Source: Candidatus Yonathbacteria bacterium RIFCSPLOWO2_01_FULL_43_27 (GTDB taxonomy: Bacteria > Patescibacteriota > Minisyncoccia > Phycocordibacterales > UBA1550). Taken from it: DNA of 64,000 nucleotides. Both the position numbers and the translations under genes were made by a program. Shown piece after piece: positions 1 through 64,000 of this stretch (positions within the stretch are counted from its first letter, which is position 1; every line of letters begins with the position of its first letter). Under the pieces are notes generated by a model. The model searched no databases. It saw only the letters and a program-made list of their open reading frames with translations, and was not told where the DNA came from. The stretch covers positions 6,718 through 70,717 of the forward strand of contig MHUV01000003.1 in assembly GCA_001823545.1 (NCBI GenBank), written 5' to 3'.

Positions 1-430
1 TGGTTGGTTTAGAAAATGTGAGCGTTGTTTTAAATGGTACAAAATTTTCTGTCATCCAGTCACTTTGAGCTTGAGCAACTGCTGTGCCAAGAAGTACATT
101 ATTAGCGTCATATATTCGTATTGGGAACGACGCTTCAAAATACCACGTTCCACGTGCTTCCCCTTCGGTAAGAAGAGGACTCTTAACTACCGCGCCTTCG
201 ACCGGGGTTGAAACTCTAATGAGGTCAGAGATATTTTTTACTGGTGGACATTGCGCAAACTGACACGTGGGTGCTATTCTCCCTACGGCACTTCCGTCAG
301 GACAAATCTTTACATCCATCGTACATACAACCGTTTCTGGTGGCGTTGTTTTATTAATAATAAAAAGAAACCCGAGCACGATAATAATAATTGCGATTAT
401 GACTGTGAATATAGTGAGTAGTTTTTTCAT
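1..430 (-). CDS. Membrane-anchored protein with CPR-type CTxDxKxCPDGSxVGR motif and Gmad2-like Ig domain (3' end outside window)
   Basis: Manual translation from ATG at 430: MKKLLTIFTVII...CTMDVKICPDGSAVGRIAPTCQFAQCP...GEARGTWYFEASFPI. Confidence 0.75.
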   Translation of the reverse strand, partial: MKKLLTIFTVIIAIIIIVLGFLFIINKTTPPETVVCTMDVKICPDGSAVGRIAPTCQFAQCPPVKNISDLIRVSTPVEGAVVKSPLLTEGEARGTWYFEASFPIRIYDANNVLLGTAVAQAQSDWMTENFVPFKTTLTFSKPT

Positions 431-493
431 ATATATAGTGTACTACGCATGTTTTTCTTGTAAAGGGCTCCATCGCTAAGCGCTACTATTTTC

Positions 494-1489
494 CTAGTCC
501 TGTATTATTACCTGTGTGCCCAGATCTGCCCAATAATAAAGGATTTTTGCCTTTTCTGGACGCATATTTACACATCCATTTGAAGCAGGTCCTCCAAAAA
601 AATTATGCCAATAAGCCCCATGAATGATCGAGCCCGTGACGGTGAAGTAAAGATTCCATGGTACACCAGGTAGATCCCATGATTTTACATTCGGGCTCAC
701 CGTGTTTTCAGTACTCGTGCTGATACTCATCGCTGTACTTGTGCTCGTGAGCGCTTCAGTATCGGTGCTTGTTTCAGTTGTTAGGCTCGGAATTTCAAGA
801 GGACCTTGCATATAGCGACTTGGTGTCTTACGAAAAATAGTGAATGTGCCAATAGGTGTCGGTGACTCGTCGAGACCCGCTGAAATCGGCTCCTTCATGT
901 AGATATCCGACCCTTCGTAGGCGTACAAGGTCTGCTCAGAAAGGTCTATAAGAATATATTTATTAGTTGTTCCCGTACTTTTTTTAATAAGATCTTTTGT
1001 TCCTTCATTAAAAAATGATTGCGTATAATTTGCTGAAACGTACCAATCACTCGTAACGCGTTCTGGGTATCTAATCCATTCATCGAGAATAACCCTATAC
1101 CAGTATTGATCATTATTCTCAATAGCTTCACCAACTTTTAGTACTGTCCCGTTACGTAAGCGGGCTACCACTGAATAGTTAAGACCAGGTCCCGAGCGCA
1201 TATTTACACATGTTCCATCATAAAAAGGGCCACATGAATCAACGATTTCTACATAATGAAATAATTCTGCCTCTGTTGGAGTTGGTGGAGGAATTTTTTT
1301 TATATATTTTACTACAGGAGTGAGTGTTGCTCCGGTGATCTTTTGTTCAATCGGTATTATTGAAGCAACTTGTGGTCCATAGGAATTTGGACGAGGAATA
1401 AATAGTAAGATACCGAGCAGTATGAAAAAGATGAGTGTGAGGACTACTACGATTGCAATGAGAATTTTATTTTCTTTATATATTTTCAT
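494..1489 (-). CDS. L,D-transpeptidase (YkuD) with SH3-like domain
   Basis: N-terminal TM; VNMRSGPG SH3b motif; IDLSEQTLYAYE and IHGAYWH...SNGCVN catalytic motif. Confidence 0.9.
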   Translation of the reverse strand: MKIYKENKILIAIVVVLTLIFFILLGILLFIPRPNSYGPQVASIIPIEQKITGATLTPVVKYIKKIPPPTPTEAELFHYVEIVDSCGPFYDGTCVNMRSGPGLNYSVVARLRNGTVLKVGEAIENNDQYWYRVILDEWIRYPERVTSDWYVSANYTQSFFNEGTKDLIKKSTGTTNKYILIDLSEQTLYAYEGSDIYMKEPISAGLDESPTPIGTFTIFRKTPSRYMQGPLEIPSLTTETSTDTEALTSTSTAMSISTSTENTVSPNVKSWDLPGVPWNLYFTVTGSIIHGAYWHNFFGGPASNGCVNMRPEKAKILYYWADLGTQVIIQD

Positions 1490-1508
1490 ACAATTTCATT
1501 TTCGTTAT

Positions 1509-2099
1509 TTATTCCGGGTGATTAATTGGATATTTTTCAAATTCTGGTAGTAAGTTCTTCCCGTAAAGGAGTCGGGAAAAAGCCTCAGCCTCATATTTTG
1601 CACCATTGATACCAATATGAGGTTTTGGTTCTTCTGGAAGTCCTAGGTAGGAAAGGATTGCGTCTAAGGAAAGATCAGTGCGTTCATTTTTGTGCGGGAT
1701 AGCAATACTGCGTTTCGTTGCGTCCATATATGCCATCGTGTGTAGGTCGAGTGTGCGATATGGGAAATGCCAGCCAATATGCGCACGCGCAAATGAATCG
1801 TTCATAAAATCTCGGTCAAATGAAACATTATGTCCTGCAAGCGTCTTTTCTTCGCACTGGTTAATCCAGTGAAGGAATAGTTGCATTAACTCTTCAAGAG
1901 AGTGTTTTTTTGGATCGGTGCATTCTTGACGTGTGAAGCCGTTGACTTCGAGAGCGTCCGACATAATGCTTGCACCTTCCCACATCCTGCATTCGCCATA
2001 AAACTGACGCTCTGGATGTTCAAGCTCAACAGCACCAATACTTAAAATTGAGTGTTTTTTTGGGTCGAGGCCGGTAGCTTCTATGTCAGCGACTATCAT
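1509..2099 (-). CDS. DEDDh 3'-5' exonuclease (RNase T/DnaQ-like)
   Basis: ADIEATG, GHNVSFD, LDLHT motifs; start moved to MIVAD, 6 nt after TGTTATACT. Confidence 0.85.
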   Translation of the reverse strand: MIVADIEATGLDPKKHSILSIGAVELEHPERQFYGECRMWEGASIMSDALEVNGFTRQECTDPKKHSLEELMQLFLHWINQCEEKTLAGHNVSFDRDFMNDSFARAHIGWHFPYRTLDLHTMAYMDATKRSIAIPHKNERTDLSLDAILSYLGLPEEPKPHIGINGAKYEAEAFSRLLYGKNLLPEFEKYPINHPE

Positions 2100-2138
2100 A
2101 GGTCCAGTATAACATGAAATCGTGATACACTTATTTTT

Positions 2139-2699
2139 ATGAATAAAAAGGTTCTCTGGATTATAGTGCTTGTTTTGCTGGTGTTGGGTGGTGAAAAAGT
2201 AATAAAAGTAGACAACGAAGAGGTTCTTTCTATTCCATCGCCTCGCATTTTTCAAGAAGAAGCACATGAACCGCTAATTCAAAAGACCTTATCTACTGTT
2301 CTTCGTGTTATTGATGGCGATACTATCGAGGTGAGCCGTAATGGCATATCTGAAAAAGTACGGTTAATTGGTGTAAATACTCCAGAAACAGTTGATCCGC
2401 GCAAGAAGGTGGAGTGTTTTGGTAAAGAAGCGTCACGATTTGTAACGGACATCCTTACCGGAACATCGGTGTCTCTTGAAGCAGACGTGAGTCAGGGTGA
2501 ACGTGATCGCTATGGACGCTTACTTCGATATGTCTATCTTCCAAATGGCACACTACTCAACAAAACAATTATTGCTGAAGGATACGGGTATGAATATACC
2601 TATCGTGTTCCCTATCGTTATATGAATGAGTTCAAGGAAGCTCAGTCTTCTGCTAAAAAATTACAAAAGGGACTTTGGGCGGATGGTGTTTGTGAGTAA
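2139..2699 (+). CDS. Thermonuclease (SNase-like)
   Basis: RVIDGDTI, VRLIGVNTPE, DRYGRLLRYV, KGLW. Confidence 0.93.
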   Translation: MNKKVLWIIVLVLLVLGGEKVIKVDNEEVLSIPSPRIFQEEAHEPLIQKTLSTVLRVIDGDTIEVSRNGISEKVRLIGVNTPETVDPRKKVECFGKEASRFVTDILTGTSVSLEADVSQGERDRYGRLLRYVYLPNGTLLNKTIIAEGYGYEYTYRVPYRYMNEFKEAQSSAKKLQKGLWADGVCE

Positions 2700-2718
2700 G
2701 CTGGCTTTAGTTATTTCT

Positions 2719-2787
2719 TATTAGCGACGTAGAGCAAGTGAAGTGAGAAAGTAGTCTTTCTCACTTCCGAGCCGAGGAAGCTAATAC
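2719..2787 (-). repeat. Partial copy (one end) of MITE-like repeat family
   Basis: TATTAGCGACGTAGAGCAAGTGAAGTGAGAAAGTAGTCTTTCTCACTTCCGAGCCGAG is near-identical to the 58152 end and to the reverse complement of the 29120 end. Confidence 0.85.
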
Positions 2788-2807
2788 GGATTTCGTGTAT
2801 GTAAAAA

Positions 2808-5021
2808 TCATACGGTTACGAGATCTTTTTCGACACGCTTTAATGACACGGCATTTACCGCAACTATTATTGAAGACACACTCATCAAAAGTGCCGCAAA
2901 TTCTGGACGGAGCATAATGCCAAAGCTAGGATATAGAATTCCTCCAGCAATAGGAATTGCAAGGACATTGTAAATTGAAGCCCAAAAAAGATTCTGTTTC
3001 ATTTTGCGAACTGTTGCTTTGCTTAAGGTGATTGCTCGAAGAATGTCTAATGGGTCTGATTTCATAAGAACAACTTTTGCAGTTTCGATTGCCACGTCCG
3101 TGCCTGCACCAATAGCAATACCCACATCAGATTGAGCGAGCGCGGGTGCGTCGTTGACCCCATCGCCCACCATTGCCGTAAATTTTCCTTCTTCTTGTAA
3201 TTTTTTTACGTAGCTCGCTTTATCCGCAGGTATTACTTCCGCAAACACTCTTTCTATACCAATACGACTTGCCACATTCTCTGCGGTATTTTTATTGTCG
3301 CCGGTAATCATAGCAATCTCAATACCCAAAGCTTTCAAACTCTCAACGGTTTTTATGGCATTGGGTTTTATTGGATCAACTACACCAATCACTGCTTTAA
3401 TGGACCCATCAACAGCGAGAATCATAATCGTCTCCCCTTTTTCCAGAAACTCATTTATTTTTTGTTCCAGTATACCCAGAGCAATACCCTGTTCCTTCAT
3501 AAGTCTCACGGTACCGATAAGTAGTTGTTTTCCGTCGACAACGGCCTTTACTCCCAACCCTGAAAGATTTTTAAATTTATCAACCGACTCTGGCAATATA
3601 AGGTCGCGTTTCTTAAGCTCATCGAGCACGGCACCAGCCAAAGGGTGAGATGATTTCGCCTCTGCCGCGCCGACGAGGCGAAGTGCTTCGTCTGCACTAA
3701 AACCATCCACGGTAGCGATGTCAGTTACTTTTGATTTTCCTTCGGTAAGTGTCCCAGTTTTATCAAGGACAATTGCTTGGATTTTTGAAACTTGTTCTAG
3801 TGTGGGAGCATCTTTTATAAGAATATTATGTTTTGCCCCAAGGCCAGTACCGACAGCTACGGCAGTCGGCGTGGCAAGTCCAAGTGCGTCGGGGCAAGCA
3901 ATGACAACCGTAGCAATAGCAAAAGAGAGAGCCAAAAGGAGCGGTGAACCAACTATAAAATACCAAATTATAAATACCAAAAGACCTGATCCTACCGCCA
4001 CAATGACCAAGTACTTTGCAAACCTATCGGCGATTCTTTGTCCCGGAGCTTTTGAATTCTGCGCTTCTTCAACCATCGTTACAATTCGTGCAAGAGCAGT
4101 GTCCTTGCCGATTTTTGTTGCCTTAAATTTCACCGATCCGGTAGTGTTGATTGATCCCCCAATGACCTGGTCCCCAATCCTTTTAGCCGTAGGGATCGAT
4201 TCTCCAGTAACCAAAGATTCGTCTATGGCAGTTTCTCCCTCAATAACCTCACCATCAACAGGAACCTTGTCTCCTGGCTTAAGAATGATGATGTCACCAA
4301 GTTGTATATCGGATGTGGAAACCATCATCTCTCTGCCATCTTTAAAGATTCTGGCTTGAGGCGGTACGAGATTAAAAAGTGCCTGAAGAGCGTCTGTTGT
4401 CCCGCGACGAGATCTCATTTCCATCCAGTGACCGAACAAGACGAACGTGATAAGCATGGCAGCCGCTTCGTAATAGGAATCGGTACTTCCCATAAGAGTA
4501 AGCAGGATACTGAAGCCATACGCTGCAGTAATGCCGACGGCAATGAGTACCGCCATATTCAGTATTTTATTTTTCAACGCAAAATAAGTTGAATAGAGGA
4601 AAATCCATCCGGAATAAAAAAATACCGGTGTTGTTAACATAAAGAGGAGCCACGGTAAAGGAATTGGAGATGCCAGATCAATCCTTAAAAACTCGGTGCC
4701 TAAAGGCGAATACAAAATTATAGGAATGGTGAGGATAAGCGAGAAGAAGAATTTATTCCGAATATCTATCTCCATGAGGCGAGCCATTTCCCGACCTGCA
4801 AGTCCGGTATGATCCATGCCCATCGTCATCGACATACTCATCTTGAACTTTCCCCAGAATCCCATCTTCGATATATCGCCCATTGCGTGCCCAGAATGGG
4901 CACTATGCTTTTCCTGATCATCTTTCTTAACAAGCTTCATCCCACATTTCGGGCACGTGCCGAGTTTGCCCGAAACAACCTCAGGATGCATTGGGCAGGT
5001 ATACATTTTGTTTTCTTTCAT
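2808..5021 (-). CDS. copA: Copper-translocating P1B-type ATPase
   Basis: YTCPMHP metal-binding domain, TGES, CPDALGLA, DKTGTLT, SSHP, GDGVNDAP, YN in TM helix. Confidence 0.93.
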   Translation of the reverse strand: MKENKMYTCPMHPEVVSGKLGTCPKCGMKLVKKDDQEKHSAHSGHAMGDISKMGFWGKFKMSMSMTMGMDHTGLAGREMARLMEIDIRNKFFFSLILTIPIILYSPLGTEFLRIDLASPIPLPWLLFMLTTPVFFYSGWIFLYSTYFALKNKILNMAVLIAVGITAAYGFSILLTLMGSTDSYYEAAAMLITFVLFGHWMEMRSRRGTTDALQALFNLVPPQARIFKDGREMMVSTSDIQLGDIIILKPGDKVPVDGEVIEGETAIDESLVTGESIPTAKRIGDQVIGGSINTTGSVKFKATKIGKDTALARIVTMVEEAQNSKAPGQRIADRFAKYLVIVAVGSGLLVFIIWYFIVGSPLLLALSFAIATVVIACPDALGLATPTAVAVGTGLGAKHNILIKDAPTLEQVSKIQAIVLDKTGTLTEGKSKVTDIATVDGFSADEALRLVGAAEAKSSHPLAGAVLDELKKRDLILPESVDKFKNLSGLGVKAVVDGKQLLIGTVRLMKEQGIALGILEQKINEFLEKGETIMILAVDGSIKAVIGVVDPIKPNAIKTVESLKALGIEIAMITGDNKNTAENVASRIGIERVFAEVIPADKASYVKKLQEEGKFTAMVGDGVNDAPALAQSDVGIAIGAGTDVAIETAKVVLMKSDPLDILRAITLSKATVRKMKQNLFWASIYNVLAIPIAGGILYPSFGIMLRPEFAALLMSVSSIIVAVNAVSLKRVEKDLVTV

Positions 5022-5043
5022 TGAGTGAATAGTACCTGTGGTC

Positions 5044-5283
5044 TTATGAAGTTAAGTCTTTTTTCTTTTCTTCGAACTCTTTCTTATCAATTTCACCTTT
5101 CGCATAACGTTCCTTAAGAATATCGAGTGCTGACTTAGATCTTGGAGTGTCGGAATGGTTGCCACCCCTTGCCTCTCTTGCTAACCATACAATAAAGAAG
5201 ATAACTGCGCCCCAAAAAATTATCATCATCAAACCTCCTCCGAAACCCCAGCCAAAAATGTCTCCATAGTAATTTCCCATCAT
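5044..5283 (-). CDS. SHOCT-domain small membrane protein
   Basis: ALDILKERYAKGEIDKKEFEEKKKDL. Confidence 0.88.
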   Translation of the reverse strand: MMGNYYGDIFGWGFGGGLMMIIFWGAVIFFIVWLAREARGGNHSDTPRSKSALDILKERYAKGEIDKKEFEEKKKDLTS

Positions 5284-5381
5284 ATATTTTTTTGTGATTA
5301 ATTAATAATTAATACAAATCCATGAACTCTTTAATAGCTTCTAGATTAATTGTTACATCGACCTTTATCTATACATACTCT

Positions 5382-5398
5382 ATACCTCCGTACCCTTT
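5382..5398. promoter_or_regulatory. Possible CsoR-type copper operator
   Basis: ATACCTCCGTACCCTTT resembles C-tract CsoR boxes and lies upstream of SHOCT-copA; no csoR gene in window. Confidence 0.35.
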
Positions 5399-5423
5399 AT
5401 GTCTACTCTATGTAGCGAGTATT

Positions 5424-6404
5424 CTAGATTCCACACCCACCTTGTTGTCGTGGGGGCGCAACTGTCGCTCCATTTCCTACTCCACAACCATTTCCGCTTC
5501 TTTGTTGTGGGGGTCGAGAGACCTGGGTGGCAATTTTTGCGTATCCTTGTGCACTTGAATAATTTATGCCAAGCATTTCTTGCGGATTCACATCCTTCCA
5601 TTCGATACCCTTGCTCTTCATGTAGGATGCTATCGTGAGATAGGTATCAGGGAACCAATATGAATTGACAACCAGAGCCGCTTTCCACATATCTTGCTCG
5701 CTCGCGCCTTGTGAGGCCATAAGTTCAAGAAACCCGAGCATAGCCATTCCGTGATTGCAGTCAGGGAAGTGAGTAGAATTACCACAGCATGGTCTATATA
5801 TGCCTCTTGATACTTTGTCTACGAGGTCCTGCTGTTCGGAGGTCAGATCAAAGAATTTATGACGGCTATAATGATCCATTGCGCTACCTTGAGCGATAGT
5901 CCACCCACCCGTTGATGCAAAGTTTCCCGCACCGCCGTAGGATGGATCTGTCATCTCTCCTGATTCCAATATTGGATTTTTACTTGCGAGCCCAAGTGCC
6001 CAAAACAAATTGAGCATATACCCAGCATTTTCGTTTGTGATCGTAAGTTTTCCCTCGTTTTGACCAAGAAGGAGTTTCCTGTATTCCTCGGTAAAAGCTC
6101 CTCGCTGATCATATATGGCTATAAACTTATCAGCATCAATGGTTCCGGTACTAACAAGTTTTGATCCAAGATCACCCCAAATAACCGGAAGCTCAACGCC
6201 ACCCGAGGGTAGAACCGCTTCTTCGGCAGCCGAAACTTGTTTTGCGCTTGGTGTTTGTAGTGAACTATTCCCCGCGTTGTAGATCATCTCTCCTGCGATT
6301 ACGAATCCTGCAATAATAATGGCGGTTGGGAGCGTGTATATACCATCAACCTTTTTCGACGTTTCCTGATCTTGAATTATCTCCTCTTGAATTTCGTTGT
6401 TCAT
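5424..6404 (-). CDS. Conserved hypothetical exported protein with RPCCGNSTHFPDCNHG motif (putative metal binding)
   Basis: N-terminal TM, CC-x8-CNH cluster, two C-terminal GCG motifs; lies within the copper cluster. Confidence 0.75.
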   Translation of the reverse strand: MNNEIQEEIIQDQETSKKVDGIYTLPTAIIIAGFVIAGEMIYNAGNSSLQTPSAKQVSAAEEAVLPSGGVELPVIWGDLGSKLVSTGTIDADKFIAIYDQRGAFTEEYRKLLLGQNEGKLTITNENAGYMLNLFWALGLASKNPILESGEMTDPSYGGAGNFASTGGWTIAQGSAMDHYSRHKFFDLTSEQQDLVDKVSRGIYRPCCGNSTHFPDCNHGMAMLGFLELMASQGASEQDMWKAALVVNSYWFPDTYLTIASYMKSKGIEWKDVNPQEMLGINYSSAQGYAKIATQVSRPPQQRSGNGCGVGNGATVAPPRQQGGCGI

Positions 6405-6414
6405 TGTTTTGTTT

Positions 6415-7986
6415 TTATGGAGTTACATTAATATCAAGCTCTAATTTCAATGTCGGATTTGTTGCAGAATCAGTTTCTATATAGACGACCTTTTTTGCCG
6501 GACCCGCGCCTTGCGGTCCGTGCGCCGCTGGGTCTACCTCCACTTCGATTATAATTTCTTGTCCCGGTTTGACTATCTCATTTATTTTAGACGCAAGCCC
6601 GCCGTGCCCCGGCATACCAAACGGACCCTTACGAGATGTGCCATTTATAATGGTTGCTTCTGTACACATACAAGAAGTGGTAACACTGGCGATCTCTACC
6701 GAAGAACTACCAGTATTTTTTATCTTGAACGAATGACTAACTTTTCCGTTTTTCATCGAAACCGTGCCGAAATCAAAAGATTTCTCTGACGAAACAAGCT
6801 CGCTATAGTTGCCTTTGCCTGAAATTTCTGCATCTCTATACCACACACTAATCCCGTTTGGCATCTTACCCACGTTTATTTTCGCAACTTCTTTCTCCAT
6901 AGCAGTATCAATTATTGACACATCATCACTCTTGAGATTAGTAATGTACGCAAACTTCCCATTTTTAGAAACAGTAACTCCGTGAGGAGCAGACCCACTT
7001 TTGATAGCCTGTACTACGCTCATCTCCTTCAAATCAATCTTATAGATAGTATCGCCAATTGGCTGATCAAAATAGAACCCTTGATCGGCAACATACACAA
7101 AGCGTGAGTCAGGGGTAGGATAAAGCTGTACCGGTCCTTTTGCATCTTGTGGTAAATCAACGTAGCTCAATTTTGCCAAGGCAGTATCGTATACCGCTAA
7201 ACTTTTCGCGTCATACACTGAAGCTAGTGCATACTTCCCGTCTGGCGTGACACCTGTCTGCACTGCCGCACCATTGAGTGAAATGTCTTTTAAGTTGAAA
7301 CTATCGATATCAAGAACTCCCATACTTTTGCCCGACAACATCGCGATATATGCGGTTTTTCCATCTGGTGAGATACGAAGCCCATGAGGTCCACCACCTT
7401 TTTTTGTAGTAACTTCTTTCTCTACCTCAAACGAAGTAGTGTTTATTTTGTATATAATTCCCTTTTCTTGTGATGCGACAATGGCGTACCTGCTGTCGGG
7501 TGTTAAAGAAATATGCGAGAGGTGAAGTTCCTGCCCAATTTCAATCCTCTTTATAATTACGTCTGAGAATGGATCTATGACGATGACTTCGTCGTTGTTC
7601 CTTTGCATAGCCATCCCCTCCTCGCCGTGACCTGCGTTTGCTTCAGCTCTTGGTATGATACGAAACGACATTTTCATATTCTTCTCGTCTTCTGCGTTAG
7701 CGGTTACCCATACACTTTTATTATCCGGTGCAACTTGCACATTGTGTGGCATATAACTAACCGTTATGCCATCTGTATCCTTGGATAAATTTATTTTCTT
7801 TAAAACCTGTTTTGTCTGCGGATTGAGTACAGCGATTTCTCCGGAACCCTCAATTGCAACATATACTTTTTCTTCTACACGTAAGGAACTATTAATTTTG
7901 TTTTCCTGCTTGCCACTTCCGTAATTAATAATTACTCCAATTATCACGATCGCCACCAATACAATTATAATTTTAATATTTTTCAT
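6415..7986 (-). CDS. YncE/YVTN beta-propeller plus DUF1573 Ig-like domain protein
   Basis: Repeated PHGxxxSPDGKxAYI blades; C-terminal TSCMCT DUF1573-type motif. Confidence 0.82.
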   Translation of the reverse strand: MKNIKIIIVLVAIVIIGVIINYGSGKQENKINSSLRVEEKVYVAIEGSGEIAVLNPQTKQVLKKINLSKDTDGITVSYMPHNVQVAPDNKSVWVTANAEDEKNMKMSFRIIPRAEANAGHGEEGMAMQRNNDEVIVIDPFSDVIIKRIEIGQELHLSHISLTPDSRYAIVASQEKGIIYKINTTSFEVEKEVTTKKGGGPHGLRISPDGKTAYIAMLSGKSMGVLDIDSFNLKDISLNGAAVQTGVTPDGKYALASVYDAKSLAVYDTALAKLSYVDLPQDAKGPVQLYPTPDSRFVYVADQGFYFDQPIGDTIYKIDLKEMSVVQAIKSGSAPHGVTVSKNGKFAYITNLKSDDVSIIDTAMEKEVAKINVGKMPNGISVWYRDAEISGKGNYSELVSSEKSFDFGTVSMKNGKVSHSFKIKNTGSSSVEIASVTTSCMCTEATIINGTSRKGPFGMPGHGGLASKINEIVKPGQEIIIEVEVDPAAHGPQGAGPAKKVVYIETDSATNPTLKLELDINVTP

Positions 7987-8008
7987 TTTTTTATAGTTAA
8001 TCTGCTCA

Positions 8009-8085
8009 TAAAAGCGGTAGGTACCACAGGGTAAGCCACCCTTGTATTATTCCATTACATGGACGGTACACCTTGTCGCTCATAG
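8009..8085 (+). repeat. Short, internally deleted copy of MITE-like family
   Basis: TAAAAGCGGTA...ACCCTTGTATTATTCCATTACATGGACGGTACACCTT (identical to 28921-28957)...GTCGCTCATAG. Confidence 0.85.
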
Positions 8086-8157
8086 TAAAAAAGCTCACTA
8101 AAAGTGGCTTATGCAGACAAAAGAAGCGTGTCGAGGTGCGACAGAGTTTCTTTTGTC

Positions 8158-8565
8158 TTAATTAAAAGATGGACTATTTATAAAAAGTGACAACCAGCGA
8201 GTAATAGCCTGTGGTCTGAATAATTTTGTACTATAATTACGGGACAAATAACGTAGTGATATACGTATATGAGATATCGACGGAAAATATTTTTGAAGCA
8301 CATATAGTACCCCTATCGTGAGTAATATTGTCATCAGTACCTGCGCGACAAATGAAGAAACAAGAACATTGGTGAATGTTTGGTACATGAAAAGAACGTG
8401 AGTGGCGGTAGATAGTGTTCCCGTTGGGCACGTAGAAGTATGGAGAGGCGTCGTAGGACAATTGTCACTCGTCATCCCGTCCATATGGTGTTCCATCGAA
8501 GAAAAGCTAAGAATTGCTCCCGCTATAAAGCCTATAAGTACTATAAATACGAGAAATTTCTTCAT
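8158..8565 (-). CDS. Hypothetical membrane protein with His/Met/Cys-rich loop
   Basis: Two TM segments, MEHHMDGMTSDNCP...TCP; first gene of the copper cluster. Confidence 0.65.
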   Translation of the reverse strand: MKKFLVFIVLIGFIAGAILSFSSMEHHMDGMTSDNCPTTPLHTSTCPTGTLSTATHVLFMYQTFTNVLVSSFVAQVLMTILLTIGVLYVLQKYFPSISHIRISLRYLSRNYSTKLFRPQAITRWLSLFINSPSFN

Positions 8566-8615
8566 ATTTCTATTCTATCACTTTCTTTTTAAAAAGTGCA
8601 AGAGTGCATCAACAC

Positions 8616-9791
8616 TTACATTATTTGATCAATAATTTTTGTTTTTAAATTTTCCACTTTTCTCGTCTTTATCCGTTTAATAAACGGATACTCAACATAG
8701 CGATATGTGAGAGAAGAAACAGATATTGTTATAACCCCGCTAAACAGTATGAGAGACCAAAATACTGTTGGTGAAATTGATGTTATCGGATAAAAATAAT
8801 CTATAGAATTTAGTATCGCAAAAAGCATGATGCTGTGAATCAGGTACACACTGTAACTTATAGTTCCTAGAAACTTTGCCACCTCTGTCTTTAATAAACC
8901 AAAAAGATCAGCACCATATACAAAAGATAAGAATACTCCAAGTGAAATAAAGTATTGGGTAAAAGAATAAGGTTTGTAGCTGATAAAATATATGAGAACC
9001 ACTCCTAAGATGGGCACCAGTGATGATATCGACTTTTGGAAAAATTTAATTTCTGGATATTTTTTATATATATGAGCAGCCATGATGCCGAATAAAAATA
9101 TAGCCCAATATCCTCTGAGTGGAGAGGAGAGAGCAAAGAAGGCTAACGGCAGTGCCATGATGAACATCTTCTTGCCTTTAAGAGAAACCGCAAGAATAGG
9201 AAGCATAAGATAAAACACCCATTCAAAAGCCAACGTCCAATGAATACCTGCGTTTATGGGAAGAACACTTATATTGTTAACAGAGGTAGTGGTAATAAGT
9301 CCGAGAGAAAGGAAGGAGAGGATACCTTTTACTGTTTCTCTGATATCTATATCTAACCCTGATTGTATGAAAATTGAAAAAATAATTATTCCCGCGGTAA
9401 AAAGATACATCGGAGCGAGACGCAAAAACCTACTTCGGTATAAAGCTCCTGCATCTATGTCTCCTTTTTGCGCAATAGCTTTTGACCAATATAGGAAACT
9501 TGTAAGAATAAAAAACAAAATAACGGCTTCCCCACCTAAGTGTCTATAAAATCTGATAGGAACAATTTCCCAAACACCACTCTGAAAATAAAAATGACTT
9601 GTCACCGCATGCTGAAAAAATACATTTATTGCTAAAAAACCTCGGAGGCCATCAAGGGACTCAAATCTGCCTCGCTCCTCCTCCTTTATAATCTTTCTGT
9701 AAAATGGAAAATTTCTTACCAATAAAATACTAAATCCCACAAGGATCCCTAAAATCAAAAAATATATCCATATCGTAGTAAAATCAAGCAT
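8616..9791 (-). CDS. Acyltransferase family 3 (OafA-like O-acyltransferase)
   Basis: LDGLRGFLA, FFILTSF, RFLRLAP, WTLAFEWVFY, LGTISYSVYLIH, TYRYVEYP. Confidence 0.92.
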   Translation of the reverse strand: MLDFTTIWIYFLILGILVGFSILLVRNFPFYRKIIKEEERGRFESLDGLRGFLAINVFFQHAVTSHFYFQSGVWEIVPIRFYRHLGGEAVILFFILTSFLYWSKAIAQKGDIDAGALYRSRFLRLAPMYLFTAGIIIFSIFIQSGLDIDIRETVKGILSFLSLGLITTTSVNNISVLPINAGIHWTLAFEWVFYLMLPILAVSLKGKKMFIMALPLAFFALSSPLRGYWAIFLFGIMAAHIYKKYPEIKFFQKSISSLVPILGVVLIYFISYKPYSFTQYFISLGVFLSFVYGADLFGLLKTEVAKFLGTISYSVYLIHSIMLFAILNSIDYFYPITSISPTVFWSLILFSGVITISVSSLTYRYVEYPFIKRIKTRKVENLKTKIIDQIM

Positions 9792-9888
9792 CTAGGAATG
9801 TTGGTATCTTTTCAAGAAATATATTATAACAAATAAACACCGAATTGTATCGATGATTATTTGTTTAAATGCTGATTTAGTTGAGATA

Positions 9889-10340
9889 CGGTGAAGTCTC
9901 GGTCAAGCGCTCGCTCGTCGCCTTATTTGCGGTAAATGAATCGGTCACAGATATTTTGTTCGCCCCTCGGTGAAGTCTCGGCCAAGAACATTTTTCCTCG
10001 TCGTCACTCGAAAAATTTCTCGGCCCTGCTCGGATGACCCATTCTACTGAATGGGTGCCCATCCTCGCTTTCGATTCCTTCACCTACCACGCAAACAATC
10101 GTCGCTCAATGCTCTGCATTGTTCTCCTTGTTTGCGGTAAATGAATCGGTCACAGATATTTTGTTCGTCGTCACTCATAAGATTCCGCGGTCACAGGTAT
10201 TTTTCTGCTGAAAAATCCCGCGACCCCTCCTCGCGCCGTCGCGCTCCGGCCTTGCGAAAGCTCCAAGTATTCGCTTTCTCACCCGGCTCGTGGTCTCGCG
10301 TGTTCGCTCGACAACACTCCGCCCTTCGATTCCTTCACCG
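9889..10340 (-). repeat. Tandem structured units downstream of tRNA-Trp, bounded by tRNA-Trp-derived termini
   Basis: TTCGATTCCTTCACC at 10070 and 10325 (inverted relative to the tRNA gene); 37-bp direct repeat 9926-9962/10131-10167; CGGTGAAGTCTCGG at 9889 and 9968. Confidence 0.8.
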
Positions 10341-10377
10341 TCGTAAAGCGTTGCTTTACGATACCCCTCGTTCACTG

Positions 10378-10448
10378 CGGGCGGTGAAGGAATCGAACCC
10401 TCGACATCGGTTTTGGAGACCGAAGTTATACCATTTAACTAACCGCCC
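10378..10448 (-). tRNA. trnW: tRNA-Trp(CCA), CCA end not encoded
   Basis: GGGCGGT/ACCGCCC acceptor, TCGGT-CTCCAAA-ACCGA anticodon arm, GAGGG-TTCGATT-CCTTC T arm, G discriminator. Confidence 0.96.
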
Positions 10449-10541
10449 TATCTTCGCGAGTATAGCAAAGTTTAGATGAAAAATGAAGGTGTGGACGACT
10501 ATACAAAAAAATACCCCTTGCGGAGTATTTTTTACGGAGTA

Positions 10542-10700
10542 TTATTTCTTTACTTCTTTGTGCACGGTGTGCTTCTTGCACCACTTGCAAAACTTTTCAA
10601 GTTCTATCTTTCTGGTGACGAGCTTCTTGTTTTTGCGTGACCAGTAGTTGACGCGCTTACAATTTTTACAGCCAAGTTTAATAAGTTGATCTTGTGACAT
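10542..10700 (-). CDS. rpmG: 50S ribosomal protein L33 (Zn-binding form; below ORF-track size cut-off)
   Basis: Manual translation MSQDQLIKLGCKNCKRVNYWSRKNKKLVTRKIELEKFCKWCKKHTVHKEVKK. Confidence 0.95.
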   Translation of the reverse strand: MSQDQLIKLGCKNCKRVNYWSRKNKKLVTRKIELEKFCKWCKKHTVHKEVKK

Positions 10701-10721
10701 AAATTTAAAATATATACCAGA

Positions 10722-11120
10722 TTATACTGTTGCTTCTGTTGCTTCTTCTTTTGATTCTGTCGCAGTTTCAGCTACTACAGATTCTACGGTTGCTTCGTTT
10801 GCTACAGGTGCAGGTGTCGCCTCTACTGCAGGAGCTTCCTTGATTATAGGAGTCTTCTTGCCGAGTACGTTAATTTTCTTTCCTGTTACTGCTTTGAGAT
10901 CAAGGAGAATGTTGTGAACAGTTCCTGAGGCAATCGCACCTTTTGAAATCCAGTGCTTTGCGCGCTCAACGTTGATTACGGGCTTTCCCTTGCGAGCGTC
11001 ATACATACCAAGGATTTCGAGGAAATTCCCTGTCTTTGGTTTTAATTTTGAGTCAGCGACGATAACACGAAATGATGGATCATTCTTTCGTCCGACGCGT
11101 TGTAATCTGATTGATAACAT
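10722..11120 (-). CDS. rpsP: 30S ribosomal protein S16 with Ala/Glu/Thr-rich tail
   Basis: MLSIRLQRVGRKNDPSFRVIVADS...LEILGMYD. Confidence 0.95.
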   Translation of the reverse strand: MLSIRLQRVGRKNDPSFRVIVADSKLKPKTGNFLEILGMYDARKGKPVINVERAKHWISKGAIASGTVHNILLDLKAVTGKKINVLGKKTPIIKEAPAVEATPAPVANEATVESVVAETATESKEEATEATV

Positions 11121-11197
11121 AAAAACCATCCTATCAGAAAGCAGTGAAATGGTCAAGCGCCACTGGAAATATTACATTTTTTGAGCATCCAGCGCCC

Positions 11198-12058
11198 TTA
11201 TAAAGGACACACTTTCCCTATTTCTTGTATCACTTTTTCGATCCTTTCTTCGGGGAAACCGAGGGTACGGAGAGGGGTGTCGTTATCCCTAATAGAGCGA
11301 CACATTACGATTCCTTGTTCTAGAAGGTCTGTTTTTTCTTGTGCGGTAAGAGTAGAAAGGAAGGTTAAAGGATGTACCCCCGTTTCAATAATAAGATCCT
11401 GTAAGTTGCCCTGTTCCGGATAGTCCCAACCAATAACGGTGAGTCCTGTGCACTGCGCATAGGCAATTGCATCGCTCGTCAGTTTTGTGTTAGTAATTAA
11501 CCATCCCTCGTGTATCTTTGGTTCGTCACCATCTTTTACATCGTGACCTTTTTGAAGATCAAGAAAACGTGCATAGACATAGAGGGCAATCTTTACGTCA
11601 CTCTTGATCCCCTGCTGATTATGAAATTTACATTCTGCAAAGACATGACGTTCATCTTTTTCCATCAGAATATCAACCTCGTGTGACACACAAAAACCAG
11701 AGAGGACGACTCCGGTTTGTGTGTGGAACCCTTTTTTCTTGAGGACTTCAGCAACAAATTTTTCAAAAGGAAAGCCACTCGGGCCAAGATCCATTACGGC
11801 TTTACGAAGCGAGTAACGTACCGCTACAGGAAACGTCTTCTTTTCAAGAATATCAAACGCGTGTTTATATATTGCAGATGTCGTCATCCCATTTTTAAGT
11901 TCAGGAGTGATGTGATCCACGACCATTTGAATAGTTTCTTCGTCTGCTCCAGATCTTACAAGCGAACGCCTCAATTTCTTAACTGAAAAAGGTTCGCGCT
12001 CTCCGGAGTTTTTAATAACCCATGCAACTTCAGTATTGTTGTGTTCATTGTTTGTCAT
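11198..12058 (-). CDS. ATP-cone plus Mrr-like PD-(D/E)xK nuclease domain protein
   Basis: VIKNSGEREPFSVKKL ATP-cone; GFPFEKFV, HEVDI, ECKFH nuclease motifs. Confidence 0.82.
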   Translation of the reverse strand: MTNNEHNNTEVAWVIKNSGEREPFSVKKLRRSLVRSGADEETIQMVVDHITPELKNGMTTSAIYKHAFDILEKKTFPVAVRYSLRKAVMDLGPSGFPFEKFVAEVLKKKGFHTQTGVVLSGFCVSHEVDILMEKDERHVFAECKFHNQQGIKSDVKIALYVYARFLDLQKGHDVKDGDEPKIHEGWLITNTKLTSDAIAYAQCTGLTVIGWDYPEQGNLQDLIIETGVHPLTFLSTLTAQEKTDLLEQGIVMCRSIRDNDTPLRTLGFPEERIEKVIQEIGKVCPL

Positions 12059-12096
12059 AACGCTTCTATTGTCGCATATTGAAGGAATACTGACAA

Positions 12097-13197
12097 TTAT
12101 TCTTCGACAATTCCACCACCAACACACTCACCCTCGTTATACAACACAATGGATTGCCCTTTGTCTACAATAACCGGCTTGAGGAATTCTATAGTGATTA
12201 TGGAGTCACGATATACGAGACGGCAGGGATACAGTTCTCCGTGGTAGCGTACCTGTGCGGTGTATGATTGCACTGTAGAAGGAATAGTCCCTGCACAGAA
12301 ACTTGTTTGAGAAATAGGCACCGTTGTTCGTTCACACGAGAGTGAGTTTTTTATTCGATGAGCAACGGTGATTGTGTTTGCCTCAAGATCCTTTGAGACA
12401 ACATAATAGGGCACTTCCTCGGTTGTTTTTTGGCTAATTACGAACCCGTGTCGTTCACCAAGGGTATAGAAGTACGCACCACGATGTGTGCCAATAGTTT
12501 CTCCTGCTTCGTTTAGTACCGCACCTTCCTTTTCGGTAATATAATGTGCGAGAAAATCCTTCATATCAAGTTTCCCTACAAAGCAAAGACCCTGACTATC
12601 CTTCTTTTCTGCAACAGGAATATTAAATTTCTTTGCCAGTGTGCGCACGTGTGTTTTTTTGTATTTGCCAATTGGGAAAAAAGTTTTTGATAATTGTTCC
12701 TGCATAAGTGTCCATAAAAAGTATGACTGATCTTTAGCTTCATCTATCCCCGTGAGGAGCTGATAATACGGGTGTGGTGCTTTTTTATTGTATGCCACCC
12801 GCGCATAGTGCCCCGTGGCGACAGCATCAGCACCAAGGGCTTCAGCTCGACGAAAAAATGCACCGAACTTTACTTCCTTGTTGCATAACACATCTGGGTT
12901 TGGGGTACGTCCTGCTTTGTATTCACGAATCATATAATCAGCAACATATTCCTTATATTCTTTTTCAAAATCCCACGTTAAAAGTGGAATACCTAAGTGT
13001 GCAGCAACACGCAACGCATCACGACGTTCTGCCTCCCATGTGCACGGTAAAAAATCCGGTTGCCATACCTTCATAAAGACCCCGACGACGTCATACCCCT
13101 CTTTTTTAAGAAGTGCAGCCGAAACCGAGCTGTCAACGCCTCCCGACATCGCTACAAAGACCCTTTTTTTGTTCTTCATCATAAGCTCTTTTAGCAT
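12097..13197 (-). CDS. mnmA: tRNA 2-thiouridylase (start may be at 13182 or 13179)
   Basis: AMSGGVDSS, PNPDVLCN, ATGHYA, KDQSYFL, DSQGLCF. Confidence 0.96.
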   Translation of the reverse strand: MLKELMMKNKKRVFVAMSGGVDSSVSAALLKKEGYDVVGVFMKVWQPDFLPCTWEAERRDALRVAAHLGIPLLTWDFEKEYKEYVADYMIREYKAGRTPNPDVLCNKEVKFGAFFRRAEALGADAVATGHYARVAYNKKAPHPYYQLLTGIDEAKDQSYFLWTLMQEQLSKTFFPIGKYKKTHVRTLAKKFNIPVAEKKDSQGLCFVGKLDMKDFLAHYITEKEGAVLNEAGETIGTHRGAYFYTLGERHGFVISQKTTEEVPYYVVSKDLEANTITVAHRIKNSLSCERTTVPISQTSFCAGTIPSTVQSYTAQVRYHGELYPCRLVYRDSIITIEFLKPVIVDKGQSIVLYNEGECVGGGIVEE

Positions 13198-13210
13198 ACA
13201 TCATAAGTAT

Positions 13211-13253
13211 TAATAAAGGAACCTCGGGGCAAAGCTCCGAGGTTCCTTTATTA
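13211..13253. terminator. Long hairpin, probable terminator
   Basis: TAATAAAGGAACCTCGG...CCGAGGTTCCTTTATTA, 17-bp perfect arms. Confidence 0.75.
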
Positions 13254-13273
13254 CCGCACATTCAAATTTTGAG

Positions 13274-13801
13274 CTATAGAGAAATTTGAACAATTGAGGC
13301 TATGAATTCAGCTGAGGTACCAATACTTTCCTTACTCATCACCATAACATAATCTCCATTTTTTATGTCGCTAACACCGAGCTTGGTACCAGCTTCTTTC
13401 TTGGCAAGTAACTCTAATTTCAAAATTTTTGTTTCTCCGATTATCTTTATCGTTCTATCTCTCAAGTAGCTGGAAATGAACACCTGATCGTTGCAAGTTC
13501 CCAATGATTCGCTAGAAGGTTGGATCTTTATAAAATCGGCACCAACCTCAACGACCGTACCGCTGATTTCATTGGAATTTTGTACCCTACTTTTTAAATC
13601 TGCTTCCTCTTGTGCAATATCCTTTGGGTCACGACTTCCGTTTTGGTTAGTATTTGACTGGATTTCTCCTGTATTGGTACTCAATTCTTGACCAATCATA
13701 TTTCGCACATAATATCTTGTGGCAAAAAAACTTGTAGCAGAAGCAGCAACAACGACTACGATGAGATTTAGTGCTTGGTAGAAAACTTTTCTGTTATCCA
13801 T
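13274..13801 (-). CDS. Hypothetical membrane-anchored protein (DUF5666-like beta domain)
   Basis: Single N-terminal TM; SGTVVEVG and SDIKNGDYVMV motifs. Confidence 0.6.
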   Translation of the reverse strand: MDNRKVFYQALNLIVVVVAASATSFFATRYYVRNMIGQELSTNTGEIQSNTNQNGSRDPKDIAQEEADLKSRVQNSNEISGTVVEVGADFIKIQPSSESLGTCNDQVFISSYLRDRTIKIIGETKILKLELLAKKEAGTKLGVSDIKNGDYVMVMSKESIGTSAEFIASIVQISL

Positions 13802-13825
13802 GATGATGGTAAATATTTATGTTAA

Positions 13826-14791
13826 TTAAAAATTTGTGTCTACTGAAGTCCAATTTTCAGGAAAACTTCCGAAGCTTAAAACTACATTGTTTCTCACTTG
13901 ATATTTAGTATTACTTGTATCTGTTTCTTCTAAGCAATACATTCGTGTAGTGGGTCCGGTGCATGTACTGTTCGTATAGACTAACGCTGTTCTATTACCG
14001 CTGGATGTACAATTTATATTTGTAAAATCAGCTTCTGTATGAATAGTTCCTGTGGTGTAATTCCTATAGGTGGGAATACAGACATTGGCTCCAGTGTTCC
14101 AGTCCTGTTGCAGGGTGTATAAGTTAATACTTGAAGGCATTCCTGAGCCATAATTGTCGCGACAATTTAACATAAAAACCCAAGAAGCTCTCTCAAAAAA
14201 ATTACATGTTACGGAATAATTAACAGGAGCATTTACCCAACCAAAACTCTTTTTATTAATAGAGGCATTGAGATATCCACCAGAAGTACCCCATACATTA
14301 CTCGTGACGGTGCCAGTTTTTGTGCAAAACTTGGTTTGGTTCCTTGCAAGAGTCACCGTACTGCCATCAGCAGCACACGTTGCTACACATTTATCAGCAT
14401 TGCAAGTAATAAGTCCTGTGCCACTGCTGCTAGAAGTCACAGAAGTATACAGTGCTCTCCATTCTGTGCCATTACAAATTTCTACGTTATTAATTGCAGA
14501 GTTGTAATGTATTGATCCCGTGTTTGTCGCCGTGCAGGGAGTGGGTATCGAATCATTACCTATTCTGATACTTCCTCCAAAGACCGCGCTGTTGATAACA
14601 TTTAACGCCCCAACAGTCAGATTGCCGACTTTAGTTTGTGCTAGTGATGAGGTATTAATTGGACTGGTAACACCAGGGACTGGATTAGGAGGTGTAACGG
14701 TTGGTGGAGTCCATGCATATGCTACGCCACACAAAAGTGCTGTTACTAAAAATACAACTAATGTCTTTAATGATGTGCTGATTGTGTTCAT
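13826..14791 (-). CDS. Secreted fibre/adhesin-like surface protein with Cys-rich C-terminus
   Basis: Signal peptide; AWTPPTVTPP...PINTSSLAQTKVGNL motif typical of CPR surface proteins; CTATNTGSIHYN..VEICNGTEW motif. Confidence 0.65.
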   Translation of the reverse strand: MNTISTSLKTLVVFLVTALLCGVAYAWTPPTVTPPNPVPGVTSPINTSSLAQTKVGNLTVGALNVINSAVFGGSIRIGNDSIPTPCTATNTGSIHYNSAINNVEICNGTEWRALYTSVTSSSSGTGLITCNADKCVATCAADGSTVTLARNQTKFCTKTGTVTSNVWGTSGGYLNASINKKSFGWVNAPVNYSVTCNFFERASWVFMLNCRDNYGSGMPSSINLYTLQQDWNTGANVCIPTYRNYTTGTIHTEADFTNINCTSSGNRTALVYTNSTCTGPTTRMYCLEETDTSNTKYQVRNNVVLSFGSFPENWTSVDTNF

Positions 14792-14899
14792 TAATTTAAT
14801 AAATTATTAATAAGTGAGAACGTGTTTCAAATACATGCATATATAATACACTCTTCATGTTAGATATACAACAAAAATATCGTCTAATTTTTAATTATA

Positions 14900-15949
14900 T
14901 TATTTTATATATTTTGTTTTGTTAACCTTATGTTCATCGAACGTGCGCGCGTAGTGTAGTATTCCTTTTTCGTCCGAAAGGTAGTAGAGGTAAGGAGATT
15001 CTTTTGGTTTGATAGCAGCACGAATGGTGGAGATGCCAGGATTGCCGATAGGACCAGCGGGAAGTCCTTTATTTTTGTAGGTATTATACGCAGACTTCAT
15101 TGCAAGGTCTGTTTGAGTAAGCTCACTCGATGTTTTACCAAGTAAATAATAAAACGGAGCATCTACCTGAAGGGGGATCCCTTTTTCAATACGTTTCCAA
15201 AGAATTCCTGAAACAAGCGCTTGATCTTCTTCTGTTTTGGCCTCCTTTTCAATAATCGACGCCATAATAATAATTTCACGCTCAGTATGTCCTGAAGCTT
15301 CGATAAAAGGTGTCCACGGCTCAATTTTTTTCTTAAATTCAGTACTCATTACGCGTATGACTTCATCAGTGTTGGCGCTTGCATTAAAGAAATAGGTATC
15401 TGGAAATAAAAATCCTTCTTGTGTACGTGCACGGTCGGTAAAAAAGCGGGCGTCGAACTTTGAAAGGAGTGGTGAGAGAGTATCAGCAATACTTTGATTT
15501 GATGTTCCTTCAGGGATAGTGACTTTCACCATAGGAATACCTGAAACACCACGTACGATACGCATTGAAATACTGCATGCCCCTACAGGTTTTTTGAAAA
15601 CATAATCCCCCGCCATAATATGTTTATCGCCTCCTAATACTGTCATACATACTTTAAACATAAAGCCTGAGCGAATAATATTCTTTTCTTCAAACGAGAG
15701 CGCTACACTACCTAATGGCGAACCTTTTTCTACTGTAATAGTTTCATTTGAAGGAAACTGTCGTGGTGGAACTAAAAGATAAGCAAAAAAAGAAACGAGT
15801 AACACAAAAATAATTATTAGTACAAATAATATTTTTGAAGACCGTGTTGAGAGTCCGAGGCTCCCCGCAATCATTGAAAAAGGAATTTTTTTGAAAAAAT
15901 TTGTATTTTGTGGCGTTTGTGGTGGGTGTTCCGGTAGTATTTGATCCAT
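14900..15949 (-). CDS. mltG: Endolytic transglycosylase MltG
   Basis: VTIPEG, EGFLFPDTY, ASIIEKE, LQVDA, YNTYKNKGLPAGPIGNPG. Confidence 0.95.
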   Translation of the reverse strand: MDQILPEHPPQTPQNTNFFKKIPFSMIAGSLGLSTRSSKILFVLIIIFVLLVSFFAYLLVPPRQFPSNETITVEKGSPLGSVALSFEEKNIIRSGFMFKVCMTVLGGDKHIMAGDYVFKKPVGACSISMRIVRGVSGIPMVKVTIPEGTSNQSIADTLSPLLSKFDARFFTDRARTQEGFLFPDTYFFNASANTDEVIRVMSTEFKKKIEPWTPFIEASGHTEREIIIMASIIEKEAKTEEDQALVSGILWKRIEKGIPLQVDAPFYYLLGKTSSELTQTDLAMKSAYNTYKNKGLPAGPIGNPGISTIRAAIKPKESPYLYYLSDEKGILHYARTFDEHKVNKTKYIK

Positions 15950-15965
15950 GGTGAATGCGTTTTTG

Positions 15966-17249
15966 TTATATTGGTAAGTTTACCGGTGCCTCGCTCTTGT
16001 GTGAAGGAATGCGACCGAATGTTGGTGTCTGAGAAACACCTCCTGGGAAATGGAAGATCGTTGCAAGTTCCTCAGTAGTGAGCGTGAATGGCTTCAATTT
16101 GCGTGGTAAATAAAACCATGAGCGGTGCTTATACGCATCAAACTGAATCTTCCTTTTTTCTGAAATGCGTTTATTTTTACTAAAGTAAAATTTGGGGAAG
16201 AATATATAATCTTCAAATGTTACATATGACTGCCATGGGTAGTCAAAACCAGCAGTCTGGTTGAGGAGGCCGAAACCGTTAAGGTTACTTGAAGAAAATG
16301 CACCCCACAACACACCGAGCGCTCTACTGTGAACACCTATATTAAAATTTTCTTTTTTCGCAAGATACATTGCGCGCACTCCGCAATCAAAACCGGTTTT
16401 CCCAACGCTTCGCTCAATGGCTGCTATGGTATCCAGCTCCCCTCTTGTTTTCAAAAGCATTTTGAATCCAACATCTTCCCCTTCTTTCTTCTCCCCTTCT
16501 TTGAGCTTTGCGATGATGTCCTTTGCTTCATCTTTCCAATCACCCAAGCTGCCATCCTTCTTTTTGTATCTTTTTTCTGCTGCGCGTACAAGAATCTGAA
16601 TCCAAATCTGCTCACCTTTTCCTATTGAGCCAAGGTATTCTATTATTGAAGTAATAGGGTCAATTTTGTATTCTTCTTTAATACCTTCTTTGTCGAGCCC
16701 GTAGTCAACATAGGTTTTAATGGGGTACGGGTCGGCCTTTACGAGCTTATAGTCACGACCAACAACATCCCACGCACTACCTTCGCCATGATAATCAACA
16801 TAGCGTGTATAGTCAGGAACTTCGTAGATTTCAATGTCTGGATATTGCGCGTAAAGCTGTGCCTCAATAATGTTTTTATACGTGGCAGCAGAACGAATAA
16901 AAAACTTAACGTTCCCTTCGAGAGAAACTATTTCTAGAGAAAACCAATCTCGTACCCTGCCCTTAGTATACCAATCCCACCAATTGCCTTTTCCTGTTTG
17001 ATTGAGTGCGTTCAACATTATCTCCATCGCAAGAGGAGATTTATTTACTTCTTTTGGAACTTTAATTTCAAGCAAGACCCATTTTATTTTTGAGCGCCAC
17101 TGTGCTTGAATATAATGCACCCATGATTTCCATAGAACGTACGCAAAAACAACAGGTCCCCAGTACGGAAACCACTGAAGAATTATGATGAGATATATCG
17201 CTAGGTTACTAAAAAGTTTGCTGAATCCGAGTGTTTGAATAACATTCAT
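15966..17249 (-). CDS. Conserved CPR-type membrane protein of unknown function
   Basis: LLEIKVPKE..KSPLAME, FSLEIVS, YAQYPDIEI, EELATIFHFP motifs. Confidence 0.7.
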   Translation of the reverse strand: MNVIQTLGFSKLFSNLAIYLIIILQWFPYWGPVVFAYVLWKSWVHYIQAQWRSKIKWVLLEIKVPKEVNKSPLAMEIMLNALNQTGKGNWWDWYTKGRVRDWFSLEIVSLEGNVKFFIRSAATYKNIIEAQLYAQYPDIEIYEVPDYTRYVDYHGEGSAWDVVGRDYKLVKADPYPIKTYVDYGLDKEGIKEEYKIDPITSIIEYLGSIGKGEQIWIQILVRAAEKRYKKKDGSLGDWKDEAKDIIAKLKEGEKKEGEDVGFKMLLKTRGELDTIAAIERSVGKTGFDCGVRAMYLAKKENFNIGVHSRALGVLWGAFSSSNLNGFGLLNQTAGFDYPWQSYVTFEDYIFFPKFYFSKNKRISEKRKIQFDAYKHRSWFYLPRKLKPFTLTTEELATIFHFPGGVSQTPTFGRIPSHKSEAPVNLPI

Positions 17250-17291
17250 ACACTACATCATACAATAAAGTATGAAAAGTAAAAAGAGCGG

Positions 17292-17340
17292 TTCCATATT
17301 AAAAAACCTCGCCATGGTGGCGAGGTTTTTTAATATGGAA
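17292..17340. terminator. Long perfect hairpin, probable terminator
   Basis: 23-bp arms TTCCATATTAAAAAACCTCGCCA with 3-nt loop, directly after the stop at 17343. Confidence 0.8.
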
Positions 17341-17342
17341 TG

Positions 17343-18371
17343 TTATGCAAGTATATACTTCCCTTCTTTTGTTTTTTTGAAAATCTTTGGATCTTGCAGG
17401 TTTACAAAGACAGTGTTTTCTTTGACATAACGCTCTTTGAGCACACGATCTATGATGTCCTTTTTCGAAAGTGGGCCTTCTTTTTTGAGAATTTTAGCAA
17501 TGACATCTTTAACGATTCCCTGCTCGTATCCCCACGAAGAGAGTGCGTATAGTCCGCGTCCAACGAGAATAAAACGAGGGTCTTTAATAAGTTCGTTGTG
17601 GCAAGTAGCAATATGAGCTTTTTTATCAAAAACTTGAGAAATTGATTTAGCAACTTCTGTGAAGTGCATTGGTGAGCCATGCTTACGAAGCACCAAATAT
17701 GCGTAGTCGCGCATACCACGTGCACTTACATTGTGTGATTCCGACCTCCCCCATTCGCCAAGCGGATTCTTTGAAATGGTTTTTGAGAGTGAGAGCCAAC
17801 GCTTGGTAATCTCTTCGTTCTTGTATGTATCTGATACGTCTTTGAGATGATTGAGGAACATCGCGATAAGTTCATTTTCGGGAATAAGTTCGTCTTGCGA
17901 AAGTGACTCATAGAGCGTGCGAAGTGCATCATGCACCTTCATTGAAATTTTGTCATCAACAATCCATCGATGATGAAAATGTTCATTCTCTTTTTCTCGA
18001 GCAAATTCATCGCCAAGTACCAAGAGGAAGTAGAGATGGTTTTGTGTGCTAGGATCTTTGGAAATATGCATCAAAAAATCTTCCTCACACACTACGCCAC
18101 CCATAGAAACAACAAGGTTGTGGAGCTCCGTAAAAACCCCTGCCTCTTTCTTGAAGATGTCAGATTTTTTTATGGTCGCAAGTGCAAAATTTTCTATCTG
18201 ACGCACACGCTCGCGGGTGATGTGATAAATATCGCCGATTGCTTCAAGAGTCATTCGGTCGGTATTATCTCCTAGTCCATAACGCTTGATAATGACATCT
18301 AGGTTGCGTGGAGGTAGTGTAGCGATAAGCCTTTTTACTACTTGCTTTGGCTTAAAAGTAATTGCGGACAT
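17343..18371 (-). CDS. Sigma70 region-4 HTH plus HARE-HTH (RNAP delta-like) domain protein
   Basis: RYGL..MTLEAIGDIYHITRERVRQIE; PMHFTEVA...HNELIKDPRFILVGRGLYAL. Confidence 0.82.
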   Translation of the reverse strand: MSAITFKPKQVVKRLIATLPPRNLDVIIKRYGLGDNTDRMTLEAIGDIYHITRERVRQIENFALATIKKSDIFKKEAGVFTELHNLVVSMGGVVCEEDFLMHISKDPSTQNHLYFLLVLGDEFAREKENEHFHHRWIVDDKISMKVHDALRTLYESLSQDELIPENELIAMFLNHLKDVSDTYKNEEITKRWLSLSKTISKNPLGEWGRSESHNVSARGMRDYAYLVLRKHGSPMHFTEVAKSISQVFDKKAHIATCHNELIKDPRFILVGRGLYALSSWGYEQGIVKDVIAKILKKEGPLSKKDIIDRVLKERYVKENTVFVNLQDPKIFKKTKEGKYILA

Positions 18372-18502
18372 AGGTTATTGGTTAAATTACAATGATTAAA
18401 TGTTATGTTTACTATTGGTACTTTTTATCACTAAAGGAGCATAAAGTCAAGAGGTGGGTTTACAAGCACTGAGGTTGAGTTTACGCTTATTGGTTTCTAT
18501 CG

Positions 18503-21340
18503 TTACCCCGTAACAATATTTATTAATTTACCCTTTACGATAATGATTTTTTTGATTTCCTGACCCCCTACCCATTTCACTACCATTTTTTCCTCCAGCG
18601 CGAGTTTCTGTATTTCCTCGTCAGAGGCAGATAAAGGGACGGTAATTGTTTCGCGTACTTTGCTGTTTACCTGAACGACAATAACGATCTCTTGCGCAGT
18701 CGTTTTTGATGGATCGTAGGTTGGCCACCGTGAGAGGTTGATTGACTCTGCGTTCCCGAGTGTATGCCATAGCTCTTCCGTAATATGTGGCGCAAATGGT
18801 GATAGGAGCACGAGGAGTGTTTCGTACTGTGAACGAAGTAGAACTGTTGCCTTCTCCATTTCATTTACCAAAATCATTAGCGCTGAGATTGCGGTATTGA
18901 AGTTAAATGATTCAATATCTTCCCCTACTTTTTTTATTGTCTTATGGAGAATTGACTCTACATCATGTGTGTCCCCTGCCGTGACAATTTTTTCTTGTAA
19001 ACGCCATACCCGCTCGAGAAAACGACGTGGTCCAATAATACTTTCGGTACTCCACGAAACAGATTGAGTAAATGGCCCCATAAACATTTCATACATGCGC
19101 ATCGTGTCTGCACCGTACTGATGGACCACATCATCAGGATTTATGACGTTGCTCCAGCGTTTGCTCATCTTGCGTCCATCGTTTGCCATAACCAAACCGA
19201 CGTTATATAAACGATTAAAAGGTTCCTCGTAATTCACCACCCCAAGATCGTACAAAAACTTATGATAGAATCGCGCGTAAATAAGGTGGCGCGTAGCGTG
19301 TTCAGCTCCACCGACATACATATCTACCGGTGACCAATATTGTTCTTTTGTATGCTCAACAAGTGCCGTGTCGTTCTTTGGATCCATATAACGAAGGTAG
19401 TACCACGATGATCCAGCCCACTGAGGCATCGTATTTGTCTCGCGTTTAGCAGGACCGCTACACGTTGGACAGGTCGTGTTTACCCAATCGGCAATATTCG
19501 CGAGTGGAGATTCTCCCGTTCCCGTAGGTTCGTACGATTCTACTTTTGGAAGAACTACGGGTAATTCATTTTCTGGTACTGCAACAACACCGCATTTTTC
19601 ACAGTGTACAAGGGGAATTGGTTCGCCCCAGTATCGTTGTCGTGAAAATACCCAATCCTCAAGACGGTACTTTGTTGTCCATTTCCCTTTTACAAAATGC
19701 GTGATATTTTTCTTCGCCTCTTCATTTGAAAGACCATTGAAATCACCAGAGTTAATGAGTACGCCACTGTCAATGTGTACCGCATCTTTTTCCTTGAGAC
19801 GAAGGAGCCAAATATCCATTTCCGCATGACACATCGTCACGGGGTTAATTTCTGATTCATCAAGCCATACGATGTCATTGTTTTCCTCTTCTTCTTTTGT
19901 AATCGAAGAACGCTCTTCATCTACCAATTCAGCATAGACCGCCGTGGTATACGAAACTCTGTTCTGGTCCTTATGCGCTGCAAAATACTCCGCGCGTACT
20001 TGCCCACCCAAAATTTGCTCGTTAGTGATATTTTTGTATCCCGTCTCCTCTAAAAGTTCTCGTCGCGCAGCATCAAGAACACTTTCTCCTTGTTCGACGC
20101 CACCCATAGGAAACGTAGTCCACCAATACTTCTTAGATTTCAAGCAAAGAAATTTCCCATTACGAGGATTTCGTATAATAACGTGCACATTTTCTCTTGT
20201 TACACTTTTCTTGCCGAGAACAGGAGGATTTCTCTTGTCGACTCTCTCAGGAATAATAACTTCTTTAACAGGAAGATGGTATTTTTTTGCAAAGGTAAAA
20301 TCTCGTACATCGTGTGCGGGTACTGCCATAACCGCTCCCGTACCGTAATGCGCAAGAACATAGTCTGCCACATACACAGGAAGCTCCTCGTTATTTGCGG
20401 GGTTTATCGCTATTACTCCTTTGAGCTGTACGCCTGTTTTTTCTTTACCAACAGCAGTGCGCTCTATTTCTGTTTTTATTTTTACCGCATCGCAATATGC
20501 TTCTACTTCGCTTTTATTAGAAACTTCCTCAAGGAGTTCACTCACGAGGGCGTGTTCTGGTGCCAATACCACATACGTCGCACCAAAAAGTGTGTCAGGA
20601 CGCGTCGTGAACACGGTAATTTTCTTGCTACCTCCCTTAATAAGGAAATCAATTTCCGCGCCTTCACTTCGCCCAATCCAATTTCGTTGTGATTCTTTGG
20701 TTGATGCGGGCCACTCAAGTTTATCGAGATCGGTAAGCAAACGGTCTGCGTAGTCGGTAATACGGAGCACCCACTGACGCATAGGTTTTTTCTCGATAAG
20801 GGTATCACATCGCTCACAACGGTCTCCGTCGAGGTCTTCGTTTGCAAGTCCCGTCAAGCATTTTGGGCACCAGTTAATAGGCTCATACGATTCATAAGCA
20901 AGACCTTTTTCGAACATTTTAAGAAAAATCCACTGTGTCCAACGATAGAAGTGCGGGTCAGTAGTATTTACTTCGCGTGACCAATCATAATCAAACCCCA
21001 GAATGGAGAGCTGTTCTTTATAACGAGCAACATTTTGTGCCGTCATAACCATCGGGTTAATTTTCATCTTGAGGGCGTAGTTTTCTGCGGGTAAACCAAA
21101 TGCATCAAAGCCCATAGGGTGAAGTACATTGAATCCCTGTAGTCTCTTCATACGAGAATACACGTCGGTTGCAATATAGCCCTTAGGATGCCCAACATGG
21201 AGACCCTCTCCAGAGGGATATGGGAACATGTCTAGTACATAGCACTTTGGTTTACTGATATCCTCTTTTGTATGATATAAGCCTGCCTTCTCCCATTGTT
21301 CCTGCCATTTCTTTTCTATCGTTCTGTGGTCGTAATTCAT
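18503..21340 (-). CDS. leuS: Leucine--tRNA ligase with inserted NUDIX domain
   Basis: MFPYPSGEGLHVGH, TTRPDT, GTGAVMAVPAHD, SRQRYWGEPIP, KMSKR; NUDIX box GGVEQGESVLDAARRELLEETG. Confidence 0.97.
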   Translation of the reverse strand: MNYDHRTIEKKWQEQWEKAGLYHTKEDISKPKCYVLDMFPYPSGEGLHVGHPKGYIATDVYSRMKRLQGFNVLHPMGFDAFGLPAENYALKMKINPMVMTAQNVARYKEQLSILGFDYDWSREVNTTDPHFYRWTQWIFLKMFEKGLAYESYEPINWCPKCLTGLANEDLDGDRCERCDTLIEKKPMRQWVLRITDYADRLLTDLDKLEWPASTKESQRNWIGRSEGAEIDFLIKGGSKKITVFTTRPDTLFGATYVVLAPEHALVSELLEEVSNKSEVEAYCDAVKIKTEIERTAVGKEKTGVQLKGVIAINPANNEELPVYVADYVLAHYGTGAVMAVPAHDVRDFTFAKKYHLPVKEVIIPERVDKRNPPVLGKKSVTRENVHVIIRNPRNGKFLCLKSKKYWWTTFPMGGVEQGESVLDAARRELLEETGYKNITNEQILGGQVRAEYFAAHKDQNRVSYTTAVYAELVDEERSSITKEEEENNDIVWLDESEINPVTMCHAEMDIWLLRLKEKDAVHIDSGVLINSGDFNGLSNEEAKKNITHFVKGKWTTKYRLEDWVFSRQRYWGEPIPLVHCEKCGVVAVPENELPVVLPKVESYEPTGTGESPLANIADWVNTTCPTCSGPAKRETNTMPQWAGSSWYYLRYMDPKNDTALVEHTKEQYWSPVDMYVGGAEHATRHLIYARFYHKFLYDLGVVNYEEPFNRLYNVGLVMANDGRKMSKRWSNVINPDDVVHQYGADTMRMYEMFMGPFTQSVSWSTESIIGPRRFLERVWRLQEKIVTAGDTHDVESILHKTIKKVGEDIESFNFNTAISALMILVNEMEKATVLLRSQYETLLVLLSPFAPHITEELWHTLGNAESINLSRWPTYDPSKTTAQEIVIVVQVNSKVRETITVPLSASDEEIQKLALEEKMVVKWVGGQEIKKIIIVKGKLINIVTG

Positions 21341-21349
21341 ATGCTTGTG

Positions 21350-22345
21350 TTATTTTGTTGGTATCTTATCAATTGGCGGGTACCGCTCTGGGTCTATAGT
21401 TCGTTCGAAACACGCGTGTCCTTTTTTGTGATGCCAATTATCTATTTTTTCTCCTTTTACATCAATAACTGCTACAGGGTATGGTCGCGATATCATGTTT
21501 GACGATCCATCCATTGTTGTGCGACTTTGTCCATTAAATACTGCGCACAACTGGAACGAAAGCGATGATGAACCCTTATACTCGTATGCTTCTTTTGTTT
21601 GTGGGTCTGTGGGTAACATAAAACCAGAAATAGGATCTGAGAGGTCACTTAATTTTTCTGGCAATCTTTTTTTCTGCTGCCAATAATTTACTACTTGCCA
21701 TTGAATATTCTGCAGGTCATTTACCCGCTGTGTATCATATCGTGCCAGACGCGCCTGTCGTGGTGTCCCTACGATAAAAAATCCTGAGATTACGGTACCA
21801 GCAACAATTACCGCAACCGCAACACCAACATAGAATATACGTCGCGGAAAATGTGTCCAGTATCCTTTCATGTCTGCAAGAAAATGTGCAAATACAATGA
21901 TTGCAACAATAATTACCGTTGCAATTTTCAAGAGGAAACGTGCGGTAAGCTCTTCGCCGTTCAAAAAGGTACTCAAGAGTACAATAAGAGTTCCCGCAAT
22001 TGTTGCACCTGAGACAAACAACGTGAATACGAGTGCCCATCGGCGCACCCAAATCTCCTGTCGCGTGGAATCAATAGATATGGTGTGGCGAATAACGCGC
22101 ATCAACACGAGGAATACCGGAACCGCAACGATTACCATTGCCATATAAGCACTGATACCGCTCTGGTAAGGGTCGATTTGGTATCCTCTCAGTGGATCGG
22201 GGTAAAGATAATTAATATACTGAAACACAAGATTAATAAACGCAATAATACTTGTATAAAATGCACCCATTGCGCCCACCCAAAGAAAGAAATCCTTAGG
22301 GGCTACGCGCGCACTTTTCCCTGGTTGTGTGGTAAGTGTTTCCAT
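21350..22345 (-). CDS. DUF5671-like membrane protein with pilin-like C-terminal domain
   Basis: Five TM segments; RYDTQRVNDLQNI, LPEKLSDL, DPQTKEAYEY, FQLCAVF. Confidence 0.75.
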   Translation of the reverse strand: METLTTQPGKSARVAPKDFFLWVGAMGAFYTSIIAFINLVFQYINYLYPDPLRGYQIDPYQSGISAYMAMVIVAVPVFLVLMRVIRHTISIDSTRQEIWVRRWALVFTLFVSGATIAGTLIVLLSTFLNGEELTARFLLKIATVIIVAIIVFAHFLADMKGYWTHFPRRIFYVGVAVAVIVAGTVISGFFIVGTPRQARLARYDTQRVNDLQNIQWQVVNYWQQKKRLPEKLSDLSDPISGFMLPTDPQTKEAYEYKGSSSLSFQLCAVFNGQSRTTMDGSSNMISRPYPVAVIDVKGEKIDNWHHKKGHACFERTIDPERYPPIDKIPTK

Positions 22346-22434
22346 ATACAATACTATACCCCACATTTAATTTCCCGACAATATTGTTATTGCTTCTCAA
22401 AAATAATTTGTGTGATAGAATACGAGTAAATTAT

Positions 22435-22863
22435 ATGGAGAATAAAAAAACAAAAATACTGATTATTGACGACAATGAGATCATTCGCATGATGTTCTCC
22501 AATATTTTCTGGTTACACGGTCTTGATGATACGTATGAACTTAATACTGTTGCCCGCGCAGATGAAGCACTAAAACAAATAGATGATCCATCTTCACGTC
22601 CTGACATTATTTTTATGGGACTCGTGATGCCATTTGAAAAAGGTGGCAAGGTAACACCAAGTGTCGAAGCAGGATTTACGATTATTAAGCATATCAAAGA
22701 AAGCTCTGACCTCTCTCGTATTCGTATTATTGTCCTCTCGGGATATCAAGATGCTGAGTTTCAACAAAAAGCGCTCGATATGGGTGTCGAACACTATCTC
22801 AAAAAGAGTGAGAGTATGCCACAAAATATTCTTGAATTAATTCGCTCGCTCCACCAGTCATAA
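22435..22863 (+). CDS. Stand-alone receiver domain lacking the phospho-acceptor Asp
   Basis: ILIIDD, PDIIFMGLVMP (D->G), IIVLSG, YLKK. Confidence 0.85.
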   Translation: MENKKTKILIIDDNEIIRMMFSNIFWLHGLDDTYELNTVARADEALKQIDDPSSRPDIIFMGLVMPFEKGGKVTPSVEAGFTIIKHIKESSDLSRIRIIVLSGYQDAEFQQKALDMGVEHYLKKSESMPQNILELIRSLHQS

Positions 22864-22867
22864 TATT

Positions 22868-24169
22868 ATGAGTACCCCTCTCGTAAAATTAGAGAATGTA
22901 AACTATTACTACAACCGCGGTAAACCGTCGGAGGTACATGCGTTGAAAAACATTAATATCGAGATCCCACGCGGTGGATACGCAGCGTTCTTCGGTCCTT
23001 CTGGTTGTGGAAAAACAACACTCACTTATTTGATTGGTGGTATTGAAACTGAAAACACCGATAGCGGTAACATTTTGATTAACGGTCGTGACCTACGTGG
23101 CCTCGAAAAGAAAGAGCTTGCGGTGTATCGCCAGATCGGTGTAGGTATTATCTTTCAGCAGTTCAACCTTTTGCCCTCCCTTACCGTACTTGACAATGTC
23201 GCTCTTCCGATGGCATTTCTAGGTATTGACGTTGAACGCCGAAAAAAGGAGGCATTGAAACTTCTTGATCGTTTCGGTATGACAAAATATTCTGCACGCT
23301 TCCCTTCTGACCTTTCAGGAGGACAGCAACAGCGCGTAAGTATTGCACGTGCGCTTTCCAATAACCCCCCGCTTATTATCGCTGACGAACCGCTCGGTAA
23401 TCTCGATTCTGAAAATGCAAATAAAGCGCTTGAGTTCTTGAAAGAGCTGAACGAAAAAGACGGGCGTACGATTATTATGGTTACACACGAATCATGGTCA
23501 TTACGTGACGCGCGTCTCGTCATTTACCTCAAAGATGGCGAGGTTATACGAACTGATGAGCCTAAAAATAAAATTGACGCCAAGAAATCACTCTCTGAAC
23601 ATTTTTATAAACAACTCTACCCCGAGAGCCCACCGGAGAACCTTATGGCGCAATCTCTTTCCAGTATGCTTGCGCGCGGGTTGTCAGGACAAGAAATAAA
23701 GCGCTTCGAGCTATTCCTCGCAGAGCGCCTCAAAGGAAACATTACTTCGGAGCATTTCATTGATTTCCTCGACCAGCCTTTTAAAGATGGCGGATTAGGA
23801 CTCTGGAAACAGCGCGCTATTAAAATCTCAGAAACAGTTGACGAACTCGCTCATAATCGTAAAAAAGTAGAGGATGTTTACCACGAGCTTGAGCGTAATC
23901 CCGAAGTTCCCCTCTATGAAGAAATATCCAAAATGCGTGACTGGCTCTTGAGTAGCTATTCGGGTACCCTGGACGAAATTGGACGCGTTCGTTTCGATGA
24001 GGCCGTTGAGGATCGTATTCGTAACGTCATCTCATCTGAACATTTCTGTCGCGTTCTCGAACTTCCCCGTAAAGACTTTGGCGTTGGACTTTCTATGAGC
24101 GCTATTCGTGGCATCTCAGAGCGACTAGAATCGGCTCTTACCGGAAAAAAATATCAGGTATTACACTAA
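22868..24169 (+). CDS. ABC transporter ATPase (LolD/MacB type) with ~200-aa C-terminal extension
   Basis: GPSGCGKT, FQQFNL, LSGGQQQR, IIADEP, VTH. Confidence 0.92.
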   Translation: MSTPLVKLENVNYYYNRGKPSEVHALKNINIEIPRGGYAAFFGPSGCGKTTLTYLIGGIETENTDSGNILINGRDLRGLEKKELAVYRQIGVGIIFQQFNLLPSLTVLDNVALPMAFLGIDVERRKKEALKLLDRFGMTKYSARFPSDLSGGQQQRVSIARALSNNPPLIIADEPLGNLDSENANKALEFLKELNEKDGRTIIMVTHESWSLRDARLVIYLKDGEVIRTDEPKNKIDAKKSLSEHFYKQLYPESPPENLMAQSLSSMLARGLSGQEIKRFELFLAERLKGNITSEHFIDFLDQPFKDGGLGLWKQRAIKISETVDELAHNRKKVEDVYHELERNPEVPLYEEISKMRDWLLSSYSGTLDEIGRVRFDEAVEDRIRNVISSEHFCRVLELPRKDFGVGLSMSAIRGISERLESALTGKKYQVLH

Positions 24170-24215
24170 GGTTGCGAGTCCATCTGTTTTTTATTTTATT
24201 TAACAACACCACATT

Positions 24216-25466
24216 ATGGAACCAACCATCACCAAGCAACCTGAAAAATTAAAAGTTGATACGGGGCACAAATTATCTGTGTGGGATCTCCTCAAGCTAT
24301 CCTTACGCGTTTTTCGTACCAAACCTGCTCGTACGATTCTCACCATTCTTGGTATGTCTGTCGGTATCGGAACTGTTGTGTTTCTTGTGTCACTCGGATA
24401 TGGTCTCCAGTACATCTTGATCGGTCGCCTTATTACCAGCGAAGACTCACTTATTACGATTGAGGCTTCGTACCCATCTGAAAGTGGAAAAAGTATCGAT
24501 GCAAAAAAAGTAGAGGAAACGAAACACGTTCAAGGAATTGCTAGCATAAGCCCTGTTGCTGAGTTTATGGGTGAAGTTTCTATTGGTGATAAATCACGCG
24601 GTATTATTCCTATTATGCGTGTTGTTCCTGCTACTTATTTTAAGATGGCAGGCGCAAGTCCCGACATTGGAGAAGCATTTACCGAAGACACTCCAGGTGC
24701 CGTTCTTTCAGCAAAAGCGCTGATGCTCTTCGGTCTTCCTGCCGATAAATCAATTCTCGGTGAAGAAATTACCGGAAGTGTCTATTATCAAAAACCCGAC
24801 GGCTCAACAGAAGAAGTGATAGTTTCAAGAATGAAAATTCGCGGTATTTTTACTGACGACCGCGAAGACCCTCTCGCCTATATCCCCTACACCTCTGTCG
24901 CACAACCACCAACGTATTTTAAAAGCATGCTCATCAAGGCACGCGATATCAATTTCGTAGAGCCTCTTCGTGATACATTAGAAAAAGAAGGGTTCCTCAT
25001 TAGTGCAAAAGTTGACCTTGTTAAGCAAGCGCGCAAGATTACCAACGCGCTCACCACGGTGCTGATGGTTTTCGGTACCGCCGCACTTATTGTGTCAGCA
25101 ATTGGAATGTTCAACACTATGATCGTGGGCTTCCTTGAACGTATTTACGAAGTGGGCGTTATGAAATCGCTTGGTGCAACAGACAAGGACGTTCAAAATT
25201 TGTTCTTGATGGAGTCATTTATCATTGGGTTTCTCGGAGGAGTGTCGGGAGTTCTCTTGGGTATGGGGGGAGGTTCGCTTATTAACTTCGTTATGAGTTC
25301 TCTCTCAAAAGGAAGTGGTGGTCTTACCCTCACGCTCTTTATTACCCCAACGTGGTTTATTATTGCGACGCTCATCCTCTCATCGTCAATCGGTGTTATC
25401 TCTGGTTTTTATCCTGCACGACGCGCGTCGTATCTTTCGCCGCGTGAAGCGTTTGTACGCAAATAG
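24216..25466 (+). CDS. ABC transporter permease (MacB/FtsX type)
   Basis: RTILTILGMSVGI, ERIYEVGVMKSLGA, GFYPARRAS. Confidence 0.92.
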   Translation: MEPTITKQPEKLKVDTGHKLSVWDLLKLSLRVFRTKPARTILTILGMSVGIGTVVFLVSLGYGLQYILIGRLITSEDSLITIEASYPSESGKSIDAKKVEETKHVQGIASISPVAEFMGEVSIGDKSRGIIPIMRVVPATYFKMAGASPDIGEAFTEDTPGAVLSAKALMLFGLPADKSILGEEITGSVYYQKPDGSTEEVIVSRMKIRGIFTDDREDPLAYIPYTSVAQPPTYFKSMLIKARDINFVEPLRDTLEKEGFLISAKVDLVKQARKITNALTTVLMVFGTAALIVSAIGMFNTMIVGFLERIYEVGVMKSLGATDKDVQNLFLMESFIIGFLGGVSGVLLGMGGGSLINFVMSSLSKGSGGLTLTLFITPTWFIIATLILSSSIGVISGFYPARRASYLSPREAFVRK

Positions 25467-25488
25467 ACAGATAGTCAACAGACAACAG

Positions 25489-25521
25489 AAAAACCCCGCA
25501 AATAATTTGCGGGGTTTTTCT
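25489..25521. terminator. Bidirectional terminator between convergent genes
   Basis: AAAAACCCCGCAAATAATTTGCGGGGTTTTT. Confidence 0.8.
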
Positions 25522-25537
25522 GTTGCTCTCATTAAAT

Positions 25538-26635
25538 TTAAATTTTAAACTCCATCACATCACCATCCTTGACGATATATTCTTTTCCTTCAGTTCGTAC
25601 CAACCCTTTTTCGCGTGCAGATCCGTACGAACCTGCGTTAAGAAGATCTTGCCAAAATACCACCTCAACACGAATAAACTTATCTTTAAAATCGGTATGA
25701 ATGGCGGTACCAGCGATAGGCGCGGTGCTTCCTTTGTGGATGGTCCATCCGCGTGTTTCAACCTCTCCGGTGGTAAAATAGGTCATAAGGCCCAACATTT
25801 CGTAGCTCTTTCGAATAAGATTATTAATCCCGTCATCTTTAACCCCGAGCTCCCCACGGAACATTTCTTTTTCTTCGCCTTCAAACTGAGAAAGCTCGTG
25901 TTCTACTCCCGCATCTACCACCACATAATGCGCTCCAAGAGATGCTAGGTATGCAAGGAGCTTATCGAATCGCTCATCACCCAGCTCGTCTAGATTGCGT
26001 CCGCCAGCTTTTTTATTAAGCACGTAGAGAATCGGCTTCATTGTAAGGAGGTGCATACTTCGCACAATCAATGCATCGTCTTCTGAAAGCGATACAGAGC
26101 GTGCGAGCAATCCCTTATCGAGAGCTTCTAGAATCTTTGTAAGTACTTCTTTTTCTTTTATCGCGCCTTTTTCGCCACGCTTCACATCACGCTCGATATT
26201 GGCGAGTCTTTTTGCAACAGTCTGCTGGTCAGCGATAACAAGCTCAAGATTGATCGTTTCAATATCGGATACAGGATTAACGTGCCCGTGCACATGGATA
26301 ACATTATCATCTTCAAAAATACGCACCACCTCGGCAATAGCATCTACTTCGCGAATATGTGAGAGAAATTTGTTTCCGAGCCCTTCACCTTCACTCGCAC
26401 CTTTTACGAGTCCTGCAATGTCTACAAATTCAATAATTGCGGGAATTGTTCTCGAAGTATGCGAAAATTCTGCAAGTTTATATAAACGCTCGTCAGGCAC
26501 GGCAACAACCCCCACCGATGGATCAATAGTACAAAATGGATAGTTCTCTGCTGGAACAGATTTTTTTGTTAATGCGTTAAAGAGTGTCGACTTCCCCACA
26601 TTAGGAAGACCGACGATGCCGATTGCAAGTGCCAT
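25538..26635 (-). CDS. ychF: Redox-regulated ATPase YchF
   Basis: GIVGLPNVGKSTLFN, YPFCTIDP, DIAGLVKGASEGEGLGNKFL, YIVKDGD. Confidence 0.97.
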   Translation of the reverse strand: MALAIGIVGLPNVGKSTLFNALTKKSVPAENYPFCTIDPSVGVVAVPDERLYKLAEFSHTSRTIPAIIEFVDIAGLVKGASEGEGLGNKFLSHIREVDAIAEVVRIFEDDNVIHVHGHVNPVSDIETINLELVIADQQTVAKRLANIERDVKRGEKGAIKEKEVLTKILEALDKGLLARSVSLSEDDALIVRSMHLLTMKPILYVLNKKAGGRNLDELGDERFDKLLAYLASLGAHYVVVDAGVEHELSQFEGEEKEMFRGELGVKDDGINNLIRKSYEMLGLMTYFTTGEVETRGWTIHKGSTAPIAGTAIHTDFKDKFIRVEVVFWQDLLNAGSYGSAREKGLVRTEGKEYIVKDGDVMEFKI

Positions 26636-26816
26636 ATATTTTTATATCTTTTGATACTCGCATTTTTTGCAGGAAAACTCAAGTAAATCTACAAATTTCA
26701 ATATTTTAATCTATATAAATAAGTGCGCATAATATTGACAAATAGAAAAAATATCTCTATGCTGTATAGAGAAGGTTTTTGTAAAAATCATTGCCAATAG
26801 GCACAAGGGGGTAAAA

Positions 26817-27308
26817 ATGGAAGAGAGCAAAAGAAACGAGAAGCTGTATTGTCTGTTTCAAGAGCTTGGCGGATTTTATCCTTCCATGGGCACCATTTTT
26901 CTTCCCGAATCTGAACGCATAGAAGAGTTGATGAAAAGACTCGAAGCGTACCAGAAAAAAGAGAAGATTGATTCCGCTCAAAAGGTAGCAAGACTTCTTC
27001 CTGAGCCTCAGCGGACAAATGAGTTAAAGAAGATTTTTGAATCATACCGAGAGAGGAGTAAATACAAAGAGGCAGAAGAAGTAGCACTGCTTCTTCCCGA
27101 GCCACACAGAAGTGATTCACTAGTAATAGTCCTCAGATTTTATTTTGATCAATTTTCGGTTGATAACCCCCTGAGGATCGTACGTATCCTTCAGGAACCT
27201 CAGAGGGCAAATGAGTTAATGAAGATGCTCGAAGTGTGCATCGAAAAATACAAGCACGAGGATGCTCGAAAAGTGGCAGATGTAATCCTCGAAGACTATA
27301 GAAAATAA
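26817..27308 (+). CDS. Hypothetical helical-repeat protein (SD-type cassette)
   Basis: Three ~31-aa repeats (LLPEPQR/LLPEPHR/ILQEPQR); TTGACA-17-TATGCT promoter, AAGGGGGT SD, hairpin 27329-27365. Confidence 0.75.
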   Translation: MEESKRNEKLYCLFQELGGFYPSMGTIFLPESERIEELMKRLEAYQKKEKIDSAQKVARLLPEPQRTNELKKIFESYRERSKYKEAEEVALLLPEPHRSDSLVIVLRFYFDQFSVDNPLRIVRILQEPQRANELMKMLEVCIEKYKHEDARKVADVILEDYRK

Positions 27309-27384
27309 CCCGCTGTGCCACAAAACGCAAGAGGTCACACAAAATGTTGTGTGACCTCTTTTTTTAAACACCCTAACAATAAAA

Positions 27385-27609
27385 TTACTGCATTATCTTT
27401 TGCAATTCTGCTTGATGCGCGCGCATCACCTCAAGTGCTGCGGCCTGTTCTGAACGGCCACTTTTTACTTTTGCTTTGATTTCGTCGCCAATTTTCTTGA
27501 ATATTTCAGGATTCTTGCCCACAATATCAACAATGCGATCAACTTCGCTTTCGGGTAACCCCTTTAATTGCCTTTTTACTACTTGTTTTAATAAGAAATC
27601 TTTAATCAT
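27385..27609 (-). CDS. Conserved small hypothetical protein
   Basis: MIKDFLLKQVVKRQLKG...NPEIFKKIGDEIKAKVKSG. Confidence 0.7.
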   Translation of the reverse strand: MIKDFLLKQVVKRQLKGLPESEVDRIVDIVGKNPEIFKKIGDEIKAKVKSGRSEQAAALEVMRAHQAELQKIMQ

Positions 27610-27660
27610 ATATTTGAATTGTGTTATAATAGCACAAAATAAAAGGTAATCAAACAACCC

Positions 27661-28833
27661 ATGCCACACCATCCCGCAAAAAAAACAATGCTCCTTCTTG
27701 TGTATCTTGCAAGTTTTCTTTATTCGTTCCACTACGCACTCCCCCTCTATATCGAATCGTCATTCATTGCCCAGTTTCTTTCCACAGAAGAAATGATTGG
27801 CGTTATTTTTTCTATTGCCGCAATCATTTCTGTGGTAAGTATTTTTTTCTTTCCGAGAGTTCTTCGAAAATTTGGAAATTATCGTACCACGCTTGCAATT
27901 ATGGGGCTGGAAATTGCAACCCTTCTTTCGCTGGTGGCATTTTCAATACCGCTTGTTGTGGTGGGTCTCTTTATAGTACACCAAGCACTCCTTAGTCTTA
28001 TATTTTTAAACCTCGATACTTTTGTAGAGTCATACTCAGACAACCAGTCAACAGGAAGCATCCGTGGTGTTTTTATGACGGTTCTCAATATCGCGATAGC
28101 GATTGCGCCATTCCTTGCGGGACTTATGCTTACGGACCACGATTTCTGGAAAGTCTATCTCGCGGGAGCAATATTTATGTCCCTTTGCTTTCTGGTGATT
28201 GCGAAAAATTTTAAACACTACATTGACCCACAATACCTCGTGCCAAAGTTTAAAGATACAATAAAAACGGTGCTGAAAAGCCACGACCTTCATTCTGTCA
28301 TCTTTCTTCATTTCCTGCTCGCCTTCTTTTTTTCATGGATGGTAATTTATACACCTATCTATCTCAATAAGCACATTGGCATACCTATGAGTGATATCTT
28401 GAGCGTCATCATTCCTGTAGCACTCCTTCCCTTCATCTTTTTTGAAGCAATATTAGGCAGAATTGCGGACACGAAACTGGGAGAAAAGGAAATCGTTACT
28501 ATGGGGTTCCTTTTGATGGCAGTTGCCACCATGGGACTTTCGTGGATCACCTCAACCAGTGTTGTAGTATGGGCAGTTGCACTCCTTATTACCCGCATTG
28601 GCGCGAGCGCTGTAGAGTCTATGATTGAGAGTTATTTTTATAAAAAAGTAGGCCCCGAAGAAATCAATCTCGTAACCTTTATGCGTATGGTACGCGGAAG
28701 CGCTTATATTGTCGGACCACTTCTTGGCTCGCTCGTACTTTCGTTCATCAATTTCCGCTTCCTCTTTTTTACGCTTGGAATTATCGTTCTTACCAGTATC
28801 CCCTACACGCTCACGATCAAGGATACTAAATAA
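27661..28833 (+). CDS. MFS transporter
   Basis: About 12 TM segments; GRIADTKLGEK motif A-like loop. Confidence 0.88.
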   Translation: MPHHPAKKTMLLLVYLASFLYSFHYALPLYIESSFIAQFLSTEEMIGVIFSIAAIISVVSIFFFPRVLRKFGNYRTTLAIMGLEIATLLSLVAFSIPLVVVGLFIVHQALLSLIFLNLDTFVESYSDNQSTGSIRGVFMTVLNIAIAIAPFLAGLMLTDHDFWKVYLAGAIFMSLCFLVIAKNFKHYIDPQYLVPKFKDTIKTVLKSHDLHSVIFLHFLLAFFFSWMVIYTPIYLNKHIGIPMSDILSVIIPVALLPFIFFEAILGRIADTKLGEKEIVTMGFLLMAVATMGLSWITSTSVVVWAVALLITRIGASAVESMIESYFYKKVGPEEINLVTFMRMVRGSAYIVGPLLGSLVLSFINFRFLFFTLGIIVLTSIPYTLTIKDTK

Positions 28834-29120
28834 AAGCGGTATTTACCCCGAGGCAAAGCCCCGGTCAAAATGTGTTCGCTTCGCTCACCAATTTACCGCC
28901 CCAGAGGGGCAGGGTATTCAACCCTTGTATTATTCCATTACATGGACGGTACACCTTTTGGATTTTCTTTTCGTGATTACACGCAATAAAATCTCAAAAG
29001 GTCTTGCGAAGCTCCATGTATTCGCTTCTCACCTCGGCTCCCTGGCCGACTGCTGTCAGCGGGTTAGGCGGAAATGAGAAAGATTACTTTCTCATTTCAC
29101 TCGCTCTACGTCGCTAATAG
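28831..29120 (+). mobile_element. Longest copy of modular MITE-like repeat family
   Basis: Fills the whole gap between convergent stops; ends TAAAAGCGGTA and GTCGCTAATAG; modules shared with 2719, 8009, 10251, 51796, 58152. Confidence 0.75.
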
Positions 29121-30122
29121 TTACCTACGACGTATTTTTTGAGTGACCCATTTTAACGCGCGGTACAAAATATAAAATACCACTACATAAAAAATAACCT
29201 TATATTCAAAAAAATACTGCAGTACCGCGAGCACAAAATAACTTACGTACGCAAGAGGTTTCTCTGCTTCTGTACGCACCGTCTCGGTAAATGGTTTTTC
29301 CTTTTGAGTCGAGATTGCCTCTGTAGGAATACGATTACGCTCATTAAGTGCATCTATTTCTTTTGATTTTTCTTCTTTTGCAAGTTTAAATTGATATCCT
29401 TCACTAATACGAAAACGCTCAACAATATTTGAACCTGATGAAACTGCTTCTTTTATTGGTTCAGGAATTTTTGAGTCCACTACACTCATAGCGTTCTCTA
29501 CGACGCCTAGATTTTTAGTTCCCGTTGCGGTCTGCGCGCGCGCTTCAATAAGTTTTAGCTCTTTATCATCCGAAACACCATTACCATCAGAATCTTTTTT
29601 AAGTGGGTCGGTGCTATTTTTAATTTCATCAATATCTGAAACATTATCGTTATCATCATCCAGATCATCAGTATTTCCTATACCATCTCGGTCAGTATCA
29701 AAATCAATAGCGAGTTCATTCTTTGCCGTTTCTATGTTTTCAAGCACAATAGGTCGTTTTTTCCCTCCCGTACCAACCGCATGCACCCCAGAAAGGCGCG
29801 CGGTGATGGTATGCTTGCCGTCCTTTGCAACCCAATCAACCCACACATCACGGGCGCGACCTCCGCTCGCAAGAGAAAAATCTGTTTTACCAATTAAAAT
29901 TCCGTTATCTAGAAATTCAACAACGCCAATCAAGTCCTCTGAGCTTCCATTGAAAATAATGGTATAAATGCGAATACTATCCCCTGAGAAAAAAGGACTT
30001 CGTGAGTACCAAATATTAGAGGGGGCAAAGCCGGCATTTTTTAAAGGAGTATCAACTGCGTATACAGGAACCACGGTCGCAACAAAAAATAAAAGAATTG
30101 CAAAAAAAGATTTCATAACCAA
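29121..30122 (-). CDS. Exported protein with Ig-like domain, Ca-binding DxDxDG repeats and C-terminal anchor
   Basis: Signal peptide; DTDRDGIGNTDDLDDDNDNVSD, TDPLKKDSDGNG; C-terminal TM. Confidence 0.75.
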   Translation of the reverse strand: MVMKSFFAILLFFVATVVPVYAVDTPLKNAGFAPSNIWYSRSPFFSGDSIRIYTIIFNGSSEDLIGVVEFLDNGILIGKTDFSLASGGRARDVWVDWVAKDGKHTITARLSGVHAVGTGGKKRPIVLENIETAKNELAIDFDTDRDGIGNTDDLDDDNDNVSDIDEIKNSTDPLKKDSDGNGVSDDKELKLIEARAQTATGTKNLGVVENAMSVVDSKIPEPIKEAVSSGSNIVERFRISEGYQFKLAKEEKSKEIDALNERNRIPTEAISTQKEKPFTETVRTEAEKPLAYVSYFVLAVLQYFFEYKVIFYVVVFYILYRALKWVTQKIRRR

Positions 30123-30139
30123 GATATGCTCCTAGTATA

Positions 30140-31129
30140 TCATCTTTCAGATTCTGACGAAGGTGCAGAAATGTATGTTTTTCGTTCCTCATCCTTTTCT
30201 TCTTTTTGTCCCTCTTCTTTACGAGTTTCCTTACGTCGTTCGTATTCGGCTTTCTTTTCTTTGTTTCTTTTCTCAAGATTTTCGCGTACTTCTCGAATAT
30301 CATCTATCGTCTTCTCGAGAGATTCTGTGCCGCTCTTTTTTATGCGAATACTATTAGTATCCTCACTCGGGCGCTTTTCACGCTCTGTATTATTAATACT
30401 ATTTTCTATCTTAACCGATGGAGTACTCGTAGATACGGTTGTACGAACTCGCTCGGTCTCTTTTTTGAACTTAGAAGATTTCTTTATCTCTACGTTAGCT
30501 TGCTTGTCCTCGTCATTATCTTGCTCACTTGTCTTTTTATGGATATCCTCAAGAAGTTCTTTTTCGTAAGTTTGAAGTACCCGCGCAAGATTTTCAGCGA
30601 CTTCAAGCGCTCGCTCGTCATCATCGTTATCGTCAAACTCCACAATGCGCCTCTGTGCACGTTCAGCATATTTTCTCACATTCTTACGCGCAAACTCCTT
30701 GGTCTCTGACGGGATACTCTCGAGTGATCCAACTTCCTTCATTTCCGTGAGACGGCGTTCCACAAGTGCAATATCCCATTCTGCTTTCGCTTGTGGGGTA
30801 ACCGCCACCACGCCACGTACACGCTCATTTACCCCCGTTTTAACAGGATAGAGCACATTCCCAGGGAGTGCCCCTTCTGCCGCAAATGAAACTGTTCCTC
30901 CAATAAGAATACCGCCAATCACAGTAGCGGATAGTACCTTAAATCCGCGCGCCTTTCGCATAAATGAGTATGGGGAAACCACGGTACGCGAATTCTTCGC
31001 TTGGGATGTGTGCGCAACAGGGTTCTCTTGCGCAAATTGCAGAAGTGCCTGACGCATTGCGGATTTTTCCTCGACAGTAAGACGCACTTCGCGTGAACCT
31101 TTTTTAAATTGTTTAAGCAAATTTCTCAT
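30140..31129 (-). CDS. DUF5667-type putative anti-sigma factor
   Basis: AEGALPGNVLYPVK..NE, ERRLTE after TM; overlaps the ECF sigma stop. Confidence 0.78.
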   Translation of the reverse strand: MRNLLKQFKKGSREVRLTVEEKSAMRQALLQFAQENPVAHTSQAKNSRTVVSPYSFMRKARGFKVLSATVIGGILIGGTVSFAAEGALPGNVLYPVKTGVNERVRGVVAVTPQAKAEWDIALVERRLTEMKEVGSLESIPSETKEFARKNVRKYAERAQRRIVEFDDNDDDERALEVAENLARVLQTYEKELLEDIHKKTSEQDNDEDKQANVEIKKSSKFKKETERVRTTVSTSTPSVKIENSINNTEREKRPSEDTNSIRIKKSGTESLEKTIDDIREVRENLEKRNKEKKAEYERRKETRKEEGQKEEKDEERKTYISAPSSESER

Positions 31130-31622
31130 ATAATGTTTTTGTTTTTTCTATTGCACGATGAATGCGTACGGAGACCACATTTTCAGTTTCTCCTGTAACT
31201 CGTGCAATCTCTTTAACCGAAAGTCCGTCTACGTGTCGCATCACCAACACCTCACGATATTTATCAGGAAGTGTTTCAATGAGTGCTACGAGACGTTGTG
31301 AAAGATCTTTGGTCTCAAGGTCTTCTCTAAAATCGACTCCCACGTCAAACCCGATTTCTTCCTGCATCTGATCCAATGAAAATGATTCTTTTTTACGATA
31401 CTCATCGATAATCAGATTGTTAGCAATTTTGTACAAAAACGCACGCTGATTCACAATTTCTTTCTCTTCTGCAAGATATTTCCAGAAACGAATAAATGTC
31501 TCTTGAGTAACATCTTTTGCCTTATCTCTATCCGATAGGCGGAAAAAGCAATGCCGAAAGATCACGTCGGCAAATTCATCGTACGACTTTAAAAAATACC
31601 CCTCTTTGGCCTGATCTTTCAT
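31113..31622 (-). CDS. ECF RNA polymerase sigma factor
   Basis: AKDVTQETFIRFW, FLYKIANNLIIDEYRK, LPDKYREVL, SVKEIA, VRIHRA. Confidence 0.93.
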   Translation of the reverse strand: MKDQAKEGYFLKSYDEFADVIFRHCFFRLSDRDKAKDVTQETFIRFWKYLAEEKEIVNQRAFLYKIANNLIIDEYRKKESFSLDQMQEEIGFDVGVDFREDLETKDLSQRLVALIETLPDKYREVLVMRHVDGLSVKEIARVTGETENVVSVRIHRAIEKTKTLYEKFA

Positions 31623-31713
31623 TACTTCTTAATCTAATACAAAAGACGGCGTTGCGCCAGTTTTCTTACAAAAAGATGCCGAGACTGAGCTCGGCATCTT
31701 TTTGTAAGAAACT

Positions 31714-31926
31714 CTACATAGTCTGCACAGTGCACGTCTTGCACTCACTACTATGCGTTACCGCAAAGTAGATTGCAGAAAGTCCCACAAGTGCATATAC
31801 AACCTTTCCTGCTATGGAGCCTGCACCAAGGATCATATCGACAACATTATAACCAATTGCGACAAGTCCCCAATTCAAACCACCAACCACAAGGAGGATG
31901 AATGCGATAATATGTAATATTTTCAT
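31714..31926 (-). CDS. DUF378 small membrane protein
   Basis: LLVVGGLNWGL...VYALVGLSA. Confidence 0.9.
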   Translation of the reverse strand: MKILHIIAFILLVVGGLNWGLVAIGYNVVDMILGAGSIAGKVVYALVGLSAIYFAVTHSSECKTCTVQTM

Positions 31927-32013
31927 TTTATTTTTTAAAAAAATTACTTATCGACCTTTCTCTTATAAGTATACACCTTCCCATAATACGTGCGAGAGTA
32001 CCTGTGTATAACC

Positions 32014-32721
32014 TTACGCTTCCCACATGACTCGAATACGCGCCATAATTAAACTTGTTGCATTTTTTAATTCCTCAAGCGTGGGTGGGCGTCCTTCTTT
32101 GAGGGCAGTCTCAAACACCTCTGATGAAGCAATAGGCGCACCATAGGAAACGGTAATCGTTCGCTTCCTTAAAAAAATCTCTCGTAATGTTATTCGATAG
32201 TCCCCACGAATAGCGACGGGGATAACAGGAACTCCTGTGCGCCATAAGAGATGCGCAACGCCAGGTTTTCCTTCGCCAATAAATCCATCTCGCGTAATTT
32301 TTCCTTCAGGGAAAATACAAACACTTCTTCGGTCGTTCAGAATCTTAATATGATGTCGTAAGGCAAGATCGTAGTCACCCAAACCAACGGTAGCAGGATA
32401 TGCGCCCCATAATTTGAAAAAAGTTCCTCCGTATAAAATTTGTTTGAGACTAAATCTTTTTTTACCGTCACGAAGATAGAATGCCGTCTCGCGAGAGACA
32501 TAGAACATCGGCATCAAGCGTGACAGAAACGGCAATGTTGCCGGCACGAGAATAGGATTGAGCTCGCTGGAATGATTCACCGCAAAAAGAGCACCATTTT
32601 TCATTCCACGCACGTGTTCTAATCCTCTAATGCGAATGTGGGTAAAAAAACGAAATGCAATCCACGTACACGGATACACAAGTGTCTGAAAAACCAAAGG
32701 TGTAAAATATATAAATTGCAT
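32014..32721 (-). CDS. 1-acyl-sn-glycerol-3-phosphate acyltransferase-like protein (PlsC family)
   Basis: NHSSELNP (HX4D appears as HX4N), IFPEGKITRDG, VPVIPVAI. Confidence 0.85.
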   Translation of the reverse strand: MQFIYFTPLVFQTLVYPCTWIAFRFFTHIRIRGLEHVRGMKNGALFAVNHSSELNPILVPATLPFLSRLMPMFYVSRETAFYLRDGKKRFSLKQILYGGTFFKLWGAYPATVGLGDYDLALRHHIKILNDRRSVCIFPEGKITRDGFIGEGKPGVAHLLWRTGVPVIPVAIRGDYRITLREIFLRKRTITVSYGAPIASSEVFETALKEGRPPTLEELKNATSLIMARIRVMWEA

Positions 32722-32831
32722 AATGTAATATTTTGGTTTGATTGCTATACATTATAACATATTTTATACAAAATAGCAAGTACTTATATCAACAAAAAAA
32801 CCGGCAAAATTACCGGTTTTAATGAGGAAAA

Positions 32832-33146
32832 TTATTTGATTGCGTCAATCTTCACTTTAGTAAAAGGCTGACGATGGCCATTTTTCTTGAAATAACGGCT
32901 CTTTTGGCGGTAACGGATAACCGTTACTTTTTTACCCATACCTTCTTCGACGATGGTCGCCTCTACGGTTGCCCCAGGGACCAATGGCATACCAACGGAT
33001 GTCTTTACTCCACTATTCACAAGAAGAACTTGGTCGAAAACTACCTTGTCCCCTTTTTTGGTGCCATTAAGCTTTTCAATCACCAAAGACTCGCCTGGAG
33101 CGACCTTGTACTGCTTGCTACCTGTTTGTATTACTGCGAAATTCAT
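32832..33146 (-). CDS. rplU: 50S ribosomal protein L21
   Basis: FAVIQTGSKQYKV...GHRQPFTKVKI. Confidence 0.96.
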   Translation of the reverse strand: MNFAVIQTGSKQYKVAPGESLVIEKLNGTKKGDKVVFDQVLLVNSGVKTSVGMPLVPGATVEATIVEEGMGKKVTVIRYRQKSRYFKKNGHRQPFTKVKIDAIK

Positions 33147-33269
33147 AATTCCAATATAGTACACGAAACGTAATAAAAATGCAAGTGGATAGGATTGACA
33201 TTATAAGACAATATCTGGTATAAAGCCTCCAGAAGTTCATAATTAAAATTAAATGATAGGAGGGACATT

Positions 33270-34001
33270 ATGTCAGGAACAGTATCAATAATTTACCCGA
33301 GGATAGGTGAAAAGATTCAGGTTGTTCATTCCACGTATGGCTATGCCTCAGGATACCGAAAACCAAAAAGTATCCCCGAGCAAGTAAATACTCTCTGTGG
33401 CGTGTTTCCTCATATCACACGAGAACTTCTTGGCACATCAACAACTACGAAACCAGTACCTGCTTTTGCAGAGGGATTATTCGTTATCCCTCACTGGGGA
33501 CTCATCGCACAGACCTACGCCAGCGCTGTTTTGGCTGCACTTGAAGAACTTGAAGCAGTGCGAGGAAGCAAGATTTGCAAGTACTACCGTGGGGAAATAG
33601 GGAGTGAAAACTTCAGGCGAAACTTCAACACCGAACGAGCACTGAGGAGCATTCACGGAGGTGACGAGGATTGGTGGCACAAAGTATTCACGATCCCCGC
33701 TCAGTTTGGTATTCAGTACCGTGGGGCCTCTTCGCACTGGGCAAAAAGAACATTTACAAAGTGCGAGTTCGGTCTCGGACTTTTTGAGGTCATCATTATG
33801 CTCATTACCCACCCTGAGCGCCTCAGCTGTAACGACGATCTCTGGATTGAATGTCCTGGAGACAGTTATTCATTCACTCCCGATAACGATCCTCTCAGTA
33901 CACCATTTCTCAACATCATTGATGGCGAGATTGGTGTCGGTACTGTGCCAACATATGAGCCAGGAGCACGTTATGGCTCGGCAACGTTGTTTCTTCCATA
34001 A
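33270..34001 (+). CDS. Hypothetical protein (SD-type cassette)
   Basis: 243-aa ORF; TTGACA-18-TATAAA, AGGAGG SD, hairpin 34020-34052. Confidence 0.75.
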   Translation: MSGTVSIIYPRIGEKIQVVHSTYGYASGYRKPKSIPEQVNTLCGVFPHITRELLGTSTTTKPVPAFAEGLFVIPHWGLIAQTYASAVLAALEELEAVRGSKICKYYRGEIGSENFRRNFNTERALRSIHGGDEDWWHKVFTIPAQFGIQYRGASSHWAKRTFTKCEFGLGLFEVIIMLITHPERLSCNDDLWIECPGDSYSFTPDNDPLSTPFLNIIDGEIGVGTVPTYEPGARYGSATLFLP

Positions 34002-34054
34002 GGTTCTCTCTAATAAAACAAAACTACCTACAATACACCGTAGGTAGTTTTTTA

Positions 34055-35179
34055 TTACTCCTCCATCCTTGGTTTATCAATCAAAAGGGGCTCTATACCT
34101 GCAGATTCACCGGTGATTTTTACCACGTCTTTGTCTACTTTTTTCAACTCCTTATATGCGGATGTATAGTGGTTCACCGTGGTACCGAGCGCATTACCAA
34201 GCTTTTTCATATAATCTTCATATGCGGTAAGGTGCTTGCGAAGCTCTTCAACGCGACCGATAATAAGCTGTGCTGATTCTTCAATCTTAAAGGCGCGAAA
34301 ACCATACAATACTGATTGCAAATATGCTGAAAAGGTTGTTGGCGATACGATGATCACCTTTTTTTCATTAGAAGCATAGTCAATAAGTGACCTCGTGTTT
34401 ACTTTCACTGAACCGACTTCATTGACGAGAAGGTCGTAGTAGATTCCTTCCGCTGGGATGAACATAAATGCAAACGGAAGCGTTCCTTCGGCAGGACGAA
34501 CATACTTTGCTGTTTCATCAATACGTTTTTTGAGATCATTTTTGAATTCCTTTTCCAACTCTTCCTTTCGCGTTTCGTCAGTTTCGTTTACGACGCGGTT
34601 ATAATTATCGAGTGAAAACTTTGCATCAACAGGAATCATTCCATCCTTGGTAAGGATGACCGCATCCACCATATCACCATCCTTGAACTGATACTGAAGC
34701 TTGTATGCCGTAGGGGGTAAAATATTTGAAAGAATGAGCTCGAGTGCCGCCTCGCCGAGCGCTCCACGTTGCTTTTGGTGTTTGAGAACCTTTTCAAGAT
34801 TGTGGAGTTGGTCGGTAATGGACAGCACTTGCTTTGAAGTTTCGTTGGCAGTCGTCATTTCTTTTGCCACACCCAAAAGATTGCGCTCTACTTGTTCATT
34901 GATTTGACGAATAAGTTTCTGTGATTCAGTAAATTGCGTATATACCGCCTGTTGCATTTCTTTGTTGGTTGCTCCCATTTTCTCATCTACTGTTTTCATA
35001 AAACTACCAAGTTGTGATTGAAAATTTCCAATCTGGTTTTGAATGAGCAGAAGTGCCTCATTCTGTGGCTCGGGGGCAGAACCTTGAGAAACTGATTTAT
35101 TTTTCAAATACAAGACAAAAACAACAGCTGAAGCAACTCCCACCACAAGCCCGATAAGAATAAGGAAAAGTGGTGACAT
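34055..35179 (-). CDS. rmuC: DNA recombination protein RmuC
   Basis: RGALGEAALE, PVDAKFSL, FAFMFIPAEGIY, VSPTTF. Confidence 0.93.
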   Translation of the reverse strand: MSPLFLILIGLVVGVASAVVFVLYLKNKSVSQGSAPEPQNEALLLIQNQIGNFQSQLGSFMKTVDEKMGATNKEMQQAVYTQFTESQKLIRQINEQVERNLLGVAKEMTTANETSKQVLSITDQLHNLEKVLKHQKQRGALGEAALELILSNILPPTAYKLQYQFKDGDMVDAVILTKDGMIPVDAKFSLDNYNRVVNETDETRKEELEKEFKNDLKKRIDETAKYVRPAEGTLPFAFMFIPAEGIYYDLLVNEVGSVKVNTRSLIDYASNEKKVIIVSPTTFSAYLQSVLYGFRAFKIEESAQLIIGRVEELRKHLTAYEDYMKKLGNALGTTVNHYTSAYKELKKVDKDVVKITGESAGIEPLLIDKPRMEE

Positions 35180-35181
35180 AA

Positions 35182-35379
35182 TTATATAGCAAGCATCGCG
35201 CTCAAATTATTGAGGAGCATAGGAATCGCAAACAGTAGCCCTACTAACGGAATAATAAAAAGTGCGAGCGTAACGATAAGGGTCCACATAAAATACTTTC
35301 GTGTTTTTTCCACTGACACAAACACTTTTTGCAAAACTTCGTTTTGTACCGCAATTTGTCGTAAGATTTCTTGTTCCAT
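35182..35379 (-). CDS. Small conserved membrane protein
   Basis: VFVSVEKTRKYFMWT followed by a TM segment. Confidence 0.7.
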   Translation of the reverse strand: MEQEILRQIAVQNEVLQKVFVSVEKTRKYFMWTLIVTLALFIIPLVGLLFAIPMLLNNLSAMLAI

Positions 35380-35457
35380 AATACGTATCTTACTACATAC
35401 GTAGTCCAAAAAAAAGCGGCCACCTCGTGTGAGATGACCGCCAGAAAAAACTAGTAG

Positions 35458-36003
35458 TTATTGGTTCTTTGAAATTACTTTTTCCTGATACATTCTCTCG
35501 TCAGCGAGTCTTCTAAGTTCGTGAAAATCACAAACTCCTTCAGATGTAGAAGATACCCCGACCGAGAGTTCAACATTGGTTTTTCCTGCAAAAACCATGC
35601 TGGTAATCTTCTCGATTACTTTATTTGCTACGTGCTTTGCAATAAGAAGGTCGCTCGCAGGAAGGATAACGATGAACTCGTCCCCGCATGGCCGTGTGAC
35701 GATATCACTCGCCCTCACGACCTTCTTTAAGAATGTAGCCACCTCTCTGAGTACAACGTCGCCGACATCGTGCCCGTGCGTGTCGTTTATTGACTTGAAA
35801 CAATCAAGGTCAATAAACAGTACTGCAAGTGGCGCGTCCTGTCGCTTCGCCTGAGCAAGCGCGCGAGTGACTTCAACTTCTAATCCTCGACGATTTAAAA
35901 TTCCCGTCAGAGGATCGATTAAAGAGAGACGCTCCGCGTCAGCGAGAGTTTTTTTAAGTTCCCTCACTTTCTGTTCTAGTTCTGCAATCCTTTGTTTGGA
36001 CAC
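35458..36003 (-). CDS. GGDEF-domain protein with N-terminal coiled coil (SD-type cassette)
   Basis: DPLTGILNRR, DLDCFKSINDTHGHDVGD, RPCGDEF, ADERMY; TTGACA-17-TATACT, AGGAGGT SD before GTG at 36003. Confidence 0.88.
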   Translation of the reverse strand: MSKQRIAELEQKVRELKKTLADAERLSLIDPLTGILNRRGLEVEVTRALAQAKRQDAPLAVLFIDLDCFKSINDTHGHDVGDVVLREVATFLKKVVRASDIVTRPCGDEFIVILPASDLLIAKHVANKVIEKITSMVFAGKTNVELSVGVSSTSEGVCDFHELRRLADERMYQEKVISKNQ

Positions 36004-36136
36004 GTTCGCCACCTCCTAATGCAATTTTTTATAATTATCTAAATAAAAGTATAGCATATTCAAGACTAAATGTCAATGTCTTTACCTCGCCCCTCTTAAA
36101 CGGTATACTACACAACATAATAATCAATATATAACT

Positions 36137-36592
36137 ATGACACTACACGAACAAATCAAAGGCGAAGTAAAACAGGCAATGCTTGCAAAAGATACGGTTA
36201 AACTTTCTGTCGTACGCGGAATGGTATCAGCGTTTACCAATGAGCTCGTTGCTACGGGGAAAATGCCACAAGACATCCTCGATGATGCAGGGGTACTCAA
36301 GGTTATCAAAAAACTTGCTAATCAACGCAAGGATTCGATTGATCAGTTCGAAAAAGGTGGTCGCCCTGAACTCGCCGACGGTGAACGCGCAGAACTCGCT
36401 ATTCTTGAAAAATATCTCCCTGCACTAATGTCACGCGAAGACATTAAAAAAGTTGCCATTGCGAAAAAAGAAGCGCTTGGTATTACCGACAAAGCAAAAG
36501 CAGGTCAGCTTACCGGCGCCATCATGAAAGAGCTTGGAGGCAACGCAGACGGCAACGACGTAAAAGCAGTTGTGGAGGAACTCCTCGCGTAA
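36137..36592 (+). CDS. GatB/YqeY domain protein
   Basis: KQAMLAKD, QRKDSIDQFEKGGR, ELAILEKYLP, GNADG. Confidence 0.92.
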   Translation: MTLHEQIKGEVKQAMLAKDTVKLSVVRGMVSAFTNELVATGKMPQDILDDAGVLKVIKKLANQRKDSIDQFEKGGRPELADGERAELAILEKYLPALMSREDIKKVAIAKKEALGITDKAKAGQLTGAIMKELGGNADGNDVKAVVEELLA

Positions 36593-36593
36593 T

Positions 36594-37790
36594 TTATTTG
36601 AATTTTCCTCTCAACGTGCGGTGGTATCCTATAGCAAAACGGTGTGCCTCGCTATTAGCCAATAAAATATCACGCTCATTAAATCCAAGGTCCGACCTTG
36701 GATTTTTTAGTATCTCGCGTGGGCGGTGGTGTTCGTCTTTCACTACTCCAACGACAGGGATCGCAAGTCCCCACTCCTTCATAAGACGCAACGCCAAATT
36801 CATTTGTATTGTTCCCCCATCGACAACAATAAGTTTTGGCAGAGACCACTCAGTATGCTCGAAACGACGCGTGAGCACCTCACGAAGCGAAGCAACGTCA
36901 TCGTTAGTACTCGTCCTCAATTTAAACTTGCGATACTCACTCTTTTTTACCTCGCCATCTTCCACCACGACCATCACCCCAACAGCATTCGTACCAGAAA
37001 TATGCGCTATATCATAAGCCTCAATCCTGCCAAGGTCCGACCTTGGCAGGATTTCTGATTTGAGGAGGGCAACATCTTGGATATGTTTGAGGGCAAAAAT
37101 AGTTTTTTTGAAACGAGATGCCTCTTCAAATTTAAGGGCACGCGCGGAGTTCTTCATCTCTCGCTCAAGTGCACGAAGGAGCGCTGTCTTCTTTCCCTCA
37201 AAGAAAAGTTTGATATGTCGAATCGTTTTTGCGTATTCAGTACGTGACACGTTTCCGGTACACACTCCAGGACACAACCCTATTTGCGCGTTAAAACAAG
37301 GCTTGCCTGAGTTTGGTGCACATCTGTCACGAAACGGAAATATCTTGCGCACTAAGGAGAGCGCTTCACGAAGCACGCCCCCTTGTGGAAATGGCCCAAA
37401 AGAATACTTCACTTCATCACTTCGCACGCCAAGCTCTCTACTTCGCATCGTCACGACTCGAGGAAACTCTTCTTTGGTAATCACGACGTAATTAAAACTT
37501 TTATTGTCTTTTTCTTTTGTATTATACGGTGGTTGATGTTTTTTAATGAGGTGTGCCTCGAGTATCAATGCTTCAAGAACAGAATCTGTGGTAATAAAAT
37601 CAACTGTTTTTGCTGTCTTCACCATGCCCGTAATGATCGGCCCACGGGTCTCCACGAGATCACGACGAAAATAACTCGCGACGCGCGTCTTGAACGAGGC
37701 TGCCTTGCCAATATACAATATTGAGCGCTTGGGTCCACGGAAAATATAGACCCCAGGAGCATCGGGTAATTTTTTATCTAGGTTTTTCAT
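36594..37790 (-). CDS. uvrC: Compact UvrC-like excinuclease (GIY-YIG, UVR and RNase H-like domains; no HhH)
   Basis: PGVYIF, LYIGKA, EALILEAHLIK, PPYN, RIEAYDIAH, LIVVDGG, EAHRFAI. Confidence 0.88.
   Translation of the reverse strand: MKNLDKKLPDAPGVYIFRGPKRSILYIGKAASFKTRVASYFRRDLVETRGPIITGMVKTAKTVDFITTDSVLEALILEAHLIKKHQPPYNTKEKDNKSFNYVVITKEEFPRVVTMRSRELGVRSDEVKYSFGPFPQGGVLREALSLVRKIFPFRDRCAPNSGKPCFNAQIGLCPGVCTGNVSRTEYAKTIRHIKLFFEGKKTALLRALEREMKNSARALKFEEASRFKKTIFALKHIQDVALLKSEILPRSDLGRIEAYDIAHISGTNAVGVMVVVEDGEVKKSEYRKFKLRTSTNDDVASLREVLTRRFEHTEWSLPKLIVVDGGTIQMNLALRLMKEWGLAIPVVGVVKDEHHRPREILKNPRSDLGFNERDILLANSEAHRFAIGYHRTLRGKFK
36681..36705. repeat. REP-like palindrome within uvrC CDS (copy 1)
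   Basis: AAATCCAAGGTC-C-GACCTTGGATTT, 12-bp arms. Confidence 0.9.
37023..37053. repeat. REP-like palindrome within uvrC CDS (copy 2)
   Basis: AATCCTGCCAAGGTC-C-GACCTTGGCAGGATT, 15-bp arms. Confidence 0.9.
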
Positions 37791-37819
37791 TGTAATTATC
37801 ATATGGTACAATAATACAT

Positions 37820-38071
37820 ATGGAAAAAGAACCATTTGAAAAGACTCCTCAAGGAATTGAGCAGAGGATCTCAGACCTTATCAGAGAGATGCAGGAAAAA
37901 TATAGTACATACTACGATGATTTAGACCCCGCTGACCAAACGACATGGAACGAATTGTCCCGTTTTGCCAACATTGAGAAAGATCAGGACGAAAAGAAAC
38001 GAATCGTTCTCGAAGAGAGCCTCATTTCTTTCCTTGATTTTTTACAATCTACCTACGGTACAAAAGAATAA
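37820..38071 (+). CDS. Hypothetical acidic protein
   Basis: 83-aa ORF filling the gap between uvrC and uvrA. Confidence 0.6.
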   Translation: MEKEPFEKTPQGIEQRISDLIREMQEKYSTYYDDLDPADQTTWNELSRFANIEKDQDEKKRIVLEESLISFLDFLQSTYGTKE

Positions 38072-38077
38072 TAATTT

Positions 38078-40651
38078 TTACTTCTTTTTTAGCACCTTCT
38101 TGAGGTATTTCCCTGTATGGGAATGTGTATTTGCAGCGATTTGCTCAGGAGTACCCCGCGCAACGATCTGTCCGCCCCCTACCCCACCCTCGGGACCAAA
38201 ATCAAGCACGTAGTCTGCACTTTTTATAACATCCATATTGTGCTCAATGAGTAGCACGCTGTTGCCTTTATCAACAAGTTTTTGCAAAATTTCAATAAGT
38301 TTACGTACGTCTTCATAATGAAGTCCAACAGTTGGTTCATCGAGAAGGTAGATTGTACGCTCAGCAAAAGGACGGTAGAGCTCTGAAGAGATTTTAACAC
38401 GCTGTGCCTCGCCACCAGAAAGTGTGGTTGCTGATTGCCCAAGCTTCAAATACCCAAGTCCTACCTCATTCAGTGTTTTGAAACGATCGTAAATTGCGGG
38501 AATATCCTCAAAAAACGTGAGTGCTTCTTCGACGGTCATTTCGAGCACGTCGAAAATATTCTTTTTTTTGTACTTTACCTCGAGTGTTTCTTTATCGAAT
38601 CGTTTTCCGCGACACACATCGCACGTTACATACACCGTTGGTAAAAAGTGCATTTCAACCGCAATGAGCCCATTACCCTGACAGGTCTCACATCGACCAC
38701 CTTTTACATTAAAAGAAAAACGTCCCGGCCCCCACCCACGCAAGCGCGCCTCCTCGGTTTCCGCAAAAATATCACGAATAAAGGTAAATGCACCCGTGTA
38801 GGTTGCGGGATTAGAACGGGGGGTGCGTCCGATAGCAGACTGATCAATAAGCACCGTACGGCTCAAATATTCCGTGCCGGTAAAACTTTCACAATTAAAA
38901 ATCTGATTAGTGCGATACTTGTATTCCAAACGCGCTTGAAGATTTTTGTGCACTATTTCGTACAAGAAGGTAGACTTTCCTGAACCAGAAACACCCGTAA
39001 TAGCAACGAGTTTACCGAGAGGAATTTCCGCATTAAGATTTTTTATACTAAACGCTGCACCCTCACGAATACGCAGATGCCCGCGATCTTGCGCGCGACG
39101 TGCATGAGGAATCTCAACCACAGTATCTCCACGCAGATAATCGAGCGTAAGTGATTTATATTTTTTAGGATTGGTAATGAGGTCATCAAGATACCCTGCT
39201 ACCACGATATTACCACCATGCACCCCCGCCCCTGGGCCAATATCCACCATATAGTCCGCAGAGAAAATAGTATCCTCATCGTGTTCAACCACAATGATAG
39301 TGTTGCCGAGATCGCGTAATTCTTTCAGGGTTTTAATGAGGCGGTCATTGTCTCGCTGATGAAGACCGATAGTCGGCTCATCGAGCACATAGAGCGCGCC
39401 CACAAGACGTGAACCGAGCTGTGATGCCAGACGGATGCGTTGTGCCTCACCACCAGAGAGTGTGTTGGCGCGTCGGTCGAGAGTAAGGTAATCAATCCCC
39501 ACGTCAAGCATAAAGCGAAGACGGTTTTCAATTTCCTTTACCACTGGCACCGAAATATCTTTATCACGCGTAGATATTTTCAAGTGTGCAAAAAAATCAC
39601 TTGCTTCACGAATTGACATGCGGGTCACCTCGACAATATTCTTGCCACTGATGCGTACATTTAGGGCTTCTTTACGCAAACGAGCACCTTCACAGTCAGG
39701 GCACGCTTCTTTGCCAAAAAAATGTTTCGTGCCAAGACCATTACAAAGTGGACACGCGCCGTAGGGAGAATTAAACGAAAAAAGACGTGGCTCTATTTCT
39801 GGATATGAAAAACCATCATTGGGGCACGCAAAACGATTGGACATAATGGTGTCTTTGAGAATTGTCGTATCTTTTGCAAACACAATACGTACCAAACTTT
39901 CAGATTCAGTAAGTGCACGCTCCATCGCCTCAGCAAGACGCGCGCGCCCTTTTTCGTTCTTACCAGCAAAGTCTGCTATGCTGATTTCATCAACCAGTAC
40001 ATCAATCTCGTGCTTTTTTGTCTTTGAAAGAATGATCTGCTCGCGAAGATTTTTCATCTCGCCATCAATGCGCACCAAAAGGTACCCTTTGCCAAGGAGA
40101 TCGTAGAGAAGCTGATAGTATTCGCCCTTGCGCCCACGTACAATGGGTGCAAAAATTTTAATAGTGTCAGATTTTTTTCCAACAGCTCCCTTCACATCTT
40201 CCATAATGAAATTCAAAATTTCCTCGTTACCAAGACGCTTGATTTCTTCTCCACACACGAGACAATAAGGTTTTCCAATACGCGCATACAATACACGAAG
40301 GTAATCGTAGATTTCGGTAATCGTCGCCACGGTCGAGCGTGGATTTGATGAGTGTGATTTTTGGTCAATAGAAATTGCCGGCGAAAGACCCGTGATTTCA
40401 TCCACGTCGGGCTTTTGCATTTGATTCAAGAACTGACGTGCGTATGCGGAAAGTGACTCAACATAGCGTCGTTGCCCCTCTGCAAAAATCGTATCAAACG
40501 CAAGGGATGATTTTCCTGAACCAGAGAGACCTGTAAAAACCGTCATCGTGTTGCGCGGTATTTCAACAGAAATATTCTTAAGATTGTGCGTGCGGGCACC
40601 ACGAACAGTGATTTTATCCAGCTCTTTTATTTTTTTATGTTCCGATCTCAT
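38078..40651 (-). CDS. uvrA: Excinuclease ABC subunit A
   Basis: [31 protein letters not shown] twice, Zn fingers. Confidence 0.97.
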
Positions 40652-40740
40652 TGTTGACAGATTGTATCATATATGCTATTTTTTGCAAAGAAGAGGAGTG
40701 TTTCAACACAAAACCCTATCTAGAAACAAGGAGGTTAAAG

Positions 40741-41265
40741 ATGAGTCTAAGCACGCCGAAGTACCTTACCAGGGAAACCGCCGAAGAAGCAATAGACACG
40801 GCATTAATTATGGTTGCAGGAGAATCGTCGCCATTAAAAAGGTGTTTCAACTCTCTTTTCCCTCAGTGCCATATTACGGTGCTCGTGCCAGGAATGGAGA
40901 GCCATCACCTTGAGGACATCCTCAAATGGCCGAACTTCCCCATCCATGCTGTTTCTCTCTGTGAGAGAAGTATAGGCCAATCCATATGGAAACATCGCTA
41001 CGACGAAATCGCGAAATGCAAAGCGCTTCAGCTTTGGGCGGACCGAAACGATGACGGGACAGGATCCATTCCACACCTACTCTTTTCGGAGGACACGCCC
41101 TACTGGGGTGGCGTCAAGCGTAAAGGAATCGTCGTTGCTTGTTCAGGTTTTCATCCATGGTTCGACAAGATGATCTCTGGTATTATCGCTGACATCATGA
41201 TCGGACTGGCACACGATGCCTACGAAAATGACAGTGCCCGAGTATCAGATGACTTTTTGAGCTAA
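40741..41265 (+). CDS. Hypothetical protein, possibly GlcG/heme-binding-like fold (SD-type cassette)
   Basis: ATG 40741 after AAGGAGGT; IAKCKA...[17 protein letters not shown]; TTGACA 40654; terminator 41287-41322. Confidence 0.7.
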
Positions 41266-41431
41266 CTTTTCGTGAAGAAAATTTTAAAGGGTTACCCGCA
41301 ATATTAAGGGTAACCCTTTTTTATTTTTAGGCGGAATAAACCCTGTAAATTAAAAATAGAAATTCTAATTACTGAGTGTTATACTTCTTAACGACGAGTG
41401 ATGGACACATGGAACAATAAGAAATAAAAAT

Positions 41432-41695
41432 ATGTATATAAAAATATTAGTCTCACTGATGGGAGTACTTATGTCGATCGGCTACTATCCACAAGCGTAC
41501 ATAATCTGGAAAAATAAATCATCACAAGGTATTTCCATTTTGACCTACTCAATATTTAGCGTTGGAACTTTTGTGTGGACGATCTACGGATTCTATCTTC
41601 GTGACGTACCAATCATATTAAGTTTTATTCTTGGAGTGGTCGGCTCGTGGCTTGTTCTTGGCCTGACGCTGTATTATAAGAGGAAGAAAATATAA
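41432..41695 (+). CDS. SemiSWEET/PQ-loop transporter
   Basis: YPQAYIIWKNKSSQGIS, WTIYG; three TM segments. Confidence 0.88.
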   Translation: MYIKILVSLMGVLMSIGYYPQAYIIWKNKSSQGISILTYSIFSVGTFVWTIYGFYLRDVPIILSFILGVVGSWLVLGLTLYYKRKKI

Positions 41696-41710
41696 TTTTT
41701 CGTGAAGAAA

Positions 41711-43726
41711 TTACTTTAAAAGTTGCTCCTTGAGCACCAAGATCTCATCACGAATGATCGCCGCGGTTTCAAAATCAAGTTCTTTCACCGCCTTTGACAT
41801 TTCTTTTTCTTTTAACTTAATGAGCTTTTGAGGATCTTTGGCAAAAACTTGCGCATCGATATCCACGTTCATTTTCACCGCTTTCGTATGTTCGCTCTCG
41901 AGATGTTCAGTAATGTCGCCCAATTTTTTAATAATCGTTTTCGGCGTTATGCCATGCTCCTTATTGTATGCCTGCTGAATTGCACGACGACGATTGGTTT
42001 CTCCCACAGCACGTTCAATTGAGCCGGTGATGTTGTCCGCGTAGAGAATGACGCGCCCCAGCACGTTACGGGCCGCACGACCAATAATCTGAATGAGCGC
42101 CGTCTCTGAACGCAAGAAACCTTCCTTGTCGGCATCCAAAATTCCAATGAGCGTAACTTCTGGAAGATCGAGCCCTTCACGGAGAAGATTTACTCCCACC
42201 AAACAATCAAACGTACCTCTTCGAAATTCGGTGAGAATCTGAATACGCTCAATCGTTTTAATATCACTGTGAAGATATTCTGCCTTAATTCCCTCTCCTT
42301 TTAAATACTCAGAGAGATCTTCTGCCATCTTTTTCGTAAGAGTTGTTGCTATTACACGTCCACCTTTCTCAACCGCATTTTTTACTTCAATAATGAAATC
42401 TTGTATCTGTCCTCGGTATGATCCTTTTTCTTGTATCGGTCGCAATGAGATTTCCGGATCAATAAGTCCTGTCGGACGAATAATTTGCTCAACAATTTGC
42501 TCACTCGTTTCGCGCTCGTGCGTGCTTGGCGTTGCTGAGGTGTAAATCACCTGCCCCACGCGTTCAGTAAATTCCTCAGACCGTAGAGGTCTATTATCAA
42601 GTGCCGATGGTAAACGGAAACCAAACTCAACCAACGTTTTTTTACGTGATTGATCACCGGCATACATACCACCAATTTGTGGAATCGTAACGTGCGATTC
42701 ATCGATGATGGTAAGAAAATCTGGTTTACCATTCTTTGTGCGGGGGAAATACGAAAGAAGCGTATCAGGCGCTGACCCTGCTTCACGACCCGACATATGG
42801 CGAGAATAATTTTCGATACCATTACAGTAACCAACTTCACGAATCATGGCGAGGTCGTAATTGGTGCGACGCTTGAGACGCTCTGCCTCGAGGAGCTTCC
42901 CTTCTTTCTCAAACTTTTTTAACTGCGTAGCAAGTTCTGCTTTAATTTTTTTAATTGCGCGGTCCTTTTCCGCCTTGTTGGTGATAAAATGTTTTGCAGG
43001 AAAAATAAAAATATCTGTTTCAGTCCCCACAATTTTTTGCGAAATAGGATCCACCTTATTGATTGACGCAATCCCTCGTGCATCGAGCACAATACTCCAA
43101 ATCATCTTTTCTGAAACAGGCATAATTTCCACGAGCGAACCAATGGAACGAAATGTTCCGGGCGTGAGGTCGGCATTAGTACGCTCGAAATGAATTGCAA
43201 TGAGTTTTTGCATCAACGCTTTGCGGTCAATTTTTTGCTTTACGGAAAGTTTTAGATTTTCTTTCTCGTACTCTGCAGGCGAACCAAGACCGTAAATACA
43301 CGACACCGACGCAACAATGATCACGTCACGACGCGTGAGGAGCGATTGCGTTGACGCGTGACGTAGGCGGTCAATTTCTTCGTTGATCTGCGCGTCTTTT
43401 TCAATATAGGTATCTGTCACGGGCATATATGCCTCTGGCTGATAGTAATCGTAGTAGGAAACAAAATAGTGGACAGCGTTGTTCGGGAAAAATTCTTTGT
43501 ATTCTTGCGCAAGCTGTGCGGCAAGTGTTTTATTGTGCGCAATAACGAGTGTAGGCTTGTTCACCTTGGCGATCACATTTGCCATCGTGAAGGTTTTTCC
43601 TGAGCCTGTGACCCCAAGGAGTGTTTGGCGCGAAAAACCTTTCTCGAGGCCTTGTACGAGCTTTTTAATGGCCTTGGGCTGGTCACCTGCCGGTGGCCAA
43701 TCTGATTGTAGGTTAAACGAGGTCAT
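41711..43726 (-). CDS. uvrB: Excinuclease ABC subunit B
   Basis: GVTGSGKT, HNKTLAAQL, YYDYYQPEAY, IDESH, LLREGLDLPEV, DFETAA. Confidence 0.97.
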   Translation of the reverse strand: MTSFNLQSDWPPAGDQPKAIKKLVQGLEKGFSRQTLLGVTGSGKTFTMANVIAKVNKPTLVIAHNKTLAAQLAQEYKEFFPNNAVHYFVSYYDYYQPEAYMPVTDTYIEKDAQINEEIDRLRHASTQSLLTRRDVIIVASVSCIYGLGSPAEYEKENLKLSVKQKIDRKALMQKLIAIHFERTNADLTPGTFRSIGSLVEIMPVSEKMIWSIVLDARGIASINKVDPISQKIVGTETDIFIFPAKHFITNKAEKDRAIKKIKAELATQLKKFEKEGKLLEAERLKRRTNYDLAMIREVGYCNGIENYSRHMSGREAGSAPDTLLSYFPRTKNGKPDFLTIIDESHVTIPQIGGMYAGDQSRKKTLVEFGFRLPSALDNRPLRSEEFTERVGQVIYTSATPSTHERETSEQIVEQIIRPTGLIDPEISLRPIQEKGSYRGQIQDFIIEVKNAVEKGGRVIATTLTKKMAEDLSEYLKGEGIKAEYLHSDIKTIERIQILTEFRRGTFDCLVGVNLLREGLDLPEVTLIGILDADKEGFLRSETALIQIIGRAARNVLGRVILYADNITGSIERAVGETNRRRAIQQAYNKEHGITPKTIIKKLGDITEHLESEHTKAVKMNVDIDAQVFAKDPQKLIKLKEKEMSKAVKELDFETAAIIRDEILVLKEQLLK

Positions 43727-43848
43727 GATTGAAAATTATAACACGAAATGGTGCTTTTTGAAAGATGCGCGGCGCCGATGCACGGCAGTGCATACCTTCC
43801 TGCTCCAACAAAGTACTCCTTAGTAAAGATATGTTATCTGAAGAAAAC

Positions 43849-43892
43849 AATATCGACGTATAATATACTATAGTATATTATACGTCGATATT
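43849..43892. repeat. 44-bp perfect loop-less palindrome
   Basis: AATATCGACGTATAATATACTA|TAGTATATTATACGTCGATATT. Confidence 0.9.
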
Positions 43893-43965
43893 TATTTTAT
43901 TTATAATTTATAACAAGCAAACAAAAAAGTTGCTTAGTTATTTCCTAGCTCTATGGAAGTTGCAA

Positions 43966-44685
43966 TTAAATAGAAACCGTACCGGTAATGACCGTATTCG
44001 CGTTAACCGCACAAAGAGAATTATGAATACACGTGCGTGGATCAACACATTGACCCTCATCATTCAATACTTTTTCGCCATCAAGGAAAATACAATTTTT
44101 ATCTTTGGTGGTTACTCTAATTGGGCAATTATTCTGATCATTACCACAACCGATACCAAATTCCGTTAAAAACTCAAAGGTCTCAGGGTCAGCATGGGGC
44201 AACATTTGTCTTCCGATATATACATACTGCGCGTCGGCACCATACGCTGGTGTACGGACACCATATCGTACTCCCCCATCGTAAAGAACTCGGAATGTTT
44301 GGGGATCTGCAGAACGAATTTTTTCTACAACAACTGAAGATCCATAGCGATACACATCACTCATATCATACACAGCATTTACGTCCGCCCCATACGAACC
44401 TCCGGGGAGCAATGTAAATGATTCAATATCAAGACCTGGGGGCGTAACGAGTACTACACCATCGTAATAAAGATGTTCATTATCTTTATTAAGAGAACCA
44501 AATATATTATGTTGAGGACATACTGACGTTGCAACGCGCGCCGACTCAACACCACATCTCGTTGATATTGATGGAGGAATACGATTACCAACATACGAAC
44601 GCACCAATCTTGAATATTCTATCTCAGAAAAAATAAAAATTACTGACAACACAATAAACGAAATTACTATCGCAGTTCTATTCAT
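43966..44685 (-). CDS. DKNYY-like repeat exported protein
   Basis: N-terminal TM; repeats KDNEHLYY, ADPQTFRVL, YGADAQYVY, ADPETFEFL, KDKNCIF. Confidence 0.75.
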   Translation of the reverse strand: MNRTAIVISFIVLSVIFIFSEIEYSRLVRSYVGNRIPPSISTRCGVESARVATSVCPQHNIFGSLNKDNEHLYYDGVVLVTPPGLDIESFTLLPGGSYGADVNAVYDMSDVYRYGSSVVVEKIRSADPQTFRVLYDGGVRYGVRTPAYGADAQYVYIGRQMLPHADPETFEFLTEFGIGCGNDQNNCPIRVTTKDKNCIFLDGEKVLNDEGQCVDPRTCIHNSLCAVNANTVITGTVSI

Positions 44686-44795
44686 GTGCTATAAGTATAG
44701 CATCTCTATTGGTAATGCCAATAAACGAAGTATGGTTGACTAACATGTCATAAGGTAGTATCTTTTTAAAAGACAAAAAAAACGGAGGTGCTGTT

Positions 44796-45179
44796 ATGGA
44801 TAATCCTGTTTCATTTGTTTGCCCAATTTGCAAGAACACGAAATACGGGGAGGTACTCCGAGAACCGGTAATGATGGGTGGAAGAAACGCAGTAAGTCAT
44901 CACTACTGCACGAAATGTACGTTCATGTTTCTTTTCCCAACGTCTTTCACTGAGCCAAAGAATGAATTGAATTCAACTACAGTGCTGTACTCAAAGGAAC
45001 GCTGTAAGCACACAACAACCATCAGAACCGCAGGTGGAGAGCTTCAAGTGATGTGCGAAAAGAGGAAAGGTCACGAAGGGATGCATCAACGCTCGGCTCA
45101 CCAGCTTGACAGCATCAAGGAAGACGAGCTCAAAACGGGATGGGAAATATCCTGGGGAGAATGGGGATCTACTACATAA
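44796..45179 (+). CDS. Hypothetical Cys/His-rich (Zn-binding) protein (SD-type cassette)
   Basis: CPIC...HYCTKC and C-x14-C..KGHEGMH; TTGACT-17-TATCTT, GGAGGTG SD. Confidence 0.7.
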   Translation: MDNPVSFVCPICKNTKYGEVLREPVMMGGRNAVSHHYCTKCTFMFLFPTSFTEPKNELNSTTVLYSKERCKHTTTIRTAGGELQVMCEKRKGHEGMHQRSAHQLDSIKEDELKTGWEISWGEWGSTT

Positions 45180-45211
45180 AGATGTGTGCAAATTTGACAA
45201 AGGAGATGCCT

Positions 45212-45445
45212 ATGTCGAGAAAAGAAAATAGAGCCAAGGCCAAAGCCAAAAGGAAGTCAGGTACAATATGCAACGGTTGTGGGAAGAACCGCGATGTGCG
45301 TGGCCACTGCTGGACATGTGTTTCTGCGACAAGAGACCATCTGTATGAGCGCTTTCTTGCAACACTGAGAGACGACCAGCAGAGAATTTTCTTCGCTTAT
45401 CAGAAGGTACGGGAACAGTTTATCTCCATGGTCATCCTTGATTAG
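45212..45445 (+). CDS. Small hypothetical Zn-finger protein
   Basis: AAGGAG SD; CNGC...HCWTC; hairpin 45471-45498 follows. Confidence 0.62.
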   Translation: MSRKENRAKAKAKRKSGTICNGCGKNRDVRGHCWTCVSATRDHLYERFLATLRDDQQRIFFAYQKVREQFISMVILD

Positions 45446-45496
45446 AATTTCTTCGAGACCTTCGAGACTCAGGGCGTGGCAATCTTTGCCACGCCT

Positions 45497-47183
<1,687 letters not shown>

Positions 47184-47277
47184 ACCGATAACCTATCATC
47201 ATTGACTGAAATAGTAAACATTGGTAATCTTTCTGGAGATAGTATGAATTTAAAAAAATGCTTAAGGAGGAGTTTTT

Positions 47278-47562
47278 ATGGGAACTAGTGAAAAAGTAGA
47301 ATCTGCTGCTTGCCGTGAGTGCGATTGGGACGGGAAGTGTCCTATACACTGCATCCACCTTAAAGGAAAAATAACTGCAGACGAGACTCAAAAAGAAATA
47401 TCCGAAACACCAGCAGCTTGCCGTGAGTGCCAGATAGACCAGTGCCCTCTGCACTGCAGGCATTTGGGAGTAAGGGTACCGGAAACAGAAGCCCGAAAGG
47501 AAGCAGTAACTGCACCAAAAACTCTCGACTACCTCAAGGTAAAAGGGGGCCACGATGTCTAA
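47278..47562 (+). CDS. Hypothetical protein with duplicated Cys/His motif (SD-type cassette)
   Basis: AACREC..D.CP.HC.HL twice; TTGACT-17-TAATCT, AAGGAGG SD. Confidence 0.72.
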   Translation: MGTSEKVESAACRECDWDGKCPIHCIHLKGKITADETQKEISETPAACRECQIDQCPLHCRHLGVRVPETEARKEAVTAPKTLDYLKVKGGHDV

Positions 47563-47737
47563 GCCTAAAAAAGACAACGTAATACATGTAGACTTCAAAA
47601 AGTGGAAGAGAATACTCCCTAAGAAAAAACTAACCGACAGGGATATTACTCGCGCCATCGTGGGGAACATTAAGGAAGATTATTTGTCCAAGATCATCAA
47701 GCATCGCAAGAAAAAACCACCGAAGGGGGCTCTATGA
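47555..47737 (+). CDS. Small basic hypothetical protein
   Basis: AAAGGGGG SD; overlaps upstream stop; DNVIHVDF motif; hairpin 47722-47746. Confidence 0.62.
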   Translation: MSKPKKDNVIHVDFKKWKRILPKKKLTDRDITRAIVGNIKEDYLSKIIKHRKKKPPKGAL

Positions 47738-47752
47738 GCCCCCTTCTTTTTA

Positions 47753-48892
47753 TCAATCACGAATCACGTTTTTTATAACATCGACAATTCCCCGATCAAA
47801 TGCCTCAGGAAGAACTTGGTCTGGTTGTGGATCTTTTACATATTCTGCGATCGCGTGTGCTGCATCAATGAACATTTTTTGTTTAAATTGCTTTATGCGA
47901 TTATCGAGCGCTCCACGGAAAATACCGGGGAATGCAAGTGAATTATTTATCTGATTAGGGAAATCAGAACGTCCTGTAGCAACGATAAACGCACCCGCTT
48001 CCTTCGCAACATCAGGCATGATCTCGGGAATAGGGTTAGCGAGAGCAAAAATAATTGGGTTCTTCGCCATCGTGCGGACCATTTCTCCCGTAAGAAGCCC
48101 GCCCTTCGACACCCCGATAAAAATATCGGAATCACGTAGGACTTCATGCAATTCACCTTGGACCTTCTCAGGATTAGTTGCGCGTGCAAGAGTTTGCTTT
48201 TCCATATTCAGATTTGCACGACCATCATAGAGCGCGCCCTTTGAGTCACACACGATAACATTTTCAAAACCATAGGCGAGTAAAATTTTTGTAATAGCTG
48301 TACCTGCCGCCCCTGCACCATTCATCACCACGCGCACATTCTCTTTGGTACTTCCCCGCAGTTTGAGTGCATTGATAAGTCCCGCAAGAACGATCGTCGA
48401 CGTACCATGCTGATCGTCATGCATAACAGGGATCGGGAGTTCGGCACGCAAGCGCTCTTCTATTTCAAAACAACGTGGCGCAGAAATGTCTTCGAGATTG
48501 ATTCCACCAAAACAGGGAGCAATATTTTTCACCAACGCAATGATCTCCTCAGTATCTTGCGTATTCACACAAATAGGAAAAGCGTCGATACCTGCAAATT
48601 CCCTAAAGATAGCTGCCTTCCCTTCCATGACGGGAATAGCTGCATGTGCGCCAAGGTTCCCGAGACCGAGGATCGCAGAACCATCCGAAACAACAGCGAC
48701 AGTGTTTCCTTTTATCGTGTAATCGTATGCAAGTTTTTCATCACGACCAATCTCGCGCGAAACCTCGGCTACACCAGGCGTGTAAGCAAGCGAAAGTTCT
48801 TCTTTGCATGTGAGGGGCACTTTGCTTACCACTTCTATCTTGCCACCATGTAAGCGATGGAGGTCAAGAGATTTTTTATAGATATCATTCAT
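47753..48892 (-). CDS. NAD(P)-dependent malic enzyme
   Basis: AYTPGVA, PVMEGKA, INLEDI, HDDQHGT, GAGAAG, ATGRSDFPNQINN. Confidence 0.95.
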   Translation of the reverse strand: MNDIYKKSLDLHRLHGGKIEVVSKVPLTCKEELSLAYTPGVAEVSREIGRDEKLAYDYTIKGNTVAVVSDGSAILGLGNLGAHAAIPVMEGKAAIFREFAGIDAFPICVNTQDTEEIIALVKNIAPCFGGINLEDISAPRCFEIEERLRAELPIPVMHDDQHGTSTIVLAGLINALKLRGSTKENVRVVMNGAGAAGTAITKILLAYGFENVIVCDSKGALYDGRANLNMEKQTLARATNPEKVQGELHEVLRDSDIFIGVSKGGLLTGEMVRTMAKNPIIFALANPIPEIMPDVAKEAGAFIVATGRSDFPNQINNSLAFPGIFRGALDNRIKQFKQKMFIDAAHAIAEYVKDPQPDQVLPEAFDRGIVDVIKNVIRD

Positions 48893-48895
48893 GTG

Positions 48896-49738
48896 TTAGT
48901 AATAATACTTTAGTCTTGCGTACGAGAGGGCGCCATATAAGCCGCCAAAATCAGCAAGTTCAGCTTTTTTAATTTCGGGAATTTTTGGAAATATTTTAAG
49001 AATTTCGGTGAGATGTTTTTTTACTGCTGGGACGGGGATACCCACCTCCTTCATCATTGAGCCACCGAGCACGATAATATTGGGTGACCAGTGTACGGTT
49101 GTGTTCGCAAGACCATACGCGAGATATTTTGCTAATTCATCCCATACCGTATCGTCGTGAATTTCGTACGGCTTTTTCCCAAAACGTTTCTCGATCGCGG
49201 TACCTGAAACATACGCCTCGAGATCGTTTCCTTCACATGTTGGACACAGAGTGTTATCAGGATCGATGATCTGATGCCCTGGTTCAAAACCAAGAGCGCT
49301 CTCGTCGATTGTGCCATTCACGATACGCACCCCTCCCACGCCAGTACTTATCGTCAAATAGACGACAATATTATGATCACGTCCTGCACCATAGTTTGCT
49401 TCCCCAAGCCCTACGAGTGCCGCATCATTTTCAATACTTACGGGTACGTTAAATGTTCCCGCAAGTGCTTCTCTAATATTGTGATCTATCCACCCACCCA
49501 AATTTGGACTTTTGATAAGTTTTGCCTTATCGGGATCAAGAGGCCCTGCAACTCCTCCCACAATTGCCTCAATAGGCGCACCTTGAGAAAGATTACTGAT
49601 AATGTTCTTCAGTGTCTCAATTCCCTCTCCAAAATCCTTTGGGGTATTAACAATGACGGGTTCAGCAAGGAATTTCTTACGGTCTGCAGAAACAACGCGC
49701 ATTTTCGTACCTCCAATATCGAATAATATATACATCAA
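48896..49738 (-). CDS. ROK family sugar kinase
   Basis: DIGGTK, ENDA, TISTGVGG, EPGH, LEAYVSG. Confidence 0.93.
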   Translation of the reverse strand: MMYILFDIGGTKMRVVSADRKKFLAEPVIVNTPKDFGEGIETLKNIISNLSQGAPIEAIVGGVAGPLDPDKAKLIKSPNLGGWIDHNIREALAGTFNVPVSIENDAALVGLGEANYGAGRDHNIVVYLTISTGVGGVRIVNGTIDESALGFEPGHQIIDPDNTLCPTCEGNDLEAYVSGTAIEKRFGKKPYEIHDDTVWDELAKYLAYGLANTTVHWSPNIIVLGGSMMKEVGIPVPAVKKHLTEILKIFPKIPEIKKAELADFGGLYGALSYARLKYYY

Positions 49739-49771
49739 GCCATTTTACCAGAACAAGAACTAAAAGTGAAT

Positions 49772-51766
49772 TTACTCACCCGTATACAGCGGATTGCACT
49801 TTAAGCAAATACCGAGCTCTTCAAGACGATTAAGGTATTTTATAATCGTTGCAACGTATTCAGAATGGCTCCACGTGAGGGGTGCTGCCGAAAGTTGAGC
49901 ACCTGTGTGAGGATGAATCTGTTCTGAAAGAACTCCAGATGATGTCGCATATTTTGTTGCCCACGCAAGCCATTTATGCACCTCACCAAAATCAGACTCC
50001 TTTTTAGCACGTTCGATATAGTATTGTGCAAGCCAAAGTGTCGTAATGAACCACGGATTTCCAGGCACATCCTCAATTGATCGATAATAGCGGTCACCTT
50101 CATACCTCACAACACCAGAAACCCCCGTCTTGCACACAAGACGATTTTCTACATTTTTAATCGTCTGTACAAGACGAGGATCATCAACAGACAGTACCCC
50201 AAACGCAAACACTCCATATACGCTCGACATATCCAATGTATGATCGTACACGATGGTTCCCTCGTCGGTAATATTTATCATTTTTACAAAGAAACCCTGC
50301 GATTCATCATAGAGATACATTAAAATTGCTTCTCGAATTTCATTTGCAGCAACGGTATACGCGTGCTCACTTTTTTCTTTGCCAAGTAATTTTGCAAATT
50401 TAGCCGCCGCAATGAGCGCACCATACACCGACGCGGAGGTGAAGGTATGAATACCAAATTTTTCTTCCCACAAGTCATACGATGCCTTTGGTAGACGAGT
50501 TTTTTGATCACGATACTCCACCATAAAATCAGCAGCCTGTTTAATGAGCGTGTCGTACACACGTTCAATAAACTCAAGATCACGCGACTGCTCATAATGC
50601 TTCCAGAGCGCGAGAAGCACGAGGGCTGTTTCGTCTTCCTGAATAGGGAATTCAATTTTTCCATTTCGAACCCATGGATGCCACGAGCTTCCCAACGATT
50701 CATCGGGACGATATTTGTGCATAAAATACCCGCCGTCAGTGATAACATGACTACAAAATTCAAAAAAACGTTCTGCAACGTTATGCTCGCCGGTTATATC
50801 AAACGACTGTGCAGAAAACGCACCATCACGAGGCCACATATAGCAGTACGTATCACGACCATCTTGGAGCATATCGGAATCAGATGATGCAATAATAGCA
50901 CCACGGTTGTCAGCGTGGGTACGCATAACGAGGAGCGAACGTTTAAAAAGGGTGATCTCACTTTGGGTTAACCCATAGAAACTATAATTATATTTACTAA
51001 CCCACGCACGCCAATAATCCTTGGTAGTCCGCACCAGATGTTCAGGTTTCTTTAATAAAACATAATTATTAAGGCCAAGTGCTTCTTTGATAGACTTAGC
51101 AATAGCCATCCAGTAGTAAACCGTTTTTTCTTCATTCGGCTGAAGCTCTACATAAAAACCGATTACCGAATCTGTTGGCCCATGTTCAATATGATTTTTT
51201 GACAACAACCCATCTTCAGCATCTTTATAGCTTCCTTCCCTGCCCTCTATTTTAAAAATACCTGTTGTGTAATCATCGAATCCTCCTGCCCCAGATGCGC
51301 CATTGATAAGGAATACACGCTTGCCATTATAGTGAACAATCACATTGTGAACAGGGTCGTAATACGCCGTATCGCCACGATGGGATTCATATATTTCGAA
51401 TTCGTGATTAAAGAAAAGCTTTACCGTGCGTGCACGATCGCTTTTGTTTTGAATCGTCACCGCGCGTAGAAAAATATTTTTTTCATTATAAACAGTATCT
51501 GACAATGATAAAGTCACGCCGAGTGCATTGTTTTCTGCGGTTGTTTCGCCAACGAGAGAATCTTTTGTAAGCGTCGTGTTGATATTCCAGTTTGGATGTC
51601 CGAACCAATTGAGTTGATGGTCCACAAACACACCGACACGATGCGTGTAGTGCCCACCGAGATGATTTTCAAGACCAATGTAGGGAAAGTAGAGGTCACG
51701 CACCTGCGCATACTTATCCATACCAACGAGCATGTTCCCATTGCCGAGCGTGAGAGATTTTGGCAT
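49772..51766 (-). CDS. Glycoside hydrolase family 15 (glucoamylase-like)
   Basis: GAIIAS, YMWPRDG, QEDET, DLWEE, LSEQ, PLTWSH. Confidence 0.93.
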   Translation of the reverse strand: MPKSLTLGNGNMLVGMDKYAQVRDLYFPYIGLENHLGGHYTHRVGVFVDHQLNWFGHPNWNINTTLTKDSLVGETTAENNALGVTLSLSDTVYNEKNIFLRAVTIQNKSDRARTVKLFFNHEFEIYESHRGDTAYYDPVHNVIVHYNGKRVFLINGASGAGGFDDYTTGIFKIEGREGSYKDAEDGLLSKNHIEHGPTDSVIGFYVELQPNEEKTVYYWMAIAKSIKEALGLNNYVLLKKPEHLVRTTKDYWRAWVSKYNYSFYGLTQSEITLFKRSLLVMRTHADNRGAIIASSDSDMLQDGRDTYCYMWPRDGAFSAQSFDITGEHNVAERFFEFCSHVITDGGYFMHKYRPDESLGSSWHPWVRNGKIEFPIQEDETALVLLALWKHYEQSRDLEFIERVYDTLIKQAADFMVEYRDQKTRLPKASYDLWEEKFGIHTFTSASVYGALIAAAKFAKLLGKEKSEHAYTVAANEIREAILMYLYDESQGFFVKMINITDEGTIVYDHTLDMSSVYGVFAFGVLSVDDPRLVQTIKNVENRLVCKTGVSGVVRYEGDRYYRSIEDVPGNPWFITTLWLAQYYIERAKKESDFGEVHKWLAWATKYATSSGVLSEQIHPHTGAQLSAAPLTWSHSEYVATIIKYLNRLEELGICLKCNPLYTGE

Positions 51767-51795
51767 GCAATAATTATACTAGATAAAAAAATAAA

Positions 51796-51898
51796 TAGAA
51801 GCGGTATTTATCCTGTGGCAGGTCCCCGAACAAAAAAGATTACATTCTTTTGTCTTTGCCAACGACGCAAATTTACTAATTCGTCTACGTCGCTCATA
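51796..51898 (+). repeat. Divergent copy of MITE-like family
   Basis: TAGAAGCGGTATTTA...TCTACGTCGCTCATA; same ends as other copies, different interior. Confidence 0.72.
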
Positions 51899-51955
51899 AC
51901 AAAAAAATAACCCGTACCAAAACATCGGTACGGGTTATTATGCAAACAAGAAAAC

Positions 51956-52639
51956 TTACCTTAAGTACGTAAACGACAGCAGAACGCCGAGCATTATATA
52001 CAGCACGATGCTCGCGATCCAGTATTTCATTCCCTTTTCTTTTTTTTCCTGCCGTCCGATGACATACACTGTCGGAGCGATAGATATAGCGAACAAAAAA
52101 GTAGAAAGAAAAGGGGCGACGGGCTTGATGGCCAACAAAGAAAACACCAGTCCCAAAACAGCTGCCACCGAAGCACACACATCGTATATAGGTGCTTCAA
52201 AACGAGGATGCCTCATGTTCAACAAAAACGTTGCCATAAACGCGAGGATCCACCAGACAATGAACGGACTGAAGACGACCGAACTCGAAAGAACCGTCGG
52301 ATCATTGATCATCTTGACCTCCTTATTGTCCAGATAGTAAACAACGCCACTATACGCAACGAGGTCTCTCTTGAGACCGAAAAGACTTATCATTCCCTTA
52401 GGAACTTCACGAGTCAACACGGGAATAAATTCCCCAGGAGACTTGATCGCCTTTTTTATGCTATCAATATACCTTTGTGCTTCATCGGTGATATTGATGC
52501 CCGCAGATTCCCAATGGTCAGCGCTGACCGCATAGCGGTATTCACCACGTTGTTTCATTTCTACTGCAATTTGGGCAAAAGCAGAATTCCCAATACAGCC
52601 CACGAGAAGTGCGGTAAGTAGTACCACAAACACCTTCAT
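51956..52639 (-). CDS. Hypothetical exported/membrane protein (SD-type cassette)
   Basis: Signal peptide plus four C-terminal TM segments; GAGGAGG SD; hairpin 51905-51940. Confidence 0.72.
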   Translation of the reverse strand: MKVFVVLLTALLVGCIGNSAFAQIAVEMKQRGEYRYAVSADHWESAGINITDEAQRYIDSIKKAIKSPGEFIPVLTREVPKGMISLFGLKRDLVAYSGVVYYLDNKEVKMINDPTVLSSSVVFSPFIVWWILAFMATFLLNMRHPRFEAPIYDVCASVAAVLGLVFSLLAIKPVAPFLSTFLFAISIAPTVYVIGRQEKKEKGMKYWIASIVLYIMLGVLLSFTYLR

Positions 52640-52711
52640 TTATTACATTCCTCCTCTTTCTAATTTTTTAGAACCTCTATATATTGATATATCACACAAG
52701 AAATAAATTGT

Positions 52712-53992
52712 CTATTTTTTCTTTTTTACAACAGGTTTCTGTACTGATTTTGTAACCTTTTTTCCAGATTTTACGTTTGCCTTCATTCCGAGATCACTTT
52801 TTCGCGTCGTGCGTAATTTTAAATCCTGAAGTGCATTCATATACGCGATGAATGCTTCGTAAGGGGTGTTATAGGGATTAAAATATTTATGCACATCGCC
52901 ATCATTGAACCATTTGGTACACATATAATAAAAATGATCTGAAGTCTGCAAACGACGCCAGTCGTCAATAAGTTTTTCATCTCCAGACGCAAGGACATCC
53001 TCCTCGAGTTTATAGACCGTATCGAGCGCATCGTGTTGCATCGGGTTCGAGAGCCACGCAGAGAGATCACGCTCTACATCTGCCCATGACATAAAATGGT
53101 GTACGTCGAGCTCGGCAACCGTATCATAGCGCGCCACCGCTTCAGATGGCGTCACAAAATCATTATCGGGATGTTTGTAAATCTCTTCTGGCAAATGACG
53201 AAGGAAATTAAAAATGCCCGTGTCCTCCCACTGATGTTCTCCAAATGTCTCGTAGTCCATAAAGAGATTGATTACATTCCCGTTGCCGTTAACTTGCGAT
53301 GCCCACTCTGCAAACTTTGGTGCGGTAAGAGGAAAATCTGCCCAATCTCTTGAAGAAAAACGAAACGCAATATCATCCGAAAGACGATAATTTTTCAGAA
53401 GAAGCTTAAGTTTTTTTGTTCCTTGGGGACGATAGAGGAAGTTGGGACTTCGCCAACCAAGCACATGATCAGCGCCTTCGGCAATGATCCCCTTGTACCC
53501 CATCTTCTCAACCTCGTGTGCGAGCGCGTTGTTGTAAATAAGTTCAGTATTACGAAAAATAGTTGGCGTGACACCAAAAAGTTTTTTGACTTTTTCACGA
53601 TGGAGTGCAACCTGACGACGAAACTCCTCGGGAGAATACAAAAATGAAAGTGAATGATAATACGTTTCTTCAAGTACTTCTACGCGACCCGTTGCCACGA
53701 GCTTTTGAAAAGACTTCAGTGTTTCAGGGCTAAACATTTCCAACTGTTCCAAAAACACACCAGAAAATGAAAAACTCGCTTTAAACTCAGGATGCTTATT
53801 GAGAAGTTCAAGAATCACCGCATTTGCAGGAAGGTAGCATTTCCCTGCTACTTTTTCGAGAATTTTCTTGTTGTTGATTGAACGTTCTGAGTTGTCGTTG
53901 AAATATTCGCTATCGTTTCCAATATCAAATACGCGATAGTCTTTTACGCGGAACGGCTGATGTACTTGGAAATAAAAACAGATTGACGCCAT
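52712..53992 (-). CDS. Glycoside hydrolase family 57 (alpha-amylase)
   Basis: FQVHQP, ETYYHSL, FRNTEL, MDYETFGEH, LQTSDHFYY; start MASICF. Confidence 0.94.
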   Translation of the reverse strand: MASICFYFQVHQPFRVKDYRVFDIGNDSEYFNDNSERSINNKKILEKVAGKCYLPANAVILELLNKHPEFKASFSFSGVFLEQLEMFSPETLKSFQKLVATGRVEVLEETYYHSLSFLYSPEEFRRQVALHREKVKKLFGVTPTIFRNTELIYNNALAHEVEKMGYKGIIAEGADHVLGWRSPNFLYRPQGTKKLKLLLKNYRLSDDIAFRFSSRDWADFPLTAPKFAEWASQVNGNGNVINLFMDYETFGEHQWEDTGIFNFLRHLPEEIYKHPDNDFVTPSEAVARYDTVAELDVHHFMSWADVERDLSAWLSNPMQHDALDTVYKLEEDVLASGDEKLIDDWRRLQTSDHFYYMCTKWFNDGDVHKYFNPYNTPYEAFIAYMNALQDLKLRTTRKSDLGMKANVKSGKKVTKSVQKPVVKKKK

Positions 53993-54080
53993 AGTCTTTA
54001 GTATACCACGCATAAAAAATTACAAAACAAAATGCCGAGAGTCGTCAGAGACCCTCGGCATGAAATTTCCTTCTCGCTTA

Positions 54081-54608
54081 CTACCATGGAAAATAGAGCA
54101 CCTCAGGAAATTCAAAATGCTCAAGGACGTCCCTTTCAGTGATGCTCTTTTTGCCTCTTTCTTTCATTTTCTTGGCAAAAGTACTATGCGTTCTTACAAA
54201 CGGTGCATCAGTCATAATGTAGTGCTTTAACGAAAGAAACGTCCTCAATTCTTCATAGGTAACAATTCCGCTCTTTTCAGAAACTTTTACACATAAAGAA
54301 TCTCCCTCATCGAAGCATGTCGCTTCAATGGTTGAGTGTGACCAAAAAGTTCCTGCGATCCTCTCGTTAAAACACGACCTCACGATCGGGTCACGGGGTA
54401 TCTGTGGCAACTCTCGTGCCACAATAGAACAGGACAGGGGTTTATCTCCAAAAAACTTCGATGTAGTTATGGAGATTTTACTGCCTACCAACTCAAAGAA
54501 CGGAGGAAAGTTAGAGAGACTGATTGGACGCCCTCCCTCCTTGATGCTTACGAAGTATTTCATGCCGTTCGTACTTACGACAGTGAACCGTACATTCAAT
54601 CTTTTCAT
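54081..54608 (-). CDS. Hypothetical protein (SD-type cassette)
   Basis: AAGGAGGAGG SD; hairpin 54032-54061 downstream. Confidence 0.7.
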   Translation of the reverse strand: MKRLNVRFTVVSTNGMKYFVSIKEGGRPISLSNFPPFFELVGSKISITTSKFFGDKPLSCSIVARELPQIPRDPIVRSCFNERIAGTFWSHSTIEATCFDEGDSLCVKVSEKSGIVTYEELRTFLSLKHYIMTDAPFVRTHSTFAKKMKERGKKSITERDVLEHFEFPEVLYFPW

Positions 54609-54688
54609 GTCCTCCTCCTTTTATAAGGTTGTTAGAAGCTGTATCTTCTAACAAGTTATCACACTATGTAATATTTGCAACACAGAAC

Positions 54689-55897
54689 TTACATCCCCCC
54701 GCACAACACCCGCGCATAGTAATCAATACACTTCTTGCTCGCGGTATCCCACGTTACCTTTTTTACTTCTTCACGACTATTCCCCCAAAGTGTCTGCCAC
54801 AAAGAACGGTGTGATACGACACCTAGGATTTTATTTGCCATATCTTCGGTATCCCAAAAGTCTGTCTTGAGTGCGTGTGTTAGAACTTCTGACACTCCTG
54901 ATTGTTTTGAAATAAGCACCGGTGCACCTGCAATGATTGACTCTAAGGGGGTGATACCAAATGGTTCTGAAACAGATGGCATTACAAAAAGGTCTGCTGC
55001 TTTGTATACCGCATTAAGATCATTTCCTCGCAAGAATCCTACAAAAATTACGCGATCGGAAATACCAAGATGCGCTGCCTCGAGCATTATCTGGCGCTCC
55101 ATATCGCCACTCCCCGCAACCAAAAACAAAACGTTGGGATTATGTTCGAGTACGCGCTGTGCCGCGCGAATAAAATACTCTGGACCTTTTTGTATCGTAA
55201 TCCTTCCCGCAAAAAGTACAATCTTTTGCCCACTTCTTTTAATTTCCATCAAACGTTCCGGAATGTCTGCGTAATCACATTCATCAATACCGTTATGGAT
55301 TACTTCAATTTTATGTGCGGGAATACCGTAGTGCTCTACGATCTTTTGTTTGGTAAAGTTACTCACCGCGATGATACCGTCTGCTTGTTCCATCGCCGAG
55401 CGCTCGATATCATACACCTCCTGATTGACCCCCTGCCCTCCCGTGCGATCAAACTCCGTAGCGTGCATATGAAGGATGAGCGGTTTCCCTGAAACCCGCT
55501 TTGCCTCAAGTCCCGCAAGAAACGAGAGCCAATCATGTGCGTGGATGACATCAAAATGTTCTTTTTTCGCTATTTCACGCGCTCGAAGCGCATAGCGACG
55601 AACTTCTTGGAGAAGAGTGTTACCGTAAATATCACGCAAAAATGCATCTCGTTCGCGAATGTACCCCTCAGAGGTAACGTACGGTTTGAGCGACGATGCA
55701 ACTTCATGGAAAGTCACCCGACGTTCGTCTGCAAAGACCATTTTTGCATATGATGATGAAACACCAACTTTTTTAGGGAGTACAAAGATAACTTCTATGT
55801 TACGTCCTGCGAGTGCACGTGTAAGGCCAAAACACGCGGTACCTAAGCCGCCGCTGTTATGTGGAGGAAATTCCCACCCGAACATGAGTACGCGCAT
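54689..55897 (-). CDS. GT4 glycosyltransferase (glycogen synthase-like)
   Basis: GWEFPPHNSGGLG, HAHDW, HATEFDR, SEPFGITPLE. Confidence 0.94.
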   Translation of the reverse strand: MRVLMFGWEFPPHNSGGLGTACFGLTRALAGRNIEVIFVLPKKVGVSSSYAKMVFADERRVTFHEVASSLKPYVTSEGYIRERDAFLRDIYGNTLLQEVRRYALRAREIAKKEHFDVIHAHDWLSFLAGLEAKRVSGKPLILHMHATEFDRTGGQGVNQEVYDIERSAMEQADGIIAVSNFTKQKIVEHYGIPAHKIEVIHNGIDECDYADIPERLMEIKRSGQKIVLFAGRITIQKGPEYFIRAAQRVLEHNPNVLFLVAGSGDMERQIMLEAAHLGISDRVIFVGFLRGNDLNAVYKAADLFVMPSVSEPFGITPLESIIAGAPVLISKQSGVSEVLTHALKTDFWDTEDMANKILGVVSHRSLWQTLWGNSREEVKKVTWDTASKKCIDYYARVLCGGM

Positions 55898-56052
55898 ATT
55901 AATAATGTAAAAGTGTTATTGCTAATTGTAGCATATGTGTGCAAAGAAAAAATAAATAGAACGTGTGGAAAACGCATCGTACTCACCATCAATACACAAC
56001 ACAAAGGTGGTATACTCATAACAAGGTCATAGAACCCCTAAAAAATTAAACT

Positions 56053-56244
56053 ATGTTGAACAATCATATTTATAATTTACTCCTTCAGGCAACCGAAGAA
56101 CATAAAAGTCTCTGGCGTATTAAAAGTAACTACCACGATGACGCAAAAGACTGCGCGGAGTGTTCGGTGTTTTGGGAAAAGCTCGCGAAAGACAAGGAAC
56201 AACATGTGGCAGAAATTGAAGAAATGATTAAGAAGCACTTATAG
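56053..56244 (+). CDS. Small conserved hypothetical protein (half-ferritin-like)
   Basis: NHIYNLLLQ..EEHKSLWRI..Y..DA..C..C..FW..L..DKEQH. Confidence 0.72.
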   Translation: MLNNHIYNLLLQATEEHKSLWRIKSNYHDDAKDCAECSVFWEKLAKDKEQHVAEIEEMIKKHL

Positions 56245-56338
56245 AGAATTTTATTTGTCGAGCACGTTAAAATATCCGCAAACACAGCATTTGCGGAGTA
56301 TTTGCATTTTTATACAAAATATGTTATAATTGTACTCA

Positions 56339-57058
56339 ATGAAACAAGAACCTCTTATCTATCCTGTACGCCTCAACCGATACCTCGCCCACAAGGGGCT
56401 CGCAACACGTCGCGGTGCTGATGAACTTATTGAAAAGAAACTCGTAACTATCAATGGCACGGTTGCAAAACTCGGCGATAAAATTAACGAGAAAGATGTT
56501 GTGATCGTAGCTCCATCTGTACTTGCTAGCATCTCAAAGCAGTATCGCTATATCGCCTACCACAAACCGTGTGGTGTTTCCACAGATGTTCAACCAGGAT
56601 CACAGTCAATCTCTTCTGAACTTCCAGCACTTCGCGGTCTCTTCCCTCTTGGTCGCCTCGACAAAGCATCACACGGACTTATTATCCTTACCAACGATGG
56701 GCGCCTGACCGAACGTCTTCTTCATCCTTCGCACCATCACGAAAAGGAATACCTCGTGCGTGTTGATAAGCCTATTACGGATTCATTCATTCGCCATCTT
56801 GAACATGGTATTCTCATTGAAGGATATAAAACAAAACAAGCAAAGGCGCGACGCTCTGGCGAAACTATTTTTTACATTACGATTGTCGAAGGCAAGAAGC
56901 ACCAGATCCGCCGTATGTGCACCGCTGAGGGATACCAAGTCAAGGACCTCAACCGTGTGCGTGTGATGAACATCAAACTCGGTACCCTCAAAGAGGGTGC
57001 TTATCGATCTATTGAAAAAGACGAACTCTCAACGTTCCTCAAAAACATCGGGCTTTAG
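56339..57058 (+). CDS. rRNA pseudouridine synthase (RsuA/RluB/RluF family)
   Basis: S4 domain RLNRYLA..G..TRRGAD; GRLDKASHGL; EGKKHQIRRM. Confidence 0.94.
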   Translation: MKQEPLIYPVRLNRYLAHKGLATRRGADELIEKKLVTINGTVAKLGDKINEKDVVIVAPSVLASISKQYRYIAYHKPCGVSTDVQPGSQSISSELPALRGLFPLGRLDKASHGLIILTNDGRLTERLLHPSHHHEKEYLVRVDKPITDSFIRHLEHGILIEGYKTKQAKARRSGETIFYITIVEGKKHQIRRMCTAEGYQVKDLNRVRVMNIKLGTLKEGAYRSIEKDELSTFLKNIGL

Positions 57059-57074
57059 AATACAAGAAGAGAAT

Positions 57075-57719
57075 TTAAACGAAAATCGCAAGAAGTTTTG
57101 TCGGATCCCCGTCAGGAATTTCGTAATCAAATTTTTTACCAAGGTCTTTCTTTTGATTAAAAGCAACATACCCTCCTACGCGCTCAATTACGGGCACTTG
57201 AGTAATTGAATTTGCAACAATCGCGATGTCGCTAGGTGTTACAGAAAAAGTTTCGGCGAGAGCTTGGATCGCGTCTCCTTTGTCGTAACGATTAAACTCC
57301 TGCACCAGATTTCCTGTCACCATATCATTCTCATACTCAAATACTGTCCCTTGTGCAAAATCAAAGTCATATATTTCCTCAAGCGCATCAACAACAAAAT
57401 CCGGATGCGCAGTCATAACACCCACAACATAACCACGACGCCTTAGCTCAAGAATTACCTCCTGAAATCGTGGACGAAGATATTCTGAAAGATATTTAAC
57501 GGTGAGAGCGGTAATCTTTTCTTTTTCAACTCCACGAAAAAGTTCTGCGTACTGTGCAAGCCCCCATGGCCCTACTTCCTTCCTTTTTTCATATTCCTCC
57601 TGAATCATCCGTGCATCGTGCTCTTTTCCCAACACACACAAGATATCAAACATAGGATTACTACCATCCTTAAGAAGAATTCCTCCGACTCCAAAAATAA
57701 TTATCTTTGGTTTTTTCAT
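57075..57719 (-). CDS. SerB-like HAD-fold protein with degenerate catalytic motifs
   Basis: Motif I FGVGG in place of FDxDS/G; LRPRF, VMTA, KGDA; motif IV VANSITQ. Confidence 0.72.
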   Translation of the reverse strand: MKKPKIIIFGVGGILLKDGSNPMFDILCVLGKEHDARMIQEEYEKRKEVGPWGLAQYAELFRGVEKEKITALTVKYLSEYLRPRFQEVILELRRRGYVVGVMTAHPDFVVDALEEIYDFDFAQGTVFEYENDMVTGNLVQEFNRYDKGDAIQALAETFSVTPSDIAIVANSITQVPVIERVGGYVAFNQKKDLGKKFDYEIPDGDPTKLLAIFV

Positions 57720-57751
57720 AAGTTTATTTACGCACGTACCATCTCCTATTA

Positions 57752-58099
57752 CTAAAAGTGGTTTATCAAAAGAAGAATACCGATAATAGAGGTAACCACC
57801 ACGGTAAAAAGAACATACCCTGCCATCGTATCTTTTATCTTGCCAATCACCGGGTCAAAACTTGGTTCTATCTTGTTGCAAATGTCTTCAATTGCAGTAT
57901 TTACAATTTCCGCAGAAAGTACCGCGCCAATACACCCAAGCAGGATGACCCACTCAATAATTGAAAAGCGAAGAATGCCCGCACCTACGACCAAGACAAG
58001 TCCGATAACCAATTCGATACGAAAACTGAGTTCTTCGCGCCATACTGTGCGAAGTCCGTTCATTGCCCACCCAAAGCTCTTGATAAGTTTGTTCATCAT
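57752..58099 (-). CDS. dgkA: Diacylglycerol/undecaprenol kinase family protein
   Basis: SFGWAMNGL, EIVNTAIE, IKDTMAG. Confidence 0.9.
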   Translation of the reverse strand: MMNKLIKSFGWAMNGLRTVWREELSFRIELVIGLVLVVGAGILRFSIIEWVILLGCIGAVLSAEIVNTAIEDICNKIEPSFDPVIGKIKDTMAGYVLFTVVVTSIIGILLLINHF

Positions 58100-58151
58100 T
58101 AATAATAATACCAAAAACCACCTTCGAACAAAAGGTGGCTCTCGGTATGTT

Positions 58152-58313
58152 TATTAGCGACGTAGAGCGAGTGAAATGAGAAAGTAATCTTTCTTATTTC
58201 CGAGCCGAGAAGCCAATACAAGGGTATAATACCCCGCCCCTCTGGGGCGGTAAATGTGTGAGAAGCGAATACATTTTGACCGGGGCTTTGCCCCGGGGTA
58301 AATACCGCTTTTA
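58152..58313 (-). mobile_element. Two-ended copy of MITE-like family in reverse orientation
   Basis: Reverse complement of roughly 28831-28931 joined to 29069-29119, lacking the middle modules. Confidence 0.78.
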
Positions 58314-58326
58314 TCTATACTCGATA

Positions 58327-60120
58327 TTAATTCTCTTGTGTTTCAATTGGTTCAACAATCGATGATGGAGCGGTCGTCGGAGCAACAAACGTTCCTGTTT
58401 CTCCGGGTGGTGGTGGCATCACGGGAGGAGGATTCCACTCTCCAGAAGGCATAGTACTTCCTTCTTTATAAAACGGCATCTCGCCATCACGCGGTGGCAT
58501 ACCTTCATCACCTATCGGCGTACCATTATACGGTGGTGGTGGTGGCATGTTTCCATACTGAATATCTCTTTGCATATCAAAGGGTATCCCTTGCGCGCGA
58601 GGGTCCATCATTGGTCTGTCCTGATATTGAGGATCTATTAGTCTTCGTGGATCGAATTGAGGCCTTTCTCGTGGATGGAATAAAGATGAGGAAGTTCCCT
58701 GCCCTCCCTCAAATTTCGGAGGCATCATCTGCCCACGAAAATCCTGCGGTGGCATGTTTCCGCGCGGTCCTTCAAATTCACGCATACAAGTACTTACCGC
58801 TTGCCCGATAGCACCATCTTTACCGATCTGTGCAGTTCCTAATTCACGAAGAGCATCCTCGCCAACTTTATCTTTTACACATTCCTCAACCTGAGGAGGG
58901 AACATTTTTCCTTGGGGACGACCTTGCATAAAGGGCGCACCTCCACGAGGTGATGAAGTACTGCCCCCTTGTATGAACGGCACACCAAAACCTTCTCCGT
59001 CAGGACGCATCATTCCCGGGAATCCCATTCCTTGTGGCGCACCCTCTCTTTGTTCGTTCGGAGCACCTAAAACGCTTTCAAAACAACCGCGCATCTTCTC
59101 GCCAAAATCACGTTTGGGTGTTTGTCTGCCTGCGATCATTTGATCAAGAGCATCCTTCCCGACGACTCCCTCAAGACATTGTTTAATCTCGGCAGGTGCG
59201 TTCACAATCCCCTCTCTAAAACGCGTAAGACCCTCTTCCATCCGCGCTTTATCTTCAGGTCTGACAAGATCGTGTTCTTCAGCAAACTGCATACATTCGT
59301 CTTGATGTTCACTGCAGTATGTGTCGCATTGTTCCTTACCACGACATCCGCCAGGACCTTTACCACCAGTCTTTTTGATCATCTCTAAATCTGAGGGTGG
59401 AATGAGGTCATTCTCCTCACCGAATTTCAAACACTTCTCCATTATTTCATCACTTACAGGGTTCTCACATTGCTTAAAATCTTTCGGTGATTTGAAGGGT
59501 GCCTTTCCTTCTTCAATAAGTTTAAAAACCTTCTCGGCCTGAGCTCGGTCAACATGTGGAGGTAATAACCCCGCCTTTTCTGCAAACGCAAAACATGCAC
59601 GCGCAATGCCAACATTTTTTGGTTCTTCGCACATTTGTTTACACGACTCACCACTTGTACATCCTTCAGGTAGCGCCACACCACCCGCGAGTGCCTTCAC
59701 TACTTTTTCCGCTTCTTCAAGCTCCTGCCCTTTAAGAAGTCCGTGTGATTTACCGTACGTGACACATTCATTCATATTCTCCGGAGTGTCACAATAAGTA
59801 CGACAGCTTTTCTCCGGATCAGCCGTATTCGTCGCGCAATTACCAGGACCACCATCTTTCATGGCGATCTCTTTGCGGTCCATGCGCTCTTTTTGTTTCT
59901 CTTTTGCACTACCGACACCGTACGAGGCGGCAAAATCTTCACATGCATTTTGATGTTCGGAGACATCACAATATGCTTTACATGAAGTTTTGTCGGTACA
60001 TCCCCCAAGTTCAGTAATCGGGTACTCTATATCGAAAATAGATTTTGCGTATGCTGTCGTGGCGAACGCAGCAATCACGACAAACGAGCCAACAAACAAT
60101 TTATTTGAAAGGATTTTCAT
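58327..60120 (-). CDS. Secreted Cys-repeat protein with Pro/Gly/Met-rich tail
   Basis: Signal peptide; repeated (GPG)GC...C..YC......C..FA units; low-complexity C-terminus. Confidence 0.8.
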   Translation of the reverse strand: MKILSNKLFVGSFVVIAAFATTAYAKSIFDIEYPITELGGCTDKTSCKAYCDVSEHQNACEDFAASYGVGSAKEKQKERMDRKEIAMKDGGPGNCATNTADPEKSCRTYCDTPENMNECVTYGKSHGLLKGQELEEAEKVVKALAGGVALPEGCTSGESCKQMCEEPKNVGIARACFAFAEKAGLLPPHVDRAQAEKVFKLIEEGKAPFKSPKDFKQCENPVSDEIMEKCLKFGEENDLIPPSDLEMIKKTGGKGPGGCRGKEQCDTYCSEHQDECMQFAEEHDLVRPEDKARMEEGLTRFREGIVNAPAEIKQCLEGVVGKDALDQMIAGRQTPKRDFGEKMRGCFESVLGAPNEQREGAPQGMGFPGMMRPDGEGFGVPFIQGGSTSSPRGGAPFMQGRPQGKMFPPQVEECVKDKVGEDALRELGTAQIGKDGAIGQAVSTCMREFEGPRGNMPPQDFRGQMMPPKFEGGQGTSSSLFHPRERPQFDPRRLIDPQYQDRPMMDPRAQGIPFDMQRDIQYGNMPPPPPYNGTPIGDEGMPPRDGEMPFYKEGSTMPSGEWNPPPVMPPPPGETGTFVAPTTAPSSIVEPIETQEN

Positions 60121-60358
60121 ATTCGTTTTTGAAAGGATTAGTCTTTTCTAAAGGATTCACGGCAGGGACTGCAGCAGTGGCAGGATTGGTCTCTGGCGCA
60201 ACAGAAAGAGTATTTTCAACGACCTGTTCTATCGCTTGCGTGGTGTCGAGAGCTTGCTCTCTGGCTTGCTGTGTTGGACGCATAACCGTAAACCAGTACG
60301 CGACCCCAACGATTGCGATAAGGATTGCAACGATTTCTATAATCTTTTTTGTATTCAT
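60101..60358 (-). CDS. Small membrane-anchored hypothetical protein
   Basis: MNTKKIIE, TM, NPLEKTNPFKNEYENPFK; overlaps the next start. Confidence 0.7.
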   Translation of the reverse strand: MNTKKIIEIVAILIAIVGVAYWFTVMRPTQQAREQALDTTQAIEQVVENTLSVAPETNPATAAVPAVNPLEKTNPFKNEYENPFK

Positions 60359-60518
60359 ATTTTCATTAAAAGTGCTTGTGTCTAGTAATACCGTATATTG
60401 TATCGCCAATGCGGAAGATATGCGAGGATCGTTGTCCACACCCCACCACCCACCATCGGCAAAGTCATACAAGATGGTTGCATTTTTAGTGAATTTTAGT
60501 ATTATACCTATTACATAT

Positions 60519-60591
60519 TCCGTGATAGCTCAGTCGGTAGAGCGCCTCGCTGTTAACGAGGATGTCCCAGGTTCGAGCCCTGGTCACGGAG
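60519..60591 (+). tRNA. trnN: tRNA-Asn(GTT), CCA end not encoded
   Basis: TCCGTGA/TCACGGA acceptor, CCTCG-CTGTTAA-CGAGG anticodon arm, CCAGG-TTCGAGC-CCTGG T arm. Confidence 0.97.
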
Positions 60592-60644
60592 CAAAAACAG
60601 TTATGCCCCCGATATGAAAATATCGGGGGTTTACTGTTTTCTCA

Positions 60645-60925
60645 CGTGACCAGGGCTCGAAAGACGGAGGTCGCGAAGCCGATTTGAGCAAAGCGAAAAT
60701 CGTAGACCGAGTCGGGGTCGAGAGTACTTATGAGCAAAGCGAATTAGTAACTCGTGACCGCGCCCTGGTCGGCAAGCATTGATTAAGGGCTCGAACGCCG
60801 GAGCTATACCGAGCGAGCTACTCCGTGCGTCCGCACGGACGCTCTAGGAGCACAAAAGGTAGCGAGGCGGTGCCCAGACCGAGGCGAGTGACGACGAGCT
60901 GAGAGTCGAGGGAGAGATCCCTGGT
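60645..60925 (+). repeat. Two tandem structured units bounded by tRNA-Asn-derived termini
   Basis: CGTGACCAGGGCTCGAA (60645-60661)...GCCCTGGTC (60762-60770); AGGGCTCGAA (60786-60795)...CCCTGGT (60919-60925). Confidence 0.8.
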
Positions 60926-60934
60926 TGTGTGGTT

Positions 60935-60972
60935 AGCAAAAAACACCCATACGAATATGGGTGTTTTTTGCT
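60935..60972. terminator. Bidirectional terminator
   Basis: AGCAAAAAACACCCATA-CGAA-TATGGGTGTTTTTTGCT. Confidence 0.82.
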
Positions 60973-60995
60973 ACCTTGAATAAGATTCAAACCTA

Positions 60996-61024
60996 TTGAC
61001 ATTAGTGAACGGCTCACATATAGT
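60996..61024 (+). promoter_or_regulatory. Sigma70 promoter pointing into the 3' end of the NYN gene
   Basis: TTGACA-17 bp-TATAGT. Confidence 0.65.
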
Positions 61025-61030
61025 ATAAAT

Positions 61031-61086
61031 ATCACTACGAAAGAGACCCTGATGTAGATACGTCTACATTGGGGGCTTTTTCTTTT
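61031..61086 (+). ncRNA. Putative small hairpin RNA antisense to the NYN gene 3' end
   Basis: 20-position stem 61039-61082 with three G-U wobbles, one mismatch and a UACG loop, then a U-run; promoter directly upstream. Confidence 0.55.
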
Positions 61087-61568
61087 AATCTCACGGTAGA
61101 AAATTTATGATAATGTTCGTTCAAAAACGTTATTTCAATATTTTTATTTTTTAACAAAATAGAGCACTTCTTTTCGTCGGGAGCTACGACACGATTAATT
61201 ACTTTGTTGTCTTGCAAAAACTGTACCAAACACCCAAAATCACCATCACCTGTTACTAAGATACAAGAAGTAAATGCTTTCATATAAAAATCGGAAACTG
61301 TCTTGAGCACCAATTCCGCGTCACAATTACCTTTAACCGTTCCTTCAAATGAAACTGTTTGTTTAAAAACAAGAATAAAACCACACTCCTGAAGATACTC
61401 GTAAAAGGATGTCCTGCTTGGAACAAGGCCAATAAAAAGATAGACGTTCGCTGGATTATATTTTTGACGAAGCCATCCGCGAAACTTTTTATAGTCTATT
61501 TCAAAACTAAGCTCTTTTGCTGAGCGATAGAGATTATTTCCATCAATATAAATATTGATTTTATTCAT
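61035..61568 (-). CDS. NYN/LabA-DUF88 (PIN-like) ribonuclease domain protein
   Basis: YIDGNNL, KGNCDAEL, LVTGDGDF, CSILLK. Confidence 0.9.
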   Translation of the reverse strand: MNKINIYIDGNNLYRSAKELSFEIDYKKFRGWLRQKYNPANVYLFIGLVPSRTSFYEYLQECGFILVFKQTVSFEGTVKGNCDAELVLKTVSDFYMKAFTSCILVTGDGDFGCLVQFLQDNKVINRVVAPDEKKCSILLKNKNIEITFLNEHYHKFSTVRLKEKAPNVDVSTSGSLS

Positions 61569-61707
61569 TACATAATTTTAACACACAAAGCCTAATTGTT
61601 TCCATCGATAATTACTTGCCAAAGTGCAGTCTTAGTCGCACGTCTATATTCATATATTTCCCCTCCCCTTGCTATTTATCCATTAAAAGTGCAGACTCCT
61701 CTTATCT

Positions 61708-62154
61708 ATGACAAAATACAATAAACCAAGCAGTGGGAAGAGTTTTGGCGAGAAGAGAAGCAAGCCTTCATTTGGCGGTAGCCGTTCTGGTGCATCGAGT
61801 TTCAGTAAGAAAAATTGGAGTGGAAGTAGATCGAGTGATGGCCCTGTCACCCTCCACAAAGCAACTTGTTCCGAATGCAATAAAGTATGCGAAGTACCTT
61901 TTCGGCCAATGAGCGGAAAGCCTGTCTACTGCAAAAATTGCTTTAACCCTGCAGGGGGAAGTTCTCGGGATGACAGAAGTGGAGACCGATTTCAAAAGAA
62001 AGAATTCAGTCCACGTAGCTCATACACTCCTCGTTCTGAAAACAGTACGGACAACAATGGTGCAATAATGAAGCAGTTAGAACTCATCAACACTAAACTC
62101 GAAAAACTAGCACGCACCGTAGAGTCTTTGACGAAGAAAAATTCAGACGAATAG
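61708..62154 (+). CDS. CxxC-x17-CxxC zinc-ribbon protein
   Basis: HKATCSECNKVCEVPFRPMSGKPVYCKNCF with RGS-rich flanks. Confidence 0.9.
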   Translation: MTKYNKPSSGKSFGEKRSKPSFGGSRSGASSFSKKNWSGSRSSDGPVTLHKATCSECNKVCEVPFRPMSGKPVYCKNCFNPAGGSSRDDRSGDRFQKKEFSPRSSYTPRSENSTDNNGAIMKQLELINTKLEKLARTVESLTKKNSDE

Positions 62155-62199
62155 AGCATTAAAAATGCATATTGGTTATTTTTTAAAAATTAAATTGTT

Positions 62200-62382
62200 A
62201 TGAAAATAATTAAAGTAACACACACATTACTTGCCCTCGTATCAGGAGTGCTTCTCATAGGGTACGGTGGTTGGGATGACAGCCCTGGTGCTCAAGGTAT
62301 CGGGCTTCTTACCATCATCGGGAGTATCATACTGATTGTATCTATGTACCGAAATTCAAGAAAGGTAAAAGATCTCCGCTAA
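62200..62382 (+). CDS. Small two-TM hypothetical protein
   Basis: YGGWDDSPGAQGIG motif between two TM segments. Confidence 0.7.
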   Translation: MKIIKVTHTLLALVSGVLLIGYGGWDDSPGAQGIGLLTIIGSIILIVSMYRNSRKVKDLR

Positions 62383-62485
62383 ATTCTTACCGCCCATACT
62401 TCCCTGACAAAAAAGCCGCTACGACATAAGCACGGATTATTAAGACATCCTGATGTTATATTTTCCAATGTGGCAAACCGGAAAG

Positions 62486-63103
62486 TTAGAACCCCAGTTT
62501 TTCATTCACAAAAATAACGTGAGATTTGCGTCCCATAAACGGCTGTTCTTTGTTAATGACCAGCATTTTGGAAATATAACTGCCACCCATACCGACTGAT
62601 TTCATGCGCTCGTCCTCCAGCGGGTATACGTATTCTTTAAGGCGAGCGATTGCCGTATCAAGATCAGATGTAATTTTTTGTAAACCGACAACAAAGATGA
62701 GATTGGGAGATGTAAAGACGAGATGAGGAAGCTGACTGCCGGAATTGGAGGCGACAACGATTTCGCCTGTTTCCGTAACGGCATGCGCACTGCCTAAGTA
62801 AAAATCAGACAAGACTGATTGCTTACGAAGCTCAGCTTGTTTTATATGATCCTTTTCGGCAAGGATAGTCGCGTGCAGATTGTTCCATCCGTGCTTACCT
62901 TCCCTGAGATAGTCAACAAAGCCTATTTCCTCAAGCGTACGGGATGATCCATTCATTACTGATGCGCCATGGGGTATCAATGTTTTGATTTTTTCGAGCG
63001 CTTCAACACGAGATTCTACAAATTCCGGCAAATGACCGCGCTCTTTAAGTGAGGCCATCGTCTTTTGAATTGATTCTTTTGATGCGAGTATGTTGTATTT
63101 CAT
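62486..63103 (-). CDS. LUD (LutC/YkgG-like) domain protein
   Basis: GSSRTLEEIG, SAHAVTETGEIV..SNSGSQL, VVGLQKI. Confidence 0.88.
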   Translation of the reverse strand: MKYNILASKESIQKTMASLKERGHLPEFVESRVEALEKIKTLIPHGASVMNGSSRTLEEIGFVDYLREGKHGWNNLHATILAEKDHIKQAELRKQSVLSDFYLGSAHAVTETGEIVVASNSGSQLPHLVFTSPNLIFVVGLQKITSDLDTAIARLKEYVYPLEDERMKSVGMGGSYISKMLVINKEQPFMGRKSHVIFVNEKLGF

Positions 63104-63108
63104 AACTT

Positions 63109-63320
63109 TTATTGATTATGTTTGCGTGCTAAATTTGTTGCCAGTTTTTTGAGCAATCCGGCCATACAGGAAACATTAACCGAATACAGCACACCTCTTG
63201 GTCTTGTCGCTCATCCTCGACTAAATTGGCGGACTAAAAGACTTTAAGGTGTTGAGACACGGCTGATTGAGAGAGGTTAATCTTCGTGACGATTTCTTTA
63301 CATAAGTCTGTTATATACAA
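63109..63320 (-). pseudogene. Degraded ArsR/SmtB-family regulator
   Basis: LCKEIVTKINLSQSAVSQHLKVF*SANLVEDERQDQEV, then frameshift to YSVNVSCMAGLLKKL; N-terminus missing. Confidence 0.7.
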
Positions 63321-63447
63321 ATATTAGAATATCGTAATATATAATGCAATGGCCTTTTGTCTGAGTAAATACCTTTGTGCTAAGTTCGCAATTATGATCG
63401 AAGGTAAACTATTTGCGCTGGTCTTGTGTGGGGTATATTATTAATAT

Positions 63448-64000
63448 ATGCAATTAAATCCATTGACTCCAGAGGAAGAAAATGTGATAGAAAGGAAAGG
63501 AACGGAAAAGCCTTTTTCTGGACAATATGACAATTTTACTCGAGAGGGTATCTATCTCTGTCGACGGTGTAACTCCCCTCTTTATGAATCTAAAGATAAA
63601 TTTGACGCGCATTGCGGTTGGCCAAGCTTTGATAATGAAATAGAGGGTGCAGTAAAAAGACAGGTTGATAAGGACGGTTTGCGGACGGAAATAATTTGTG
63701 CCACGTGCGGAGCTCATCTTGGACACGTATTTGAAGGAGAGAACATGACAGAGAATAATGTCAGGCATTGTGTGAATTCTCTCTCGATGCAATTTATACC
63801 AACAGAATTTGGAGAGAACGAGGATCATTCCGCTGTTTTTGCCGGAGGGTGCTTCTGGTGTTTAGAGGCAGTGTTTAAGGAAATTAAAGGAGTGTCGTTG
63901 GTGATACCCGGATACTCTGGCGGACATATTTCAAATCCGAATTATGAGAGAGTAAAGAAAGGTGACACCGGCCATGCCGAATCAGTAGAGATAAAATACG
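63448..64000 (+). CDS. msrBA: Bifunctional MsrB-MsrA methionine sulfoxide reductase (runs off window)
   Basis: Manual translation: [31 protein letters not shown], then [18 protein letters not shown]. Confidence 0.95.

Follow-up and report, generated by a model that had tools for sequence, protein, structure and literature searches.

The closest described systems to the repeats reported here are the tRNA-linked repeats (TLRs) of Escherichia coli (also named RtT/rttR, Rfam RF00391, and rrA/rrB/rrF). In the account given in PMC8144298 they were described in 1978 and their function is still not known; they lie behind a stable-RNA gene on the same strand, in tandem, and end in an 18-19 nt copy of the 3' end of that gene. 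The same source describes a terminator-TLR-terminator layout for the rrn operons, with the TLRs behind 5S rRNA transcribed and processed to defined RNAs (PMC8144298). A check of the K-12 tyr and lys sequences found a spacer or hairpin, a partial inverted copy, and tips of the form GA-GC-GNA-GC-GA; at lysQ the 3' end is duplicated together with the terminator. The lysQ unit is covered to at least 80% in 3,242 of 5,426 E. coli genomes and varies among strains. RtT was not found in phages, and its 25 'plasmid' matches are all predicted to be non-mobilizable, several being chromosome-sized. No account of the Patescibacteria family discussed below turned up in literature searches; the TLR inverted arm may figure in Bosl and Kersten 1991, Rudd 1999, and Egan and Landy 1978.

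Other systems share part of this design. Genomic islands that target tRNA genes by means of tyrosine integrases duplicate the 3' end from the T-loop and keep the gene intact, as described in PMC4383910. The repeat described here does likewise, but unlike the islands it spans only 100-200 nt, has no integrase, carries an inverted copy, and uses all isotypes within one family. It also resembles REP/REPIN elements (RAYT) and CGTC repeats, the latter with no known enzyme in the account of PMC3733652, in forming gene-less, modular mosaics of hairpins in patchy multi-copy families (PMC3733652). Unlike REP/REPIN it is specific for the tRNA T-loop, has host-matched arms and does not track RAYT.

The locus studied here is the trailer of tRNA-Trp(CCA) in a 64-kb window (the whole stretch of DNA that was analysed) from a genome, G000, of 741 kb, 43% GC and 99.6% completeness; named relatives of its proteins and of the repeat motif are mostly Patescibacteria/Parcubacteria. 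In this trailer, copies of a repeat element that carries no gene and has a TLR-like layout stand in a tandem, partly scrambled array (Table 1). The array holds two units plus fragments, compared with two units at the sister tRNA-Asn locus and one to three at other loci.

Table 1. Features of the tRNA-Trp trailer, in order along the tRNA strand, and the sister locus (window coordinates)
Feature	Position	Strand	Remarks
tRNA-Trp(CCA), intact, without encoded CCA end	10377..10448	-	3' part (X, positions 54-73) is the host site
Spacer	10341..10376	-	9-bp hairpin at 10341-10361; T-tract absent
Inverted arm X', unit 1	10325..10340	-	exact complement of tRNA positions 54-69
Core hairpin P1	10285..10324	-	3-bp stem, 3x2 GGA/GA loop, variable outer hairpin
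Extra module	10189..10284	-	hairpin, second P1-like hairpin and P2
Second, partial P2 hairpin end	10149..10188	-	GACG tip
Degenerate direct copy of tRNA 3' end from C56	10134..10148	-	13/15; intact in G003
Hairpin opening unit 2	10085..10133	-	similar hairpins in G003 and G020
Inverted arm X', unit 2	10070..10084	-	15/15
Second-type core	9978..10069	-	83% identity to tRNA-Val(GAC) core, 82% to tRNA-Ser(GGA) core
Truncated direct copy ending unit 2	9968..9977	-	
Mosaic tail	9889..9962	-	37-bp duplicate of unit-1 end, unit-2-type end, last truncated direct copy
Sister locus, tRNA-Asn(GTT)	60519..60925	+	terminator-like hairpin, inverted arm at 60645-60661, two units

Since the first spacer lacks a T-tract, there is probably no terminator there. 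Unit 1 is a mosaic: its extra module shares 98% identity with a module behind tRNA-Val(TAC), occurs within intergenic repeats far from tRNAs, and is absent from the orthologous locus of the related genome G003. The unit-2-type end within the mosaic tail resembles the G003 end (94% over 32 nt). All direct copies at the Trp locus are degenerate. A 112-aa ORF across the trailer had no match in a Pfam search; an Rfam scan at gathering score returned two tRNAs only, a scan of the trailer by E-value gave chance matches only, and group II intron families had no match in these scans.

An earlier note on this DNA had proposed that one element family sits behind two different tRNAs, with ends matched to each host, and this is borne out well beyond two loci. 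Each string and coordinate that it quoted was found in place: the inverted arm at 10325-10340 is complementary to 10382-10397 at 16/16 positions and that at 10070-10084 at 15/15; degenerate same-orientation copies at 10134 and 9929 match 13/15 to 10381; the 37-bp direct repeat (9926-9962/10131-10167) is exact; and a 12-mer recurs at 9998-10009 and 10165-10176 (minus strand) and at 60886 (plus strand). Its further idea of one shared conserved core stands as to kinship, since a covariance model (R1, built on 64 units, neither window locus among them) joins the Trp and Asn units, but the cores are of several types, not one. R1 matches three Trp segments (E 3e-12, 3e-12 and 7e-10) and two Asn units (E 2e-20 and 4e-6), all of them on the tRNA strand, and has no further match in the window. 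By plain local alignment the Trp-Asn similarity is modest: 26 of 1000 dinucleotide shuffles score as high when whole trailers are compared, and 4 of 1000 when unit 1 is compared with unit 1. As to fold, tandem G-A pairs remain plausible given the GA...GA flanks at the tips, but the kink-turn-like shape suggested with them is unsupported. A kink-turn has a 3-nt bulge followed by tandem G-A/A-G pairs; the conserved loop here (alignment A1) is of the 3x2 type, G(G/C)A over GA, and lacks a 3-nt bulge, one base at most being bulged. For RtT, bioRxiv 2020.02.04.933952 reports a tandem GA motif.

The array is not an assembly artefact, as contigs from three studies carry both 37-bp copies and those of run X1 tile 9700-10700 with zero differences. 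No single contig spans that whole stretch, and X1 may be the source sample itself; its four contigs crossing unique sequence have equal depth (10-12), with a 61-nt shared-module piece at 30. A 228-235 nt contig linking one 37-bp copy to the other is present in X1, X5 and X7, which represent three studies. In X5 and X7 the summed contig depth over the shared module (window 10176-10277) reaches thousands against about 20 on its flanks, so relatives carrying the module are abundant in those samples.

The Patescibacteria family is real and widespread. R1 has 45 matches in G000 and hits 103 of the 121 genomes of the order (85%), with 1-31 copies each, against 7 of 150 other genomes drawn across the phylum under stricter filters; 14 of the phylum-wide negatives were still negative on fuller scoring. 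A survey of trailers across G000, at a threshold of 10 or more out of 12 for the inverted T-arm copy, found this copy behind 18 of 40 tRNA/tmRNA genes, a direct copy behind 14 of 40 and both behind 9 of 40; the 5S gene has no unit behind it. Inverted arms follow 14 of 38 genes in the carrier G025. They follow 0/37 and 0/48 in two complete non-carrier genomes, where the whole envelope is missing, and genomes tend toward many units or none. A strict core pattern, for which counts in genome and metagenome collections are lower bounds, matches 23 of 24 congeners, its reversed control none. Among the matches listed (154, at 150 loci), 119 lie within 700 nt behind a same-strand tRNA/tmRNA gene (median 66 nt), and none of the remaining 35 is near an opposite-strand one. 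A separate metagenome set repeats the anatomy (85/122 and 58/80 among the matches listed there): 85 of 122 lie behind a same-strand tRNA, and the remaining 37 are never near one on the opposite strand. The pattern has 0 matches in viral contigs. It also occurs in two records labelled Elusimicrobia (L062 and L092, where misbinning is possible), behind tRNA genes at least in L062.

The likeness to TLRs lies in the same-strand site directly behind the tRNA, the tandem units, the copy of the 3' end and the inverted arm. TLR units end by repeating the 3' end of the upstream gene, as do these, in register from position 56 in 60 of 105; TLRs come as one to five tandem units, these as one to three per locus. 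The differences are that X', the Patescibacteria inverted arm, is longer than the TLR inverted copy and reaches position 54, that the direct copy starts at 56 rather than 58, and that there are several core types, with units at about half of the tRNA genes. The best RF00391 score in G000 is 15.1 bits against a cut-off of 45 and lies outside the trailers, and R1 has no match to the E. coli tyrT units; as the families do not cross-match and the layout is common, the repeat is built like a TLR and is not a member of RF00391. One 17-nt tip word is common to a TLR and a G000 core (reached in 3 of 300 shuffles, in one of 18 comparisons). In the predicted fold of E. coli rrB (L353:257-430), the direct copy pairs with a sequence partly complementary to the 5S 3' end; this sequence has a bulged A that resembles the extra base opposite the discriminator in some Patescibacteria arms.

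Each unit follows the order tRNA, hairpin, inverted copy X' of tRNA positions 54 to about 72, two-hairpin core (P1 and P2), and direct copy from C56. Of 115 unique units, 86 have an X' that agrees with its own tRNA at 7 or more of 8 positions (5.8% for other isotypes), and 81 have a direct copy with a score of at least 10 (controls, 0.1% of 845). Where the T-stem has wobble positions, X' sides with the 3' strand in 26 cases, with the 5' strand in three and with neither in two, so it is a copy of the 3' strand and not a 5'-strand relic; it follows the genomic trailer, not the mature CCA end. Of the other units among the 105, seven keep the register but have a mismatch, short deletions affect 11 and insertions 10, and 17 lack a run of 8. 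The direct copy is damaged or missing in 38 of 105, and X' is still tRNA-matched in 41 of 46 units whose direct copy is out of register. In 3 of 48 intact direct copies the copy runs on for 47-78 nt from position 59, i.e. the trailer is duplicated. The complement of the acceptor was found in 54 of 180 first units, contiguous in 16 and in 37 interrupted by an 18-27 nt hairpin (25 nt in 25 of the 37) at the acceptor/T-stem boundary.

Units of this kind might arise with no dedicated enzyme, if terminator palindromes grew into the tRNA by template switching and the hairpin modules were then spread and shuffled through ordinary recombination between T-loop words that loci have in common. At loci with no core, for example tRNA-Ser(TGA), terminator palindromes do reach into the acceptor; modules also turn up in other intergenic repeats, and no enzyme co-occurs with the family. 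Such an origin seems improbable in view of the fixed junctions (X' ending at 54, the direct copy starting at 56), the fixed 25-nt insert, the compensatory changes described below, the genomes with no unit at all, and the recurrence of the same layout in E. coli.

Folding of the core into a three-way junction has strong covariation behind it: the share of paired cells is 89.5%, compared with 75.4% after shuffling and 30-46% after sliding. There are 293 double changes that keep pairing against 108 in shuffled sequence, a count whose significance, like that of the tip counts, is overstated because the sequences are related. P2 has G-U-type wobble pairs, and G025 variants have the P2 strands swapped with pairing retained. 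A bulged A nine bases from the core 3' end is conserved (alignment A1); the invariant core anchors were chosen by the search pattern and so carry no weight. Core tips are mostly GNA triloops, AGYA and GACG loops and not RNA-type tetraloops: GNRA/UNCG loops make up 3 of 373 core tips but 38 of 176 tips of the first hairpins, which are terminator-like; for GNA triloops the figures are 74 of 373 and 15 of 176. GCGNAGC is described in PMC13037366 as a DNA mini-hairpin motif, the RNA counterpart quoted there, r(GCGAAAGC), being far less stable. The tRNA strand folds better than the opposite one in 60 of 60 cases under RNA and DNA parameters alike, so that strand choice cannot separate a DNA from an RNA model. 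As RNA, pairing of X' with the tRNA 3' strand beats the cloverleaf in 83 of 89 units (median 8 kcal/mol), by energies that leave out tertiary structure and folding order.

The reading that we rank first, at about an even chance, is that the repeat is a non-autonomous insertion element entering at the T-loop CGA of tRNA/tmRNA genes as folded single-stranded DNA. The unit between two CGA words would fold into a three-armed structure, in which the X/X' arm would rebuild a double-stranded copy of the 3' half of the tRNA gene, stacked on P2. After strand exchange at CGA and then replication, the tRNA would still be whole and X would be present twice, sometimes together with the terminator. For a new tRNA, X' would be produced when copying folds back at the terminator hairpin; units would be gained or lost as X copies recombine, and loci would swap cores through shared words. 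The enzyme is assumed to be a host or visiting recombinase. The proposed intermediate draws on the energy calculation for G003, in which the tRNA 5' acceptor strand pairs with the direct copy and the sequence between the CGA words becomes a self-contained three-armed insert. A model may be seen in the attP(+) of CTXphi and the attC of integrons, where one strand folds on itself to give a duplex att site whose extrahelical features are fixed, and the exchange is resolved by replication; unlike attC, the repeat has no evident integron integrase in its genome.

Entry as folded DNA is favored by (i) the targeting of tRNA genes in both collections (119/154 and 85/122) and the derivation of X' from the 3' strand; (ii) the direct-copy start at exactly 56 in 60/105 and the trailer duplications in 3/48; (iii) a fold kept by compensatory changes, with DNA-type tips (3/373 GNRA/UNCG); (iv) turnover in G003 and G020, the many-or-none distribution, orphan units, and the module in non-tRNA repeats; (v) a unit behind Gly(GCC) with a Gly(TCC) end; and (vi) the 83/89 units in which X', as RNA, would out-compete the cloverleaf. 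Against it, the search for a mobilising enzyme came up empty, neither a circle nor a free form was seen, and viral contigs gave no match; presence in 103/121 genomes suits a domesticated host feature as well as a parasite. For E. coli, raised tyrT/rttR coverage in mobilome sequencing is interpreted in bioRxiv 2024.07.17.603846 as RNA/DNA hybrids, not circles, and the 5S TLRs are transcribed and processed (PMC8144298). The optional X' hairpin at the acceptor/T-stem boundary looks like tRNA mimicry, and donor-ended hybrids amount to only four weak cases among 182 units.

Several of these points suit the main rival, a host-selected RNA of RtT type, which we consider possible but rather unlikely. 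Read-through past the first hairpin would release a small tRNA-shaped RNA in which X' pairs with the direct X and the ends are cut by tRNA-processing enzymes; this RNA would serve its cognate tRNA as a decoy, a sensor or a processing switch. Some of the smallest bacterial genomes would then hold, for each tRNA, a twin RNA matched to it. Units are always on the transcribed strand, 77 of 103 first spacers have a T-tract (compare the E. coli rrn layout with its processed TLR RNAs described in PMC8144298), the 18-27 nt hairpin lies where the D and anticodon arms leave a real tRNA (37/54), and the P2 wobble pairs and the presence in 85% of the order fit as well. An RNA function is harder to reconcile with the near lack of GNRA/UNCG at core tips, with decay that strikes the direct copy first (38/105) and leaves X' matched to the tRNA (41/46), with the wholly degenerate direct copies at the Trp locus, and with whole genomes that lack the family. 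The single RNA run, X20 (share 0.07), holds short contigs of relatives only, and so is no evidence of expression.

Searches of the genome, by subtraction, by co-occurrence and among flanking ORFs found no mobilising enzyme. ORFs flanking 180 loci include no recurrent enzyme. A subtractive screen of 844 G000 ORFs, resting on one complete carrier and two complete non-carriers and liable to miss small, diverged or lost genes, left 48 that are present in G025 and absent from G040, G034 and the examined part of G032, none of them a plausible mobiliser (G032 covers 325 of about 690 kb, G183 192 of about 570 kb). G000 has as candidates four RAYT-like genes, one Xer-type gene and two small GIY-YIG genes. 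RAYT is absent from the carrier G025 and has four copies in the non-carrier G034, and no R1 match in G000 lies at the RAYT-like genes. Stand-alone GIY-YIG is missing from the carriers G029, G183 and G166 and present in many non-carriers. The single Xer-type gene lies away from the repeat loci and also occurs in non-carriers (it was seen in G000, G025, G183, G040 and G034, and not in the examined part of G032). A DEDDh exonuclease, found in 15 of 16 carriers and 0 of 5 non-carriers of the order in a small sample, fell away across 121 genomes (54/103 carriers, 6/18 non-carriers, p = 0.2); UDG has no pattern with the element.

Some observations from this search concern the candidate genes themselves. 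The stand-alone DEDDh exonuclease at window 1509-2108 (minus strand) is about 195 aa long and conserved, occurs in 60 of the 121 order genomes, and has weak DnaQ-type matches as its closest solved relatives. At G000:C6:121650-122200 (minus strand), a small GIY-YIG ORF lies in an inverted-repeat loop, followed by a gene-less copy of the inverted repeat; the surroundings resemble an RNase P RNA gene (no Rfam match at gathering score). At G025:C1:413100-413620, the 5' half of tRNA-Ser(TGA) is duplicated, and between this copy and the intact gene, which follows closely, lie a GIY-YIG ORF and a short palindrome.

The enzyme search bears also on a route through an RNA intermediate, in which unit RNA would be reverse-transcribed and joined at the T-loop by an enzyme supplied in trans. 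The transcribed-strand bias, the lack of precision at the right junctions (of 105 units, 11 have deletions and 10 insertions) and the conserved bulged A nine bases from the core 3' end, which is loosely branch-point-like, would suit it. We regard it as a long shot, given that RVT_1 has no match in the 99.6% complete G000, that group II intron families have none either, and that X' tracks the genomic trailer instead of the mature CCA end.

Comparison of related genomes for unit number, as the earlier note had advised, shows turnover. G003, with an identical tRNA-Trp, has a simpler array of two units with an intact direct copy, G020 has a different Trp array, and other members of the order have one unit or none; unit number and core type vary between orthologous loci. 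The Gly(GCC) unit ends in Gly(TCC) letters (9 nt vs 6), and a systematic search for such donor-ended hybrids produced the weak cases counted above. Two orphan units without a tRNA upstream have tRNA-His and tRNA-Ser(GCT) ends (G000:C4:70730-70839 and C7:59387-59510) and are situated at a distance, far from the two genes concerned. The genes themselves are probably followed by islands; these appear to have inserted after the units and displaced them, and we infer that the orphans lie behind apparent 3' fragments so displaced. The tRNA-His and tRNA-Ser(GCT) genes have no terminator hairpin.

A stronger form of entry as folded DNA, which we hold to be doubtful, supposes a single-stranded circle with three arms, which would make its target arm itself, through fold-back copying of any tRNA gene it meets, and would enter by means of host enzymes; E. 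coli TLRs would be a distant branch. An element with a self-built arm could enter any tRNA/tmRNA gene at the T-loop, which would be a new route of site-specific insertion. Under any reading, the family sits at up to half of the tRNA genes in most genomes of one Patescibacteria order, and its hundreds of natural variants, carriers and non-carriers, and defined fold make the TLR question testable, in E. coli itself.

If retargeting is true, units might also anchor the gain of gene blocks. A 7.2-kb block (window about 2701-9888), absent from G003, starts at the last truncated Trp copy. Its genes are an acyltransferase, a YncE-like beta-propeller, a heavy-metal P-type ATPase and two unknown ORFs, and it is bordered by the last Trp unit and one copy of an intergenic repeat. 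This second, non-tRNA hairpin repeat (window about 2719-2795, plus strand) has 7-bp terminal inverted repeats, occurs at 13 or more other sites in G000, often behind terminators, and in some copies contains the module of Trp unit 1.

Follow-up and report, generated by a model that had tools for sequence, protein, structure and literature searches.

An apparently undescribed, widespread mobile DNA element with antisense arms that match the gene ends behind which it lies

Islands and prophages of tRNA and tmRNA genes insert in the T-loop or at the acceptor end (their sublocations), restore the gene and displace its old end. The RtT repeats of E. coli tyrT lie in tandem behind a tRNA gene, and each unit finishes with a copy of the gene's 3' end; to our knowledge they have no antisense arm and occupy a single locus. 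The insertion sequences IS608 and ISDra2 carry strand-specific hairpins, and a guide 5' of the hairpin foot pairs with the cut site; C is preferred at +1, and a change of guide retargets the element (PMC5934647, PMC6006769, PMC8266576). Elements of the IS608 type favour the lagging-strand template (PMC6006769), and in one study an extended pairing 5' of the site was engineered into IS608, the authors arguing that natural IS608 avoids it (PMC5934647). The genome of CTX phage provides a folded single-stranded attP, at which exchange of one strand is completed by replication (PMC4246890).

Each known element class that we considered has at least one tested defining feature that the family of repeats described here lacks. 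As in the IS200/IS605 group, subterminal hairpins are predicted on one strand, and a putative guide 5' of a hairpin foot is complementary, by sequence, to the cut site. That group inserts without target duplication, whereas here the gene end is present twice, 20–100 nt of it being duplicated; the arm pairs over 9–21 nt, mostly 3' of the cut, the element contains no tnpA, and there is no bias towards the lagging strand (15/25 versus 8/14 for the two replication strands of one genome, with GC skew as proxy). REP, BIME and REPIN-RAYT systems share with the family short, structured non-coding repeats with bulges, arrays and, putatively, mobilisation in trans, but paired inverted REP units are absent, the arms are target-specific and the core asymmetric, no GTAG/CGTC foot was seen, the elements do not flank the Y1 genes inspected, and their sites are fixed inside gene ends. 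An attachment site made by fold-back of inverted arms, here a predicted fold, recalls CTX phage and other integrative elements exploiting Xer (IMEX) and the attC sites of integrons; the targets, however, are ends of tRNA, tmRNA, topA, rpsI, rplL and nrdB genes rather than dif or attI, the arm differs from target to target, and no recombinase boxes were seen. The family resembles tRNA-integrating islands in that the gene is restored and a displaced direct copy left behind, and differs from them in its size of about 150–300 nt, its inverted arm, the absence of integrase and cargo, and the use of a single core family at 36 tRNA types as well as at protein genes. It differs from RtT repeats also in having no Rfam match. 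A search of titles and abstract openings found no description of the family, which is a real and widespread mobile DNA element and apparently an undescribed one.

The tRNA-Asn locus and its folded core

The window, the whole stretch of 64,000 nt that was analysed, is part of a 741-kb genome that is 99.6% complete. The array behind its tRNA-Asn gene is made up of the following parts.

60519..60592, + strand: tRNA-Asn(GTT) gene; CCA not encoded; the part from C56 onward putatively element-borne
60570..60574, + strand: target site GGTT^C in the T-loop, which fits the family consensus G-N-N^C
between 60573 and 60574, + strand: putative left junction, placed by the junction rule of the family
60574..60758, + strand: unit 1, the putative mobile unit of 185 nt, which starts at C56 and ends in GTGAC
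60594..60640, + strand: left hairpin, terminator-like (stem 60605-60630 plus a T-rich tail)
60645..60661, + strand: antisense arm of unit 1, exact complement of tRNA positions 54-70
60662..60758, + strand: core 1, with hairpins P1 (AGACGGAG...GAGTCG) and P2 (GGGGTCG...AGTAACTCGTGAC)
60759..60770, + strand: displaced sense copy from C56 (11/12 identical), also the truncated start of unit 2
60771..60785, + strand: remnant 3' half of a hairpin whose intact version stands ahead of the same arm in locus L005
about 60786..60796, + strand: antisense arm of unit 2
60796..60915, + strand: core 2, with the second end type (GGTGCCCAGACC...GTCGAGGGA), joining at G57
60916..60925, + strand: oldest displaced tRNA end, from G57, with the T-loop variant GAT
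60934..60973, no strand assigned: perfect 18-bp palindrome with A/T flanks, absent in a close strain and probably the native terminator

The initial annotation of this locus had described the arm at 60645–60661 as a perfect 17-nt reverse complement of tRNA-Asn 60572–60588, separated by a palindromic trailer from a tRNA that lacks an encoded CCA, and all three observations are confirmed: the gene ends in G73-C74 and is followed by a run of A, so CCA is not encoded, and the trailer palindrome pairs 60594–60609 with 60625–60640 and 60606–60615 with 60620–60629. The single long hairpin that had been proposed for the tRNA 3' arm and trailer is likewise the predicted fold of 60519–60665 (−80.7 kcal/mol, z −10.2, with 0/200 shuffles as good). 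The unit 1 arm ends two bases beyond the junction, with A60644 bulged, and the left hairpin is probably part of the element, because similar hairpins precede the arms at other tRNA genes (loci L012, L024 and L034). The second unit, repeating the layout of the first, also proved real. The annotation had moreover seen a unit of ~125 nt closed by a sense copy, and while the copy exists, the boundaries are offset, the ‘closing’ copy being, as we infer, a displaced earlier gene end and the mobile unit running from 60574 to 60758. The end types differ in where they join, unit 1 at C56, unit 2 at G57 and a third type at position 60. The inner hairpin of core 2 (60814–60855) is a module common to a non-tRNA repeat family.

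Just behind the array lies an NYN-domain gene (window 61035–61568, − strand), and an NYN-like ORF is found behind tRNA-Trp in locus L039; the hairpin at 61039–61082 is a repeat common to many contigs, with a summed depth of about 300. A second repeat family, with 18 copies at gene ends (e.g. window 28841–29115), starts with ATTAGCGAC and contains hairpin modules that also occur in unit 2 and in other cores.

Core 1 has covarying stems and variable loops. In an alignment of 73 sequences (72 of the 78 assigned loci plus the window, six badly anchored or over-long loci being left out), eight of the nine pairs that are not fixed by the search pattern change on both sides, giving 181 two-sided cells where shuffles give 52; the 12 P2 pairs that the pattern does fix lie outside this evidence. 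The last two bases of the core are AC, and an A nine bases before its end is bulged; conserved hairpins stand at fixed spacing on both sides of the arm. A search of Rfam with the window plus 10 loci returned tRNA alone at the gathering threshold, with weak miRNA-type matches far below the cut-off and no match for the core.

Judged by its loops, which are of the DNA type, the core looks like DNA and not RNA. C-GNA-G triloops number 64 on the top (element) strand and 4 on the bottom strand, compared to 17.7 in shuffles, while GNRA loops show no enrichment (21 against 26.6) and cUUCGg loops number 0. The GNA triloop is a DNA mini-hairpin motif that is stable in DNA, a related RNA hairpin being much weaker (PMC13037366). 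The genome contains 21 hairpins with a CTGC loop, of which 20 lie in these trailers (15 found by script and five by eye), several of them 21–23 nt ahead of the core start as judged by eye; control loops gave counts of 1 and 0. Folded locally as DNA, the cores by themselves do not stand out (z −0.9 to −2.6). Closed as a circle, 60574–60758 is predicted to form a dumbbell of −44.4 kcal/mol under DNA parameters (mononucleotide shuffles −16.1 ± 3.5), where the arm is paired to the carried end apart from two free bases. Tested for terminator-like character, 62/78 trailers scored in the forward but 56/78 in the reverse direction, so this measure discriminates weakly.

Distribution, cognate arms and the junction rule

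The same layout of gene end, hairpin, antisense arm, covarying core of ~100 nt and displaced second gene end recurs throughout this genome, where a core lies within 230 nt behind 24/39 tRNA genes; a script had flagged 25/39, and Thr(ggt) was left out since its core is that of its neighbour's element. The tmRNA gene has one element, and three orphans have arms that correspond to His, Ser and Arg tRNAs. No fewer than 121 GTDB loci contain the P2 motif of unit 1. Among the 121 matches listed, 98 lie less than 700 nt behind a tRNA or tmRNA gene on the same strand and 0 behind one on the opposite strand, the remaining 23 having no tRNA call (16 of these have short flanks). The 98 listed matches cover 36 tRNA types plus tmRNA. 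Nearly all GTDB records with the core motif bear Patescibacteria-type titles, the exceptions being titled ‘bacterium’ and, in one case, Patiriisocius.

A wider motif is present in 94/151 genomes of the order, the reversed control giving one match, so the family is abundant, and this in bacteria whose genomes are very small. Of 22 matches in 20 regions picked by hand, 19 of these regions being from other classes of the phylum, 16 lie behind a tRNA and restart at its C56, with shorter arms; the phylum-wide pattern is too loose for counts, many of its matches being due to chance. These sequences are kin, and shared ancestry inflates all counts of independent cases. Viral contigs yielded 0 real elements in 66 loci, five of which were let through by a loose filter but discarded on visual inspection, and a further viral scan found 0 among the 120 loci listed. 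A plain tRNA-Asn pattern matches in only 2/29 genomes of the family, with synteny broken; five other tRNA-Asn loci comprise one array of another core type, three without an element and one at a contig end. The tRNA-Asn gene may elsewhere in the family be interrupted, diverged or unassembled.

The arms match their own tRNA. Among 89 first elements, 54 fall in a T-loop register (arm end opposite T54) and 24 in acceptor registers (70 or 72), with 11 unassigned. Arms of the T-loop set complement the cognate tRNA at 301/324 bases over positions 59–64, while 5000 shufflings of the tRNAs gave a mean match of 55% and a maximum of 64%. Where the T-stem contains a non-Watson-Crick pair, the arm complements the 3' strand in 12/13 cases, and it is therefore an inverted copy rather than a second tRNA 5' half. 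A bulged base recurs in the arms.

For a target-blind view of the junction we took 245 cores, of which 155 have a unique 7-nt upstream inverted match and 90 were dropped. The targets read G-N-N^C, with G at −3 in 154/155 (70/70 outside the T-loop), a position outside the arm-paired region, and C at +1 in 145/155. The two bases between G and C vary, and in the acceptor registers the arm matches them in 22/24. Behind the core the copy restarts two nucleotides in from the arm end in 50/70 non-T-loop cases, compared to 0, 1, 2 and 5 cases at the other offsets. Junctions are often ragged at positions 59–62, and beyond position 60 the sense copy decays to an identity of 0.5–0.8.

Protein-gene targets and turnover between strains

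The initial annotation had considered an element that targets tRNA genes and takes its termini from its host. Targeting is borne out, yet it is not specific to tRNA, since ends of protein genes carry cores too. A second core family, from metagenomes, gave 114 matches: 62 at tRNA or tmRNA genes, 11 at topA, five at a T-loop motif and 36 at others, which makes topA the commonest protein target seen (11/114). The 36 others include ends of rpsI, rplL (twice) and nrdB, identified with Pfam, and two elements antisense at tRNA 5' ends. We examined 71 topA ends (70 of about 170 found, 40 of them hand-picked and enriched for one codon, plus L111), of which 19 were flagged and 18 proved real; all 18 elements lie at GGNA^CNAARAC. 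The topA gene of this genome has no element.

At these 18 loci the upstream gene end can be compared with the displaced one. Over eight codons they differ at 65 third, 11 first and five second positions, with 3.6 third-position differences per upstream/displaced pair compared to 4.9 between genomes. Neutral decay would spread changes evenly over the codon, so both copies must have been coding alleles. Over the first 10 codons 14/18 pairs differ and 4/18 are identical, the latter compatible with a donor of the same strain as well as with local copying; immediately behind the junction C, the base differs in 6/18. At sites where the copies differ, the arm follows the upstream copy in 19/22 (the false locus L257 left out; 21/24 with it). 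Because the ends differ mainly at third positions and the arm follows the upstream copy, the element likely swaps in a foreign gene end. The cognate match that had been claimed for the termini thus stands, whereas the topA comparison speaks, on sequence grounds, more for a gene end that is carried in than for copying at the site.

The last arm base matches the degenerate −2 base in 25/26 topA elements, against a background of C 36, A 15, T 10 and G 9; this could reflect co-inheritance if the left junction lay two bases further 5'. An A at −2 is seen in 0/26 element-bearing topA genes, in 15/70 topA ends and in 2/155 junctions overall.

The units also turn over. A contig of a close strain (depth 8, run X15) has 15 differences in 707 flanking bases (~97% identical) and keeps the tRNA end and unit 2, while 243 other bases replace window 60596–60773, nine bases stand in place of the unit 2 inner hairpin, and 60896–60993 is absent. 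The replacement of unit 1 fits the arrival of new units beside the gene. Comparison of cores from different targets gives a similarity of 0.93–0.94 within the genome, and of as much as 0.97 for a topA element against a T-loop element, and such near-identity indicates that cores also move between targets. In the assembled contigs neither a circle junction nor a clean pair of empty and filled alleles was seen.

Possible routes of integration

The reading that we prefer, with moderate confidence, is of a protein-less mobile DNA element that likely integrates as folded single-stranded DNA at G-N-N^C under guidance of its arm, its own gene end replacing that of the host. Such an element would carry the target gene's 3' end followed by a hairpin, by the same end in antisense and by the folded core. 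The unit from +1 (C56) to GTGAC would leave as a single-stranded circle, in which the arm would pair with the carried gene end and so make the attachment site double-stranded, leaving two arm bases to pair with target positions −2 and −1. A trans-acting enzyme, for which HUH/Y1-like chemistry is the best analogue, would exchange one strand 5' of the C, and replication would fix the product. The scheme combines the guide-paired cut site and +1 C of IS608 with the replication-completed folded attachment site of CTX phage. A single strand exchange of this kind at TT^C would yield exactly the observed order, with the host gene whole and its old end displaced downstream; repeated events would build arrays in which the newest unit adjoins the gene. 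Conserved gene ends would permit spread between species, cores would also be exchanged between loci, and the terminator-like hairpin that precedes the arm probably protects the tRNA. The circle leaves the first acquisition of arms for a new target unexplained, and the candidates searched included no enzyme for it.

The genome contains one TopA, as well as one tyrosine (Xer-type) recombinase and four Y1 genes whose flanks are unrelated to the element. The four Y1 genes have palindromes of their own that are different from the element, no element adjoins the Xer gene, and no copy with the element's ends was found at the four Y1 loci or at 30 others. The association of elements with Y1 is weak: a Y1 match is present in 65/94 element-bearing and 27/57 other genomes (odds ratio 2.5, p 0.01, the kin not being independent), and the rank correlation is 0.13 (p 0.11); 29/94 element-bearing genomes have no Y1 match, 12 of these having four or more elements. 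A motif scan of 752 ORFs gave no extra HUH candidates, and inspection by eye of 252 left ends found no coding element between the ends. The neighbourhoods likewise offer no recurring gene beyond locus-specific ones, so the transposase, reverse transcriptase or nuclease gene for which the initial annotation had proposed to look did not emerge as a shared neighbour. GIY-YIG matches occur in 151/151 genomes, longer GIY-YIG-domain proteins included, and since all genomes match, their profile is uninformative.

The Y1 genes (RAYT-like; C1:12985, C3:113696, C5:115661 and C6:84413) are each flanked by their own short palindrome. The one serine integrase lies in an island in tRNA-His (C1:123727–126371), and a His-armed element on another contig (C4:70740–70860) probably lies at the island's far end.

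Formation of the arms by breakage and capping, or by template switching, is the foremost alternative, though a rather unlikely one. A nuclease or recombinase would cut at G^NN^C to leave a two-base 3' overhang, the core would cap the downstream half as a hairpin linked to both of its strands, and fold-back replication at the left hairpin would produce the direct-inverted-direct pattern, with the arms made from the target at each event. This would explain why the two ends of the core are attached to one target strand, staggered by exactly two bases, and it accounts for cognate arms at any new target better than the circle does, as well as for the complements of wobble pairs (12/13), the raggedness of junctions and, within one genome, cores that are nearly identical but bear different arms. 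GIY-YIG nucleases and serine recombinases typically leave two-base 3' overhangs, and small GIY-YIG genes are common in the order. Such copying predicts identical ends, however, and 14/18 topA pairs differ, mostly at third positions, as does the base after the junction C in 6/18; the conserved hairpins at fixed spacing on both sides of the arm also speak against it, as does the lack of a core near 21/21 parseable GIY-YIG loci (30 fetched). Both routes could hold, capping founding a lineage and circles spreading it.

It is improbable that a host tyrosine recombinase or topoisomerase acts on a folded strand in the style of CTX phage or integrons, with the arm providing homology rather than a guide. 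The predicted dumbbell does resemble the folded attP of CTX phage (PMC4246890), and the recurrent bulged base of the arm, the presence of one Xer-type recombinase and one TopA, the persistence of elements in genomes without Y1 and the rank of topA among protein targets would all suit such an enzyme. There are, however, no dif-like inverted binding sites at the junction, where conservation is limited to G at −3 and C at +1, and no element lies beside the Xer gene; conserved genes other than topA are targeted as well.

The initial annotation had offered a second possibility, a strand-swap switch in which the arm pairs with the tRNA or with the downstream sense copy and so gates maturation of the CCA-less pre-tRNA, and this we consider very improbable. 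Both folds are possible as RNA, tRNA-trailer elements lie on the strand of the tRNA, and the core is structurally conserved. But the same cores, with the same junction rule, lie in protein-gene ends and antisense at tRNA 5' ends, the loops are of the DNA type, and arm mismatches show no preference for G-U (6/26). The misfold of arm with tRNA would moreover beat the cloverleaf by 24 kcal/mol, or 21 with the sense copy present, the sense copy itself decays, 15/39 tRNA genes have no element, and presence is patchy with turnover of units, the close strain having a different first unit. A self-splicing or reverse-transcribed RNA element, akin to a miniature group II intron or retro-element, is scarcely credible: the terminal AC and the bulged A nine bases from it are reminiscent of group II domain VI, but this 99.6% complete genome has no reverse transcriptase, no Rfam intron domain matches, the 5' end is target-derived and the loops are of the DNA type.

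Returning to the single-stranded circle, a bolder extension, which we advance tentatively, is that the family is a natural system of programmable DNA-guided integration, in which a scaffold of ~100 nt with an exchangeable guide of 9–21 nt would direct a Patescibacteria enzyme to any G-N-N^C and swap in the sequence it carries. If so, the element would spread between species by way of the ends of essential genes, rewriting them as it goes, and retargeting would require just a new arm. The arm, if a guide, would be a natural version of engineered IS608, and the element a candidate for a very small tool with which to insert sequence programmably or replace gene ends. In tRNA, topA, rpsI, rplL and nrdB genes of these bacteria the 3' end may be foreign, which would affect phylogeny, and the repeats break metagenome assemblies at tRNA genes. 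The G-N-N^C rule and the predicted 185-nt circle offer direct assays for finding the enzyme.

A small GIY-YIG ORF (C6:121706–122032, − strand) apparently sits between inverted repeats inside an RNase P RNA gene, a host gene that we take to be such by eye and from familiar motifs. Small GIY-YIG cassettes at L468 and L476 come with a second copy of the beginning (5') of tRNA-Gln and tRNA-Leu genes, and an ORF behind tRNA-Cys (C2, about 11900 and below, − strand) resembles, by eye, an HNH endonuclease of tRNA clusters.
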